Positions 1 to 64,000 of a stretch of 64,000 nt of DNA are shown here, piece after piece. This DNA comes from Macrostomum lignano (lineage: Eukaryota). The number at the start of each line of letters is the position of its first letter. Positions within the stretch are counted from its first letter, which is position 1. The position numbers were made by a program, and so were the translations under genes. The notes under the pieces were generated by a model. That model had not been told where the DNA came from, ran no database searches, and saw only the letters and a list, made by a program, of their open reading frames with translations. The stretch is taken from positions 124,001 to 188,000 of the forward strand of contig NIVC01000684.1 in assembly GCA_002269645.1 (NCBI GenBank), written 5' to 3'.

Positions 1-170
1 TGTTCCAGGCGGTCGTCGAGACCGTCCTGCCTTACAACGTCGAGATCTGGAAGATAACATACTCACTCGAACAGCAAGTTGACTCGTCGATCTGCTGCGA
101 ACAGCCTCAAGATGGTCGAAGAGTATACCAATAAGACGTCACTGTACCATTGTCGGCGACTCGAGCTGCT
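1..170 (+). mobile_element. Degenerate fragment of a non-LTR (RTE-like) retrotransposon, region just C-terminal to RT
   Basis: Frame from nt 3 reads FQAVVETVLPYNVEIWKITYSLEQQVD. This closely matches FQAVIETVLLYNAETWTLIDSLEAQVD of the RT ORF at 57415-58602, then degenerates to a stop. Right boundary approximate. Confidence 0.7.
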
Positions 171-929
171 TGACTGTGAAGGAGGCATGCAAGCACCATA
201 CTGTAGTAACAGGACCAAAAACTCAAAGATCGTGTAATATTTTAGAGGCCTATTTCCTGGAAAAAATACACAGCGCCAGTGAAGATTACAATTCCTTTTA
301 ATTTAGCAAGCATGAAAGCACAGCATACTATCATGTTACATTTTGTACTGCTGTGTAGTAAAAGTTTCGTTTTCATATTATTTTCTAGTTCTTAGTTTAT
401 AAACCCAAAGTTGTAAATTACTCTCAACAGACATTACCCTTGTTTTTTCTTCTTAAATCAAGTAAGCAGCTCATATTTGAATTAAATGTGTCATATGCAG
501 GTACACTTAAGCGATTATATTTTACGTATAATTCCATTTCAATGCATAGAAGTTCCTATACGAGCGTGCACATACACAGCAATTGTATTCATGGTGTGTT
601 GCATTGCATACATGTAGGTGTCGGAAAGATTATCGGAAAATATTGAACATTTTCGGAAGGGCAGAGGTCAGTAATTGCAACCATTGTTGACCATTCAATG
701 CTGTTTTGCAATTATGTTTATTTGCTATTCAAAGAGATTTTCAAAAAATTTCGACAGCTTATTCAGTTGCCTGATAAAGTCATATGAAACCCGATTGTCA
801 AATGAGAATCACCAGTACTTATATATGGTTCTTGCGCCGTTGGTATATTTTTATTAGTTCAGAATAATTATAGCCTCAACACAGATAGTTTGCTCCAGTT
901 CAAGTCGTCTGTCTATCAGTGCTGCTTGG

Positions 930-1246
930 TCACTTGTCGTTGGAGCAGCCGTACCAGTTGCAGAACGGTCGCTTGGCGATGACACGTTTCATCAGTTCCG
1001 TGGCCCGCTCCTCCGCGTCGAGGTCACCTTCCGGCATGTCGCCCGGCTCAATCTAAATCGCGAGATTAAAACACTTGAAACAAATAATTCATATCAATAC
1101 TAATTTATGCAACAAAGTGAGATGCTCACCCTCATTCGCATAGGAGCCGCTTTGAGTCGACTGGCCTGGACAGACTGGGTTAGCTGGGTGACGCACAGTG
1201 TGGCCAGCAGCACACAGAGCGCGACTTTGCCAGACAATTGAAGCAT
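930..1246 (-). CDS. CCAP: CCAP-type neuropeptide precursor, 79 aa; exons 1246-1130 and 1052-930
   Basis: Exon 1 is MLQLSGKVALCVLLATLCVTQLTQSVQASRLKAAPMRMR (hydrophobic signal peptide). A 77-bp phase-0 intron (GTGAGC...TTTAG) follows. Exon 2 is IEPGDMPEGDLDAEERATELMKRVIAKR-PFCNWYGCSNDK-stop. The peptide after KR resembles molluscan CCAP (PFCNSYGCYNS) and arthropod CCAP (PFCNAFTGC). AATAAA lies on the minus strand at ~850-855. Confidence 0.8.
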
Positions 1247-2162
1247 GCTCTCTCTTGGTTGATGCCTTGAAATATCTCTTTTTAAAAAGCTGCAGTTGTT
1301 GCGCGTCAAATGACGAAGAGCTGGCGAAATCATCCGGGGAGTGGGGAGTTTTATTTGTCAGGTTTTGTTGCTGGGCAGAGCAGCGTCTCAGTGGCTGCTT
1401 CTCACACAGCCAATCGTTGCGGTAGGGGCCGGATAATTCAATACAGCGATGTCGATTATTAACACGACGTATATTTCTACCGGTAATTGATTTTTGTTTT
1501 ACTGAGCGAAATATTTTACGCAACGCATGCAGTAGATCAGCATCACCATAAAAAACCTTTATGAAGATGATTTACTCTTTCGTTTTGAGTGACTCGATCA
1601 GGTGATTGACAATATTTTATGAGATGGTAAGGTATAGAATACAAGCTATGACTGTTGCTGCAACAAACTTCTCATGAAACTTTTCTCATTTGGAAACTTT
1701 GCAGAATTACAAATTTCAGAGCTAGCCGAGATTCTGAAGTTTTTGATGAAAAAAATACATGTAAAAAAACGTTGAGCTTTCAATGGTTTATTCCCGCACA
1801 CAGACGAGTGCTCAGAGTATGGCGAGCCTAATTTCGAGTAACCGCATGAACTAGCCATCGCTGCTTGCTTAAGCAATCTAGAAAGAGAGGGTGACGAACT
1901 GGCAGCATCAGTCGCTGACTCCCAATGGACCAGAAGTTAGAGAATTTAATGTCAGTACATCTGGACTCCTTGTCTACACTGTGGAGGAGTTGGAAGAACT
2001 GGCTAAGCAAGTAGAGCTAGAGAACCAGTGTGATTCTGCTATCGCTATAAGGAAAATACAATTCAATCAGCCAGCCCCCACATTTCTTACTCACTGAAGC
2101 CGAGTTTCCAGTCCCTTCTTTTCTATTCTATGGTAAATTTATATCGCAAAAGTCCCTGGTTA

Positions 2163-2274
2163 CACTCAAGACAACAGCTGCCCCTAGTCTATGGCCCAAA
2201 AGTGTGAAAGCCTTTGCTCACTAGTCACACTTTTGGGCCATAGACTATATTAGGGGCAGCTGTTGTCTTGAGTA
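2163..2274. mobile_element. TA-flanked hairpin MITE-like element (~112 bp)
   Basis: ACTCAAGACAACAGCTGCCCCTAGTCTATGGCCCAAAAGTGTGA (2164-2207) is inverted at 2225-2273 with a short insertion. TA lies at 2161-62 and 2275-76. Confidence 0.6.
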
Positions 2275-3234
2275 TACATAGCTTTCTGCCACTGTGGATT
2301 AAGTTAACTGCTCTTAACTTCAAACTGACTGCATCAAGGTTTTTCCTTAACAACTACAAACAAACCGTATGTTTCTTTGCATGTAGCAACTAAACATCAA
2401 TCACAATATTTTACTTAGCAATTAGCATCAATCGCACGTTCTCTTATACATGTAGCAAACAGGATCAGCCCACAATACGTTCCTAAACAAGTTATAGTTA
2501 TAGTATGTTCCCTTAACAACTAACGCTTTACCCCGAAAGCCGACATAAATCCCAACTTTACAACCTCAGTAAAACGCCACCCATTAAAATTGTCAAAAAT
2601 CATGGAAAAATGACCCGAAACGCGAGATCATAATGGCTCAATCGAATCAAATAACTAATTGCTTTGGCCTCGTCCGATCGATTAGACGTTCTATCATCGA
2701 TCGAATCGAATTCCGTAACTCCCTATTTGAATAAAGAGCCGGGCTGTTTAGTCACCAGGTCGAGTGCAAATGCGCTGTTGCTGCTGCTGCTGATGCTGCA
2801 TTAGGCAGCTGGGCTCCGCCCCGTAACTAAACACCAATACGAGCGTATAGAGTCAATAGCTAATGCAATTCGTCTCATGTGGGAGCTGCGTGGAGCTCAG
2901 GGCATCATCGCTGGCTTGCGGATGCCTTGGCCTGAATCCCGGATGCTTAACTGCGGAAGTGCAGTAGCGGGAGGTCCTCTAGACAAATACGACTTGTCTA
3001 TCAACTCAGACTGACGCTCTCAATTCAAATAGCTAGAAAAATGACAATTTACCACGACTCCACAATGCATGGCCTGTCTGCCTGTTTTGGGCAGCCAAAC
3101 GCACCGAACAGTTCTAAAATGAAAACCCGGAAAAAAGTAAATTTAATCTGTAAATTTTCTTAGAACGTCTACATTGCTATGTACGCTCGAATGCAAGCAG
3201 ATTAAGGGGTAAAACTGTAAAAACCTTTGTTTTC

Positions 3235-3974
3235 CAGTGTCTGTCAGTGTCTGTCAGTGTCTGTCAGTGTCTGTCAGTGTCTGTCAGTGTCTGTCAGTGT
3301 CTGTCAGTATCTGTCAGTATCTGTCATTGTCTGACATTATCTGACATTATCTGTCAGTGTCTGTCAGTGTCTGTCAGTGTCTGTCAGTGTCTGTCAGTTT
3401 CTGTCAGTGTCTTTCAGCATCTATCAGTGTCTGTCAGTGTCTGTCAGTGTCTTTCAGCATCTATCAGTGTCTGTCAGTGTCTGTCAGTGTCTGTCAGTGT
3501 CTGTCAGTGTCTGACATTATCTGTCAGTGTCTGCCAATGACTGTCAGTGCCTGTCAGTGTCTGTCAGTGTCTGTCAGTGTCTGTCAGTATCTGTCAGTGT
3601 CTGTCAGTGTCTGTCAGTGTCTGTCAGTGTCTGTCATTGTCTGACATTATCTGAAATTATCTGTCAGTGTCTGTCAGTGTCTGTCAGTGTCTGTCATTGT
3701 CTGACATTATCTGACATTATCTGTCAGTGTCTGTCAGTGTCTGTCAGTGTCTGTCAGTGTCTGTCAGCGTCTATCAGTGTCTGTCAGTGTCTGTCAGTGT
3801 CTGTCAGTGTCTGTCAGTGTCTGTCTGTCAGTATCTGTCAGTGTCTGTCAGTGTCTATCAGTGTCTGTCAGTGTCTGTCAGTATCTGTCATTGTCTGACA
3901 TTATCTGTCAGTGTCTGTCAGTGTCTGTCAGTGTCTGTCAGTGTCTGTCAGTATCTGTCAGTGTCTGTCAGTGT
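3235..3974. repeat. 10-bp tandem repeat (GTGTCTGTCA)n, ~74 copies
   Basis: Directly visible, with variants such as ATTATCTGAC. It is the source of the SVSVCQCL ORFs. Confidence 0.95.
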
Positions 3975-4238
3975 GTCCTTCAGTCTCTCTGTCTCTTTTG
4001 TACATACCGTAATAAAAAGAGATTACTCAAAATTCTGCCGTTACTACTTGATATTAGTAGAAATTTATCAGCATCATTTTCGAACTTATGAAACATGAGC
4101 TTGCATGAGCTAGGGGTCGCTTTTAATTCTTTTTTTATTTTCCAACAGCTAACAAAAGTCACTGCCCAGTGAAAATTCCCAAGTTCTATTATCAATATTC
4201 CGCAATTCAAATAGCATTTCAATTGTCCACACACAGCT

Positions 4239-5466
4239 TCATAGCTCCATCTTGAGTTTGAACTCGTCAACTTTAATCTCGCCATCGTCTGGGCAGTCCT
4301 TGAAGTACATGTCGAACACCTCTTCGGCGCTTTCCTCGCTGAATACTCTGCAGCATGCAGTTCAATGATGAATATTATACTAAAATAATACTTAATTAGC
4401 TAATCTGGTCATTTTTGTAAATATATTAGCAATAAGTCTTACTTTTTCAGAGTTGTTACTTTCACAACACCTTTACCCTCGGGGTCGGCCTTTGTAAAGA
4501 ATGCCAGATAGTCCCTGAAAATTAACGGTAAAATACAGCATCATTTACGCTACAGTGTCTGTAAAACAATATTTGACAGTAAAAATTCAGCACTTATTAA
4601 CAGAACATACAGTAAGATTTTATAGTTTACAGCACATAGAGCATCAATTACAGCAACACGCGCTGTAAAGGATTATTCTTGAAGAGTAAGGATTTTTCAT
4701 CTAATTAAACTGTCTATTCACCTGCAATTAGCTATAATAGTTCTGTTCTGTTTACTAAATATACTTCTTCCGAAATCAATTCAGGCCTTCAAATAAAATA
4801 CCATTGACTTACTCTTTTGGCATATATGAATATCTCTCTAACCTTACCTTCGCGGACTGATTCCCAGAACTTGGCGAAACTCAGCGAGAGAAACGGTGCC
4901 GTTCTTGTCCAAATCAAACGTCTTCTGCCATCGTTCGACAAATTCTTGAGGCAAGTTGTGCTGCTTCACGTAACTGACACAAATGGTTTATTATATGCAC
5001 TTAAATAATTGTAGTGGAATAAACAGTGCGCTAGTTTACAAAGCTTACTCACTTTTTACCTTAAAGTACAAGGTAAACTCTAATGTACACTATAGCTCCA
5101 TAGACTGACTCCACCCTCAGAGTACATTTACACACACACACTCTATGGCTCAGATCCTTCATGCACATATTCTATGGTCCAAACCCTTGATACAGACACA
5201 CACACACACTCTATGGCTCAAACCCTTGATGTATACAATCTACATGGTATAGCTAAACCCTTGATGTATATATGTACGCACTCTATGGCTAAACCCCCTC
5301 CATATACACACTCTATGGCTCAAACAATCTTGGTGTACGCACATTCGCTAATCATTTTTTTACGATTGACAATAGATTCTTTCTCAACTTACTCGTTCAA
5401 TTCTTGGATGTCAATTTCTCCTGACGAGTCTTTGTCCAACGCTTTGAAGATGGCTTCAAATTCCAT
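4239..5466 (-). CDS. Four-EF-hand calcium-binding protein, 126 aa; exons 5466-5393, 4973-4848, 4514-4443, 4347-4239
   Basis: Spliced product: MEFEAIFKALDKDSSGEIDIQELNDYVKQHNLPQEFVERWQKTFDLDKNGTVSLAEFRQVLGISPRRDYLAFFTKADPEGKGVVKVTTLKKVFSEESAEEVFDMYFKDCPDDGEIKVDEFKLKMEL*. All three introns are GT-AG and phase 2. Canonical loops DKDSSGEIDIQE and DLDKNGTVSLAE are followed by two divergent loops. Confidence 0.85.
5125..5335. repeat. Imperfect short repeat (ACACACTCTATGGCTCAAACCCTTGAT-like) in intron 1 of the EF-hand gene
   Basis: About 5 degenerate copies of CACTCTATGGCT(C/A)AA(A)CCC. Confidence 0.6.
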
Positions 5467-6388
5467 TTGCGTTATTGTGAATATCTGTTTGGAAAACTTG
5501 GAGAACTATTAAGGTTAAAGACAACTTAAGCGGAGGGTGATAAACTCTCTTGCAGCTGCAGTCCAGATATTTCGGCGCTCTAATATTTATACAACTTTAT
5601 TCGAGTCGATGAAAAAACAATAATTCTAACTATACAATTTCCTGTGCAAATTATTTGTCAAGACAATATGCAAAAGAATATTAAGCGCGTCTGTTTGCTC
5701 TAGGACGGTTTGCAGTCGCCTTTCATCAAAAGAATTTCTCAGGCTAGCGCTCTGATTCCCGCACAATGCCAGCTAGGCGTCATTACAGTTTGAGAACTTG
5801 GACCACAAGCACGTCTTCCAGCCCATCTAAGAGTAAAACTAGATGGCATATGTTATTCACGTTGTTCACAAGGACAGTTAAGACAAAAATCTGGATTTCA
5901 TCGAAGCTTCACCGACCAGCTTCGTAGCTTGATTCGATTGCTCCAATCAAGGCACAGAGCTAGAGTGTACATGTCTGATAATTAGAAATTCAGGGCTGCA
6001 GTGCACTGTGTGAGCTCCTCGAGGATGATCGCATTGGGGCGGTTTAATTAACTTCTACCCAGTATCTACTCGTATCTGTCTGACTCTCCTTGGCTATTCG
6101 CATCGAAGCTGTAGTTTGAACAAAGTGTGCAAAAATGGCCTGCATTTGTGGGGTCGCAGATATTTTCTTAGCAAACAACATACCTGATGGAGCGAATATT
6201 TCCTGTGAGTTATATATTATCAATCTGCTCAGGCGACATAGATTGAATGGATTGAAGCTTGCGTCCAGTTTTCATTGTTTTTTCAAGCATTTTTATTATC
6301 AAAATGGTTGGCCAGGTGATAGACGCTGGTCGAAAGACACTGCTCACTGGGGCAAAGTATTCCTTGTAAAACTCTCTAGACTAGTATA

Positions 6389-6560
6389 CTCAGCAACATC
6401 ACGAGTTAAAAGTCGCCACTCTATTGAGCAATTTCTCTTGGACTATTCTGAAATAAAAGATACGATAAAACTGATCGGGGTAGCTGAGTTGCGTCACTCG
6501 CAAAGATTGAGACTTTACAGACGGCATCCTCTGTGATGGCGACTTTTCGATGTTGCTGAG
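6389..6560. mobile_element. TA-flanked MITE (Tc1/mariner-type ends), same family as 53659-53946
   Basis: TA|CTCAGCAACATCACGAGTTAAAAGTCGCCA ... TGGCGACTTTTCGATGTTGCTGAG|TA. The adjacent 6233-6350 matches the reverse complement of ~53690-53815. Confidence 0.6.
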
Positions 6561-7202
6561 TATATAAGAAATACTGGTCGAGATAGTTAAGATGGTTTAC
6601 GATAAAAAATTCGAAATTTTATAATTCATTTGTTGCAAAAAAAGAAGAAAAATCTCTAATAGATTTTGAAGCAAGATAAGCGCCTTCCAGACTTGACGTG
6701 ACAATTGAACGAATCGAAATTTTAAACAGTCACATTGTCGATTATATATTTAAAGGCCAACTGTTGAACTATAATATTTTATTCATAAGCAAAGAAAGCC
6801 AAAACTGATTCTAAAACAGTATTAAATTATTTGAGATTTTGAAATAGAACTGCGAAAACAGCTGTGAATAAAAAACACAAAATTAATACGCTTTTTTCAT
6901 TTTATAAAAAAAAGAAAACAAAACGCAAAAATGCTACTGAAATAAATAATCAATCATTAGACACATGCACTTTCATACCATTTTCTTGTTCAACTAACAA
7001 TATTCACAATGTTAGCTACTTATGCATGCATTAAAACATGAAAATGTTTTACTAAGCATCTAGTTAATACATTTGGATGATTTTCTCGGGTACTTGTGTT
7101 GCTTCGGGGGGTCAGGGAAGGTCCTGTCTCGATGAAAACAGTATCTAAGACATTGCCCCACGCATTGCCGATGACACAGGTAAAATAGGTAAGAAGTGAA
7201 TC

Positions 7203-8300
7203 TAGACGACTCTAAAACGACAAGATGTCACGGCCCAAGAGTCACTTTAAAGTGTTTTATTGTCTACGACTCTGAAACGACGAGATGTCACGGCCCAAGA
7301 GTCACTTTAAAGTGTTTTATTGTCTACGACTCTGAAACGACGAGATGTCACGGCCCAAGAGTCACTTTAAAGTGTTTTATTGTCTACGACTCTGAAACGA
7401 CGAGATGTCACGGCCCAAGAGTCACTTTAAAGTGTTTTATTGTCTACGACTCTGAAACGACGAGATGTCACGGCCCAAGAGTCACTTTAAAGTGTTTTAT
7501 TGTCTACGACTCTGAAACGACGAGATGTCACGGCCCAAGAGTCACTTTAAAGTGTTTTATTGTCTACGACTCTGAAACGACGAGATGTCACGGCCCAAGA
7601 GTCACTTTAAAGTGTTTTATTGTCTACGACTCTGAAACGACGAGATGTCACGGCCCAAGAGTCACTTTAAAGTGTTTTATTGTCTACGACTCTGAAACGA
7701 CGAGATGTCACGGCCCAAGAGTCACTTTGAAGTGTTTTATTGTCTACGACTCTGAAACGACGAGATGTCACGGCCCAAGAGTCACTTTAAAGCGTTTTAT
7801 TGTCTACGACTCTGAAACGACGAGATGTCACGGCCCAAGAGTCACTTTAAAGTGTTTTATTGTCTACGACTCTGAAACGACGAGATGTCACGGCCCAAGA
7901 GTCACTTTAAAGTGTTTTATTGTCTACGACTCTGAAACGACGAGATGTCACGGCCCAAGAGTCACTTTGAAGTGTTTTATTGTCTACGACTCTAAAACGA
8001 CGAGATGTCACGGCCCAAGAGTCACTTTGAAGTGTTTTATTGTCTACGACTCTAAAACGACGAGATGTCACGGCCCAAGAGTCACGTTGAAGTGTTTTAT
8101 TGTCTACGACTCTAAAACGACGAGATGTCACGGCCCAAGAGTCACTTTAAAGCGTTTTATTGTCTACGACTCAAAAACGACGAGATGTCACGGCCCAAGA
8201 GTCACTTTGAAGTGTTTTATTGTCTACGACTCAAAAACGACGAGATGTCACGGCCCAAGAGTCACGTTGAAGTGTTTTATTGTCTACGACTTTGAAACGA
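7203..8300. repeat. 60-bp tandem minisatellite, ~18 copies
   Basis: Unit CGACTCTGAAACGACGAGATGTCACGGCCCAAGAGTCACTTTAAAGTGTTTTATTGTCTA, in exact register with the 60-nt lines. The 373-aa ORF is a by-product. Confidence 0.97.
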
Positions 8301-9018
8301 CTCTGGGGCAACGGTAAAACGAATCGATTCTTGGACGACTCTTTTGCGATTCTATAAATTACGCGACACGCTTGTGATGCAACAGTCGCCTCTCCGTCGC
8401 ATCAGACGCGTTTGAATCGTTAAACAGTCACAAGAGTCGCCCCAGAGTGGCTAGAGTCACTAGTAAGTTGTTTGCTATACGACTTTTTTTAGCAATCCTT
8501 GTCTTGGTATCGTTTTCAACCGGTGTGCCCCCTCCACACTGAGAATTCGAAAGCAAAAACGTGCAAACCTACTGTATCAGAAGAAGTAGAATTCCGCCGT
8601 AACAAACATTTTCCCATATCCATATCCGTAACTAGTTAATTTTCATCGTAGCTTCCCGCAACATTAATTAATATTAAATCCCATACCAACAGTTCCTAAA
8701 TCATTCCTTAAGCATTCATCCTAACTTAAGCCCCTACCCGCCCGTTGCTTGAGTCCCCGATCCCAAGGACTTAAGAGTTCCCTTCACAAAAGCTTCGAAC
8801 CTGGCAACATTCACTCATTCATTTTCACTGTTACCCACGAAGTCAATGGCCCTAAATTTATTTTTCTGTCCATAACCATAAGAGCCATATCCATAGCTAC
8901 AGCGGAACTCTACTGTAAAACTACAACAAGGTGCCAATTCAGGGAAAAGACAACAAGCAAAAAATTTTACAAAACGTCTCAGAGAATCTTGCCAGAACTG
9001 TTTACCTGAAGATCTGCA

Positions 9019-11927
9019 CTACTGCAAAGGACTAAATGGAGTAGCTTTGAGCACCCGACAGCTCATGGTGTCCACCAGAGCGACAGTCTTGCGGACAGTG
9101 TCGGCCCAGGCCGGATGGTGCCAGGCCAAGTCGCGCACCTCGTCACGATGCGCCAGATCGTTATAGCACCACAGATGATGCACCTGGTGCTGCTCGCCAA
9201 TATGGGAGAATAATCCGCATACGGCTTCGTTGTCCTCGCCGCGAATTCGCATGCCATTGGCCCAGTAGTTGCCCCACTCCAATAGGTTGCCTGCGGCGGG
9301 TTAGGCAGGTTTGTAAGATGTCAGACAGCAAAGGTGGGCGGCCCTCTACAGACAATGAAGCTAAATCAAAAATAGGCCCTCAATTATTAATGATGACAGG
9401 AGCTCCATTTTTAGATGAAGTCTTGGACAGGGCATTTGCATACCTCAGCTATAACACAGGATCGCTTAACTTCAGACCAAGGGTCACCAAACCTCAGACA
9501 CAGGGTCACCCAACCTCAGACGGAGTCACCTAACCTCAGACCCAGGGTCACCAAACCTCAGACACAGGGTCATCCAACCTCAGACACAGGGTCTCCTAAC
9601 CTCAGACCCAGGGTGACCTATAACCTTAGACCCAGGGTCATCCAACCACAAACAGGGTCACCTAACCTCAGACCCAAGGCCATCCAACCTCAGACACAGG
9701 GTCACCCAACCTCAGACACAGGGTCACCCAACCTCAGACACAGGGGCGCCTAACCTCAGACACAGGGTCACCCAACCTCAGACGGAGTCACCTAACCTCA
9801 GACCCAGGGTCATCCAACCTCAGACATAAGGTCACCTAACCTCAGACTCAAGGCCATCCAACCTCAGACACAGGGTCAGCCAACCTCAGACCCAGGGTCA
9901 GCCAACCTCAGACCCAGGGTCAGCCAACCTCAGACCCAGGGTCAGCCAACCTCAGACCCAGGGTCAGCCAACCTCAGACCCAGGGTCAGCCAACCTCAGA
10001 CCCAGGGTCAGCCAACCTCAGACCCAAGGTCAGCCAACCTCAGACCCAGGGTCAGCCAACCTCAGACCCAGGGTCAGCCAACCTCAGACCCAGGGTCAGC
10101 CAACCTCAGACCCAGGGTCAGCCAACCTCAGACCCAGGGTCAGCCAACCTCAGACCCAGGGTCAGCCAACCTCAGACCCAGGGTCAGCCAACCTCAGACA
10201 CAGGGGCGCCACATCTAAGGCACGTGGGTGCCCAATCTCAGTAGAGCTCACCAAGACACCAAGTTTATAAAAAGTTTTTTTCATGTCAATGTTCGATTGA
10301 TGCTACTTTTTCGAGTAGAAAGTAACGCGTTTTTAATAATATTGCTATGATAAATAAGCGCTACATAGAGATACTCACCCGGTCTCAAATTATAGCTCCT
10401 CATTTCGTAGATGTGCTCGCCAGTTCTAGGGGCCAACTCTGGCCAAAAGGTGAACCTCAAGCACAGCTGATTGCGTCTCGAGCGGAGCATCTCGTTCCGC
10501 TTCTGTCTGTAACTAAGCAGTTCAGCGTCAGACCTGTACAGGTGATAGTGCTTCTGATAGGCTTGGTAACCGCCTCGGAAACGCCAAATATGAATGGCCT
10601 CGTCTTGTTGACCAATTTCGCAGGTGAACGAGCCGAATAACTCAGCGCCCGAGTTTTTGTCATTGAATAGCTCGACAAACCTTTTGCTGAGTAAAGATGT
10701 TAAATGAATTTTTTAAGTAGATAAAATAGGACACAATGAGAAATTTCACTAATCTATTGTTATAATAAACACACAGTCAGAGTTCTCACTAATTAACAAA
10801 TACACAATCAGAATTGTCAATAATTTATTGTTATATTAAACTCACAATCAGAATTATTACTAATTATTTATATTAAATACACAATAATAATTTCCATTGA
10901 CAATTGCTATTTTAAGCAGACAATCAGAACTGTCTAATAATTGTTATAAAAAATATCCAGTGAGAATTATCATTGAATATTCAATCCTAGCTATTTAAAA
11001 TAAATTATGTATTATAAAAATTTAAGTAACTTACGTTTCACCCAAATAGTTTGGCATAAAATGTGGCCTGACAAGATGAACTAAAAATAAAATTGGTATA
11101 TTATAAAAAAATTACGTGATTATACCATTTTTTATAAGAATAAAAATGTATCCAAAAACTTACTTTGGACTTCAAAGATGTCTTGTCCATCAGACATGCG
11201 ATTGCTTTGGGCTCCAATGCCACCTTGATTGTTGCTGCCACTGGAACTGCCACCAAGGCCTTTGAGCAAACTGTTGAAACTGGGACTTGTATGAAGCTGC
11301 CTATTATTAGCCCTGGTTAATTAGAAAAAAACAGAAGGAAGCTATCAATGTGTGCAACAATAAAATAAAACTTTAATTTCAGAATATAAATAGAAGCAAG
11401 CCTAAAATAGATATCAGCATATAAATTATGTATTTATAAGCATCCAAAAACCATTCTCAAAGTATAGATTGGGCCTAGGCTATATTTAAGGCTAGCAATC
11501 CACTATGCTATGTCTTATTTATGAGCAAAGGAAATTTAAAATCTAAGTAAATAAACTACTTTTTAATGTTTTTATTACCAATTTTCGCATATTATAGAGT
11601 GACACAATATTTTAGCAAAAATATTGCTAAAAGAAAAAAAATAAAATGCCTATGAAGATATATAAAATATCAAATTTATTACTTGTCACATGTTGACATA
11701 CATATTGCAATATTGTAAATGATTCTTGATTAAATATGAAAATTTATTCAACCAAAAGTTTTTTATGATTAAGGAATAAAATTCTACACTTGATAAAGCC
11801 CTTGACTTAAAGTGTAAAAGTGTGATTGCTTCATTACTTCTAATACATTTAACGGACTTCATTTAACTTACGTATTTAATGACATCGGCAAAATCTTAAA
11901 GACGTTTGTTCGAAAAATTCTGTTCAT
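9019..11927 (-). CDS. NIPSNAP: NIPSNAP-family mitochondrial protein, 276 aa; exons 11927-11872, 11312-11164, 11080-11035, 10686-10379, 9290-9019
   Basis: All junctions are GT-AG and phase-consistent. The N-terminus MNRIFRTNVFKILPMSLNTANNRQLHTS is presequence-like. Conserved blocks are GQQDEAIHIWRFRGGY, MLRSRRNQL..FTFW, IYEMRSYNLRPG, EWGNYWA, HHLWCYNDL and SPLQ*. Confidence 0.92.
9471..10210. repeat. ~22-bp minisatellite (CAACCTCAGACCCAGGGTCAGC)n in NIPSNAP intron 4
   Basis: Directly visible; degenerate at the left end and homogeneous from ~9880 to 10200. Confidence 0.92.
10730..10960. repeat. Degenerate AT-rich ~40-45 bp repeat (ACACAATCAGAATT...ATTGTTATA) in NIPSNAP intron 3
   Basis: The CACAATCAGAATT / ATTGTTAT motif recurs about 5 times. 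Confidence 0.5.
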
Positions 11928-12847
11928 TTTGATTTTTTCTGCTTAAGAACAATGAAGCAAGACTAAGAGTCCGATAAGTAATATCACTGAAAATTTTTAG
12001 CATAATTTAAACTCGAAAACTATACAAATTGAAATATCGTGGATATAGATATTATATTTAAAACAAACAAAACCAGAAAATTATTATTTCTAAGTGAATG
12101 TTACTGATTCTGTACTCACATAAACTAATTTATTAGTCTTTTACTTTAAAAGTATTTTTATGTATTATATTACTTTCATATCTTAGGACAACAGTTCAAA
12201 ATTGAAATCGATGAGCAAATCAACTATATATATCAATTACAGTGAAAATTTGGGCTATTTTATTTTGCATTCCACGCTTCAGTCTTTTTGAGCTATCACA
12301 TTTAAAAAATCACAGTTTGATTGTTTTTCTGAAGTTTGCTGGAATGTAGAAAACATATTTCAGTGTCAGTGTGTGTTTGCGAACGGGTAGAATCCTAGCA
12401 AAGAAATTACACAGTTAAAGAAGTTTTCACTTGAAGTTCCTTAATATTTTTTGTATTAGCGTGACCCACAAATAAGATATTTTAAATTTTTAAACATTCC
12501 TAAAAAAAATCTATGCGTAACTGCTGCATAGTGCTAAATTATATTTGTATATTGGTATATACGCGCACGCAGAACTATACTGCTGCTTAGTGCTTGCAAA
12601 AGGTTAGATTTATACAAAAAGGAAAAAGAAATATTAATTATCAATCAATAATCCTTACTCGATTAGGTTTTTGATACACACAAAATGATACATCAAATAC
12701 CAGAGCGAGAGCGAGTTTATGTAGGTGTTAATATACTTTCAGTTATATTGAGATATATTATGAAATATTATTGAAATAATATTTGGCTATCGAATAATGT
12801 CATGAATGCATCCATTTTTATAAAAATGTCAAAATGATTTGTGTTTA

Positions 12848-12860
12848 GTATGATGGCAAC
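12848..12860 (+). promoter_or_regulatory. Candidate RFX X-box upstream of the ciliary CCDC42-like gene
   Basis: GTATGATGGCAAC has a perfect right half-site (ATGGCAAC) and a weak left half, ~130 bp upstream of the ATG. Confidence 0.3.
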
Positions 12861-12988
12861 TAAGACTGAGTAACAAAGCTTGGATTTCTGAATTTAAATG
12901 ATTTTAAAGAAGGTAATTCTGGGTGAAATTGTTTGCACTAACTAACAACTAGGTTGAAATTCTCGTTTCAGCAAATTGTTTACTAAGC

Positions 12989-15246
12989 ATGGCGGGCAAT
13001 ATGCAGGATTATTTTAAGTCCAGATTCGAAGACAATCTGCTTGTGTAAGTAAATTCTTTTTTTTAAACGTGAAAAGTTGTTATTAATAATATATCAAAGT
13101 ACAAACAGCAATTCTCTCCTATTGACAGGAAAATGCCGGAACGGGAGGACGATCATCTGACTTCGGCCACCAGGTTGCTTGAGAAGAAACGCGAAATGAT
13201 GGAAGTAGAAACTGCTCTAAGTGTAAGTGAAAAAACTGTTGAGCTTTTCCAATCTACTACTTCCAGTAGAGATTGTAGGAACTTTTCTGTTTTCATTCCA
13301 AGGGTATCAACATATCCACGACCCTGAATTTTTTTAGGAACCCTCTGTCCCCTCTTTATTCGCGCCACTGTATGCTTTTAGATTCCTTCTAAAGAATTTT
13401 AGTCTACTGATTGTAACTAATTACACTGGGGTCTGAAGGCATCGTAGAATCCTCTCCAGATTCTAGGTCTAGTACTTCACAGCGTCATATATGCCTTTCC
13501 AGATTTCTAGGTCTTAATAATCCCCAGTGTCGTTCATTAGATTCCTCTCCAGATTCTAGGTTTAGTACTCCACAGTGCCATAGACTCCTCTCCAGATTCT
13601 AGGTTTAGTACTCCACAGCGCCATAGACTCCGCTCCAGATTCTAGGTTTAGTACTCCACAGTGCCATAGACTACTGTCCAGATTCTAGATGCAGTACTTC
13701 ATAGTAGAAGATAAATTTTCGCATTCAAAAAACAGCAACCCGAACTTATTTCCTAAATTTAAAAACGCAATCGCCCAGGCCCAAAAAGAAGAATTCCAAA
13801 TGAAGATGGAATCGCTGCAGCAACGCCGGGAAGAGCTTGAAAAGAAGGAGCAGCAACTGAAAGAGAGCCTATTGAAATTTGATCGCTTTCTAAAAGAAAC
13901 GGACGCCAAACGAGTTCGAGCGGTTAAGAAGGCCACGGAGGAGCGATCTTATCGGCGTCAGAAAGAGCAGGAGATTGCACAGGTTCAAGAGGACATGTCG
14001 GTCTACTCTGAACTGCTAGACCGGCTCAACAAGCTGGCTGATAAATACTTGGCTTTTCAGCGCTACCTGGAGAGAGTTGTTGAAGTGTCAGATGAGTTCA
14101 CGGAGATTCGCGAAGTTGTTGACAGATTTGAGACGCTTAGCTCTACATATCAGGTTGGTGGGGAGGATGCTGGTTGATGCAGATAGGGGTTGTTACATGT
14201 AGGATGCTCAAAAGATGATGAGGTAGACAAGGTGTAGATTGGAGTAGACCAGGTAGAATGAGATAGATAATGAGTACGGTGAAGTATGGAAAAATTATGA
14301 TAATGTATAGGCAAAGCGATATGAAGTAGACAAAACAGATTTAGGTTACAGCAATAGGCAACAGAGTAGTTTGAGTGCGAGACAGCGGTGAGGTAGACAG
14401 GGTAACAGGTTGGTGTAGAAGAGGTGTTACATTTGGAATTACTGTAGATAGATGGTTGAAATGAGGTAGCTTTTTTAGTTTAGAATGTAGTAGATAATTG
14501 AGAATGAGGTAGACCATTGAGAATGAAGTAGACAATTAATAATGAGGTAGACAATTGAGAATGAGGTAGACAATTGAGAATGGGGTAGACAGTTCAGAAT
14601 GAGGTAGACAATTGAGAATGAAGTAGACAATTCAAAATGAGGTAGACAGTTGGTAGACTGATACTAAGTTTGGAATGAGGCAGAAAATGTGGGAATTACA
14701 AATCTGTGCTCAAACCCTAAACCGATGAAGGACCTGAAGCGCCGAGAGCAGCTCACCCAGGACAGCATCGAAGTGTGTCGGACCCAACAGCAGGCCTACA
14801 AGGAGGCCAAAGCCAACGAAGTGCTCAGCCAGAACAACGCACTCAGCGGCCTCCAAGAACGCCTGGAAGCCGCCACCAGCGCCGCTATGAAACGCGAAGC
14901 CGAATGGACTTTAATAAAACATTCTGTCGCCGATCGAACGATGCAGATTGGCACAGTTCGGGTTGCATCTTACAATCTGTGCCAGCTGGTTAATAAATAT
15001 CAAGGTGGCTTGCACCAGCGGCACCAGCAGATGCAGGAGCTTGATGATCTGGCAACTAAAGCTACAGGCGGCGATATTGGTCAGGTGACTTCGGATCAGT
15101 TGACTCGGGTGCAGCAGTTCGTGATGGATCTGACTGCCGTCACCGAGCGAGTTGTTGCCAACAAACGGTCGGCCACTTCTGCCGCAGCCACCGCTGCCGC
15201 CACCGCCACCGCAGCAGCGGAGACTGAGCGAACTATGGAGCTGTGA
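12989..15246 (+). CDS. CCDC42: CCDC42/CFAP73-family (DUF4200) coiled-coil cilia/flagella protein, 346 aa; exons 12989-13044, 13129-13222, 13779-14153, 14731-15246
   Basis: Spliced product MAGNMQDYFKSRFEDNLLVKMPEREDDHLTSATRLLEKKREMMEVETALSAQKEEFQMKMESLQQRREELEKKEQQLKESLLKFDRFLKE...SYNLCQLV follows the CCDC42/CFAP73 pattern (YF..., LLEKK, L..FD.F..E, NL...V). Introns are GT-AG with consistent phases. The paralog assignment is uncertain. Confidence 0.88.
13430..13700. repeat. ~44-bp imperfect tandem repeat in CCDC42-like intron 2
   Basis: (GACTCCTCTCCAGATTCTAGGTTTAGTACTCCACAGTGCCATA)-like, about 6 copies. Confidence 0.8.
14450..14655. repeat. ~20-bp imperfect repeat (GAGAATGAGGTAGACAATT) in CCDC42-like intron 3
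   Basis: Visible tandem copies; a related motif also occurs at ~15340-15400. Confidence 0.7.
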
Positions 15247-16077
15247 CTGAATGATGTTGCGGTGCAGAATTTCTAATTTTTTTGCTAATTATTTGATTCA
15301 TATGCTTGCTTGTCAAATTCTACCATTCACTGAGGTAAAGAGTGAGGTAGACAAGGGGTGTAGAGAGTGAGGTAGACAAGGGTGTAGAGAGTGGGGTTGA
15401 CATGATGTAGAGCGTGCAGTAGTCAAAGTATAGAGTAAGTGGAAAATTAGTGAACTGGGGTATGCCATATCTAGACAAATTTGAAACAATATTTGTAAAT
15501 CGTATATTAACTTACTTTTTCTGGTCAATATTTTTTCTGAAATCATCCATTTTACATCGCGTTTTTCTCTTTGATCCGCGATTTTTTTACAATTTCATAG
15601 TTTTTATTTTCTCAATTTAAAAAAAGAGATATTTTAGGATTTCTATTAAATTATTCAGATTGTGGATTCAGATTATTCAGATATCAGATTATTCAGATTC
15701 AGATTATTCATATCTGTGAGAAAGATAACTACGAGGTAAATTTTTCAATTTTAATAATTTGCCGATGTTTTTTTATTGCAAGACTATGGGAAAGATTAGG
15801 CATTTTACGAGCTACGGTATAAACTCCATCCTGATAATTTGGGACGTGATCAAGCTCTGTTTTTTTTCAAAAATCAGATCGCTTTATAGTTAGGAAAAGG
15901 TCCCAATCTGGAGTATGATCTGGCAGTATAAATTACCAAATTTTGTTTTTTGTTGTTGAAAAAGTCTAGCGAGTAAAAAATGGGCAAGTAATTAAACCAT
16001 AATAAGGCTTATAATGTACATTGGCTGTTGTGCATAGTGAAATGTACACTAGATGTTTTTCAACCCCTAATGTACGC

Positions 16078-16130
16078 GGGCCGTGGCCCAGTGGTCTAGC
16101 CAGCGGACCAGGATCGATTCCAAGTGCAGT
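16078..16130 (+). mobile_element. Possible degenerate tRNA-derived SINE head
   Basis: A-box-like TGGCCCAGTGG (16084-94) and B-box-like GGATCGATTCC (16111-21). The spacing is too short for an intact tRNA. Confidence 0.3.
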
Positions 16131-16923
16131 CAAATTAATTTGAGGCTAAATTGGAATCTCGGCTTGGCTCTGCTCTGCTCGTGCAATTAACGCCCCCAGC
16201 TTGAGGACCAAGCACCAAGGCACAGTGAAGTGTACATGCCTAAACTCGTAATGTACACAGAACAGGGATTTCCTAAGTCTATTTTTAGCATCGCGAAATG
16301 ATTCTTTTCAATACAAGAATGGTGGACGTTGAGTTAACTCTGTTTTTTAATTGTCAAAAGTTACTTTTTGTCTGTAATTAATTAAATTTATGGTGAGTTT
16401 TTGCTGTTTTTAACCTCTAGTCCTTTCTTCTATCACAGACGTGCAATTAACACAACTTTGAAACGTTTTTTTAAATAAAAGTTTCACTTTTTTGATCATT
16501 TAATCCACAAAGAAGTAAATCTATCAATTTGTCGGTTTTGTCTGAAATATTTAAGTTACAGAAAAAGTTTGCTAATTGAAGCAAAGCCTTCGAGAAAGTT
16601 TATCATTTCCAGTTGATACAGCTAGTGCATGATGAATATCCAAGCATGGAAGCGCAAAGTAAATGCCGTATTGAATCTCACGCTTCGGCCCCCTGGTTCG
16701 AGTCCGTGCGCGGCGCCACATTTATTTGAGGCTCATGTGAGCACGAAAACTGGCCCCGGAGGGTTGTGTCGTTCGATTCACACCTGATGCAGCTCCCTAG
16801 GCACAGAGAGAGTAGAAACAGGGGCGTCACCATGGATTTTCTTGCGCAGACAAGACTTCTACATGATCGCGTGTACATGACTAAATTCCTACATGTACAT
16901 TATTTTTAGAATCAGTGTTGTCA

Positions 16924-17403
16924 GCACTCATTTTAGCGCCGCAGGCACTCATTTTAGCGCCGCAGGCACTCATTTTAGCGCCACAGGCACTCATTTTAGC
17001 GCCGCAGGCACTCATTTTAGCGCCGCAGGCACTCATTTTAGCGCCGCAGGCACTCATTTTAGCGCCGCAGGCACTCATTTTAGCGCCACAGGCACTCATT
17101 TTAGCGCCGCAGGCACTCATTTTAGCGCCACAGGCACTCATTTTAGCGCCACAGGCACTCATTTTAGCGCCGCAGGCACTCATTTTAGCGCCACAGGCAC
17201 TCATTTTAACGCCGCAGGCACTCATTTTAACGCCGCAGGCACTCATTTTAGCGCCGCAGGCACTCATTTTAGCGCCACAGGCACTCATTTTAGCGCCGCA
17301 GGCACTCATTTTAGCGCCGCAGGCACTCATTTTAGCGCCGCAGGCACTCATTTTAGCGCCGCAGGCACTCATTTTAGTGCCACAGGCACTCATTTTGTCG
17401 CCC
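16924..17403. repeat. 21-bp minisatellite (GGCACTCATTTTAGCGCCGCA)n, ~22 copies
   Basis: Directly visible; source of the LILAPQA / KMSACGA ORFs. Confidence 0.96.
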
Positions 17404-17519
17404 TGACGCAAAATTATTGATTTTCATAACGGGTCACAAGGTGGGGTGGGGGGACTAAAGCATTGGAATGTCCCCTCATAGATCGATTCTACTGGGGGGA
17501 GGGGGACATGTCCGGCCTG

Positions 17520-18423
17520 ATTAGACAGTCAGGGCCGCTGCACACCCTGTGTGAGCGTGTGCATGAGTTCCGACTGCCGCATCTCGCACTGCAAAAACAA
17601 CTAACATACACATGTAGGATGTCGAAAAAGATGTCGAAGTCATTCGTCAACATATTTTCGGCGGCTGCACATGCGCGATATCAATTATACTCGTAGATAC
17701 TTTGATCTAGCTCAATTGAGTCCAAATTCGGTATTCTGATTCGAGATCGCACGAAATTTGCTTGCCCTGCATAAACGAAAAGTAGCTTCTAATAGAAGAT
17801 ATTATAGAAGACAAAGAGCTAAAGCAAAAGGAGCCCCGTGCCCCGTCAGAGAGGGTCGGCGGCCGGGGAACTGACGGTTGAATTTTCGTGACAAAAGTTT
17901 CCTGAGCAGCTGTTGTTGCTGCATCAAAGCCCGTGCGACTTGAAGAAGAAGAAAAAGTAGAAGCGGCTACATGTGAGCAGATGGCCTCTTATTTTGATGC
18001 AGGCTCTCGTCCCAGCTCCTAGAGTAATGATAGGGAGCGCAGGGCAAGTGCTGCTCGGTCATTTCAGAGCTCAGAGAGCTGCTTTCAGCTTAATGATGAT
18101 GATGATAATGACAAGCTGCAAATCTGCAGGATGTGCGCAGGTGCTTTAGCTGTAGATATAATCAATTAGACATGCGGCTAGGTACAATGGGAAACCCATT
18201 TTAAATAGGCTGTGTAGGCACGACGAGACAAATTAAGGGAATTCGTCTGTGCAATCGCCGCTCTGCATTAATGCGAGACACACAGAGAGAGACAGCTGCG
18301 ATATGAAGCATAGGAGCAAAGGAAACTCACTTTCCATATCCTGGGTTGCTTCCATACTTTCAATAATATTCCTAGGAAGGTTGTCCTAGGACATGTCCCA
18401 TACAGCGGCCCTGACTTTCTAAT
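17520..18423. mobile_element. Putative DNA-transposon remnant with 21-bp inverted repeats
   Basis: ATTAGACAGTCAGGGCCGCTG (17520-40) is inverted as CAGCGGCCCTGACTTTCTAAT (18403-23) with 1 mismatch. The interior looks like decayed coding sequence. No TSD was found. Confidence 0.4.
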
Positions 18424-19059
18424 TGTTAAGGAATGTACTCTCTCTCTGTGCCTTGGTGCACAAGCCCCCAAATGAATTTGGCCGACACGGAATCAAATCA
18501 TTTTTTATCGACTTTAAAGCGCCTAGAAGTCCCAGTAAGACGGATGTTTTGTTTGTTAAAACCTTCGAATTCAGGCATGCTTTTGCTGTCCAAACTTCAT
18601 CAAATTAAACTTTGATTTATGCCTTCAAAATATCTAGAATATTTATCCAAAGCCTTTTTCTGATCAGAAACCTCACAAGTTTTGTTGCTAATTAGCTCGT
18701 ATACGGCTGTTTTTGTGACTGGCAAAGCAAGAGAAAAAACACGAAAGCACGGATTTTAACCCGATTGGACAACGAATCTTGTGCCCAATGAAGCCCCTGC
18801 AATGCAATTAGATAAATGTATTTATGTATAACTGTGAATTTCCTCTCTCTATATCATCGAGACAGCTGTGTCAAACAAGAAAAACTATTCTAGAAAAAAT
18901 TGAAGCAAGTAAGTACATTCGATCATGGGTAATTTTTTTATGTTTACAAACGATTTTGACCATTTTTGAAGATCTGGGGAAACAAAAAAAGAAAAACTAA
19001 TTGAATATACAGGTAAAACTTTATGATACAGGTGACCGCTAAAAGGCACAGTTGACACC

Positions 19060-21316
19060 ACCTCAAAACACAGGTAACCCTTAAACACAGGTACCCACTT
19101 CAAGACACAGGTAACCACTTCAAGACACAGGTAACCACTACAAGACACAGGTAACCACTTCAAGACACAGCTGTATCCCTTCAAGACACAGCTGTACCAC
19201 TTCAAGACACAGGTAACCACTTCAAGACACAGGTAACCACTTCAAGACACAGGTAACCACTTCAAGACACAGGTTACCACTTCAAGGCACAGGTAACCAC
19301 TTCAAGACACAGGTGTACCCTTCAAGACACAGGTAACCACTTCAAGACACAGGTAACCCCTTCAAGACACAGGTAACCCCTTCAAGACACAGGTAACCCC
19401 TTCAAGACACAGCTGTACCCCTTCAAGACACAGGTAACCCCTTCAAGATACAGCTGTACCCCTTCAAGACACAGGTAACCACTTCAAGACACAGGTAACC
19501 ACTTCAAGACACAGGTAACCCCTTCAAGACACAGGTAACCCCTTCAAGACACAGCTGTACCCCTTCAAGACACAGGTAACCACTTCAAGACACAGGTGTA
19601 CCCTTCAAGACACAGGTAACCACTTCAAGACACAGGTAACCCCGTCAAGACACAGGTGTACCCCTTCAAGACACAGGTAACCCCTTCAAGACACAGGTAA
19701 CCCCTTCAAGACACAGCTGTACCCCTTCAAGACACAGGTAACAACTTCAAGATACAGCTGTACCCCTTCAAGACACAGGTAATCACTTCAAGACACAGGT
19801 AACCACTTCAAGACACAGGTGTACCCCTTCAAGACACAGCTGTACCCCTTCAAGACACAGCTGTACCCCTTCAAGACACAGTAACCCCTTCAAGACACAG
19901 CTGTACCCCTTCAAGAAACAGGTAACCCCTTCAAGATACAGCTGTACCCCTTCAAGACAGAGGTAACCACTTCAAGACACAGGTAACCACCTCAAGACAC
20001 AGGTAACCCCTTCAAGACACAGCTGTACCCCTTCAAGACACAGTAACCACTTCAAGACACAGGTAACCACTTCAAGACACAGGTAACCACTTCAAGACAC
20101 AGGTTACCACCTCAAGACACAGGTAACCACTTCAAGACACAGGTAACCACTTCAAGACACAGGTAACCCCTTCAAGACACAGCTGTACCCCTTCAAGACA
20201 CAGCTGTACCCCTTCAAGACACAGCTGTACCACTTCAAGACACAGCTGTACCCCTTCAAGACACAGGTAACCACACTTCAAGACACAGCTGTACCCCTTC
20301 AAGACACAGCTGTACCCCTTCAAGACACAGGTAACAACTTCAAGACACAGGTAACCCCTTCAAGACACAGGTAACAACTTCAAGACACAGGTAACCCCTT
20401 CAAGACACAGCTGTACCCCTTCAAGACACAGGTAACCCCTTCAAGACACAGCTGTACCCCTTCAAGACACAGGTAACCCCTTCAAGACACAGCTGTACCC
20501 CTTCAAGACACAGGTAACCCCTTCAAGACACAGCTGTACCCCTTCAAGACACAGCTGTACCCCTTCAAGACACAGGTAACCCCTTCAAGACACAGCTGTA
20601 CCCCTTCAAGACACAGCTGTACCCCTTCAAGACACAGGTAACCCCTTCAAGACACAGCTGTACCCCTTCAAGACACAGGTAACCCCTTCAAGACACAGGT
20701 AACCACTTCAAGACACAGGTAACCCCTTCAAGACACAGCTGTACCCCTTCAAGACACAGCTGTACCCCTTCAAGACACAGCTGTACCACTTCAAGACACA
20801 GCTGTACCCCTTCAAGACACAGGTAACCACACTTCAAGACACAGCTGTACCCCTTCAAGACACAGCTGTACCCCTTCAAGACACAGGTAACAACTTCAAG
20901 ACACAGGTAACCCCTTCAAGACACAGGTAACAACTTCAAGACACAGGTAACCCCTTCAAGACACAGCTGTACCCCTTCAAGACACAGGTAACCCCTTCAA
21001 GACACAGCTGTACCCCTTCAAGACACAGGTAACCCCTTCAAGACACAGGTAACCCCTTCAAGACACAGCTGTACCCCTTCAAGACACAGGTAACCCCTTC
21101 AAGACACAGGTAACCCCTTCAAGACACAGCTGTACCCCTTCAAGACACAGGTAACCCCTTCAAGACACAGCTGTACCCCTTCAAGACACAGGTAACCCCT
21201 TCAAGACACAGCTGTACCCCTTCAAGACACAGGTAACCCCTTTAAGACACAGCTGTACCCCTTCAAGACACAGGTAACCCCTTCAAGACACAGCTGTACC
21301 CCTTCAAGACACAGGT
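19060..21316. repeat. ~20-22 bp minisatellite mixing TTCAAGACACAGGTAACC(A/C)C and TTCAAGACACAGCTGTACCCC units, ~100 copies
   Basis: Directly visible; ends ~60 bp before the ATG at 21377. Confidence 0.95.
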
Positions 21317-21376
21317 CAAGCAGCAGCCACAGCAACCCAGCTATTTAAATCGCAGACCGAAGCACCAGAAACCGCC

Positions 21377-24300
21377 ATGGCCGAATCCGACGTGAATCTG
21401 AGCAGCGAACGAGTCCTGCTAGAAGCGCACGCCTACACGGAGGCAAAGCGCCGACATCGTCGACTATTTCAACTGCAATTAGAGGCCGGCGGCCTGCAGT
21501 TGGTGAGCTACGACGATCGGCGCCAAATGATTGCGGGCCACTGGCGTCATCGGCTGTGCGTTGAGCAGCTTGTGTGGCTGCAGGTGAGTAACAATAAGCA
21601 TGCACATGAATCAGTTTGTGTACTTTTAGGCCGGTATTCTAGCTATTTGTCAAGGACGACTCCAGTAGGAGAAGGACGGGAAGCTCAGTAGGCAGAAGGT
21701 TTTATCGAAAAAAATCATCAGACCTAAAATTCGTTTTAAGAATCTTTTTTTTATCCATCTTAGCTTATTGCTGTGTAAACAAAATGGATTTTTAAACTAC
21801 CATAGCTCAAGTCTTTTTATAGATATGGCCAATTATTAGCCTATAAAATTAAAGACTTATTTCACTTTAACGAATGCTTACTACTGAATGTAGGAATTAT
21901 AAAACTATTCCCTTTTTTAATAAAGCTATAAGAAAGGAAGCCATATATCAAAAGACGAACATTTGGTCTGTCTTCTATCAAAAGAAAACCTCCTATCTCT
22001 CTAATGTATTTTTTCGGTCAAACATGCCTCCTAAAAATTTTTCCCAAGAAACCTACTCGTAGTTTCTCGTCCTTCTACTTGCTAAAGTCAAAGTCAAATT
22101 GGGGTTGTAGAAAGCACCGATCGAATTAAGCAAAGATGCGTGCGCTGTGAAGTAAGGTAAACAGTTAGTTGACTTTGAATCAAATTGTGTATAAAACGGC
22201 CCTTCTCAGGACGGAAAATGATTTTATTTGATTATTTCTCCTTTTTTTACCCTCTAGGAGCAGCCAAGCAAGCAGCTGCTGGCTTTGACTTTCCAACGCG
22301 ACTGGATCCTGATGCGATTCGGTTCGGCTAGCGACTTCCATCGCTGGTCGGAACGCTTGAAACCGTTGGCTAGGCCGTTGCTGAACAACCTGATCTACTG
22401 TTCCATGGTCAGCATGCGACGCGGCAGCGGCGAGGCCCGTCAGTTGACTGGCAAACGGCTGGTGCTGAGTCTGACCAGCTGCGAGCTGCATCTGGGACGG
22501 GACTGTGTGAGCAGGCCGGAACTCCGTCTGCTGGTTGTCTGCCTGCGGCGATGTCAGAAGGACGACGATTCAGTTAGGATTCAGTTTGGCACCGGGGAGA
22601 TGGACCTGCAGGTGAGAGGGGAGATGGATCTGCAGGTGAGAGGGGAGATGAAAGTGAGATGGGAGATGGACCTGTAGGTGAGATGGGAGATGGATCTGCA
22701 GGTGAGAGGGGAGATGAACCTGCAGGTGAGAGAGGAGATGGATCTGCAGGTGAGAGAGGAGATGGATCTGCAGGTGAGAGAGGAGATGGATCTGCAGGTG
22801 AGAGAGGAGATGGATCTGCAGGTGAGAGAGGAGATGGATCTGCAGGTGAGAGAGGAGATGGATCTGCAGGTGAGAGGAGATGGATCTGCAGGTGAGAGAG
22901 GAGATGGATCTGCAGGTGAGAGGGGAGATGGATCTGCAGGTGAGAGAGGAGATGGATCTGCAGGTGAGAGAGATGGATCTGCAGGTGAGAGTGGAGATGG
23001 ATCTGCAGGTGAGAGAGGAGATGGATCTGCAGGTGAGAGAGGAGATGGATCTGCAGGTGAGAGAGGAGATGGATCTGCAGGTGAGAGAGGAGATGGATCT
23101 GCAGGTGAGAGGGGAGATGGATCTGCAGGTGAGAGAGGAGATGGATCTGCAGGTGAGAGAGGAGATGGATCTGCAGGTGAGAGAGGAGATGGATCTGCAG
23201 GTGAGAGAGGAGATGGATCTGCAGGTGAGAGGGGAGATGGATCTGCAGGTGAGAGAGATGGATCTGCAGGTGAGAGGGGAGATGGATCTGCAGGTGAGAG
23301 GGGAGATGGATCTGCAGGTGAGAGGGGAGATGGATCTGCAGGTGAGAGGGGAGATGGATCTGCAGGTGAGAGGGGAGATGGATCTGCAGGTGAGAGAGAT
23401 GGATCTGCAGGTGAGAGGGGAGATGGATCTGCAGGTGAGAGAGGAGATGGATCTGCAGGTGAGAGAGGAGATGGATCTGCAGGTGAGAGGGGAGATGGAT
23501 CTGCAGGTGAGAGAGATGGATCTGCAGGTGAGAGGGGAGATGGATCTGCAGGTGAGAGGGGAGATGGATCTGCAGGTGAGAGAGATGGATCTGCAGGTGA
23601 GAGAGATGGATCTGCAGGTGAGAGGGGAGATGGATCTGCAGGTGAGAGAGATGGATCTGCAGGTGAGAGGGGAGATGGATCTGCAGGTGAGAGAGATGGA
23701 TCTGCAGGTGAGAGGGGAGATGGATCTGCAGGTGAGAGAGGAGATGGACCTGTAGGTGAGAGGGGAGACGAAGAAACCAAGACAAGTTAAGAAGATAGAT
23801 AGTAGGACTCAATGAAAGAGAGATGAGAAACGATGGGGACTGCAGAGTAAAAGCATTATCAGTTATGTTTTTGAGCTGATCAATTTTTCCAGTCTAGCTT
23901 GGTTTACTGCGCGGAAATTTTCTCGAGTCGCAGGGCAAAAAGGAAGCAGTTGCTTTCTATATACGGAAGCCAACATCAATGCAAGATTTAATTATCTTTG
24001 TATGCCTTATCTGATATACATTATCGACGCGCGTAGCATCTTTAGCTTTAATAGCAACGAAAGACGTTAGGAAGAGGGAAAAATCAGTAAACTGTGTAGC
24101 CGGCCAGCACTAAAAAGGAAATAAAATGCTAATAAATATGTGAATAGAAAATGTACGTTTGGCAGCTGTGAGTGTGTAAGTAGATAAATTTTGCCATATA
24201 ATCATTGTTATTGCTAAAGCTGACACGAAAGGAGGGAAAGATGGGAAGAGAAAGGAGGGTGAGATGGAAAGACAGTAGGCTGAGACCCGATACTATTAGT

Positions 24301-27300
24301 AGAATTTATGTCCAGCAAGCTGATGCTCCGCTATTCTGTGGGCAGGTGTTCAATCATCACGAGGCCGCCATTCTGCAGGAGGCCCTCATGGGTGCCATCA
24401 ATGGCTGCTGTGGGCAATCCGTGGCTGACGAAGAATCATCAACGGATTTCGAAACGGCAACGGCCGCGGCTGCGGCTGCAACGGCGGAGGCGGCGGAGGC
24501 GGAGGCGGAGGCGGCTGCTGCAGCAACGACTCCTGCTGATCGGTCGGACGCCGCTTCTACCGCGGCCGAAATGAATTTTCGTTCGCCGAAGCGCGGCTGG
24601 CAGCCGAAGCAGCCGCAGCAGCAGGCAAAGCCGCAGACGCAGCCGGTGCGCTACAGGAAGCATTCGTATCAGAATGAGCCGCAGGGACAGCTGAGGCAGC
24701 AGAGGCTGCAACAGAACCAGCAAGGCTTGCAATCGCGTCAGCGGAAAATTTCAGCCGGAAATTATGGACTTGGACGGACTGACAGTCAGGAGTTCTCTGT
24801 GCAGTCAGATGGTGAGCTGCTACACAGAAGCTACCTGAGATTTACCTGTTGGACAGTGCAGAAGCTACCTGAGATTTACCTGTTGGACAGTGCAGAAGCT
24901 ACCTGAGATTTACTTGTTACACAGTGCAGAAGCTACCTGAGATTTACCTGTTGGACAGTGCAGAAGCTACCTGAGATTTCCCTGTTACACAGTGCAGAAG
25001 CTACCTGAGATTTACCTGTTACACAGTGCAGAAGCTACCTGAGATTTCCCTGTTACACAGTGCAGAAGCTACCTGAGATTTACCTGTTACACAGTGCAGA
25101 AGCTACCTGAGATTTACCTGTTACACAGTGCAGAAGCTACCTGAGATTTCCCTGTTACACAGTGCAGAAGCTACCTGAGATTTACCTGTTACACAGTGCA
25201 GAAGCTACCTGAGATTTCCCTGTTACACAGTGCAGAAGCTACCTGAGATTTACCTGTTACACAGTGCAGAAGCTACCTGAGATTTACCTGTTGGACAGTG
25301 CAGAAGCTACCTGAGATTTACTTGTTACACAGTGCAGAAGCTACCTGAGATTTACTTGTTACACAGTGCAGAAGCTACCTGAGATTTACTTGTTACACAG
25401 TGCAGAAGCTACCTGAGATTTACTTGTTACACAGTGCAGAAGCTACCTGAGATTTACCTGTTGGACAGTGCAGAAGCTATCTGAGATTTCCCTGTTACAC
25501 AGTGCAGAAGCTACCTGAGATTTCCCTGTTACACAGTGCAGAAGCTACCTGAGATTTACCTGTTACACAGTGCAGAAGCTACCTGAGATTTACCTGTTAC
25601 ACAGTGCAGAAGCTACCTGAGATTTACCTGTTGGACAGTGCAGAAGCTACCTGAGATTTACCTGTTACACAGTGCAGAAGCTACCTGAGATTTACCTGTT
25701 ACACAGTGTAGAAGCTACCTGAGATTTACCTGTTACACAGTGCAGAAGCTACCTGAGATTTACCTGTTACACAGTGCAGAAGCTACCTGAGATTTACCTG
25801 TTACACAGTGCAGAAGCTACCTGAGATTTCCCTGTTACACAGTGCAGAAGCTACCTGAGATTTACCTGTTACACAGTGCAGAAGCTACCTGAGATTTCCC
25901 TGTTACACAGTGCAGAAGCTACCTGAGATTTCCCTGTTACACAGTGCAGAAGCTACCTGAGATTTACCTGTTACACAGTGCAGAAGCTACCTGAGATTTA
26001 CCTGTTACACAGTGCAGAAGCTACCTGAGATTTACTTGTTACACAGTGCAGAAGCTACCTGAGATTTACTTGTTACACAGTGCAGAAGCTACCTGAGATT
26101 TACTGTTACACAGTGCAGAAGCTACCTGAGATTTACCTGTTACACAGTGCAGAAGCTACCTGAGATTTACCTGTTACACAGTGCAGAAGCTACCTGAGAT
26201 TTACCTGTTGGACAGTGCAGAAGCTACCTGAGATTTCCCTGTTACACAGTGCAGAAGCTACCTGAGATTTACCTGTTACACAGTGCAGAAGCTACCTGAG
26301 ATTTCCCTGTTACACAGTGCAGAAGCTACCTGAGATTTACCTGTTACACAGTGCAGAAGCTACCTGAGATTTACCTGTTACACAGTGCAGAAGCTACCTG
26401 AGATTTACCTGTTACAGTGCAGAAGCTACCTGAGATTTACTTGTTACACAGTGCAGAAGCTACCTGAGATTTACTTGTTACACAGTGCAGAAGCTACCTG
26501 AGATTTACTTGTTACACAGTGCAGAAGCTACCTGAGATTTACTGTTACACAGTGCAGAAGCTACCTGAGATTTACCTGTTACACAGTGCAGAAGCTACCT
26601 GAGATTTCCCTGTTACACAGTGCAGAAGCTACCTGAGATTTCCCTGTTACACAGTGCAGAAGCTACCTGAGATTTACCTGTTACACAGTGCAGAAGCTAC
26701 CTGAGATTTACCTGTTACACAGTGCAGAAGCTACCTGAGATTTACCTGTTACACAGTGCAGAAGCTACCTGAGATTTACTGTTACACAGTGCAGAAGCTA
26801 CCTGAGATTTACTGTTACACAGTGCAGAAGCTACCTGAGATTTCCCTGTTACACAGTGCAGAAGCTACCTGAGATTTACTGTTACACAGTGCAGAAGCTA
26901 CCTGAGATTTACCTGTTACACAGTGCAGAAGCTACCTGAGATTTCCCTGTTACACAGTGCAGAAGCTACCTGAGATTTACCTGTTACACAGTGCAGAAGC
27001 TACCTGAGATTTCCCTGTTACACAGTGCAGAAGCTACCTGAGATTTCCCTGTTACACAGTGCAGAAGCTACCTGAGATTTACCTGTTACACAGTGCAGAA
27101 GCTACCTGAGATTTCCCTGTTACACAGTGCAGAAGCTACCTGAGATTTCCCTGTTACACAGTGCAGAAGCTACCTGAGATTTACCTGTTACACAGTGCAG
27201 AAGCTACCTGAGATTTCCCTGTTACACAGTGCAGAAGCTACCTGAGATTTCCCTGTTACACAGTGCAGAAGCTACCTGAGATTTACCTGTTACACAGTGC

Positions 27301-30300
27301 AGAAGCTACCTGAGATTTCCCTGTTACACAGTGCAGAAGCTACCTGAGATTTACCTGTTACACAGTGCAGAAGCTACCTGAGATTTACCTGTTACACAGT
27401 GCAGAAGCTACCTGAGATTTCCCTGTTACACAGTGCAGAAGCTACCTGAGATTTACCTGTTACACAGTGCAGAAGCTACCTGAGATTTCCCTGTTACACA
27501 GTGCAGAAGCTACCTGAGATTTACCTGTTACACAGTGCAGAAGCTACCTGAGATTTACCTGTTACACAGTGCAGAAGCTACCTGAGATTTACCTGTTACA
27601 CAGTGCAGAAGCTACCTGAGATTTACCTGTTACACAGTGCAGAAGCTACCTGAGATTTACCTGTTACACAGTGCAGAAGCTACCTGAGATTTACCTGTTA
27701 CACAGTGCAGAAGCTACCTGAGATTTACCTGTTACACAGTGCAGAAGCTACCTGAGATTTACCTGTTACACAGTGCAGAAGCTACCTGAGATTTACCTGT
27801 TACACAGTGCAGAAGCTACCTGAGATTTACCTGTTACACAGTGCAGAAGCTACCTGAGATTTACCTGTTACACAGTGCAGAAGCTACCTGAGATTTACCT
27901 GTTACACAGTGCAGAAGCTACCTGAGATTTACCTGTTACACAGTGCAGAAGCTACCTGAGATTTACCTGTTACACAGTGCAGAAGCTACCTGAGATTTCC
28001 TGTTACACAGTGCAGAAGCTACCTGAGATTTACCTGTTACACAGTGCAGAAGCTACCTGAGATTTACCTGTTACACAGTGCAGAAGCTACCTGAGATTTA
28101 CCTGTTACACAGTGCAGAAGCTACCTGAGATTTACCTGTTACACAGTGCAGAAGCTACCTGAGATTTCCTGTTACACAGTGCAGAAGCTACCTGAGATTT
28201 ACCTGTTACACAGTGCAGAAGCTACCTGAGATTTACCTGTTACACAGTGCAGAAGCTACCTGAGATTTACCTGTTACACAGTGCAGAAGCTACCTGAGAT
28301 TTACCTGTTACACAGTGCAGAAGCTACCTGAGATTTACCTGTTACACAGTGCAGAAGCTACCTGAGATTTCCTGTTACACAGTGCAGAAGCTACCTGAGA
28401 TTTACCTGTTACACAGTGCAGAAGCTACCTGAGATTTCCTGTTACACAGTGCAGAAGCTACCTGAGATTTACCTGTTACACAGTGCAGAAGCTACCTGAG
28501 ATTTACCTGTTACACAGTGCAGAAGCTACCTGAGATTTACCTGTTACACAGTGCAGAAGCTACCTGAGATTTACCTGTTACACAGTGCAGAAGCTACCTG
28601 AGATTTACCTGTTACACAGTGCAGAAGCTACCTGAGATTTACCTGTTACACAGTGCAGAAGCTACCTGAGATTTACCTGTTACACAGTGCAGAAGCTACC
28701 TGAGATTTACCTGTTACACAGTGCAGAAGCTACCTGAGATTTACCTGTTACACAGTGCAGAAGCTACCTGAGATTTACCTGTTACACAGTGCAGAAGCTA
28801 CCTGAGATTTACCTGTTACACAGTGCAGAAGCTACCTGAGATTTACCTGTTACACAGTGCAGAAGCTACCTGAGATTTACCTGTTACACAGTGCAGAAGC
28901 TACCTGAGATTTACCTGTTACACAGTGCAGAAGCTACCTGAGATTTACCTGTTACACAGTGCAGAAGCTACCTGAGATTTACCTGTTACACAGTGCAGAA
29001 GCTACCTGAGATTTACCTGTTACACAGTGCAGAAGCTACCTGAGATTTACCTGTTACACAGTGCAGAAGCTACCTGAGATTTACCTGTTACACAGTGCAG
29101 AAGCTACCTGAGATTTACCTGTTACACAGTGCAGAAGCTACCTGAGATTTACCTGTTACACAGTGCAGAAGCTACCTGAGATTTACCTGTTACACAGTGC
29201 AGAAGCTACCTGAGATTTACCTGTTACACAGTGCAGAAGCTACCTGAGATTTACCTGTTACACAGTGCAGAAGCTACCTGAGATTTACCTGTTACACAGT
29301 GCAGAAGCTACCTGAGATTTACCTGTTACACAGTGCAGAAGCTACCTGAGATTTACCTGTTACACAGTGCAGAAGCTACCTGAGATTTACCTGTTACACA
29401 GTGCAGAAGCTACCTGAGATTTACCTGTTACACAGTGCAGAAGCTACCTGAGATTTACCTGTTACACAGTGCAGAAGCTACCTGAGATTTACCTGTTACA
29501 CAGTGCAGAAGCTACCTGAGATTTACCTGTTACACAGTGCAGAAGCTACCTGAGATTTACCTGTTACACAGTGCAGAAGCTACCTGAGATTTACCTGTTA
29601 CACAGTGCAGAAGCTACCTGAGATTTACCTGTTACACAGTGCAGAAGCTACCTGAGATTTACCTGTTACACAGTGCAGAAGCTACCTGAGATTTACCTGT
29701 TACACAGTGCAGAAGCTACCTGAGATTTACCTGTTACACAGTGCAGAAGCTACCTGAGATTTACCTGTTACACAGTGCAGAAGCTACCTGAGATTTACCT
29801 GTTACACAGTGCAGAAGCTACCTGAGATTTACCTGTTACACAGTGCAGAAGCTACCTGAGATTTACCTGTTACACAGTGCAGAAGCTACCTGAGATTTAC
29901 CTGTTACACAGTGCAGAAGCTACCTGAGATTTACCTGTTACACAGTGCAGAAGCTACCTGAGATTTACCTGTTACACAGTGCAGAAGCTACCTGAGATTT
30001 ACCTGTTACACAGTGCAGAAGCTACCTGAGATTTACCTGTTACACAGTGCAGAAGCTACCTGAGATTTACCTGTTACACAGTGCAGAAGCTACCTGAGAT
30101 TTACCTGTTACACAGTGCAGAAGCTACCTGAGATTTACCTGTTACACAGTGCAGAAGCTACCTGAGATTTACCTGTTACACAGTGCAGAAGCTACCTGAG
30201 ATTTACCTGTTACACAGTGCAGAAGCTACCTGAGATTTACCTGTTACACAGTGCAGAAGCTACCTGAGATTTACCTGTTACACAGTGCAGAAGCTACCTG

Positions 30301-33300
30301 AGATTTACCTGTTACACAGTGCAGAAGCTACCTGAGATTTACCTGTTACACAGTGCAGAAGCTACCTGAGATTTACCTGTTACACAGTGCAGAAGCTACC
30401 TGAGATTTACCTGTTACACAGTGCAGAAGCTACCTGAGATTTACCTGTTACACAGTGCAGAAGCTACCTGAGATTTACCTGTTACACAGTGCAGAAGCTA
30501 CCTGAGATTTACCTGTTACACAGTGCAGAAGCTACCTGAGATTTACCTGTTACACAGTGCAGAAGCTACCTGAGATTTACCTGTTACACAGTGCAGAAGC
30601 TACCTGAGATTTACCTGTTACACAGTGCAGAAGCTACCTGAGATTTACCTGTTACACAGTGCAGAAGCTACCTGAGATTTACCTGTTACACAGTGCAGAA
30701 GCTACCTGAGATTTACCTGTTACACAGTGCAGAAGCTACCTGAGATTTACCTGTTACACAGTGCAGAAGCTACCTGAGATTTACCTGTTACACAGTGCAG
30801 AAGCTACCTGAGATTTACCTGTTACACAGTGCAGAAGCTACCTGAGATTTACCTGTTACACAGTGCAGAAGCTACCTGAGATTTACCTGTTACACAGTGC
30901 AGAAGCTACCTGAGATTTACCTGTTACACAGTGCAGAAGCTACCTGAGATTTACCTGTTACACAGTGCAGAAGCTACCTGAGATTTACCTGTTACACAGT
31001 GCAGAAGCTACCTGAGATTTACCTGTTACACAGTGCAGAAGCTACCTGAGATTTACCTGTTACACAGTGCAGAAGCTACCTGAGATTTACCTGTTACACA
31101 GTGCAGAAGCTACCTGAGATTTACCTGTTACACAGTGCAGAAGCTACCTGAGATTTACCTGTTACACAGTGCAGAAGCTACCTGAGATTTACCTGTTACA
31201 CAGTGCAGAAGCTACCTGAGATTTACCTGTTACACAGTGCAGAAGCTACCTGAGATTTACCTGTTACACAGTGCAGAAGCTACCTGAGATTTACCTGTTA
31301 CACAGTGCAGAAGCTACCTGAGATTTACCTGTTACACAGTGCAGAAGCTACCTGAGATTTACCTGTTACACAGTGCAGAAGCTACCTGAGATTTACCTGT
31401 TACACAGTGCAGAAGCTACCTGAGATTTACCTGTTACACAGTGCAGAAGCTACCTGAGATTTACCTGTTACACAGTGCAGAAGCTACCTGAGATTTACCT
31501 GTTACACAGTGCAGAAGCTACCTGAGATTTACCTGTTACACAGTGCAGAAGCTACCTGAGATTTACCTGTTACACAGTGCAGAAGCTACCTGAGATTTAC
31601 CTGTTACACAGTGCAGAAGCTACCTGAGATTTACCTGTTACACAGTGCAGAAGCTACCTGAGATTTACCTGTTACACAGTGCAGAAGCTACCTGAGATTT
31701 ACCTGTTACACAGTGCAGAAGCTACCTGAGATTTACCTGTTACACAGTGCAGAAGCTACCTGAGATTTACCTGTTACACAGTGCAGAAGCTACCTGAGAT
31801 TTACCTGTTACACAGTGCAGAAGCTACCTGAGATTTACCTGTTACACAGTGCAGAAGCTACCTGAGATTTACCTGTTACACAGTGCAGAAGCTACCTGAG
31901 ATTTACCTGTTACACAGTGCAGAAGCTACCTGAGATTTACCTGTTACACAGTGCAGAAGCTACCTGAGATTTACCTGTTACACAGTGCAGAAGCTACCTG
32001 AGATTTACCTGTTACACAGTGCAGAAGCTACCTGAGATTTACCTGTTACACAGTGCAGAAGCTACCTGAGATTTACCTGTTACACAGTGCAGAAGCTACC
32101 TGAGATTTACCTGTTACACAGTGCAGAAGCTACCTGAGATTTACCTGTTACACAGTGCAGAAGCTACCTGAGATTTACCTGTTACACAGTGCAGAAGCTA
32201 CCTGAGATTTACCTGTTACACAGTGCAGAAGCTACCTGAGATTTACCTGTTACACAGTGCAGAAGCTACCTGAGATTTACCTGTTACACAGTGCAGAAGC
32301 TACCTGAGATTTACCTGTTACACAGTGCAGAAGCTACCTGAGATTTACCTGTTACACAGTGCAGAAGCTACCTGAGATTTACCTGTTACACAGTGCAGAA
32401 GCTACCTGAGATTTACCTGTTACACAGTGCAGAAGCTACCTGAGATTTACCTGTTACACAGTGCAGAAGCTACCTGAGATTTACCTGTTACACAGTGCAG
32501 AAGCTACCTGAGATTTACCTGTTACACAGTGCAGAAGCTACCTGAGATTTACCTGTTACACAGTGCAGAAGCTACCTGAGATTTACCTGTTACACAGTGC
32601 AGAAGCTACCTGAGATTTACCTGTTACACAGTGCAGAAGCTACCTGAGATTTACCTGTTACACAGTGCAGAAGCTACCTGAGATTTACCTGTTACACAGT
32701 GCAGAAGCTACCTGAGATTTACCTGTTACACAGTGCAGAAGCTACCTGAGATTTACCTGTTACACAGTGCAGAAGCTACCTGAGATTTACCTGTTACACA
32801 GTGCAGAAGCTACCTGAGATTTACCTGTTACACAGTGCAGAAGCTACCTGAGATTTACCTGTTACACAGTGCAGAAGCTACCTGAGATTTACCTGTTACA
32901 CAGTGCAGAAGCTACCTGAGATTTACCTGTTACACAGTGCAGAAGCTACCTGAGATTTACCTGTTACACAGTGCAGAAGCTACCTGAGATTTACCTGTTA
33001 CACAGTGCAGAAGCTACCTGAGATTTACCTGTTACACAGTGCAGAAGCTACCTGAGATTTACCTGTTACACAGTGCAGAAGCTACCTGAGATTTACCTGT
33101 TACACAGTGCAGAAGCTACCTGAGATTTACCTGTTACACAGTGCAGAAGCTACCTGAGATTTACCTGTTACACAGTGCAGAAGCTACCTGAGATTTACCT
33201 GTTACACAGTGCAGAAGCTACCTGAGATTTACCTGTTACACAGTGCAGAAGCTACCTGAGATTTACCTGTTACACAGTGCAGAAGCTACCTGAGATTTAC

Positions 33301-36300
33301 CTGTTACACAGTGCAGAAGCTACCTGAGATTTACCTGTTACACAGTGCAGAAGCTACCTGAGATTTACCTGTTACACAGTGCAGAAGCTACCTGAGATTT
33401 ACCTGTTACACAGTGCAGAAGCTACCTGAGATTTACCTGTTACACAGTGCAGAAGCTACCTGAGATTTACCTGTTACACAGTGCAGAAGCTACCTGAGAT
33501 TTACCTGTTACACAGTGCAGAAGCTACCTGAGATTTACCTGTTACACAGTGCAGAAGCTACCTGAGATTTACCTGTTACACAGTGCAGAAGCTACCTGAG
33601 ATTTACCTGTTACACAGTGCAGAAGCTACCTGAGATTTACCTGTTACACAGTGCAGAAGCTACCTGAGATTTACCTGTTACACAGTGCAGAAGCTACCTG
33701 AGATTTACCTGTTACACAGTGCAGAAGCTACCTGAGATTTACCTGTTACACAGTGCAGAAGCTACCTGAGATTTACCTGTTACACAGTGCAGAAGCTACC
33801 TGAGATTTACCTGTTACACAGTGCAGAAGCTACCTGAGATTTACCTGTTACACAGTGCAGAAGCTACCTGAGATTTACCTGTTACACAGTGCAGAAGCTA
33901 CCTGAGATTTACCTGTTACACAGTGCAGAAGCTACCTGAGATTTACCTGTTACACAGTGCAGAAGCTACCTGAGATTTACCTGTTACACAGTGCAGAAGC
34001 TACCTGAGATTTACCTGTTACACAGTGCAGAAGCTACCTGAGATTTACCTGTTACACAGTGCAGAAGCTACCTGAGATTTACCTGTTACACAGTGCAGAA
34101 GCTACCTGAGATTTACCTGTTACACAGTGCAGAAGCTACCTGAGATTTACCTGTTACACAGTGCAGAAGCTACCTGAGATTTACCTGTTACACAGTGCAG
34201 AAGCTACCTGAGATTTACCTGTTACACAGTGCAGAAGCTACCTGAGATTTACCTGTTACACAGTGCAGAAGCTACCTGAGATTTACCTGTTACACAGTGC
34301 AGAAGCTACCTGAGATTTACCTGTTACACAGTGCAGAAGCTACCTGAGATTTACCTGTTACACAGTGCAGAAGCTACCTGAGATTTACCTGTTACACAGT
34401 GCAGAAGCTACCTGAGATTTACCTGTTACACAGTGCAGAAGCTACCTGAGATTTACCTGTTACACAGTGCAGAAGCTACCTGAGATTTACCTGTTACACA
34501 GTGCAGAAGCTACCTGAGATTTACCTGTTACACAGTGCAGAAGCTACCTGAGATTTACCTGTTACACAGTGCAGAAGCTACCTGAGATTTACCTGTTACA
34601 CAGTGCAGAAGCTACCTGAGATTTACCTGTTACACAGTGCAGAAGCTACCTGAGATTTACCTGTTACACAGTGCAGAAGCTACCTGAGATTTACCTGTTA
34701 CACAGTGCAGAAGCTACCTGAGATTTACCTGTTACACAGTGCAGAAGCTACCTGAGATTTACCTGTTACACAGTGCAGAAGCTACCTGAGATTTACCTGT
34801 TACACAGTGCAGAAGCTACCTGAGATTTACCTGTTACACAGTGCAGAAGCTACCTGAGATTTACCTGTTACACAGTGCAGAAGCTACCTGAGATTTACCT
34901 GTTACACAGTGCAGAAGCTACCTGAGATTTACCTGTTACACAGTGCAGAAGCTACCTGAGATTTACCTGTTACACAGTGCAGAAGCTACCTGAGATTTAC
35001 CTGTTACACAGTGCAGAAGCTACCTGAGATTTACCTGTTACACAGTGCAGAAGCTACCTGAGATTTACCTGTTACACAGTGCAGAAGCTACCTGAGATTT
35101 ACCTGTTACACAGTGCAGAAGCTACCTGAGATTTACCTGTTACACAGTGCAGAAGCTACCTGAGATTTACCTGTTACACAGTGCAGAAGCTACCTGAGAT
35201 TTACCTGTTACACAGTGCAGAAGCTACCTGAGATTTACCTGTTACACAGTGCAGAAGCTACCTGAGATTTACCTGTTACACAGTGCAGAAGCTACCTGAG
35301 ATTTACCTGTTACACAGTGCAGAAGCTACCTGAGATTTACCTGTTACACAGTGCAGAAGCTACCTGAGATTTACCTGTTACACAGTGCAGAAGCTACCTG
35401 AGATTTACCTGTTACACAGTGCAGAAGCTACCTGAGATTTACCTGTTACACAGTGCAGAAGCTACCTGAGATTTACCTGTTACACAGTGCAGAAGCTACC
35501 TGAGATTTACCTGTTACACAGTGCAGAAGCTACCTGAGATTTACCTGTTACACAGTGCAGAAGCTACCTGAGATTTACCTGTTACACAGTGCAGAAGCTA
35601 CCTGAGATTTACCTGTTACACAGTGCAGAAGCTACCTGAGATTTACCTGTTACACAGTGCAGAAGCTACCTGAGATTTACCTGTTACACAGTGCAGAAGC
35701 TACCTGAGATTTACCTGTTACACAGTGCAGAAGCTACCTGAGATTTACCTGTTACACAGTGCAGAAGCTACCTGAGATTTACCTGTTACACAGTGCAGAA
35801 GCTACCTGAGATTTACCTGTTACACAGTGCAGAAGCTACCTGAGATTTACCTGTTACACAGTGCAGAAGCTACCTGAGATTTACCTGTTACACAGTGCAG
35901 AAGCTACCTGAGATTTACCTGTTACACAGTGCAGAAGCTACCTGAGATTTACCTGTTACACAGTGCAGAAGCTACCTGAGATTTACCTGTTACACAGTGC
36001 AGAAGCTACCTGAGATTTACCTGTTACACAGTGCAGAAGCTACCTGAGATTTACCTGTTACACAGTGCAGAAGCTACCTGAGATTTACCTGTTACACAGT
36101 GCAGAAGCTACCTGAGATTTACCTGTTACACAGTGCAGAAGCTACCTGAGATTTACCTGTTACACAGTGCAGAAGCTACCTGAGATTTACCTGTTACACA
36201 GTGCAGAAGCTACCTGAGATTTACCTGTTACACAGTGCAGAAGCTACCTGAGATTTACCTGTTACACAGTGCAGAAGCTACCTGAGATTTACCTGTTACA

Positions 36301-39300
36301 CAGTGCAGAAGCTACCTGAGATTTACCTGTTACACAGTGCAGAAGCTACCTGAGATTTACCTGTTACACAGTGCAGAAGCTACCTGAGATTTACCTGTTA
36401 CACAGTGCAGAAGCTACCTGAGATTTACCTGTTACACAGTGCAGAAGCTACCTGAGATTTACCTGTTACACAGTGCAGAAGCTACCTGAGATTTACCTGT
36501 TACACAGTGCAGAAGCTACCTGAGATTTACCTGTTACACAGTGCAGAAGCTACCTGAGATTTACCTGTTACACAGTGCAGAAGCTACCTGAGATTTACCT
36601 GTTACACAGTGCAGAAGCTACCTGAGATTTACCTGTTACACAGTGCAGAAGCTACCTGAGATTTACCTGTTACACAGTGCAGAAGCTACCTGAGATTTAC
36701 CTGTTACACAGTGCAGAAGCTACCTGAGATTTACCTGTTACACAGTGCAGAAGCTACCTGAGATTTACCTGTTACACAGTGCAGAAGCTACCTGAGATTT
36801 ACCTGTTACACAGTGCAGAAGCTACCTGAGATTTACCTGTTACACAGTGCAGAAGCTACCTGAGATTTACCTGTTACACAGTGCAGAAGCTACCTGAGAT
36901 TTACCTGTTACACAGTGCAGAAGCTACCTGAGATTTACCTGTTACACAGTGCAGAAGCTACCTGAGATTTACCTGTTACACAGTGCAGAAGCTACCTGAG
37001 ATTTACCTGTTACACAGTGCAGAAGCTACCTGAGATTTACCTGTTACACAGTGCAGAAGCTACCTGAGATTTACCTGTTACACAGTGCAGAAGCTACCTG
37101 AGATTTACCTGTTACACAGTGCAGAAGCTACCTGAGATTTACCTGTTACACAGTGCAGAAGCTACCTGAGATTTACCTGTTACACAGTGCAGAAGCTACC
37201 TGAGATTTACCTGTTACACAGTGCAGAAGCTACCTGAGATTTACCTGTTACACAGTGCAGAAGCTACCTGAGATTTACCTGTTACACAGTGCAGAAGCTA
37301 CCTGAGATTTACCTGTTACACAGTGCAGAAGCTACCTGAGATTTACCTGTTACACAGTGCAGAAGCTACCTGAGATTTACCTGTTACACAGTGCAGAAGC
37401 TACCTGAGATTTACCTGTTACACAGTGCAGAAGCTACCTGAGATTTACCTGTTACACAGTGCAGAAGCTACCTGAGATTTACCTGTTACACAGTGCAGAA
37501 GCTACCTGAGATTTACCTGTTACACAGTGCAGAAGCTACCTGAGATTTACCTGTTACACAGTGCAGAAGCTACCTGAGATTTACCTGTTACACAGTGCAG
37601 AAGCTACCTGAGATTTACCTGTTACACAGTGCAGAAGCTACCTGAGATTTACCTGTTACACAGTGCAGAAGCTACCTGAGATTTACCTGTTACACAGTGC
37701 AGAAGCTACCTGAGATTTACCTGTTACACAGTGCAGAAGCTACCTGAGATTTACCTGTTACACAGTGCAGAAGCTACCTGAGATTTACCTGTTACACAGT
37801 GCAGAAGCTACCTGAGATTTACCTGTTACACAGTGCAGAAGCTACCTGAGATTTACCTGTTACACAGTGCAGAAGCTACCTGAGATTTACCTGTTACACA
37901 GTGCAGAAGCTACCTGAGATTTACCTGTTACACAGTGCAGAAGCTACCTGAGATTTACCTGTTACACAGTGCAGAAGCTACCTGAGATTTACCTGTTACA
38001 CAGTGCAGAAGCTACCTGAGATTTACCTGTTACACAGTGCAGAAGCTACCTGAGATTTACCTGTTACACAGTGCAGAAGCTACCTGAGATTTACCTGTTA
38101 CACAGTGCAGAAGCTACCTGAGATTTACCTGTTACACAGTGCAGAAGCTACCTGAGATTTACCTGTTACACAGTGCAGAAGCTACCTGAGATTTACCTGT
38201 TACACAGTGCAGAAGCTACCTGAGATTTACCTGTTACACAGTGCAGAAGCTACCTGAGATTTACCTGTTACACAGTGCAGAAGCTACCTGAGATTTACCT
38301 GTTACACAGTGCAGAAGCTACCTGAGATTTACCTGTTACACAGTGCAGAAGCTACCTGAGATTTACCTGTTACACAGTGCAGAAGCTACCTGAGATTTAC
38401 CTGTTACACAGTGCAGAAGCTACCTGAGATTTACCTGTTACACAGTGCAGAAGCTACCTGAGATTTACCTGTTACACAGTGCAGAAGCTACCTGAGATTT
38501 ACCTGTTACACAGTGCAGAAGCTACCTGAGATTTACCTGTTACACAGTGCAGAAGCTACCTGAGATTTACCTGTTACACAGTGCAGAAGCTACCTGAGAT
38601 TTACCTGTTACACAGTGCAGAAGCTACCTGAGATTTACCTGTTACACAGTGCAGAAGCTACCTGAGATTTACCTGTTACACAGTGCAGAAGCTACCTGAG
38701 ATTTACCTGTTACACAGTGCAGAAGCTACCTGAGATTTACCTGTTACACAGTGCAGAAGCTACCTGAGATTTACCTGTTACACAGTGCAGAAGCTACCTG
38801 AGATTTACCTGTTACACAGTGCAGAAGCTACCTGAGATTTACCTGTTACACAGTGCAGAAGCTACCTGAGATTTACCTGTTACACAGTGCAGAAGCTACC
38901 TGAGATTTACCTGTTACACAGTGCAGAAGCTACCTGAGATTTACCTGTTACACAGTGCAGAAGCTACCTGAGATTTACCTGTTACACAGTGCAGAAGCTA
39001 CCTGAGATTTACCTGTTACACAGTGCAGAAGCTACCTGAGATTTACCTGTTACACAGTGCAGAAGCTACCTGAGATTTACCTGTTACACAGTGCAGAAGC
39101 TACCTGAGATTTACCTGTTACACAGTGCAGAAGCTACCTGAGATTTACCTGTTACACAGTGCAGAAGCTACCTGAGATTTACCTGTTACACAGTGCAGAA
39201 GCTACCTGAGATTTACCTGTTACACAGTGCAGAAGCTACCTGAGATTTACCTGTTACACAGTGCAGAAGCTACCTGAGATTTACCTGTTACACAGTGCAG

Positions 39301-42300
39301 AAGCTACCTGAGATTTACCTGTTACACAGTGCAGAAGCTACCTGAGATTTACCTGTTACACAGTGCAGAAGCTACCTGAGATTTACCTGTTACACAGTGC
39401 AGAAGCTACCTGAGATTTACCTGTTACACAGTGCAGAAGCTACCTGAGATTTACCTGTTACACAGTGCAGAAGCTACCTGAGATTTACCTGTTACACAGT
39501 GCAGAAGCTACCTGAGATTTACCTGTTACACAGTGCAGAAGCTACCTGAGATTTACCTGTTACACAGTGCAGAAGCTACCTGAGATTTACCTGTTACACA
39601 GTGCAGAAGCTACCTGAGATTTACCTGTTACACAGTGCAGAAGCTACCTGAGATTTACCTGTTACACAGTGCAGAAGCTACCTGAGATTTACCTGTTACA
39701 CAGTGCAGAAGCTACCTGAGATTTACCTGTTACACAGTGCAGAAGCTACCTGAGATTTACCTGTTACACAGTGCAGAAGCTACCTGAGATTTACCTGTTA
39801 CACAGTGCAGAAGCTACCTGAGATTTACCTGTTACACAGTGCAGAAGCTACCTGAGATTTACCTGTTACACAGTGCAGAAGCTACCTGAGATTTACCTGT
39901 TACACAGTGCAGAAGCTACCTGAGATTTACCTGTTACACAGTGCAGAAGCTACCTGAGATTTACCTGTTACACAGTGCAGAAGCTACCTGAGATTTACCT
40001 GTTACACAGTGCAGAAGCTACCTGAGATTTACCTGTTACACAGTGCAGAAGCTACCTGAGATTTACCTGTTACACAGTGCAGAAGCTACCTGAGATTTAC
40101 CTGTTACACAGTGCAGAAGCTACCTGAGATTTACCTGTTACACAGTGCAGAAGCTACCTGAGATTTACCTGTTACACAGTGCAGAAGCTACCTGAGATTT
40201 ACCTGTTACACAGTGCAGAAGCTACCTGAGATTTACCTGTTACACAGTGCAGAAGCTACCTGAGATTTACCTGTTACACAGTGCAGAAGCTACCTGAGAT
40301 TTACCTGTTACACAGTGCAGAAGCTACCTGAGATTTACCTGTTACACAGTGCAGAAGCTACCTGAGATTTACCTGTTACACAGTGCAGAAGCTACCTGAG
40401 ATTTACCTGTTACACAGTGCAGAAGCTACCTGAGATTTACCTGTTACACAGTGCAGAAGCTACCTGAGATTTACCTGTTACACAGTGCAGAAGCTACCTG
40501 AGATTTACCTGTTACACAGTGCAGAAGCTACCTGAGATTTACCTGTTACACAGTGCAGAAGCTACCTGAGATTTACCTGTTACACAGTGCAGAAGCTACC
40601 TGAGATTTACCTGTTACACAGTGCAGAAGCTACCTGAGATTTACCTGTTACACAGTGCAGAAGCTACCTGAGATTTACCTGTTACACAGTGCAGAAGCTA
40701 CCTGAGATTTACCTGTTACACAGTGCAGAAGCTACCTGAGATTTACCTGTTACACAGTGCAGAAGCTACCTGAGATTTACCTGTTACACAGTGCAGAAGC
40801 TACCTGAGATTTACCTGTTACACAGTGCAGAAGCTACCTGAGATTTACCTGTTACACAGTGCAGAAGCTACCTGAGATTTACCTGTTACACAGTGCAGAA
40901 GCTACCTGAGATTTACCTGTTACACAGTGCAGAAGCTACCTGAGATTTACCTGTTACACAGTGCAGAAGCTACCTGAGATTTACCTGTTACACAGTGCAG
41001 AAGCTACCTGAGATTTACCTGTTACACAGTGCAGAAGCTACCTGAGATTTACCTGTTACACAGTGCAGAAGCTACCTGAGATTTACCTGTTACACAGTGC
41101 AGAAGCTACCTGAGATTTACCTGTTACACAGTGCAGAAGCTACCTGAGATTTACCTGTTACACAGTGCAGAAGCTACCTGAGATTTACCTGTTACACAGT
41201 GCAGAAGCTACCTGAGATTTACCTGTTACACAGTGCAGAAGCTACCTGAGATTTACCTGTTACACAGTGCAGAAGCTACCTGAGATTTACCTGTTACACA
41301 GTGCAGAAGCTACCTGAGATTTACCTGTTACACAGTGCAGAAGCTACCTGAGATTTACCTGTTACACAGTGCAGAAGCTACCTGAGATTTACCTGTTACA
41401 CAGTGCAGAAGCTACCTGAGATTTACCTGTTACACAGTGCAGAAGCTACCTGAGATTTACCTGTTACACAGTGCAGAAGCTACCTGAGATTTACCTGTTA
41501 CACAGTGCAGAAGCTACCTGAGATTTACCTGTTACACAGTGCAGAAGCTACCTGAGATTTACCTGTTACACAGTGCAGAAGCTACCTGAGATTTACCTGT
41601 TACACAGTGCAGAAGCTACCTGAGATTTACCTGTTACACAGTGCAGAAGCTACCTGAGATTTACCTGTTACACAGTGCAGAAGCTACCTGAGATTTACCT
41701 GTTACACAGTGCAGAAGCTACCTGAGATTTACCTGTTACACAGTGCAGAAGCTACCTGAGATTTACCTGTTACACAGTGCAGAAGCTACCTGAGATTTAC
41801 CTGTTACACAGTGCAGAAGCTACCTGAGATTTACCTGTTACACAGTGCAGAAGCTACCTGAGATTTACCTGTTACACAGTGCAGAAGCTACCTGAGATTT
41901 ACCTGTTACACAGTGCAGAAGCTACCTGAGATTTACCTGTTACACAGTGCAGAAGCTACCTGAGATTTACCTGTTACACAGTGCAGAAGCTACCTGAGAT
42001 TTACCTGTTACACAGTGCAGAAGCTACCTGAGATTTACCTGTTACACAGTGCAGAAGCTACCTGAGATTTACCTGTTACACAGTGCAGAAGCTACCTGAG
42101 ATTTACCTGTTACACAGTGCAGAAGCTACCTGAGATTTACCTGTTACACAGTGCAGAAGCTACCTGAGATTTACCTGTTACACAGTGCAGAAGCTACCTG
42201 AGATTTACCTGTTACACAGTGCAGAAGCTACCTGAGATTTACCTGTTACACAGTGCAGAAGCTACCTGAGATTTACCTGTTACACAGTGCAGAAGCTACC

Positions 42301-45300
42301 TGAGATTTACCTGTTACACAGTGCAGAAGCTACCTGAGATTTACCTGTTACACAGTGCAGAAGCTACCTGAGATTTACCTGTTACACAGTGCAGAAGCTA
42401 CCTGAGATTTACCTGTTACACAGTGCAGAAGCTACCTGAGATTTACCTGTTACACAGTGCAGAAGCTACCTGAGATTTACCTGTTACACAGTGCAGAAGC
42501 TACCTGAGATTTACCTGTTACACAGTGCAGAAGCTACCTGAGATTTACCTGTTACACAGTGCAGAAGCTACCTGAGATTTACCTGTTACACAGTGCAGAA
42601 GCTACCTGAGATTTACCTGTTACACAGTGCAGAAGCTACCTGAGATTTACCTGTTACACAGTGCAGAAGCTACCTGAGATTTACCTGTTACACAGTGCAG
42701 AAGCTACCTGAGATTTACCTGTTACACAGTGCAGAAGCTACCTGAGATTTACCTGTTACACAGTGCAGAAGCTACCTGAGATTTACCTGTTACACAGTGC
42801 AGAAGCTACCTGAGATTTACCTGTTACACAGTGCAGAAGCTACCTGAGATTTACCTGTTACACAGTGCAGAAGCTACCTGAGATTTACCTGTTACACAGT
42901 GCAGAAGCTACCTGAGATTTACCTGTTACACAGTGCAGAAGCTACCTGAGATTTACCTGTTACACAGTGCAGAAGCTACCTGAGATTTACCTGTTACACA
43001 GTGCAGAAGCTACCTGAGATTTACCTGTTACACAGTGCAGAAGCTACCTGAGATTTACCTGTTACACAGTGCAGAAGCTACCTGAGATTTACCTGTTACA
43101 CAGTGCAGAAGCTACCTGAGATTTACCTGTTACACAGTGCAGAAGCTACCTGAGATTTACCTGTTACACAGTGCAGAAGCTACCTGAGATTTACCTGTTA
43201 CACAGTGCAGAAGCTACCTGAGATTTACCTGTTACACAGTGCAGAAGCTACCTGAGATTTACCTGTTACACAGTGCAGAAGCTACCTGAGATTTACCTGT
43301 TACACAGTGCAGAAGCTACCTGAGATTTACCTGTTACACAGTGCAGAAGCTACCTGAGATTTACCTGTTACACAGTGCAGAAGCTACCTGAGATTTACCT
43401 GTTACACAGTGCAGAAGCTACCTGAGATTTACCTGTTACACAGTGCAGAAGCTACCTGAGATTTACCTGTTACACAGTGCAGAAGCTACCTGAGATTTAC
43501 CTGTTACACAGTGCAGAAGCTACCTGAGATTTACCTGTTACACAGTGCAGAAGCTACCTGAGATTTACCTGTTACACAGTGCAGAAGCTACCTGAGATTT
43601 ACCTGTTACACAGTGCAGAAGCTACCTGAGATTTACCTGTTACACAGTGCAGAAGCTACCTGAGATTTACCTGTTACACAGTGCAGAAGCTACCTGAGAT
43701 TTACCTGTTACACAGTGCAGAAGCTACCTGAGATTTACCTGTTACACAGTGCAGAAGCTACCTGAGATTTACCTGTTACACAGTGCAGAAGCTACCTGAG
43801 ATTTACCTGTTACACAGTGCAGAAGCTACCTGAGATTTACCTGTTACACAGTGCAGAAGCTACCTGAGATTTACCTGTTACACAGTGCAGAAGCTACCTG
43901 AGATTTACCTGTTACACAGTGCAGAAGCTACCTGAGATTTACCTGTTACACAGTGCAGAAGCTACCTGAGATTTACCTGTTACACAGTGCAGAAGCTACC
44001 TGAGATTTACCTGTTACACAGTGCAGAAGCTACCTGAGATTTACCTGTTACACAGTGCAGAAGCTACCTGAGATTTACCTGTTACACAGTGCAGAAGCTA
44101 CCTGAGATTTACCTGTTACACAGTGCAGAAGCTACCTGAGATTTACCTGTTACACAGTGCAGAAGCTACCTGAGATTTACCTGTTACACAGTGCAGAAGC
44201 TACCTGAGATTTACCTGTTACACAGTGCAGAAGCTACCTGAGATTTACCTGTTACACAGTGCAGAAGCTACCTGAGATTTACCTGTTACACAGTGCAGAA
44301 GCTACCTGAGATTTACCTGTTACACAGTGCAGAAGCTACCTGAGATTTACCTGTTACACAGTGCAGAAGCTACCTGAGATTTACCTGTTACACAGTGCAG
44401 AAGCTACCTGAGATTTACCTGTTACACAGTGCAGAAGCTACCTGAGATTTACCTGTTACACAGTGCAGAAGCTACCTGAGATTTACCTGTTACACAGTGC
44501 AGAAGCTACCTGAGATTTACCTGTTACACAGTGCAGAAGCTACCTGAGATTTACCTGTTACACAGTGCAGAAGCTACCTGAGATTTACCTGTTACACAGT
44601 GCAGAAGCTACCTGAGATTTACCTGTTACACAGTGCAGAAGCTACCTGAGATTTACCTGTTACACAGTGCAGAAGCTACCTGAGATTTACCTGTTACACA
44701 GTGCAGAAGCTACCTGAGATTTACCTGTTACACAGTGCAGAAGCTACCTGAGATTTACCTGTTACACAGTGCAGAAGCTACCTGAGATTTACCTGTTACA
44801 CAGTGCAGAAGCTACCTGAGATTTACCTGTTACACAGTGCAGAAGCTACCTGAGATTTACCTGTTACACAGTGCAGAAGCTACCTGAGATTTACCTGTTA
44901 CACAGTGCAGAAGCTACCTGAGATTTACCTGTTACACAGTGCAGAAGCTACCTGAGATTTACCTGTTACACAGTGCAGAAGCTACCTGAGATTTACCTGT
45001 TACACAGTGCAGAAGCTACCTGAGATTTACCTGTTACACAGTGCAGAAGCTACCTGAGATTTACCTGTTACACAGTGCAGAAGCTACCTGAGATTTACCT
45101 GTTACACAGTGCAGAAGCTACCTGAGATTTACCTGTTACACAGTGCAGAAGCTACCTGAGATTTACCTGTTACACAGTGCAGAAGCTACCTGAGATTTAC
45201 CTGTTACACAGTGCAGAAGCTACCTGAGATTTACCTGTTACACAGTGCAGAAGCTACCTGAGATTTACCTGTTACACAGTGCAGAAGCTACCTGAGATTT

Positions 45301-48300
45301 ACCTGTTACACAGTGCAGAAGCTACCTGAGATTTACCTGTTACACAGTGCAGAAGCTACCTGAGATTTACCTGTTACACAGTGCAGAAGCTACCTGAGAT
45401 TTACCTGTTACACAGTGCAGAAGCTACCTGAGATTTACCTGTTACACAGTGCAGAAGCTACCTGAGATTTACCTGTTACACAGTGCAGAAGCTACCTGAG
45501 ATTTACCTGTTACACAGTGCAGAAGCTACCTGAGATTTACCTGTTACACAGTGCAGAAGCTACCTGAGATTTACCTGTTACACAGTGCAGAAGCTACCTG
45601 AGATTTACCTGTTACACAGTGCAGAAGCTACCTGAGATTTACCTGTTACACAGTGCAGAAGCTACCTGAGATTTACCTGTTACACAGTGCAGAAGCTACC
45701 TGAGATTTACCTGTTACACAGTGCAGAAGCTACCTGAGATTTACCTGTTACACAGTGCAGAAGCTACCTGAGATTTACCTGTTACACAGTGCAGAAGCTA
45801 CCTGAGATTTACCTGTTACACAGTGCAGAAGCTACCTGAGATTTACCTGTTACACAGTGCAGAAGCTACCTGAGATTTACCTGTTACACAGTGCAGAAGC
45901 TACCTGAGATTTACCTGTTACACAGTGCAGAAGCTACCTGAGATTTACCTGTTACACAGTGCAGAAGCTACCTGAGATTTACCTGTTACACAGTGCAGAA
46001 GCTACCTGAGATTTACCTGTTACACAGTGCAGAAGCTACCTGAGATTTACCTGTTACACAGTGCAGAAGCTACCTGAGATTTACCTGTTACACAGTGCAG
46101 AAGCTACCTGAGATTTACCTGTTACACAGTGCAGAAGCTACCTGAGATTTACCTGTTACACAGTGCAGAAGCTACCTGAGATTTACCTGTTACACAGTGC
46201 AGAAGCTACCTGAGATTTACCTGTTACACAGTGCAGAAGCTACCTGAGATTTACCTGTTACACAGTGCAGAAGCTACCTGAGATTTACCTGTTACACAGT
46301 GCAGAAGCTACCTGAGATTTACCTGTTACACAGTGCAGAAGCTACCTGAGATTTACCTGTTACACAGTGCAGAAGCTACCTGAGATTTACCTGTTACACA
46401 GTGCAGAAGCTACCTGAGATTTACCTGTTACACAGTGCAGAAGCTACCTGAGATTTACCTGTTACACAGTGCAGAAGCTACCTGAGATTTACCTGTTACA
46501 CAGTGCAGAAGCTACCTGAGATTTACCTGTTACACAGTGCAGAAGCTACCTGAGATTTACCTGTTACACAGTGCAGAAGCTACCTGAGATTTACCTGTTA
46601 CACAGTGCAGAAGCTACCTGAGATTTACCTGTTACACAGTGCAGAAGCTACCTGAGATTTACCTGTTACACAGTGCAGAAGCTACCTGAGATTTACCTGT
46701 TACACAGTGCAGAAGCTACCTGAGATTTACCTGTTACACAGTGCAGAAGCTACCTGAGATTTACCTGTTACACAGTGCAGAAGCTACCTGAGATTTACCT
46801 GTTACACAGTGCAGAAGCTACCTGAGATTTACCTGTTACACAGTGCAGAAGCTACCTGAGATTTACCTGTTACACAGTGCAGAAGCTACCTGAGATTTAC
46901 CTGTTACACAGTGCAGAAGCTACCTGAGATTTACCTGTTACACAGTGCAGAAGCTACCTGAGATTTACCTGTTACACAGTGCAGAAGCTACCTGAGATTT
47001 ACCTGTTACACAGTGCAGAAGCTACCTGAGATTTCCTGTTACACAGTGCAGAAGCTACCTGAGATTTACCTGTTACACAGTGCAGAAGCTACCTGAGATT
47101 TACCTGTTACACAGTGCAGAAGCTACCTGAGATTTACCTGTTACACAGTGCAGAAGCTACCTGAGATTTACCTGTTACACAGTGCAGAAGCTACCTGAGA
47201 TTTACCTGTTACACAGTGCAGAAGCTACCTGAGATTTACCTGTTACACAGTGCAGAAGCTACCTGAGATTTACCTGTTACACAGTGCAGAAGCTACCTGA
47301 GATTTACCTGTTACACAGTGCAGAAGCTACCTGAGATTTCCTGTTACACAGTGCAGAAGCTACCTGAGATTTACCTGTTACACAGTGCAGAAGCTACCTG
47401 AGATTTACCTGTTACACAGTGCAGAAGCTACCTGAGATTTACCTGTTACACAGTGCAGAAGCTACCTGAGATTTACCTGTTACACAGTGCAGAAGCTACC
47501 TGAGATTTACCTGTTACACAGTGCAGAAGCTACCTGAGATTTACCTGTTACACAGTGCAGAAGCTACCTGAGATTTACCTGTTACACAGTGCAGAAGCTA
47601 CCTGAGATTTACCTGTTACACAGTGCAGAAGCTACCTGAGATTTACCTGTTACACAGTGCAGAAGCTACCTGAGATTTACTGTTACACAGTGCAGAAGCT
47701 ACCTGAGATTTACTGTTACACAGTGCAGAAGCTACCTGAGATTTACCTGTTACACAGTGCAGAAGCTACCTGAGATTTACCTGTTACACAGTGCAGAAGC
47801 TACCTGAGATTTACCTGTTACACAGTGCAGAAGCTACCTGAGATTTACCTGTTACACAGTGCAGAAGCTACCTGAGATTTACCTGTTACACAGTGCAGAA
47901 GCTACCTGAGATTTACCTGTTACACAGTGCAGAAGCTACCTGAGATTTACCTGTTACACAGTGCAGAAGCTACCTGAGATTTACTGTTACACAGTGCAGA
48001 AGCTACCTGAGATTTACTGTTACACAGTGCAGAAGCTACCTGAGATTTACTGTTACACAGTGCAGAAGCTACCTGAGATTTACTGTTACACAGTGCAGAA
48101 GCTACCTGAGATTTACCTGTTACACAGTGCAGAAGCTACCTGAGATTTACCTGTTACACAGTGCAGAAGCTACCTGAGATTTCCTGTTACACAGTGCAGA
48201 AGCTACCTGAGATTTACCTGTTACACAGTGCAGAAGCTACCTGAGATTTACCTGTTACACAGTGCAGAAGCTACCTGAGATTTACCTGTTACACAGTGCA

Positions 48301-51103
48301 GAAGCTACCTGAGATTTACCTGTTACACAGTGCAGAAGCTACCTGAGATTTACCTGTTACACAGTGCAGAAGCTACCTGAGATTTACCTGTTACACAGTG
48401 CAGAAGCTACCTGAGATTTACCTGTTACACAGTGCAGAAGCTACCTGAGATTTACCTGTTACACAGTGCAGAAGCTACCTGAGATTTACCTGTTACACAG
48501 TGCAGAAGCTACCTGAGATTTACCTGTTACACAGTGCAGAAGCTACCTGAGATTTACCTGTTACACAGTGCAGAAGCTACCTGAGATTTACCTGTTACAC
48601 AGTGCAGAAGCTACCTGAGATTTACCTGTTACACAGTGCAGAAGCTACCTGAGATTTACCTGTTACACAGTGCAGAAGCTACCTGAGATTTACCTGTTAC
48701 ACAGTGCAGAAGCTACCTGAGATTTACCTGTTACACAGTGCAGAAGCTACCTGAGATTTACCTGTTACACAGTGCAGAAGCTACCTGAGATTTACCTGTT
48801 ACACAGTGCAGAAGCTACCTGAGATTTACCTGTTACACAGTGCAGAAGCTACCTGAGATTTACCTGTTACACAGTGCAGAAGCTACCTGAGATTTACCTG
48901 TTACACAGTGCAGAAGCTACCTGAGATTTACCTGTTACACAGTGCAGAAGCTACCTGAGATTTCCTGTTACACAGTGCAGAAGCTACCTGAGATTTACCT
49001 GTTACACAGTGCAGAAGCTACCTGAGATTTACCTGTTACACAGTGCAGAAGCTACCTGAGATTTACCTGTTACACAGTGCAGAAGCTACCTGAGATTTAC
49101 CTGTTACAGTGCAGAAGCTACCTGAGATTTACCTGTTACACAGTGCAGAAGCTACCTGAGATTTACCTGTTACACAGTGCAGAAGCTACCTGAGATTTAC
49201 CTGTTACACAGTGCAGAAGCTACCTGAGATTTACCTGTTACACAGTGCAGAAGCTACCTGAGATTTCCTGTTACACAGTGCAGAAGCTACCTGAGATTTA
49301 CCTGTTACACAGTGCAGAAGCTACCTGAGATTTCCTGTTACACAGTGCAGAAGCTACCTGAGATTTCCTGTTACACAGTGCAGAAGCTACCTGAGATTTC
49401 CTGTTACACAGTGCAGAAGCTACCTGAGATTTACCTGTTACACAGTGCAGAAGCTACCTGAGATTTACCTGTTACACAGTGCAGAAGCTACCTGAGATTT
49501 CCTGTTACACAGTGCAGAAGCTACCTGAGATTTCCCTGTTACACAGTGCAGAAGCTACCTGAGATTTCCTGTTACACAGTGCAGAAGCTACCTGAGATTT
49601 ACCTGTTACACAGTGCAGAAGCTACCTGAGATTTCCTGTTACACAGTGCAGAAGCTACCTGAGATTTACCTGTTACACAGTGCAGAAGCTACCTGAGATT
49701 TCCTGTTACACAGTGCAGAAGCTACCTGAGATTTACCTGTTACACAGTGCAGAAGCTACCTGAGATTTCCTGTTACACAGTGCAGAAGCTACCTGAGATT
49801 TCCCTGTTACACAGTGCAGAAGCTACCTGAGATTTCCTGTTACACAGTGCAGAAGCTACCTGAGATTTCCTGTTACACAGTGCAGAAGCTACCTGAGATT
49901 TACCTGTTACACAGTGCAGAAGCTACCTGAGATTTACCTGTTACACAGTGCAGAAGCTACCTGAGATTTACCTGTTACACAGTGCAGAAGCTACCTGAGA
50001 TTTACCTGTTACACAGTGCAGAAGCTACCTGAGATTTACCTGTTACACAGTGCAGAAGCTACCTGAGATTTCCCTGTTACACAGTGCAGAAGCTACCTGA
50101 GATTTACCTGTTACACAGTGCAGAAGCTACCTGAGATTTACCTGTTGGACAGTGCAGAAGCTACCTGAGATTTACCTGTTGGACAGTGCAGAAGCTACCT
50201 GAGATTTACCTGTTGGACAGTGCAGAAGCTACCTGAGATTTACCTGTTACACAGTGCAGAAGCTACCTGAGATTTACCTGTTACACAGTGCAGAAGCTAC
50301 CTGAGATTTACCTGTTACACAGTGCAGAAGCTACCTGAGATTTACCTGTTACACAGTGCAGAAGCTACCTGAGATTTACCTGTTACACAGTGCAGAAGCT
50401 ACCTGAGATTTACCTGTTACACAGTGCAGAAGCTACCTGAGATTTACCTGTTACACAGTGCAGAAGCTACCTGAGATTTACCTGTTACACAGTGCAGAAG
50501 CTACCTGAGATTTACATGTTGGACAGTGCAGAAGCTACCCGAGATTTACTTGTTACACAGTGCAGAAGCTACCTGAGATTTCCCTGTTACACAGTGCAGA
50601 AGCTACCTGAGATTTACCTGTTGGATAGTGCAGACTGATATAGCCTGTTACATAAGCATGCAGTGTCGATAAAATCTTAACTAATAGACATTTTACCTGT
50701 TTTACCTGTTACCCCACTCTGAATCCGAGTTCAGCAGGCCTGGGCCCGCGCACCTTCAGCATGGGCAGCCGGCAGCACTCGGGCCTTCAGCTCAGCCGCA
50801 TCAAACAGGCAGTGGCATCGGCTGCACAGCACTACGGTCACTGCCGGCGCGGACTTCGACCGGTCTCTTATCAGCAGAAGAGCCTGGACCTCTGGGGCTC
50901 TATGGACGTTGATGATGATCAGGTTGCTAGTGGAGGAGGAGACGGCGCCTCTGCTGCTATTACTGGCACCGCTCCCGTCACATCGCAGGCCTCGAAGCCA
51001 ATCGATAGTGCGGCAGATTTTCGCGTGCGATCCTATTCGTCCTGCAGCCCGGCTGATCGACGCCGCCTGCCTCGAGGAGTTGGAGGAAGCGGCGAGCCAG
51101 GCG

Positions 51104-51137
<34 letters not shown>

Positions 51138-51261
51138 CCAGCACATGGAAATTGTTGGCGCCGGTGGCATCTGCTTTGGCAGCACCGCCTCGGCCAGCAG
51201 GGCAGCTCGTATTCGGAAGCTTCAACCGGCTACGAGCGCTCTGGATGAGAGAGCCGAATAA
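21377..51261 (+). CDS. IRS/DOK-like PH-PTB adaptor protein, ~527 aa; exons 21377-21583, 22258-22611, 24316-24811, 50735(or 50738)-51261
   Basis: Kozak CCGCCATGG, with GT-AG junctions in phases 0, 0 and 1. A PH-like N-terminus (…LLALTFQRDWILMRFGSASDFHRWSERL) is followed by an IRS-type PTB-like segment (RLVLSLTSCELHL…LRRCQKDDDSVRIQFG…ILQEALMGAI). The low-complexity tail has basic Ser motifs (RQRKIS, PRTFSMGS, RVRSYS). Linking the last exon across 26 kb is inferred from phase and motif content. Confidence 0.65.
22596..23768. repeat. 24-bp (some 22-bp) minisatellite GGAGATGGATCTGCAG|GTGAGAG(A/G), ~50 copies, spanning the exon 2 donor of the IRS-like gene
   Basis: Directly visible. The first unit contains the end of exon 2 (GEMDLQ) and the GT donor at 22612. 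Confidence 0.95.
24823..50636. repeat. 34-bp satellite ACCTGTTACACAGTGCAGAAGCTACCTGAGATTT, ~25.8 kb, ~760 copies, filling intron 3 of the IRS-like gene
   Basis: Directly visible. Variant units (TTGGAC, TTCCC, TACTTG, 1-bp deletions) cluster at both edges; the core from ~28.5 to 47 kb appears invariant. Confidence 0.98.
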
Positions 51262-51483
51262 ATACCGTAGTTAAAACTTCATCGCGTTGGTCGTTATGGT
51301 AACGTTTATCGCACTGTATCACTGTATGTTTGTTTTTTTAATAGCTATATAGGATCTTTACATGTGGTACTTTTGCTTCTATAGTAAACAACATTGCATC
51401 ATCTTTAATAAGGTTTTTTGCAGCCCATTGAGCCTACGCGCATTGAATTTAATCCAAGATATGTTTTTTTAACGGAATGGAAC

Positions 51484-52572
51484 TTTTGTCTATGGTAGCA
51501 AGGCTGGCACAGCGGGATTTAATTTTTGGTCCAACAAGCATCAATTTGGTCCAACAAGCATCAATTTGGTCCAACAAGCATCAATTTGGTCCAACAAGCA
51601 TCAATTTGGTCCAACAAGCATCAATTTGGTCCAACAAGCATCAATTTGGTCCAACAAGCATCAATTTGGTCCAACAAGCATCAATTTGGTCCAACAAGCA
51701 TCAATTTGGTCCAACAAGCATCAATTTGGTCCAACAAGCATCAATTGGGTCCAACAAGCATCAATTTGGTCCAACAAGCATCAATTTGGTCCAACAAGCA
51801 TCAATTTGGTCCAACAAGCATCAATTTGGTCCAACAAGCATCAATTTGGTCCAACAAGCATCAATTGGGTCCAACAAGCATCAATTTGGTCCAACAAGCA
51901 TCAATTTGGTCCAACAAGCATCAATTGGTCCAACAAGCATCAATTTGGTCCAACAAGCATCAATTTGGTCCAACAAGCATCAATTTGGTCCAACAAGCAT
52001 CAATTTGGTCCAACAAGCATCAATTTGGTCCAACAAGCATCAATTTGGTCCAACAAGCATCAATTTGGTCCAACAAGCATCAATTTGGTCCAAAAGCTCG
52101 TGAGCCATTCGGCAAACTCTTGCCTTCTGGCAACTGTCTGCAGGTTGTTGCGTACTGCTGGCATGTCAGCGTGTCTACCAACAATCTTCAGTCGCTTTTC
52201 CAGAGCTCGATCTGCTCCGAGTCGAAATCTGATAACCAACCGGAACTGTTCCTTCAACTTCTGCTGCATTTTCTGCACCGTCAACAGAGGGTTTCTCAAC
52301 TGCATCGAGTAGCAGTTGGACCTGAGGCTCTTGAGCAACTTGCCTTGGTGATTTCCAGCCTTTCGCAGACAACCTCTGCCGGCAGTGGTTTCAACGCGCT
52401 GATGGATGCTGTAAATCATCTTTTCTACTATATTCAGCAAAATTTTGTTGACCTCTGTCGAGCGCTTCGATCACAAGCCAATGGGTTCGACAGCCTAGCA
52501 TCTATGGACCAAATTGATGTTTGTTGGACCAAATTAAATGCCGCTGTGCCAACCTTGCTACCATAGACAAAA
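51484..52572 (-). mobile_element. Internally deleted Tc1/mariner-like DNA transposon with ~65-bp inverted ends
   Basis: TTTTGTCTATGGTAGCAAGGCTGGCACAGCGG…TTGGTCCAACAAGCATCAATTTGGTCC (from 51484) is inverted at ~52505-52572. The internal minus ORF 52060-52440 (…LRNPLLTVQKMQQKLKEQ…RLKIVGRHADMPAVRNNL…RRQEFAEW) resembles the Tc1 DNA-binding region. No clear TA TSD was found. A third terminal copy lies at ~52740-52810. Confidence 0.6.
51528..52092. repeat. 20-bp minisatellite (GGTCCAACAAGCATCAATTT)n, ~28 copies
   Basis: Directly visible. The unit equals the inner part of the inverted terminal repeat of the enclosing element. Confidence 0.96.
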
Positions 52573-53658
52573 TCTCCGTGCACGTTACATTGGCAAACCT
52601 ATCTTGGATTAGATTAAATGCGCGTAAGCCCAAGTGGGCTGGGCTGCAAACAGCTATACTGTATTATTGCTTCTGCCAGTCTATTTGAGCTTACTTGCAT
52701 TGAAATAAAGCAAAGATATATTTGCCAAAGTACTGGAGCTTTTGTCTATGGCAACAAGGTTGGCACAGCGGTAGATAATTGGGTCCAACGAGCATCAATT
52801 TGGTCCATATAGCGGCTCTATAGCTTCACCCGGCCCTAAGATTTTAATCTAGACCACAGAAATTAGAATAGCTAGATAGGCCAAATGTAGATGGTCAATG
52901 TATTTGAAGACTTGCTTTGTCTGTTTTTATGGTGAAATTTGTAGTTGTCTATGGCCCAAGGCAAATCGCACAACTGTATAGAATTGATTGCGCGCCTAAA
53001 TTCTCAAACTATATATGGTTGTTCCACAGACCCCGCTTGGAACATAGACTCCTGCAGAGCTCGTTGACTTGTAAAATTCTATTCATGTACATTTTGTGCG
53101 AGTCATACATGTAAAAATCTTGTCTATCAGTTCGTTAATGTGATTTCACACTGTTGTTGTGGAAACAAGTACAGTGTTAACAGTACGTTTAAACAAGCAG
53201 TTAATTATTATGTCGTTAAGCAGAATAAAACATGTATTAGCAAAATATTTATGGCAATATATTCATGCACAATTCTCAAATGCTTTTGTTTTACAAATCC
53301 ACTCATGCCATTCAGAATAAAAATATTTTGCTTCATCAACCACATGTTAGCTCAGCTCATGTATTTGTGCTGACATGTACATTGATAAACTCCGGTATGC
53401 TCTTGGATGTCTCTTATCGCTCGACGCTAACTCGCTAAAATTATAGATAGCTAGTCATATTTATAGGATATTACATGTAAAGTATACTTTTTTAATCGAT
53501 ACGTACATTGTCTTCTCAATCTGTCCTCACCCAACTCATCAATTATAGATTGTTTTGTTGATACGGACTAGCTATACTCGTACTGCAAGCTATATACCAT
53601 CGCATACCTAAATTTTTAGGCTTTAACATTTTCATTTGGTTTTGAACGTAAACAAATA

Positions 53659-53946
53659 CTCAGCAACATTAAAAAGTCGCCAAAGAACCAGTGAGCAGTG
53701 TCTTTCGACCAGCAGCGTCTACTGCACCTCATGGCAACGTACCATTTTGATTTTTTAAAAGCTTAAAAACAATGAAAATTGGGCGGAATTGCTTCAATCC
53801 ATCCAATTCCATCGCCCTCCGCTCTTCCCAACCCCCCCTAGCCTCACCCAGCCCAACGCTGCGCCGCGTGGCGCAAGTTGCGCCACTCAAAAGTCAATCT
53901 GAGCTGGAATTTACTGCGCAGTTGGCGACTTTTTAACGTAGTTGAG
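53659..53946. mobile_element. TA-flanked MITE, family shared with 6389-6560
   Basis: TA|CTCAGCAACATTAAAAAGTCGCCAA … TTGGCGACTTTTTAACGTAGTTGAG|TA. Confidence 0.65.
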
Positions 53947-54773
53947 TATAATATATTTATTGGGCAAATAGCTTCGATACTTTTTCTGGAGTTGCTATAT
54001 TTTTTTATTGTTTAAAAAAGCCATCTTTAATTTATTGAAGGAGCTTTTTTAAATAGAAGGACGCTACGCTTGCTAATCGTGTTAAATTTTTGTCGACTGA
54101 CTATACTAACTGCTGGTTCTTTATTTATCGTTTACATGTTTTGTTAAATAACTGCATTAACGAACTTCGTGCAAGTATGAGCACATGCATTAATGAATGC
54201 GCATATGCTGCACGTTCTTGTACACGAAAATTGCATCCAGTTTGCAAGGTAATATTAACTTGGCAATCCATAAACGCTGCTATCAATAAGCTACCTTTAG
54301 AGATCTTAATTATTAATCTTATACAGTTTTCTAGGCAGTCCGTCAATTAGGCTTCTAATCGGTTCGGATCTTCCAAGAAAAAAACTGTTTAACTATTTAA
54401 CTTTGTTGAAGGTCTGGCGGCTGTCTGTCTGTCTTAAGAGTCTCATTTTGCACAAGTTTTCACTTTCTTCTTGGCTTATTTGGACCATTTAATAATTACA
54501 ACCTTTGTAGCACGTTTTTTCACTCAAGTTTAGGAGACAAAAAGTTATATTTTACAATTTAGATCTGGTTCTAGGACCTGAAAAACAAGCAATCAAAAAG
54601 GCTCAGTGTATTTTAATTCATTTTCTTAAAATTTTATTTCTTAGAAACTTATTCAAACCACGAGTGTTTTGAATTGCCGGGCATGTCACGCAGACGCATT
54701 TGTTTCCCCATTGATATTCGCATTGATATTCAAATTTTAACAAAAGCAAAATACTAAAAGCAACCCGTAGCAT

Positions 54774-57444
54774 GAAACTTTACACAGAGTAAACTGCAAC
54801 CGTGAAACGACTATTGGTCAAGTTTCAGCTCGATATGTAACTTTGGCTCTGAGCAGGAGCGATTTTCGATGTGTTCCATTTAAAATACATGTGATTCCAA
54901 AATTCATATTGATATTCGAGTACAGGTACTTCTGCTTCACCGATCTTGACGAAACTTTACACAGAGTAAACTGCAACCGTGAAACGACTATTGGTCAAGT
55001 TTCAGCTCGATATGTAACTTTGGCTCTGAGCAGGAGCGATTTTCGATGTGTTCCATTTAAAATACATGTGATTCCAAAATTCATATTGATATTCGAGTAC
55101 AGGTACTTCTGCTTCACCGATCTTGACGAAACTTTACACAGAGTAAACTGCAACCGTGAAACGACTATTGGTCAAGTTTCAGCTCGATATGTAACTTTGG
55201 CTCTGAGCAGGAGCGATTTTCGATGTGTTCCATTTAAAATACATGTGATTCCAAAATTCATATTGATATTCGAGTACAGGTACTTCTGCTTCACCGAGCC
55301 TGATGAAACTTTACACAGAGTAAACTGCAACCGTGAAACGACTATTGGTCAAGTTTCAGCTCGATATGTAACTTTGGCTCTGAGCAGGAGCGATTTTCGA
55401 TGTGTTCCATTTAAAATACACGTGATTCCTAAATTCATATTGATATTCGAGTACAGGTACTTCTGCTTCACCGATCTTGACGAAACTTTACACAGAGTAA
55501 ACTGCAACCGTGAAACGACTATTGGTCAAGTTTCAGCTCGATATGTAACTTTGGCTCTGAGCAGGAGCGATTTTCGATGTGTTCCATTTAAAATACATGT
55601 GATTCCAAAATTCATATTGATATTCGAGTACAGGTACTTCTGCTTCACCGATCTTGACGAAACTTTACACAAAGTAAACTGCAACCGTGAAACGACTATT
55701 GGTCAAGTTTCAGCTCGATATGTAACTTTGGCTCTGAGCAGGAGCGATTTTCGATGTGTTCCATTTAAAATACACGTGATTCCTAAATTCATATTGATAT
55801 TCGAGTACAGGTACTTCTGCTTCACCGATCTTGACGAAACTTTACACAGAGTAAACTGCAACCGTGAAACGACTATTGGTCAAGTTTCAGCTCGATATGT
55901 AACTTTGGCTCTGAGCAGGAGCGATTTTCGATGTGTTCCATTTAAAATACATGTGATTCCAAAATTCATATTGATATTCGAGTACAGGTACTTCTGCTTC
56001 ACCGATCTTGACGAAACTTTACACAGAGTAAACTGCAACCGTGAAACGACTATTGGTCAAGTTTCAGCTCGATATGTAACTTTGGCTCTGAGCAGGAGCG
56101 ATTTTCGATGTGTTCCATTTAAAATACATGTGATTCCAAAATTCATATTGATATTCGAGTACAGGTACTTCTGCTTCACTGATCTTGACGAAACTTTACA
56201 CAAAGTAAACTGCAACCGTGAAACGACTATTGGTCAAGTTTCAGCTCGATATGTAACTTTGGCTCTGAGCAGGAGCGATTTTCGATGTGTTCCATTTAAA
56301 ATACACGTGATTCCTAAATTCATATTGATATTCGAGTACAGGTACTTCTGCTTCACCGATCTTGACGAAACTTTACACAGAGTAAACTGCAACCGTGAAA
56401 CGACTATTGGTCAAGTTTCAGCTCGATATGTAACTTTGGCTCTGAGCAGGAGCGATTTTCGATGTGTTCCATTTAAAATACATGTGATTCCAAAATTCAT
56501 ATTGATATTCGAGTACAGGTACTTCTGCTTCACCGATCTTGACGAAACTTTACACAGAGTAAACTGCAACCGTGAAACGACTATTGGTCAAGTTTCAGCT
56601 CGATATGTAACTTTGGCTCTGAGCAGGAGCGATTTTCGATGTGTTCCATTTAAAATACATGTGATTCCAAAATTCATATTGATATTCGAGTACAGGTACT
56701 TCTGCTTCACCGATCTTGACGAAACTTTACACAGAGTAAACTGCAACCGTGAAACGACTATTGGTCAAGTTTCAGCTCGATATGTAACTTTGGCTCTGAG
56801 CAGGAGCGATTTTCGATGTGTTCCATTTAAAATACATGTGATTCCAAAATTCATATTGATATTCGAGTACAGGTACTTCTGCTTCACCGATCTTGACGAA
56901 ACTTTACACAAAGTAAACTGCAACCGTGAAACGACTATTGGTCAAGTTTCAGCTCGATATGTAACTTTGGCTCTGAGCAGGAGCGATTTTCGATGTGTTC
57001 CATTTAAAATACATGTGATTCCAAAATTCATATTGATATTCGAGTACAGGTACTTCTGCTTCACTGATCTTGACGAAACTTTACACAAAGTAAACTGCAA
57101 CCGTGAAACGACTATTGGTCAAGTTTCAGCTCGATATGTAACTTTGGCTCTGAGCAGGAGCGATTTTCGATGTGTTCCATTTAAAATACACGTGATTCCT
57201 AAATTCATATTGATATTCGAGTACAGGTACTTCTGCTTCACCGATCTTGACGAAACTTTACACAGAGTAAACTGCAACCGTGAAACGACTATTGGTCAAG
57301 TTTCAGCTCGATATGTAACTTTGGCTCTGAGCAGGAGCGATTTTCGATGTGTTCCATTTAAAATACATGTGATTCCAAAATTCATATTGATATTCGAGTA
57401 CAGGTACTTCTGCTTCACTGATCTTGACGAAACTTTACACAGAG
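54774..57444 (+). repeat. 177-bp tandem array, left arm (15 units)
   Basis: GAAACTTTACAC recurs at 54774, 54951 … 57429 (15 x 177). Confidence 0.96.
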
Positions 57445-59593
57445 CAGGCCAGCGTGCGCCGCGTCGACTTGAGCCTCGAGCGAGTCTATCAGCGTCCAGG
57501 TCTCGGCGTTGTATAACAGGACGGTCTCGATCACCGCCTGGAACAGCGCCGCCCTCTGGCGGTCCGGTAGGGCCTCGGACTGCAGGACTGACCTTATAGA
57601 ACGAAAGGCAGCCCAGGCAAGTCCTCGGCGACGCCGCAGATCCTCGCGGACGTCGGGAACCAGACCGCCGAGGTAGACGAACTGCTGACATCTTGGAAGC
57701 TCACTCGCCTGTCCGTCAGCGCCTCGGCAGAAGATTGCAGCCTCGGTGTCGTCCGGCACGCATAGCACGACGGTCTTCTGCGTGTTGACCACCAGGCCGA
57801 CGCTCGCCGCAACGGCAACCAGCCTATCCAGCTGTCGTTGGGCGCCCTCGAGGGCGAGGTCATCGGCGTAGCCAAGCACGCTGAGCCGTCTCTCCGGTTG
57901 GCGTCGACCCACGCGTCGCCGCAGCAGGAAGCTGTCGTCGTTGGAAGGCAGAGCAGTCCGTAGCACCCAGTCAAGCACCAGAATAAATAGGAACGGCGCT
58001 AGCGTATCTCCCTGGAGCACCCCAGAGGATGTCTCGAAGAAATCCGATAGGCCGTCCGGTGTTGAGACAGCAGCCGTCGTGCCGTGGTACAGCGCCATGA
58101 CAGCAGAAATCAGCAGCTCTGGCACGTTGTACGCACGGAGCACCTCTGGGAGCGCGTCCCTCACGACCGAGTCGAAGGCCTTCCTGAAATCGACGAAGAT
58201 TAGGATCAGGGTCAACTGGCGGATGCGCGCCTCCTCGATGACTCGCCGAAGAGCCAGGATCTGCGTCACTGTGCCGCGATGGGGCCGGAAACCGTTTTGC
58301 TCAGGCCACAGGTACGGGTCCAGCACAGTCTGTAACCGCGATAGCAGCATGCGGTTGAACAGCTTCGCGGCGCAGGACTGTAGGCAGATGCCTCGATGCT
58401 CCTCGAGCTTGGTGGTGCCCGGCTTCTTTGGAATGGCGACGATGTGCGCCGTGGTCCATTCGTTTGGCGCCACCTCACCGGAAAGCACGCGGTTCATCAC
58501 TCTGGCGACCTCAGTGGCCACGCAGTGGATCCGCAGCGCCTCGGTGGGCACCTCGTCCGGACCAAGCGCTTTGCCGCCCGGCGACTGCCGAGCGAACTTC
58601 ACAACGTCGGCTGTGCTGACTGGGGCAACGTTGAAGCTCTCCTTCGCTGCAACGGCGTCTCCGGCGGCAGCCTCAGATTTTCTGGAAGCGGAGGGGGCGC
58701 GTTGACAATGGCGGCGAAGAACTCGCGCAGCTCGTTCCTGCGCTCATCCGGAATGTCGCCTGCCTGGTTGAGCGCGATGCGCCGCTTTCGCCCCGTCAGA
58801 GTGTTGATGACGGACCAGGCCACGCGCCCTCTGGCATCGGGCCCTGCGGCAGAGACGGCTTGGATGGCGTCATCGACAGCGGACTGCTGCCGCTGCAGTT
58901 AGACAGCTGCCAGAGCCTCCTCCGCCTCGCCAGTTTGCCGCCCACTCAGACGGAGCCTCTCCAGATCTTCCCTCGCTTCGTCGATCGCGGGGTCGTCCTG
59001 CCAGACCGGCTGCCCGCGCTGGGCCGGTCGCATCAGCGGGACTGCTTGCTCCGCAGCGGCTCGAACTGCAGCGCTCACCTCCGCGTACTCGGCTCCTCCA
59101 CGCTTGTCGCCCAGCGCAGTGACAAAGGCACCGGCAAAGCGACGCCGCGTCTCGGCGTCCCTGAGCGCGCGGTAGTAGCCCGCGGTGGCCGCTTTGGCGG
59201 ACGGTAGAGCGGGTCCCGAAGCCGAAGGTCGCAGATGAGCAGCCGATGGTCGGACCGCAGAGCCAGTGGCGTAATGGTGCGGCAGTTAGTGACGCGGCGG
59301 CGCTCACGAAAGCGCACAAGCACGTGGTCGAGCTGTGCCAGCCTCCGCGTAGCGTTCCGGCCGCGCGCGTTCCGCCGCCTCCGCTTGCAGCCCACAAGGT
59401 CGCGAGCCTGCCCGGTGACTTGCGGAATCTGGTGTTGGCCGACACCATGTCCTGTCTCTCCAGGATGTCCTCTAGCGCTCCGGTGTTGCCGTTCTCGCGC
59501 GCTGTCACAAACAGCGATCGCTCGGACCTACGCAGAACTGCGTTCAGGTCTCCGAGAATGACCACTGTGTCACGTTGCGCCATCTCCTCCACC
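57445..59593 (-). pseudogene. Non-LTR retrotransposon (RTE-like) APE-RT ORF fragment, truncated at both ends and frameshifted
   Basis: APE motifs VVILGDLNA and LDHVLV…SDH. RT motifs IPKKPG, QNGFRPHRG, FVDFRKAFDSV, GVLQGDTLAP and YADD. It is split over several ORFs, lacks the APE N-terminus, and ends just after AETWTL…VDAAHAGLL with no 3' UTR or tail. Confidence 0.9.
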
Positions 59594-62043
59594 TACTCGA
59601 ATATCAATACGAATTTTGGAATCACATGTATTTTAAATGGAACACATCGAAAATCGCTCCTGCTCAGAGCCAAAGTTACATATCGAGCTGAAACTTGACC
59701 AATAGTCGTTTCACGGTTGCAGTTTACTCTGTGTAAAGTTTCGTCAAGATCGGTGAAGCAGAAGTACCTGTACTCGAATATCAATATGAATTTTGGAATC
59801 ACATGTATTTTAAATGGAACACATCGAAAATCGCTCCTGCTCAGAGCCAAAGTTACGTATCGAGCTGAAACTTGACCAATAGTCGTTTCACGGTTGCAGT
59901 TTACTCTGTGTAAAGTTTCATCAGGCTCGGTGAAGCAGAAGTACCTGTACTCGAATATCAATATGAATTTTGGAATCACATGTATTTTAAATGGAACACA
60001 TCGAAAATCGCTCCTGCTCAGAGCCAAAGTTACATATCGAGCTGAAACTTGACCAATAGTCGTTTCACGGTTGCAGTTTACTCTGTGTAAAGTTTCGTCA
60101 AGATCGGTGAAGCAGAAGTACCTGTACTCGAATATCAATATGAATTTTGGAATCACGTGTATTTTAAATGGAACACATCGAAAATCGCTCCTGCTCAGAG
60201 CCAAAGTTACATATCGAGCTGAAACTTGACCAATAGTCGTTTCACGGTTGCAGTTTACTCTGTGTAAAGTTTCGTCAAGATCGGTGAAGCAGAAGTACCT
60301 GTACTCGAATATCAATATGAATTTTGGAATCACATGTATTTTAAATGGAACACATCGAAAATCGCTCCTGCTCAGAGCCAAAGTTACGTATCGAGCTGAA
60401 ACTTGACCAATAGTCGTTTCACGGTTGCAGTTTACTCTGTGTAAAGTTTCATCAGGCTCGGTGAAGCAGAAGTACCTGTACTCGAATATCAATATGAATT
60501 TTGGAATCACATGTATTTTAAATGGAACACATCGAAAATCGCTCCTGCTCAGAGCCAAAGTTACATATCGAGCTGAAACTTGACCAATAGTCGTTTCACG
60601 ATTGCAGTTTACTCTGTGTAAAGTTTCGTCAAGATCGGTGAAGCAGAAGTACCTGTACTCGAATATCAATATGAATTTTGGAATCACGTGTATTTTAAAT
60701 GGAACACATCGAAAATCGCTCCTGCTCAGAGCCAAAGTTACATATCGAGCTGAAACTTGACCAATAGTCGTTTCACGGTTGCAGTTTACTCTGTGTAAAG
60801 TTTCGTCAAGATCGGTGAAGCAGAAGTACCTGTACTCGAATATCAATATGAATTTAGGAATCCCATGTATTTTAAATGGAACACATCGAAAATCGCTCCT
60901 GCTCAGAGCCAAAGTTACATATCGAGCTGAAACTTGACCAATAGTCGTTTCACGGTTGCAGTTTACTCTGTGTAAAGTTTCATCAGGCTCGGTGAAGCAG
61001 AAGTACCTGTACTCGAATATCAATATGAATTTTGGAATCACATGTATTTTAAATGGAACACATCGAAAATCGCTCCTGCTCAGAGCCAAAGTTACATATC
61101 GAGCTGAAACTTGACCAATAGTCGTTTCACGGTTGCAGTTTACTTTGTGTAAAGTTTCGTCAAGATCGGTGAAGCAGAAGTACCTGTACTCGAATATCAA
61201 TATGAATTTTGGAATCACATGTATTTTAAATGGAACACATCGAAAATCGCTCCTGCTCAGAGCCAAAGTTACATATCGAGCTGAAACTTGACCAATAGTC
61301 GTTTCACGGTTGCAGTTTACTCTGTGTAAAGTTTCGTCAAGATCGGTGAAGCAGAAGTACCTGTACTCGAATATCAATATGAATTTTGGAATCACATGTA
61401 TTTTAAATGGAACACATCGAAAATCGCTCCTGCTCAGAGCCAAAGTTACATATCGAGCTGAAACTTGACCAATAGTCGTTTCACGGTTGCAGTTTACTCT
61501 GTGTAAAGTTTCGTCAAGATCGGTGAAGCAGAAGTACCTGTACTCGAATATCAATATGAATTTAGGAATCACGTGTATTTTAAATGGAACACATCGAAAA
61601 TCGCTCCTGCTCAGAGCCAAAGTTACATATCGAGCTGAAACTTGACCAATAGTCGTTTCACGGTTGCAGTTTACTTTGTGTAAAGTTTCGTCAAGATCGG
61701 TGAAGCAGAAGTACCTGTACTCGAATATCAATATGAATTTTGGAATCACATGTATTTTAAATGGAACACATCGAAAATCGCTCCTGCTCAGAGCCAAAGT
61801 TACATATCGAGCTGAAACTTGACCAATAGTCGTTTCACGGTTGCAGTTTACTTTGTGTAAAGTTTCGTCAAGATCGGTGAAGCAGAAGTACCTGTACTCG
61901 AATATCAATATGAATTTTGGAATCACATGTATTTTAAATGGAACACATCGAAAATCGCTCCTGCTCAGAGCCAAAGTTACATATCGAGCTGAAACTTGAC
62001 CAATAGTCGTTTCACGGTTGCAGTTTACTCTGTGTAAAGTTTC
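59594..62043 (-). repeat. 177-bp tandem array, right arm, inverted (~13.8 units)
   Basis: AAAGTTTC ends at 59742 … 62043 (13 x 177), plus a 148-bp partial unit next to the insert. Confidence 0.96.
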
Positions 62044-63610
62044 ATGCTACGGGTTGCTTTTAGTATTTTGCTTTTGTTAAAATTTGAATATCAATGCGAA
62101 TATCAATGGGGAAACAAATGCGTTCACGCAGTCACTCAGTCGCTGGCCAGCAAGTAAGTCGTAAGTAACAACGTGTAACGCATTATTTCTTACCAGAAAT
62201 CATAACAGTCATTAGTAATTGTTGTATTGTATATGTGATTCCACCATTAACGGTTTTTAAGTTACTTTTTATGAATTCGCAAATATAATACAAAGCTAAT
62301 TAGTAATTACAATAGCAGAATAGCTAAGCTAGGCCCTATCACAGCTATCGAGGCCTACCCGCCGTACCCGGCCAGCCGGCCTAGCTATAATTAATTAATC
62401 TAGGCCTATGATTGCCGCGACTCGCTTAGTCAATATGTTTGCTCTTCAGTCTTCAGTAGGCTAGCCTAATTCAATGATGGAGCCTTTTACTTGCCTACTA
62501 GTACTAAACTATACTAGAACAGGTCCTGGTCCTTTTTTCAACTGCTGTTTTGTCCACTGGGCACTGGGTTGACAAGGAGTGGATAGAATAGAATTACAAA
62601 AGATTTGGTTTTGTGCCAGTAGCTAGAGTGCCCAAATTTACTTTGTTAGGGGTAGGCCCTATGCAAGTTCACAACAAAAGACAAGAGGTCTAACTGCCCC
62701 CTTACTTTTATTTTACTATCTTCCTTAACTTAAGCTTATATGTAGGCCTAGCTTATGGTTACACAAAAGTTATGTCTAGATGCAATGTTTAGCCTATACT
62801 GATAGTGAATTAATATTGTAATGTAAGAAGATAAAAATGAATTAGGGCCTAATCTTATATGGCTATAGTAATTTCACTCCTTTTTTAAGAGAATTGCATT
62901 TTACTATTTATTATGGCTAAAAATTAATTTAAATGATTTGACTGATTTGTGTAAAAATTTGTAAGAAAACCAAATGTGCATTATAAATGCCAAACCAAAT
63001 GCATGCAAAAAATTCTAGCATGAATAATATCTTCAGAGTGTGGTTTTTTCACTTTTATAATGCAATATAATGTTAGGCCTAACAAATGATTTAAGCCAGT
63101 TATTAGGCCTCCCCCCATCATATATCTTATAGGCCTAAATTATAATATAAATAAATTAAGTGACTGAAGTGACTAAAATACATTAAGCTAACTAGGCCTA
63201 GCTAAGTAGATTAAAAATACAAAGGTCAATGTTTAATAATAGGCCCCTACTAGTAGGCCCCTACTTAGAAACAAGTACAAATGTGATATAAGTCATATAA
63301 AGACAAATATTTTCTAATTAGTTTAAGATAGAGCCTATCAATATCATACAACAAAAATGATACAAATTATTAAAGCAGTTATTTTATTTTCCTTATTATA
63401 AAATAAAAAAAATTTCTTGTAAAAATGTCATCAAAGATTGATGTAAAAAATAGAATCAGCTAGGCCTAGCTTATTTTGCTATGCCTATAAAAAGTTATAT
63501 AATATTAGAAGACAACATTGATCATATTCAATGAATCAATGGGATAAATAAATTATGCCACATTCAATGCTGAAGCAAGTTTAGATAAAAAACCATAGAA
63601 CATTTTAAAG

Positions 63611-63759
63611 CAGTGGTTCTCAACCTATGGGTTGCAACCCCCAGTGGGGTTGCATGACCATTTTCTAGGGGTTGCAGCACAAAAAATAATAAATAAATAA
63701 CTTAATGATATATTATATTGATTAAAGAAGAAGTTGCCTAAAAAGGTTGAAAACCACTG
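63611..63759. mobile_element. hAT-superfamily MITE (149 bp) with 8-bp TSD
   Basis: TTTTAAAG|CAGTGGTTCTCAACCT … AGGTTGAAAACCACTG|TTTTAAAG. CAGTGGTT(C/T)TCAAC termini and an 8-bp TSD are typical of Charlie/Chap-type hAT elements. Confidence 0.9.
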
Positions 63760-64000
63760 TTTTAAAGCACATATTGAAATATTTAAAAAGTTCTAAGATC
63801 TTTAATTGAAAAAAACAAATTGCAATCATAAAAATGTATTGAATCATTAAAGCCAAAACACAAAGAGAGAAAAAAAGAAAGCTAGGCCCTATATTGCATT
63901 GAGCATCCTATCCCATTGAATCCCATTGAGCATGTCTGAGACTTCCTAAAATACAGCATTCAAAAAGATAATCCACCACAGAAATGTTATAAAGCTGTAT

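What the first reader, a model, noticed from the sequence alone, without database searches (positions are those of the whole stretch)
54686..62131. 7.4-kb foldback element: TSD-bounded giant inverted repeat made of 177-bp satellite arms
Seen: an exact 8-bp direct repeat TCACGCAG flanks identical 80-bp inverted termini beginning ACGCATTTG. The arms are 15 and ~13.8 tandem 177-bp units pointing inward. The motif ATTGATATTC occurs twice in each terminus and once in every unit. Known: Drosophila FB and Galileo elements have long, internally repetitive TIRs. An 8-bp TSD is typical of hAT/P/Merlin, but these termini lack the usual CA/TA start. Inference: the whole unit moved as one DNA transposon of a possibly undescribed family that spreads a satellite, with ATTGATATTC as a candidate transposase-binding site.
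Basis: partly seen in the sequence, partly recalled or inferred. Interest (0 to 1): 0.85.

Follow-up and report, generated by a model that had tools for sequence, protein, structure and literature searches.

The report
Flatworm foldback transposon with satellite arms
A 7.4-kb insertion in a macrostomid flatworm genome is a transposase-less foldback-type DNA transposon: its two inverted arms are arrays of a 177-bp repeat and its centre is a dead LINE fragment, a neat example of an element type already known from flies, nematodes and plants.

Summary
An exact 8-bp direct repeat (TCACGCAG) flanks identical 80-bp inverted termini. Inside them lie 15.1 and 13.8 copies of a 177-bp unit in mirror orientation. 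ATTGATATTC occurs twice per terminus and once per unit, and nowhere else in the window.

It is cut at both ends and frameshifted. The element therefore has no transposase and is non-autonomous.

The arms share one pool of unit variants but carry them in a different order, and each arm has private duplications. They are therefore not a mirror copy or a foldback assembly artefact.

The best reading is one insertion of a foldback-type cut-and-paste transposon, mobilised in trans, with the repeated motif as a plausible transposase-binding site. The architecture closely matches Tetris of Drosophila virilis and Galileo.

The host is a relative of Macrostomum lignano. No second copy, empty site or transposase could be found with the collections available, so family, superfamily and mobility remain untested. 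I rate it a new member of a known kind, of moderate-to-low interest.

The parts
54686..54693 (.). Left copy of the 8-bp target-site duplication, TCACGCAG
   Evidence: one of only two copies in the window, directly abutting the left terminus.
54694..54773 (+). Left 80-bp terminal (flanking) domain, starting ACGCATTTG. It holds a 12-bp tandem duplication, CATTGATATTCG/CATTGATATTCA, at element positions 16-39.
   Evidence: 80/80 identical to the reverse complement of 62044-62123; motif copies at 54710 and 54722.
54774..57444 (+). Left arm: 15 full 177-bp units plus 16 bp
   Evidence: period 177, 15.1 copies, 98% matches. (unit-by-unit variants).
57445..59593 (-). Middle domain: an internal fragment of a non-LTR (LINE) retrotransposon. 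It holds the C-terminal part of the endonuclease, the linker and most of the RT. It is truncated at both ends and frameshifted near 58645-58650, with no 3' tail.
   Evidence: RVT_1, E 7.8e-25. RT homologues, best named ones from Macrostomum lignano; 86.5% nt identity to L121, with homology ending at 57443; tblastn frames -1 and -2; homologues continue about 95-110 residues further.
59594..62043 (-). Right arm: 13 full 177-bp units plus 149 bp, inverted relative to the left arm
62044..62123 (-). Right 80-bp terminal domain
62124..62131 (.). Right copy of the 8-bp target-site duplication, TCACGCAG, followed by the near-repeat TCACTCAG

Best explanation
Window 54694-62123 (7430 bp) is a single insertion of a non-autonomous, foldback-type class II (cut-and-paste) transposon in the genome of a macrostomid flatworm.

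**Anatomy (shown).**
- Each end has an 80-bp unique terminal domain followed by an inward-pointing array of a 177-bp unit.
- The loop is a 2.15-kb dead LINE fragment.
- No transposase is encoded.

**Mechanism (inferred).**
- A transposase supplied in trans binds the termini, probably through the subterminal ATTGATATTC(G) motif. That motif is duplicated in each terminus and repeated once per 177-bp unit.
- The transposase excises the whole unit and integrates it at staggered cuts 8 bp apart. Repair of those cuts produced the TCACGCAG duplication.

**History (inferred).**
- The arm arrays grow and shrink independently by unequal exchange or slippage, which explains 15.1 versus 13.8 units and the 3-unit periodicity in the right arm.
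- The LINE piece was most likely acquired as filler DNA during abortive gap repair or an internal deletion. The alternative is a LINE that once sat in the loop and was later trimmed. It did not arrive by retrotransposition into its present form, because it lacks its 3' end.

The superfamily cannot be assigned from this copy.
For: **Transposon structure.**
- Exact 8-bp direct repeats sit immediately outside perfectly matching 80-bp inverted termini.
- Arms of 2751 and 2530 bp make up 71% of the element and consist of a 177-bp tandem repeat.

**The arms are real, independent arrays.**
- They share unit variants (14A; 117C+126T; 171G/173C/177T) in a different order.
- Each arm has private variants present in two or more units: 168T in three left units; 63C in two right units and 117C alone in two right units.
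- Mean differences between arms (2.4 per 177 bp) equal those within arms (2.0 and 2.8).

**Motif.**
- It occurs 33 times against 0.05 expected, all co-oriented with the terminus of the arm.
- The terminus and the unit share only the 11-mer ATTGATATTCG (E 0.005).

**Centre is a truncated LINE.**
- RVT_1 domain.
- 617 RT homologues.
- Nucleotide homology to L121 stops at 57443, with a 2-nt overlap with the satellite. The homologue's ORF continues beyond that point.
- A frameshift separates the linker from the RT.

**Published precedents for the architecture.**
- Tetris has a flanking domain, about 220-bp TIR tandem repeats, a non-coding middle domain and 8-9-bp TSDs. Its repeat shares a 37-bp stretch with the flanking domain (PMC4079207).
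- Copies of the Galileo F subfamily carry different numbers of TIR tandem repeats in their two arms (PMC3573991).
Against: - Only one copy is visible. No second copy, solo terminus or empty site exists in the 64-kb window, and none was found in any collection searched. Mobility therefore rests on one TSD.
- The target is itself a near-tandem octamer (TCACGCAG TCACTCAG). The last bases of the TSD (ACGCAG) also resemble the first bases of the TIR (ACGCAT). A repair-generated or pre-existing repeat is therefore not strictly excluded.
- No transposase is known for it.
- The terminus ACGCA fits none of the 8-bp-TSD superfamilies I could check.
- The binding-site role of the motif is inference only.
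Confidence: 0.8

Rival explanations
1. The structure is a local inverted duplication (palindrome) of a pre-existing 177-bp satellite array around a LINE fragment. It would have been made by replication template switching or fold-back repair, not by transposition. On this view the 8-bp repeat is chance or a microhomology by-product.
For: - There is a single copy in the window and no transposase.
- Junction microhomology is seen at the inner left junction (2 nt).
- The target flank is a near-repeat octamer.
Against: - An inverted duplication has only one novel outer breakpoint. It does not predict that arm homology stops at exactly matching positions flanked by an exact 8-bp direct repeat.
- The arms are not mirror copies.
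- The unique 80-bp terminal domain with its own motif duplication looks like a transposon end.
Confidence: 0.07
2. The structure is an assembly artefact, such as a chimeric foldback long read or a mis-joined or inverted satellite array.
For: Long inverted satellite arrays are hard to assemble. No reads were available here to check this one.
Against: - Foldback-read artefacts give a perfectly symmetric palindrome around a point. This structure instead has a unique 2.15-kb asymmetric centre.
- The arms differ in length and in inner phase: position 16 of the unit on the left, position 149 on the right.
- There are 37 mismatches between the arms in register, and the order of unit variants differs.
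- The outer ends are precise and bounded by a TSD in unique flanking DNA.
Confidence: 0.03
3. The element is a composite or macro-transposon. Two separate satellite-bearing elements flanking a resident LINE copy were mobilised together, as with Drosophila FB-flanked segments. It would not be a single foldback element that captured filler DNA.
For: The centre is foreign DNA (LINE) bounded on both sides by element sequence. Pairs of FB elements are known to move intervening DNA (my own knowledge of Drosophila FB-mediated 'TE' transpositions).
Against: - In a pair of complete elements, the terminal domains would abut the captured segment.
- Here the LINE abuts truncated 177-bp units, at unit positions 16 and 149.
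- Only two terminal domains exist, and both face outward.
Confidence: 0.05

Closest known systems
Tetris (foldback transposon of Drosophila virilis; PMC4079207)
   Same: - Long TIRs are built from an outer unique flanking domain followed by tandem repeats of roughly nucleosome length: about 220 bp in Tetris, 177 bp here.
- The tandem repeat shares a short stretch with the flanking domain.
- The middle domain is variable and non-coding.
- TSDs are 8-9 bp.
- No autonomous copy is known.
   Different: - The hosts belong to different phyla, and no sequence relationship was tested.
- The flanking domain here is only 80 bp, against up to 866 bp in Tetris.
- The arms here are far longer (14-15 units).
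- The middle domain here is an identifiable LINE fragment.
- It is unknown whether the 177-bp unit also forms free satellite arrays.
Galileo (P superfamily, Drosophila; PMC3573991, PMC4168063)
   Same: - The TIRs are long and internally repetitive.
- The two arms of one copy can hold different numbers of tandem repeats.
- The tandem repeats are reported to carry secondary transposase (THAP) binding sites.
- Many copies consist of TIRs only and are non-autonomous.
   Different: - Galileo makes 7-bp TSDs; this element has 8 bp.
- Galileo has known transposase-bearing copies, and none is known here.
- The number of repeats per arm is much higher here.
Drosophila FB and Tm1 of Meloidogyne (Mutator/Phantom-related foldback elements; PMC3169594)
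   Same: - The TIRs are composite: short terminal motifs followed by variable numbers of tandem repeats.
- The families consist mostly of non-autonomous members.
- TSDs of 8-10 bp occur.
   Different: - The modal TSD is 9 bp.
- The repeat units are short: 13-15 bp in Tm1, and 10-31 bp in FB (the FB figure is from my own knowledge).
- A Phantom/MULE transposase is known for those families, and none is linked here.

Membership tests
Foldback-type DNA transposons (a structural class, not a clade) | Very long terminal inverted repeats that make up most of the element | tested here: met
   The arms are 2751 and 2530 bp of a 7430-bp element and are 98-99% complementary.
Foldback-type DNA transposons (a structural class, not a clade) | TIRs composed internally of tandem repeats, whose number differs between arms or copies | tested here: met
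   15.1 versus 13.8 copies of a 177-bp unit.
Foldback-type DNA transposons (a structural class, not a clade) | Target-site duplication flanking the whole unit | tested here: met
   An exact 8-bp TCACGCAG lies on both sides. Caveat: the target is a near-tandem octamer.
Foldback-type DNA transposons (a structural class, not a clade) | Repeated family: several copies at different sites, each with its own TSD | not testable with these tools
   One copy in the window. The source genome is not in any searchable collection.
hAT superfamily | 8-bp TSD | tested here: met
hAT superfamily | Short TIRs starting with 5'-YARNG, and a hAT transposase (from my own knowledge of the family) | tested here: not met
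   The terminus is ACGCA. No transposase ORF is present in the element.
Merlin superfamily | 8-9-bp TSD with a conserved terminal 5'-GG-3' (PMC8101967) | tested here: not met
   The TSD length fits, but the terminus starts with AC.
P superfamily (P, Galileo, 1360) | 7-8-bp TSD and a THAP-domain transposase; Galileo specifically has 7 bp | tested here: inconclusive
   The 8-bp TSD fits P but not Galileo (PMC3573991). There is no transposase in this copy.
Mutator/Phantom-related foldback elements (FB, Tm1) | TSD of 8-10 bp, usually 9, and a MULE/FLYWCH transposase in autonomous copies (PMC3169594) | tested here: inconclusive
   8 bp is at the edge of the range. No transposase is available.
Non-LTR retrotransposon (applies to the middle domain only) | Reverse-transcriptase domain with an upstream endonuclease and linker, collinear with LINE ORF2 homologues | tested here: met
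   RVT_1, E 7.8e-25. tblastn collinearity with P0001, P0003, P0005 and P0011 over 57418-59177. The endonuclease remnant was read from the ORFs at 59075-59592 and was not detected by Pfam.
Non-LTR retrotransposon (applies to the middle domain only) | An intact 3' end or tail with its own TSD, as expected for an insertion by target-primed reverse transcription | tested here: not met
   Homology stops inside the RT ORF at 57443, whereas the homologues continue about 95-110 residues. It is therefore a captured or trimmed fragment, not a fresh LINE insertion.

The most novel reading that the evidence does not exclude
This could be the first-seen member of a flatworm foldback family with two properties. 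It would be mobilised by a transposase lineage with 8-bp TSDs and non-canonical ACGCA termini that fit none of hAT, P or Merlin. Its 177-bp arm repeat would also be a free genomic satellite. That would make it a live case outside Drosophila of a transposon seeding satellite DNA, with ATTGATATTC(G) as the multiplied transposase-binding site.
Probability: 0.15. Interest if true: 0.55.

Novelty: new member of a known kind. Interest (0 to 1): 0.3.

Why it matters
Foldback elements are drivers of inversions and ectopic recombination, and in Drosophila virilis (Tetris) they are a documented source of new satellite DNA. A clean copy bounded by a TSD, with 14-15 nucleosome-sized repeats per arm, shows that the same architecture arises in Platyhelminthes, in a macrostomid flatworm. 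Nothing in the literature I could search describes that.

It also gives a concrete handle for asking three questions about these very repeat-rich genomes:
- whether dispersed 177-bp arrays travel on transposons;
- which transposase moves them;
- whether the 5-kb inverted repeat is a source of hairpin small RNAs or of structural instability.

In itself it is an ordinary, non-autonomous transposon copy.

Tried and rejected
**Searches for other copies (all negative).**
- Metagenome scan with ATTGATATTCNNATTGATATTC. The pattern was too unspecific. BLAST of the terminus plus two units against all 120 loci returned gave only the motif pair itself, for example a 12-bp microsatellite in L028.
- Exact look-up of the 52-aa satellite ORF.
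- Protein search with the 59-aa-per-unit open frame.
- Viral contigs scanned with a unit core.
- Bacterial and archaeal genomes scanned with the terminus.
- Full-text search for four sequence strings.

**Coding potential of the arms.** One frame is open through every unit, giving 918-aa and 793-aa ORFs. However, 9% of shuffled units have an open circular frame, the Pfam hits are far below cut-off, and no homologues exist. I rejected this as chance.

**Other checks.**
- No paralogous empty site or other copy exists in the window.
- There are no Rfam families or tRNAs in or near the element.
- Shifting the boundaries to obtain a 7-bp or 9-bp TSD, or a CA/TA start, fails on the sequence.
- LINE twin priming or transduction was considered as the origin of the inverted structure. 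I rejected it because the LINE lacks its 3' end, and because the arms end in identical non-LINE termini.
Full report
**1.
- TCACGCAG occurs exactly twice in the 64-kb window, at 54686-54693 and 62124-62131. Each copy directly abuts a terminus.
- The termini 54694-54773 and 62044-62123 are 80/80 reverse complements and begin ACGCATTTG.
- Tandem Repeats Finder reports a 177-bp period at 54774-57444 (15.1 copies) and at 59594-62043 (13.8 copies), each with 98% matches. The two arrays are inverted relative to each other, with a longest arm pairing of 2530 nt at 99%.
- ATTGATATTC occurs 33 times against 0.05 expected, all inside the element. It occurs twice per terminus (a 12-bp tandem duplication, CATTGATATTCG/CATTGATATTCA) and once per unit, always co-oriented with the terminus of its arm.
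- The TSD is exactly 8 bp. Neither 7-bp nor 9-bp readings match.
- One caveat: the right flank continues TCACTCAG, so the target was a near-tandem octamer.

Region 57445-59593 is 2149 bp, about 63% GC in its core against about 39% in the arms. It is a piece of a non-LTR retrotransposon on the minus strand.
- A 395-aa ORF carries RVT_1 (E 7.8e-25). It has 617 homologues. The best is 84% identical, and the best named ones are Macrostomum lignano reverse transcriptases at 63-86%.
- tblastn with four longer homologues shows collinear linker and RT regions in two frames, which places a frameshift near 58645-58650.
- ORFs at 59075-59592 carry the C-terminal endonuclease motifs.
- The nucleotide alignment to a homologous contig (L121, 86.5% identity) stops at 57443, two bases into the satellite (CT microhomology). 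The homologue's ORF continues for about 95-110 more residues.
- The fragment therefore lacks both its 5' and 3' ends and has no tail. It did not retrotranspose into this position in its present form.
- There is no transposase anywhere in the element, so this copy is non-autonomous.

**3. The arms are real, independently evolving arrays.**
- Aligned from their outer ends, they differ at 37 of 2530 positions.
- The same unit variants occur in both arms but in a different order: 14A; 117C+126T; 171G/173C/177T.
- Each arm has private variants found in several units: 168T in three left units; 63C in two right units and 117C alone in two right units. Right-arm units 6-14 show a 3-unit periodicity.
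- Mean differences per 177 bp are 2.0 and 2.8 within arms and 2.4 between arms.
- The inner ends stop at different unit phases, positions 16 and 149.
- This pattern is incompatible with a mirror-image foldback-read artefact or a very recent inverted duplication. It is what unequal exchange within each arm predicts.

**4. Other properties.**
- One reading frame is open through every unit (177 = 3 x 59). This happens in 9% of shuffles. The translation has no homologues and no significant Pfam match. I treat it as chance.
- The terminus and the unit share only the 11-mer ATTGATATTCG (E 0.005).
- There are no Rfam families and no tRNAs.
- No other copy of the unit, the terminus or the joined flanks exists in the window.

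**5. Host.** An exon at 13689-14177 encodes a CFAP73/CCDC42 (DUF4200) protein that is 76% identical to that of Macrostomum lignano, well ahead of all other animals. Together with the LINE hits, this points to a macrostomid flatworm that is not M. lignano itself.

**6. Mechanism.**
- The best-supported reading is a single insertion of a foldback-type cut-and-paste transposon mobilised in trans.
- The TSD and the perfect termini are shown. The transposase, the 8-bp staggered cut and the binding role of ATTGATATTC(G) are inferred.
- The inference is by analogy with Galileo, whose TIR tandem repeats hold secondary transposase-binding sites. Its arms also differ in repeat number (PMC3573991; Marzo et al. 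2013 as cited in PMC4079207).
- The LINE fragment is most simply filler DNA picked up during abortive gap repair or internal deletion. The 2-nt junction microhomology is compatible with this but not significant.

**7. Rivals.**
- A repair-generated palindrome does not predict matching outer boundaries plus a direct 8-bp repeat.
- An assembly artefact is contradicted by the asymmetric centre and by arms that are not mirror copies.
- A two-element composite is contradicted by the absence of inner termini.

**8. Comparison with known elements.**
- The architecture matches Tetris of D. virilis almost point for point (PMC4079207). Tetris has a flanking domain, about 220-bp tandem repeats in the TIR, a non-coding variable middle domain, 8-9-bp TSDs and a repeat that shares a stretch with the flanking domain.
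- It also resembles Galileo (7-bp TSD) and the FB and Tm1 elements (9-bp TSD, Phantom/MULE transposase, PMC3169594).
- Superfamily assignment fails. The terminus lacks Merlin's 5'-GG (PMC8101967). It also lacks the hAT YARNG start and the P-type CA start (my own knowledge). 8 bp is at the edge of the MULE range.
- The literature held here has no report of foldback elements in flatworms, and none of the sequence strings I searched appears in it.

**9. Limits.** The source genome is not in any collection I could search by DNA. Searches by protein, by exact ORF and by DNA pattern were negative. Copy number, TSD spectrum, autonomous partner, empty site and Dfam/Repbase status therefore remain open.

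**10. Verdict.** This is a genuine, well-preserved, non-autonomous foldback transposon copy. It is a new member of a known kind, possibly the first noted in Platyhelminthes. Interest 0.3.

Noticed in passing
window 51420-52815: A second, unrelated TIR element lies 2 kb upstream. Its left TIR (about 51420-51525) is followed by 28.8 copies of a 20-bp unit, TTTGGTCCAACAAGCATCAA (51525-52097), then about 400 bp of unique sequence. Its right TIR (52505-52640) carries only about 1.5 inverted copies of the 20-mer. A third, partial left-type end lies at about 52680-52815. I saw no clear TSD. It shows the same theme of a subterminal repeat expanding inside one TIR.
   Followed up: partly
window 24825-50634: A 26-kb array of a 34-bp unit, CAGAAGCTACCTGAGATTTACCTGTTACACAGTG, with 760 copies and 99% matches. 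It takes up 40% of the window.
   Followed up: no
window 3235-23768: At least eight further minisatellite arrays have units of 10, 60, 22, 43, 19, 21, 20/41 and 24 bp. Some run to 1-2 kb, for example 19063-21316 and 22594-23768, and several have strong strand skews. The region is unusually rich in minisatellites.
   Followed up: no
window 13689-14177 and 14689-15246: Two long ORFs look like exons of a CFAP73/CCDC42-type (DUF4200) cilia gene. The first is 76% identical to Macrostomum lignano, which identifies the host as a related macrostomid flatworm. Minisatellites lie just upstream (13445-13688) and between the two ORFs (14482-14652).
   Followed up: partly
window 62124-62139: The insertion target is a near-tandem octamer (TCACGCAG TCACTCAG). 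The TSD end ACGCAG also resembles the element's first bases, ACGCAT. This may hint at a target preference, or it may be coincidence.
   Followed up: no
L121 (JGI metagenome 3300043259, contig Ga0484857_0083259): An environmental metagenome contig carries the same LINE family at 86.5% nucleotide identity and 84% protein identity. Relatives of this flatworm, or of its LINE, are therefore present in public metagenomes.
   Followed up: partly
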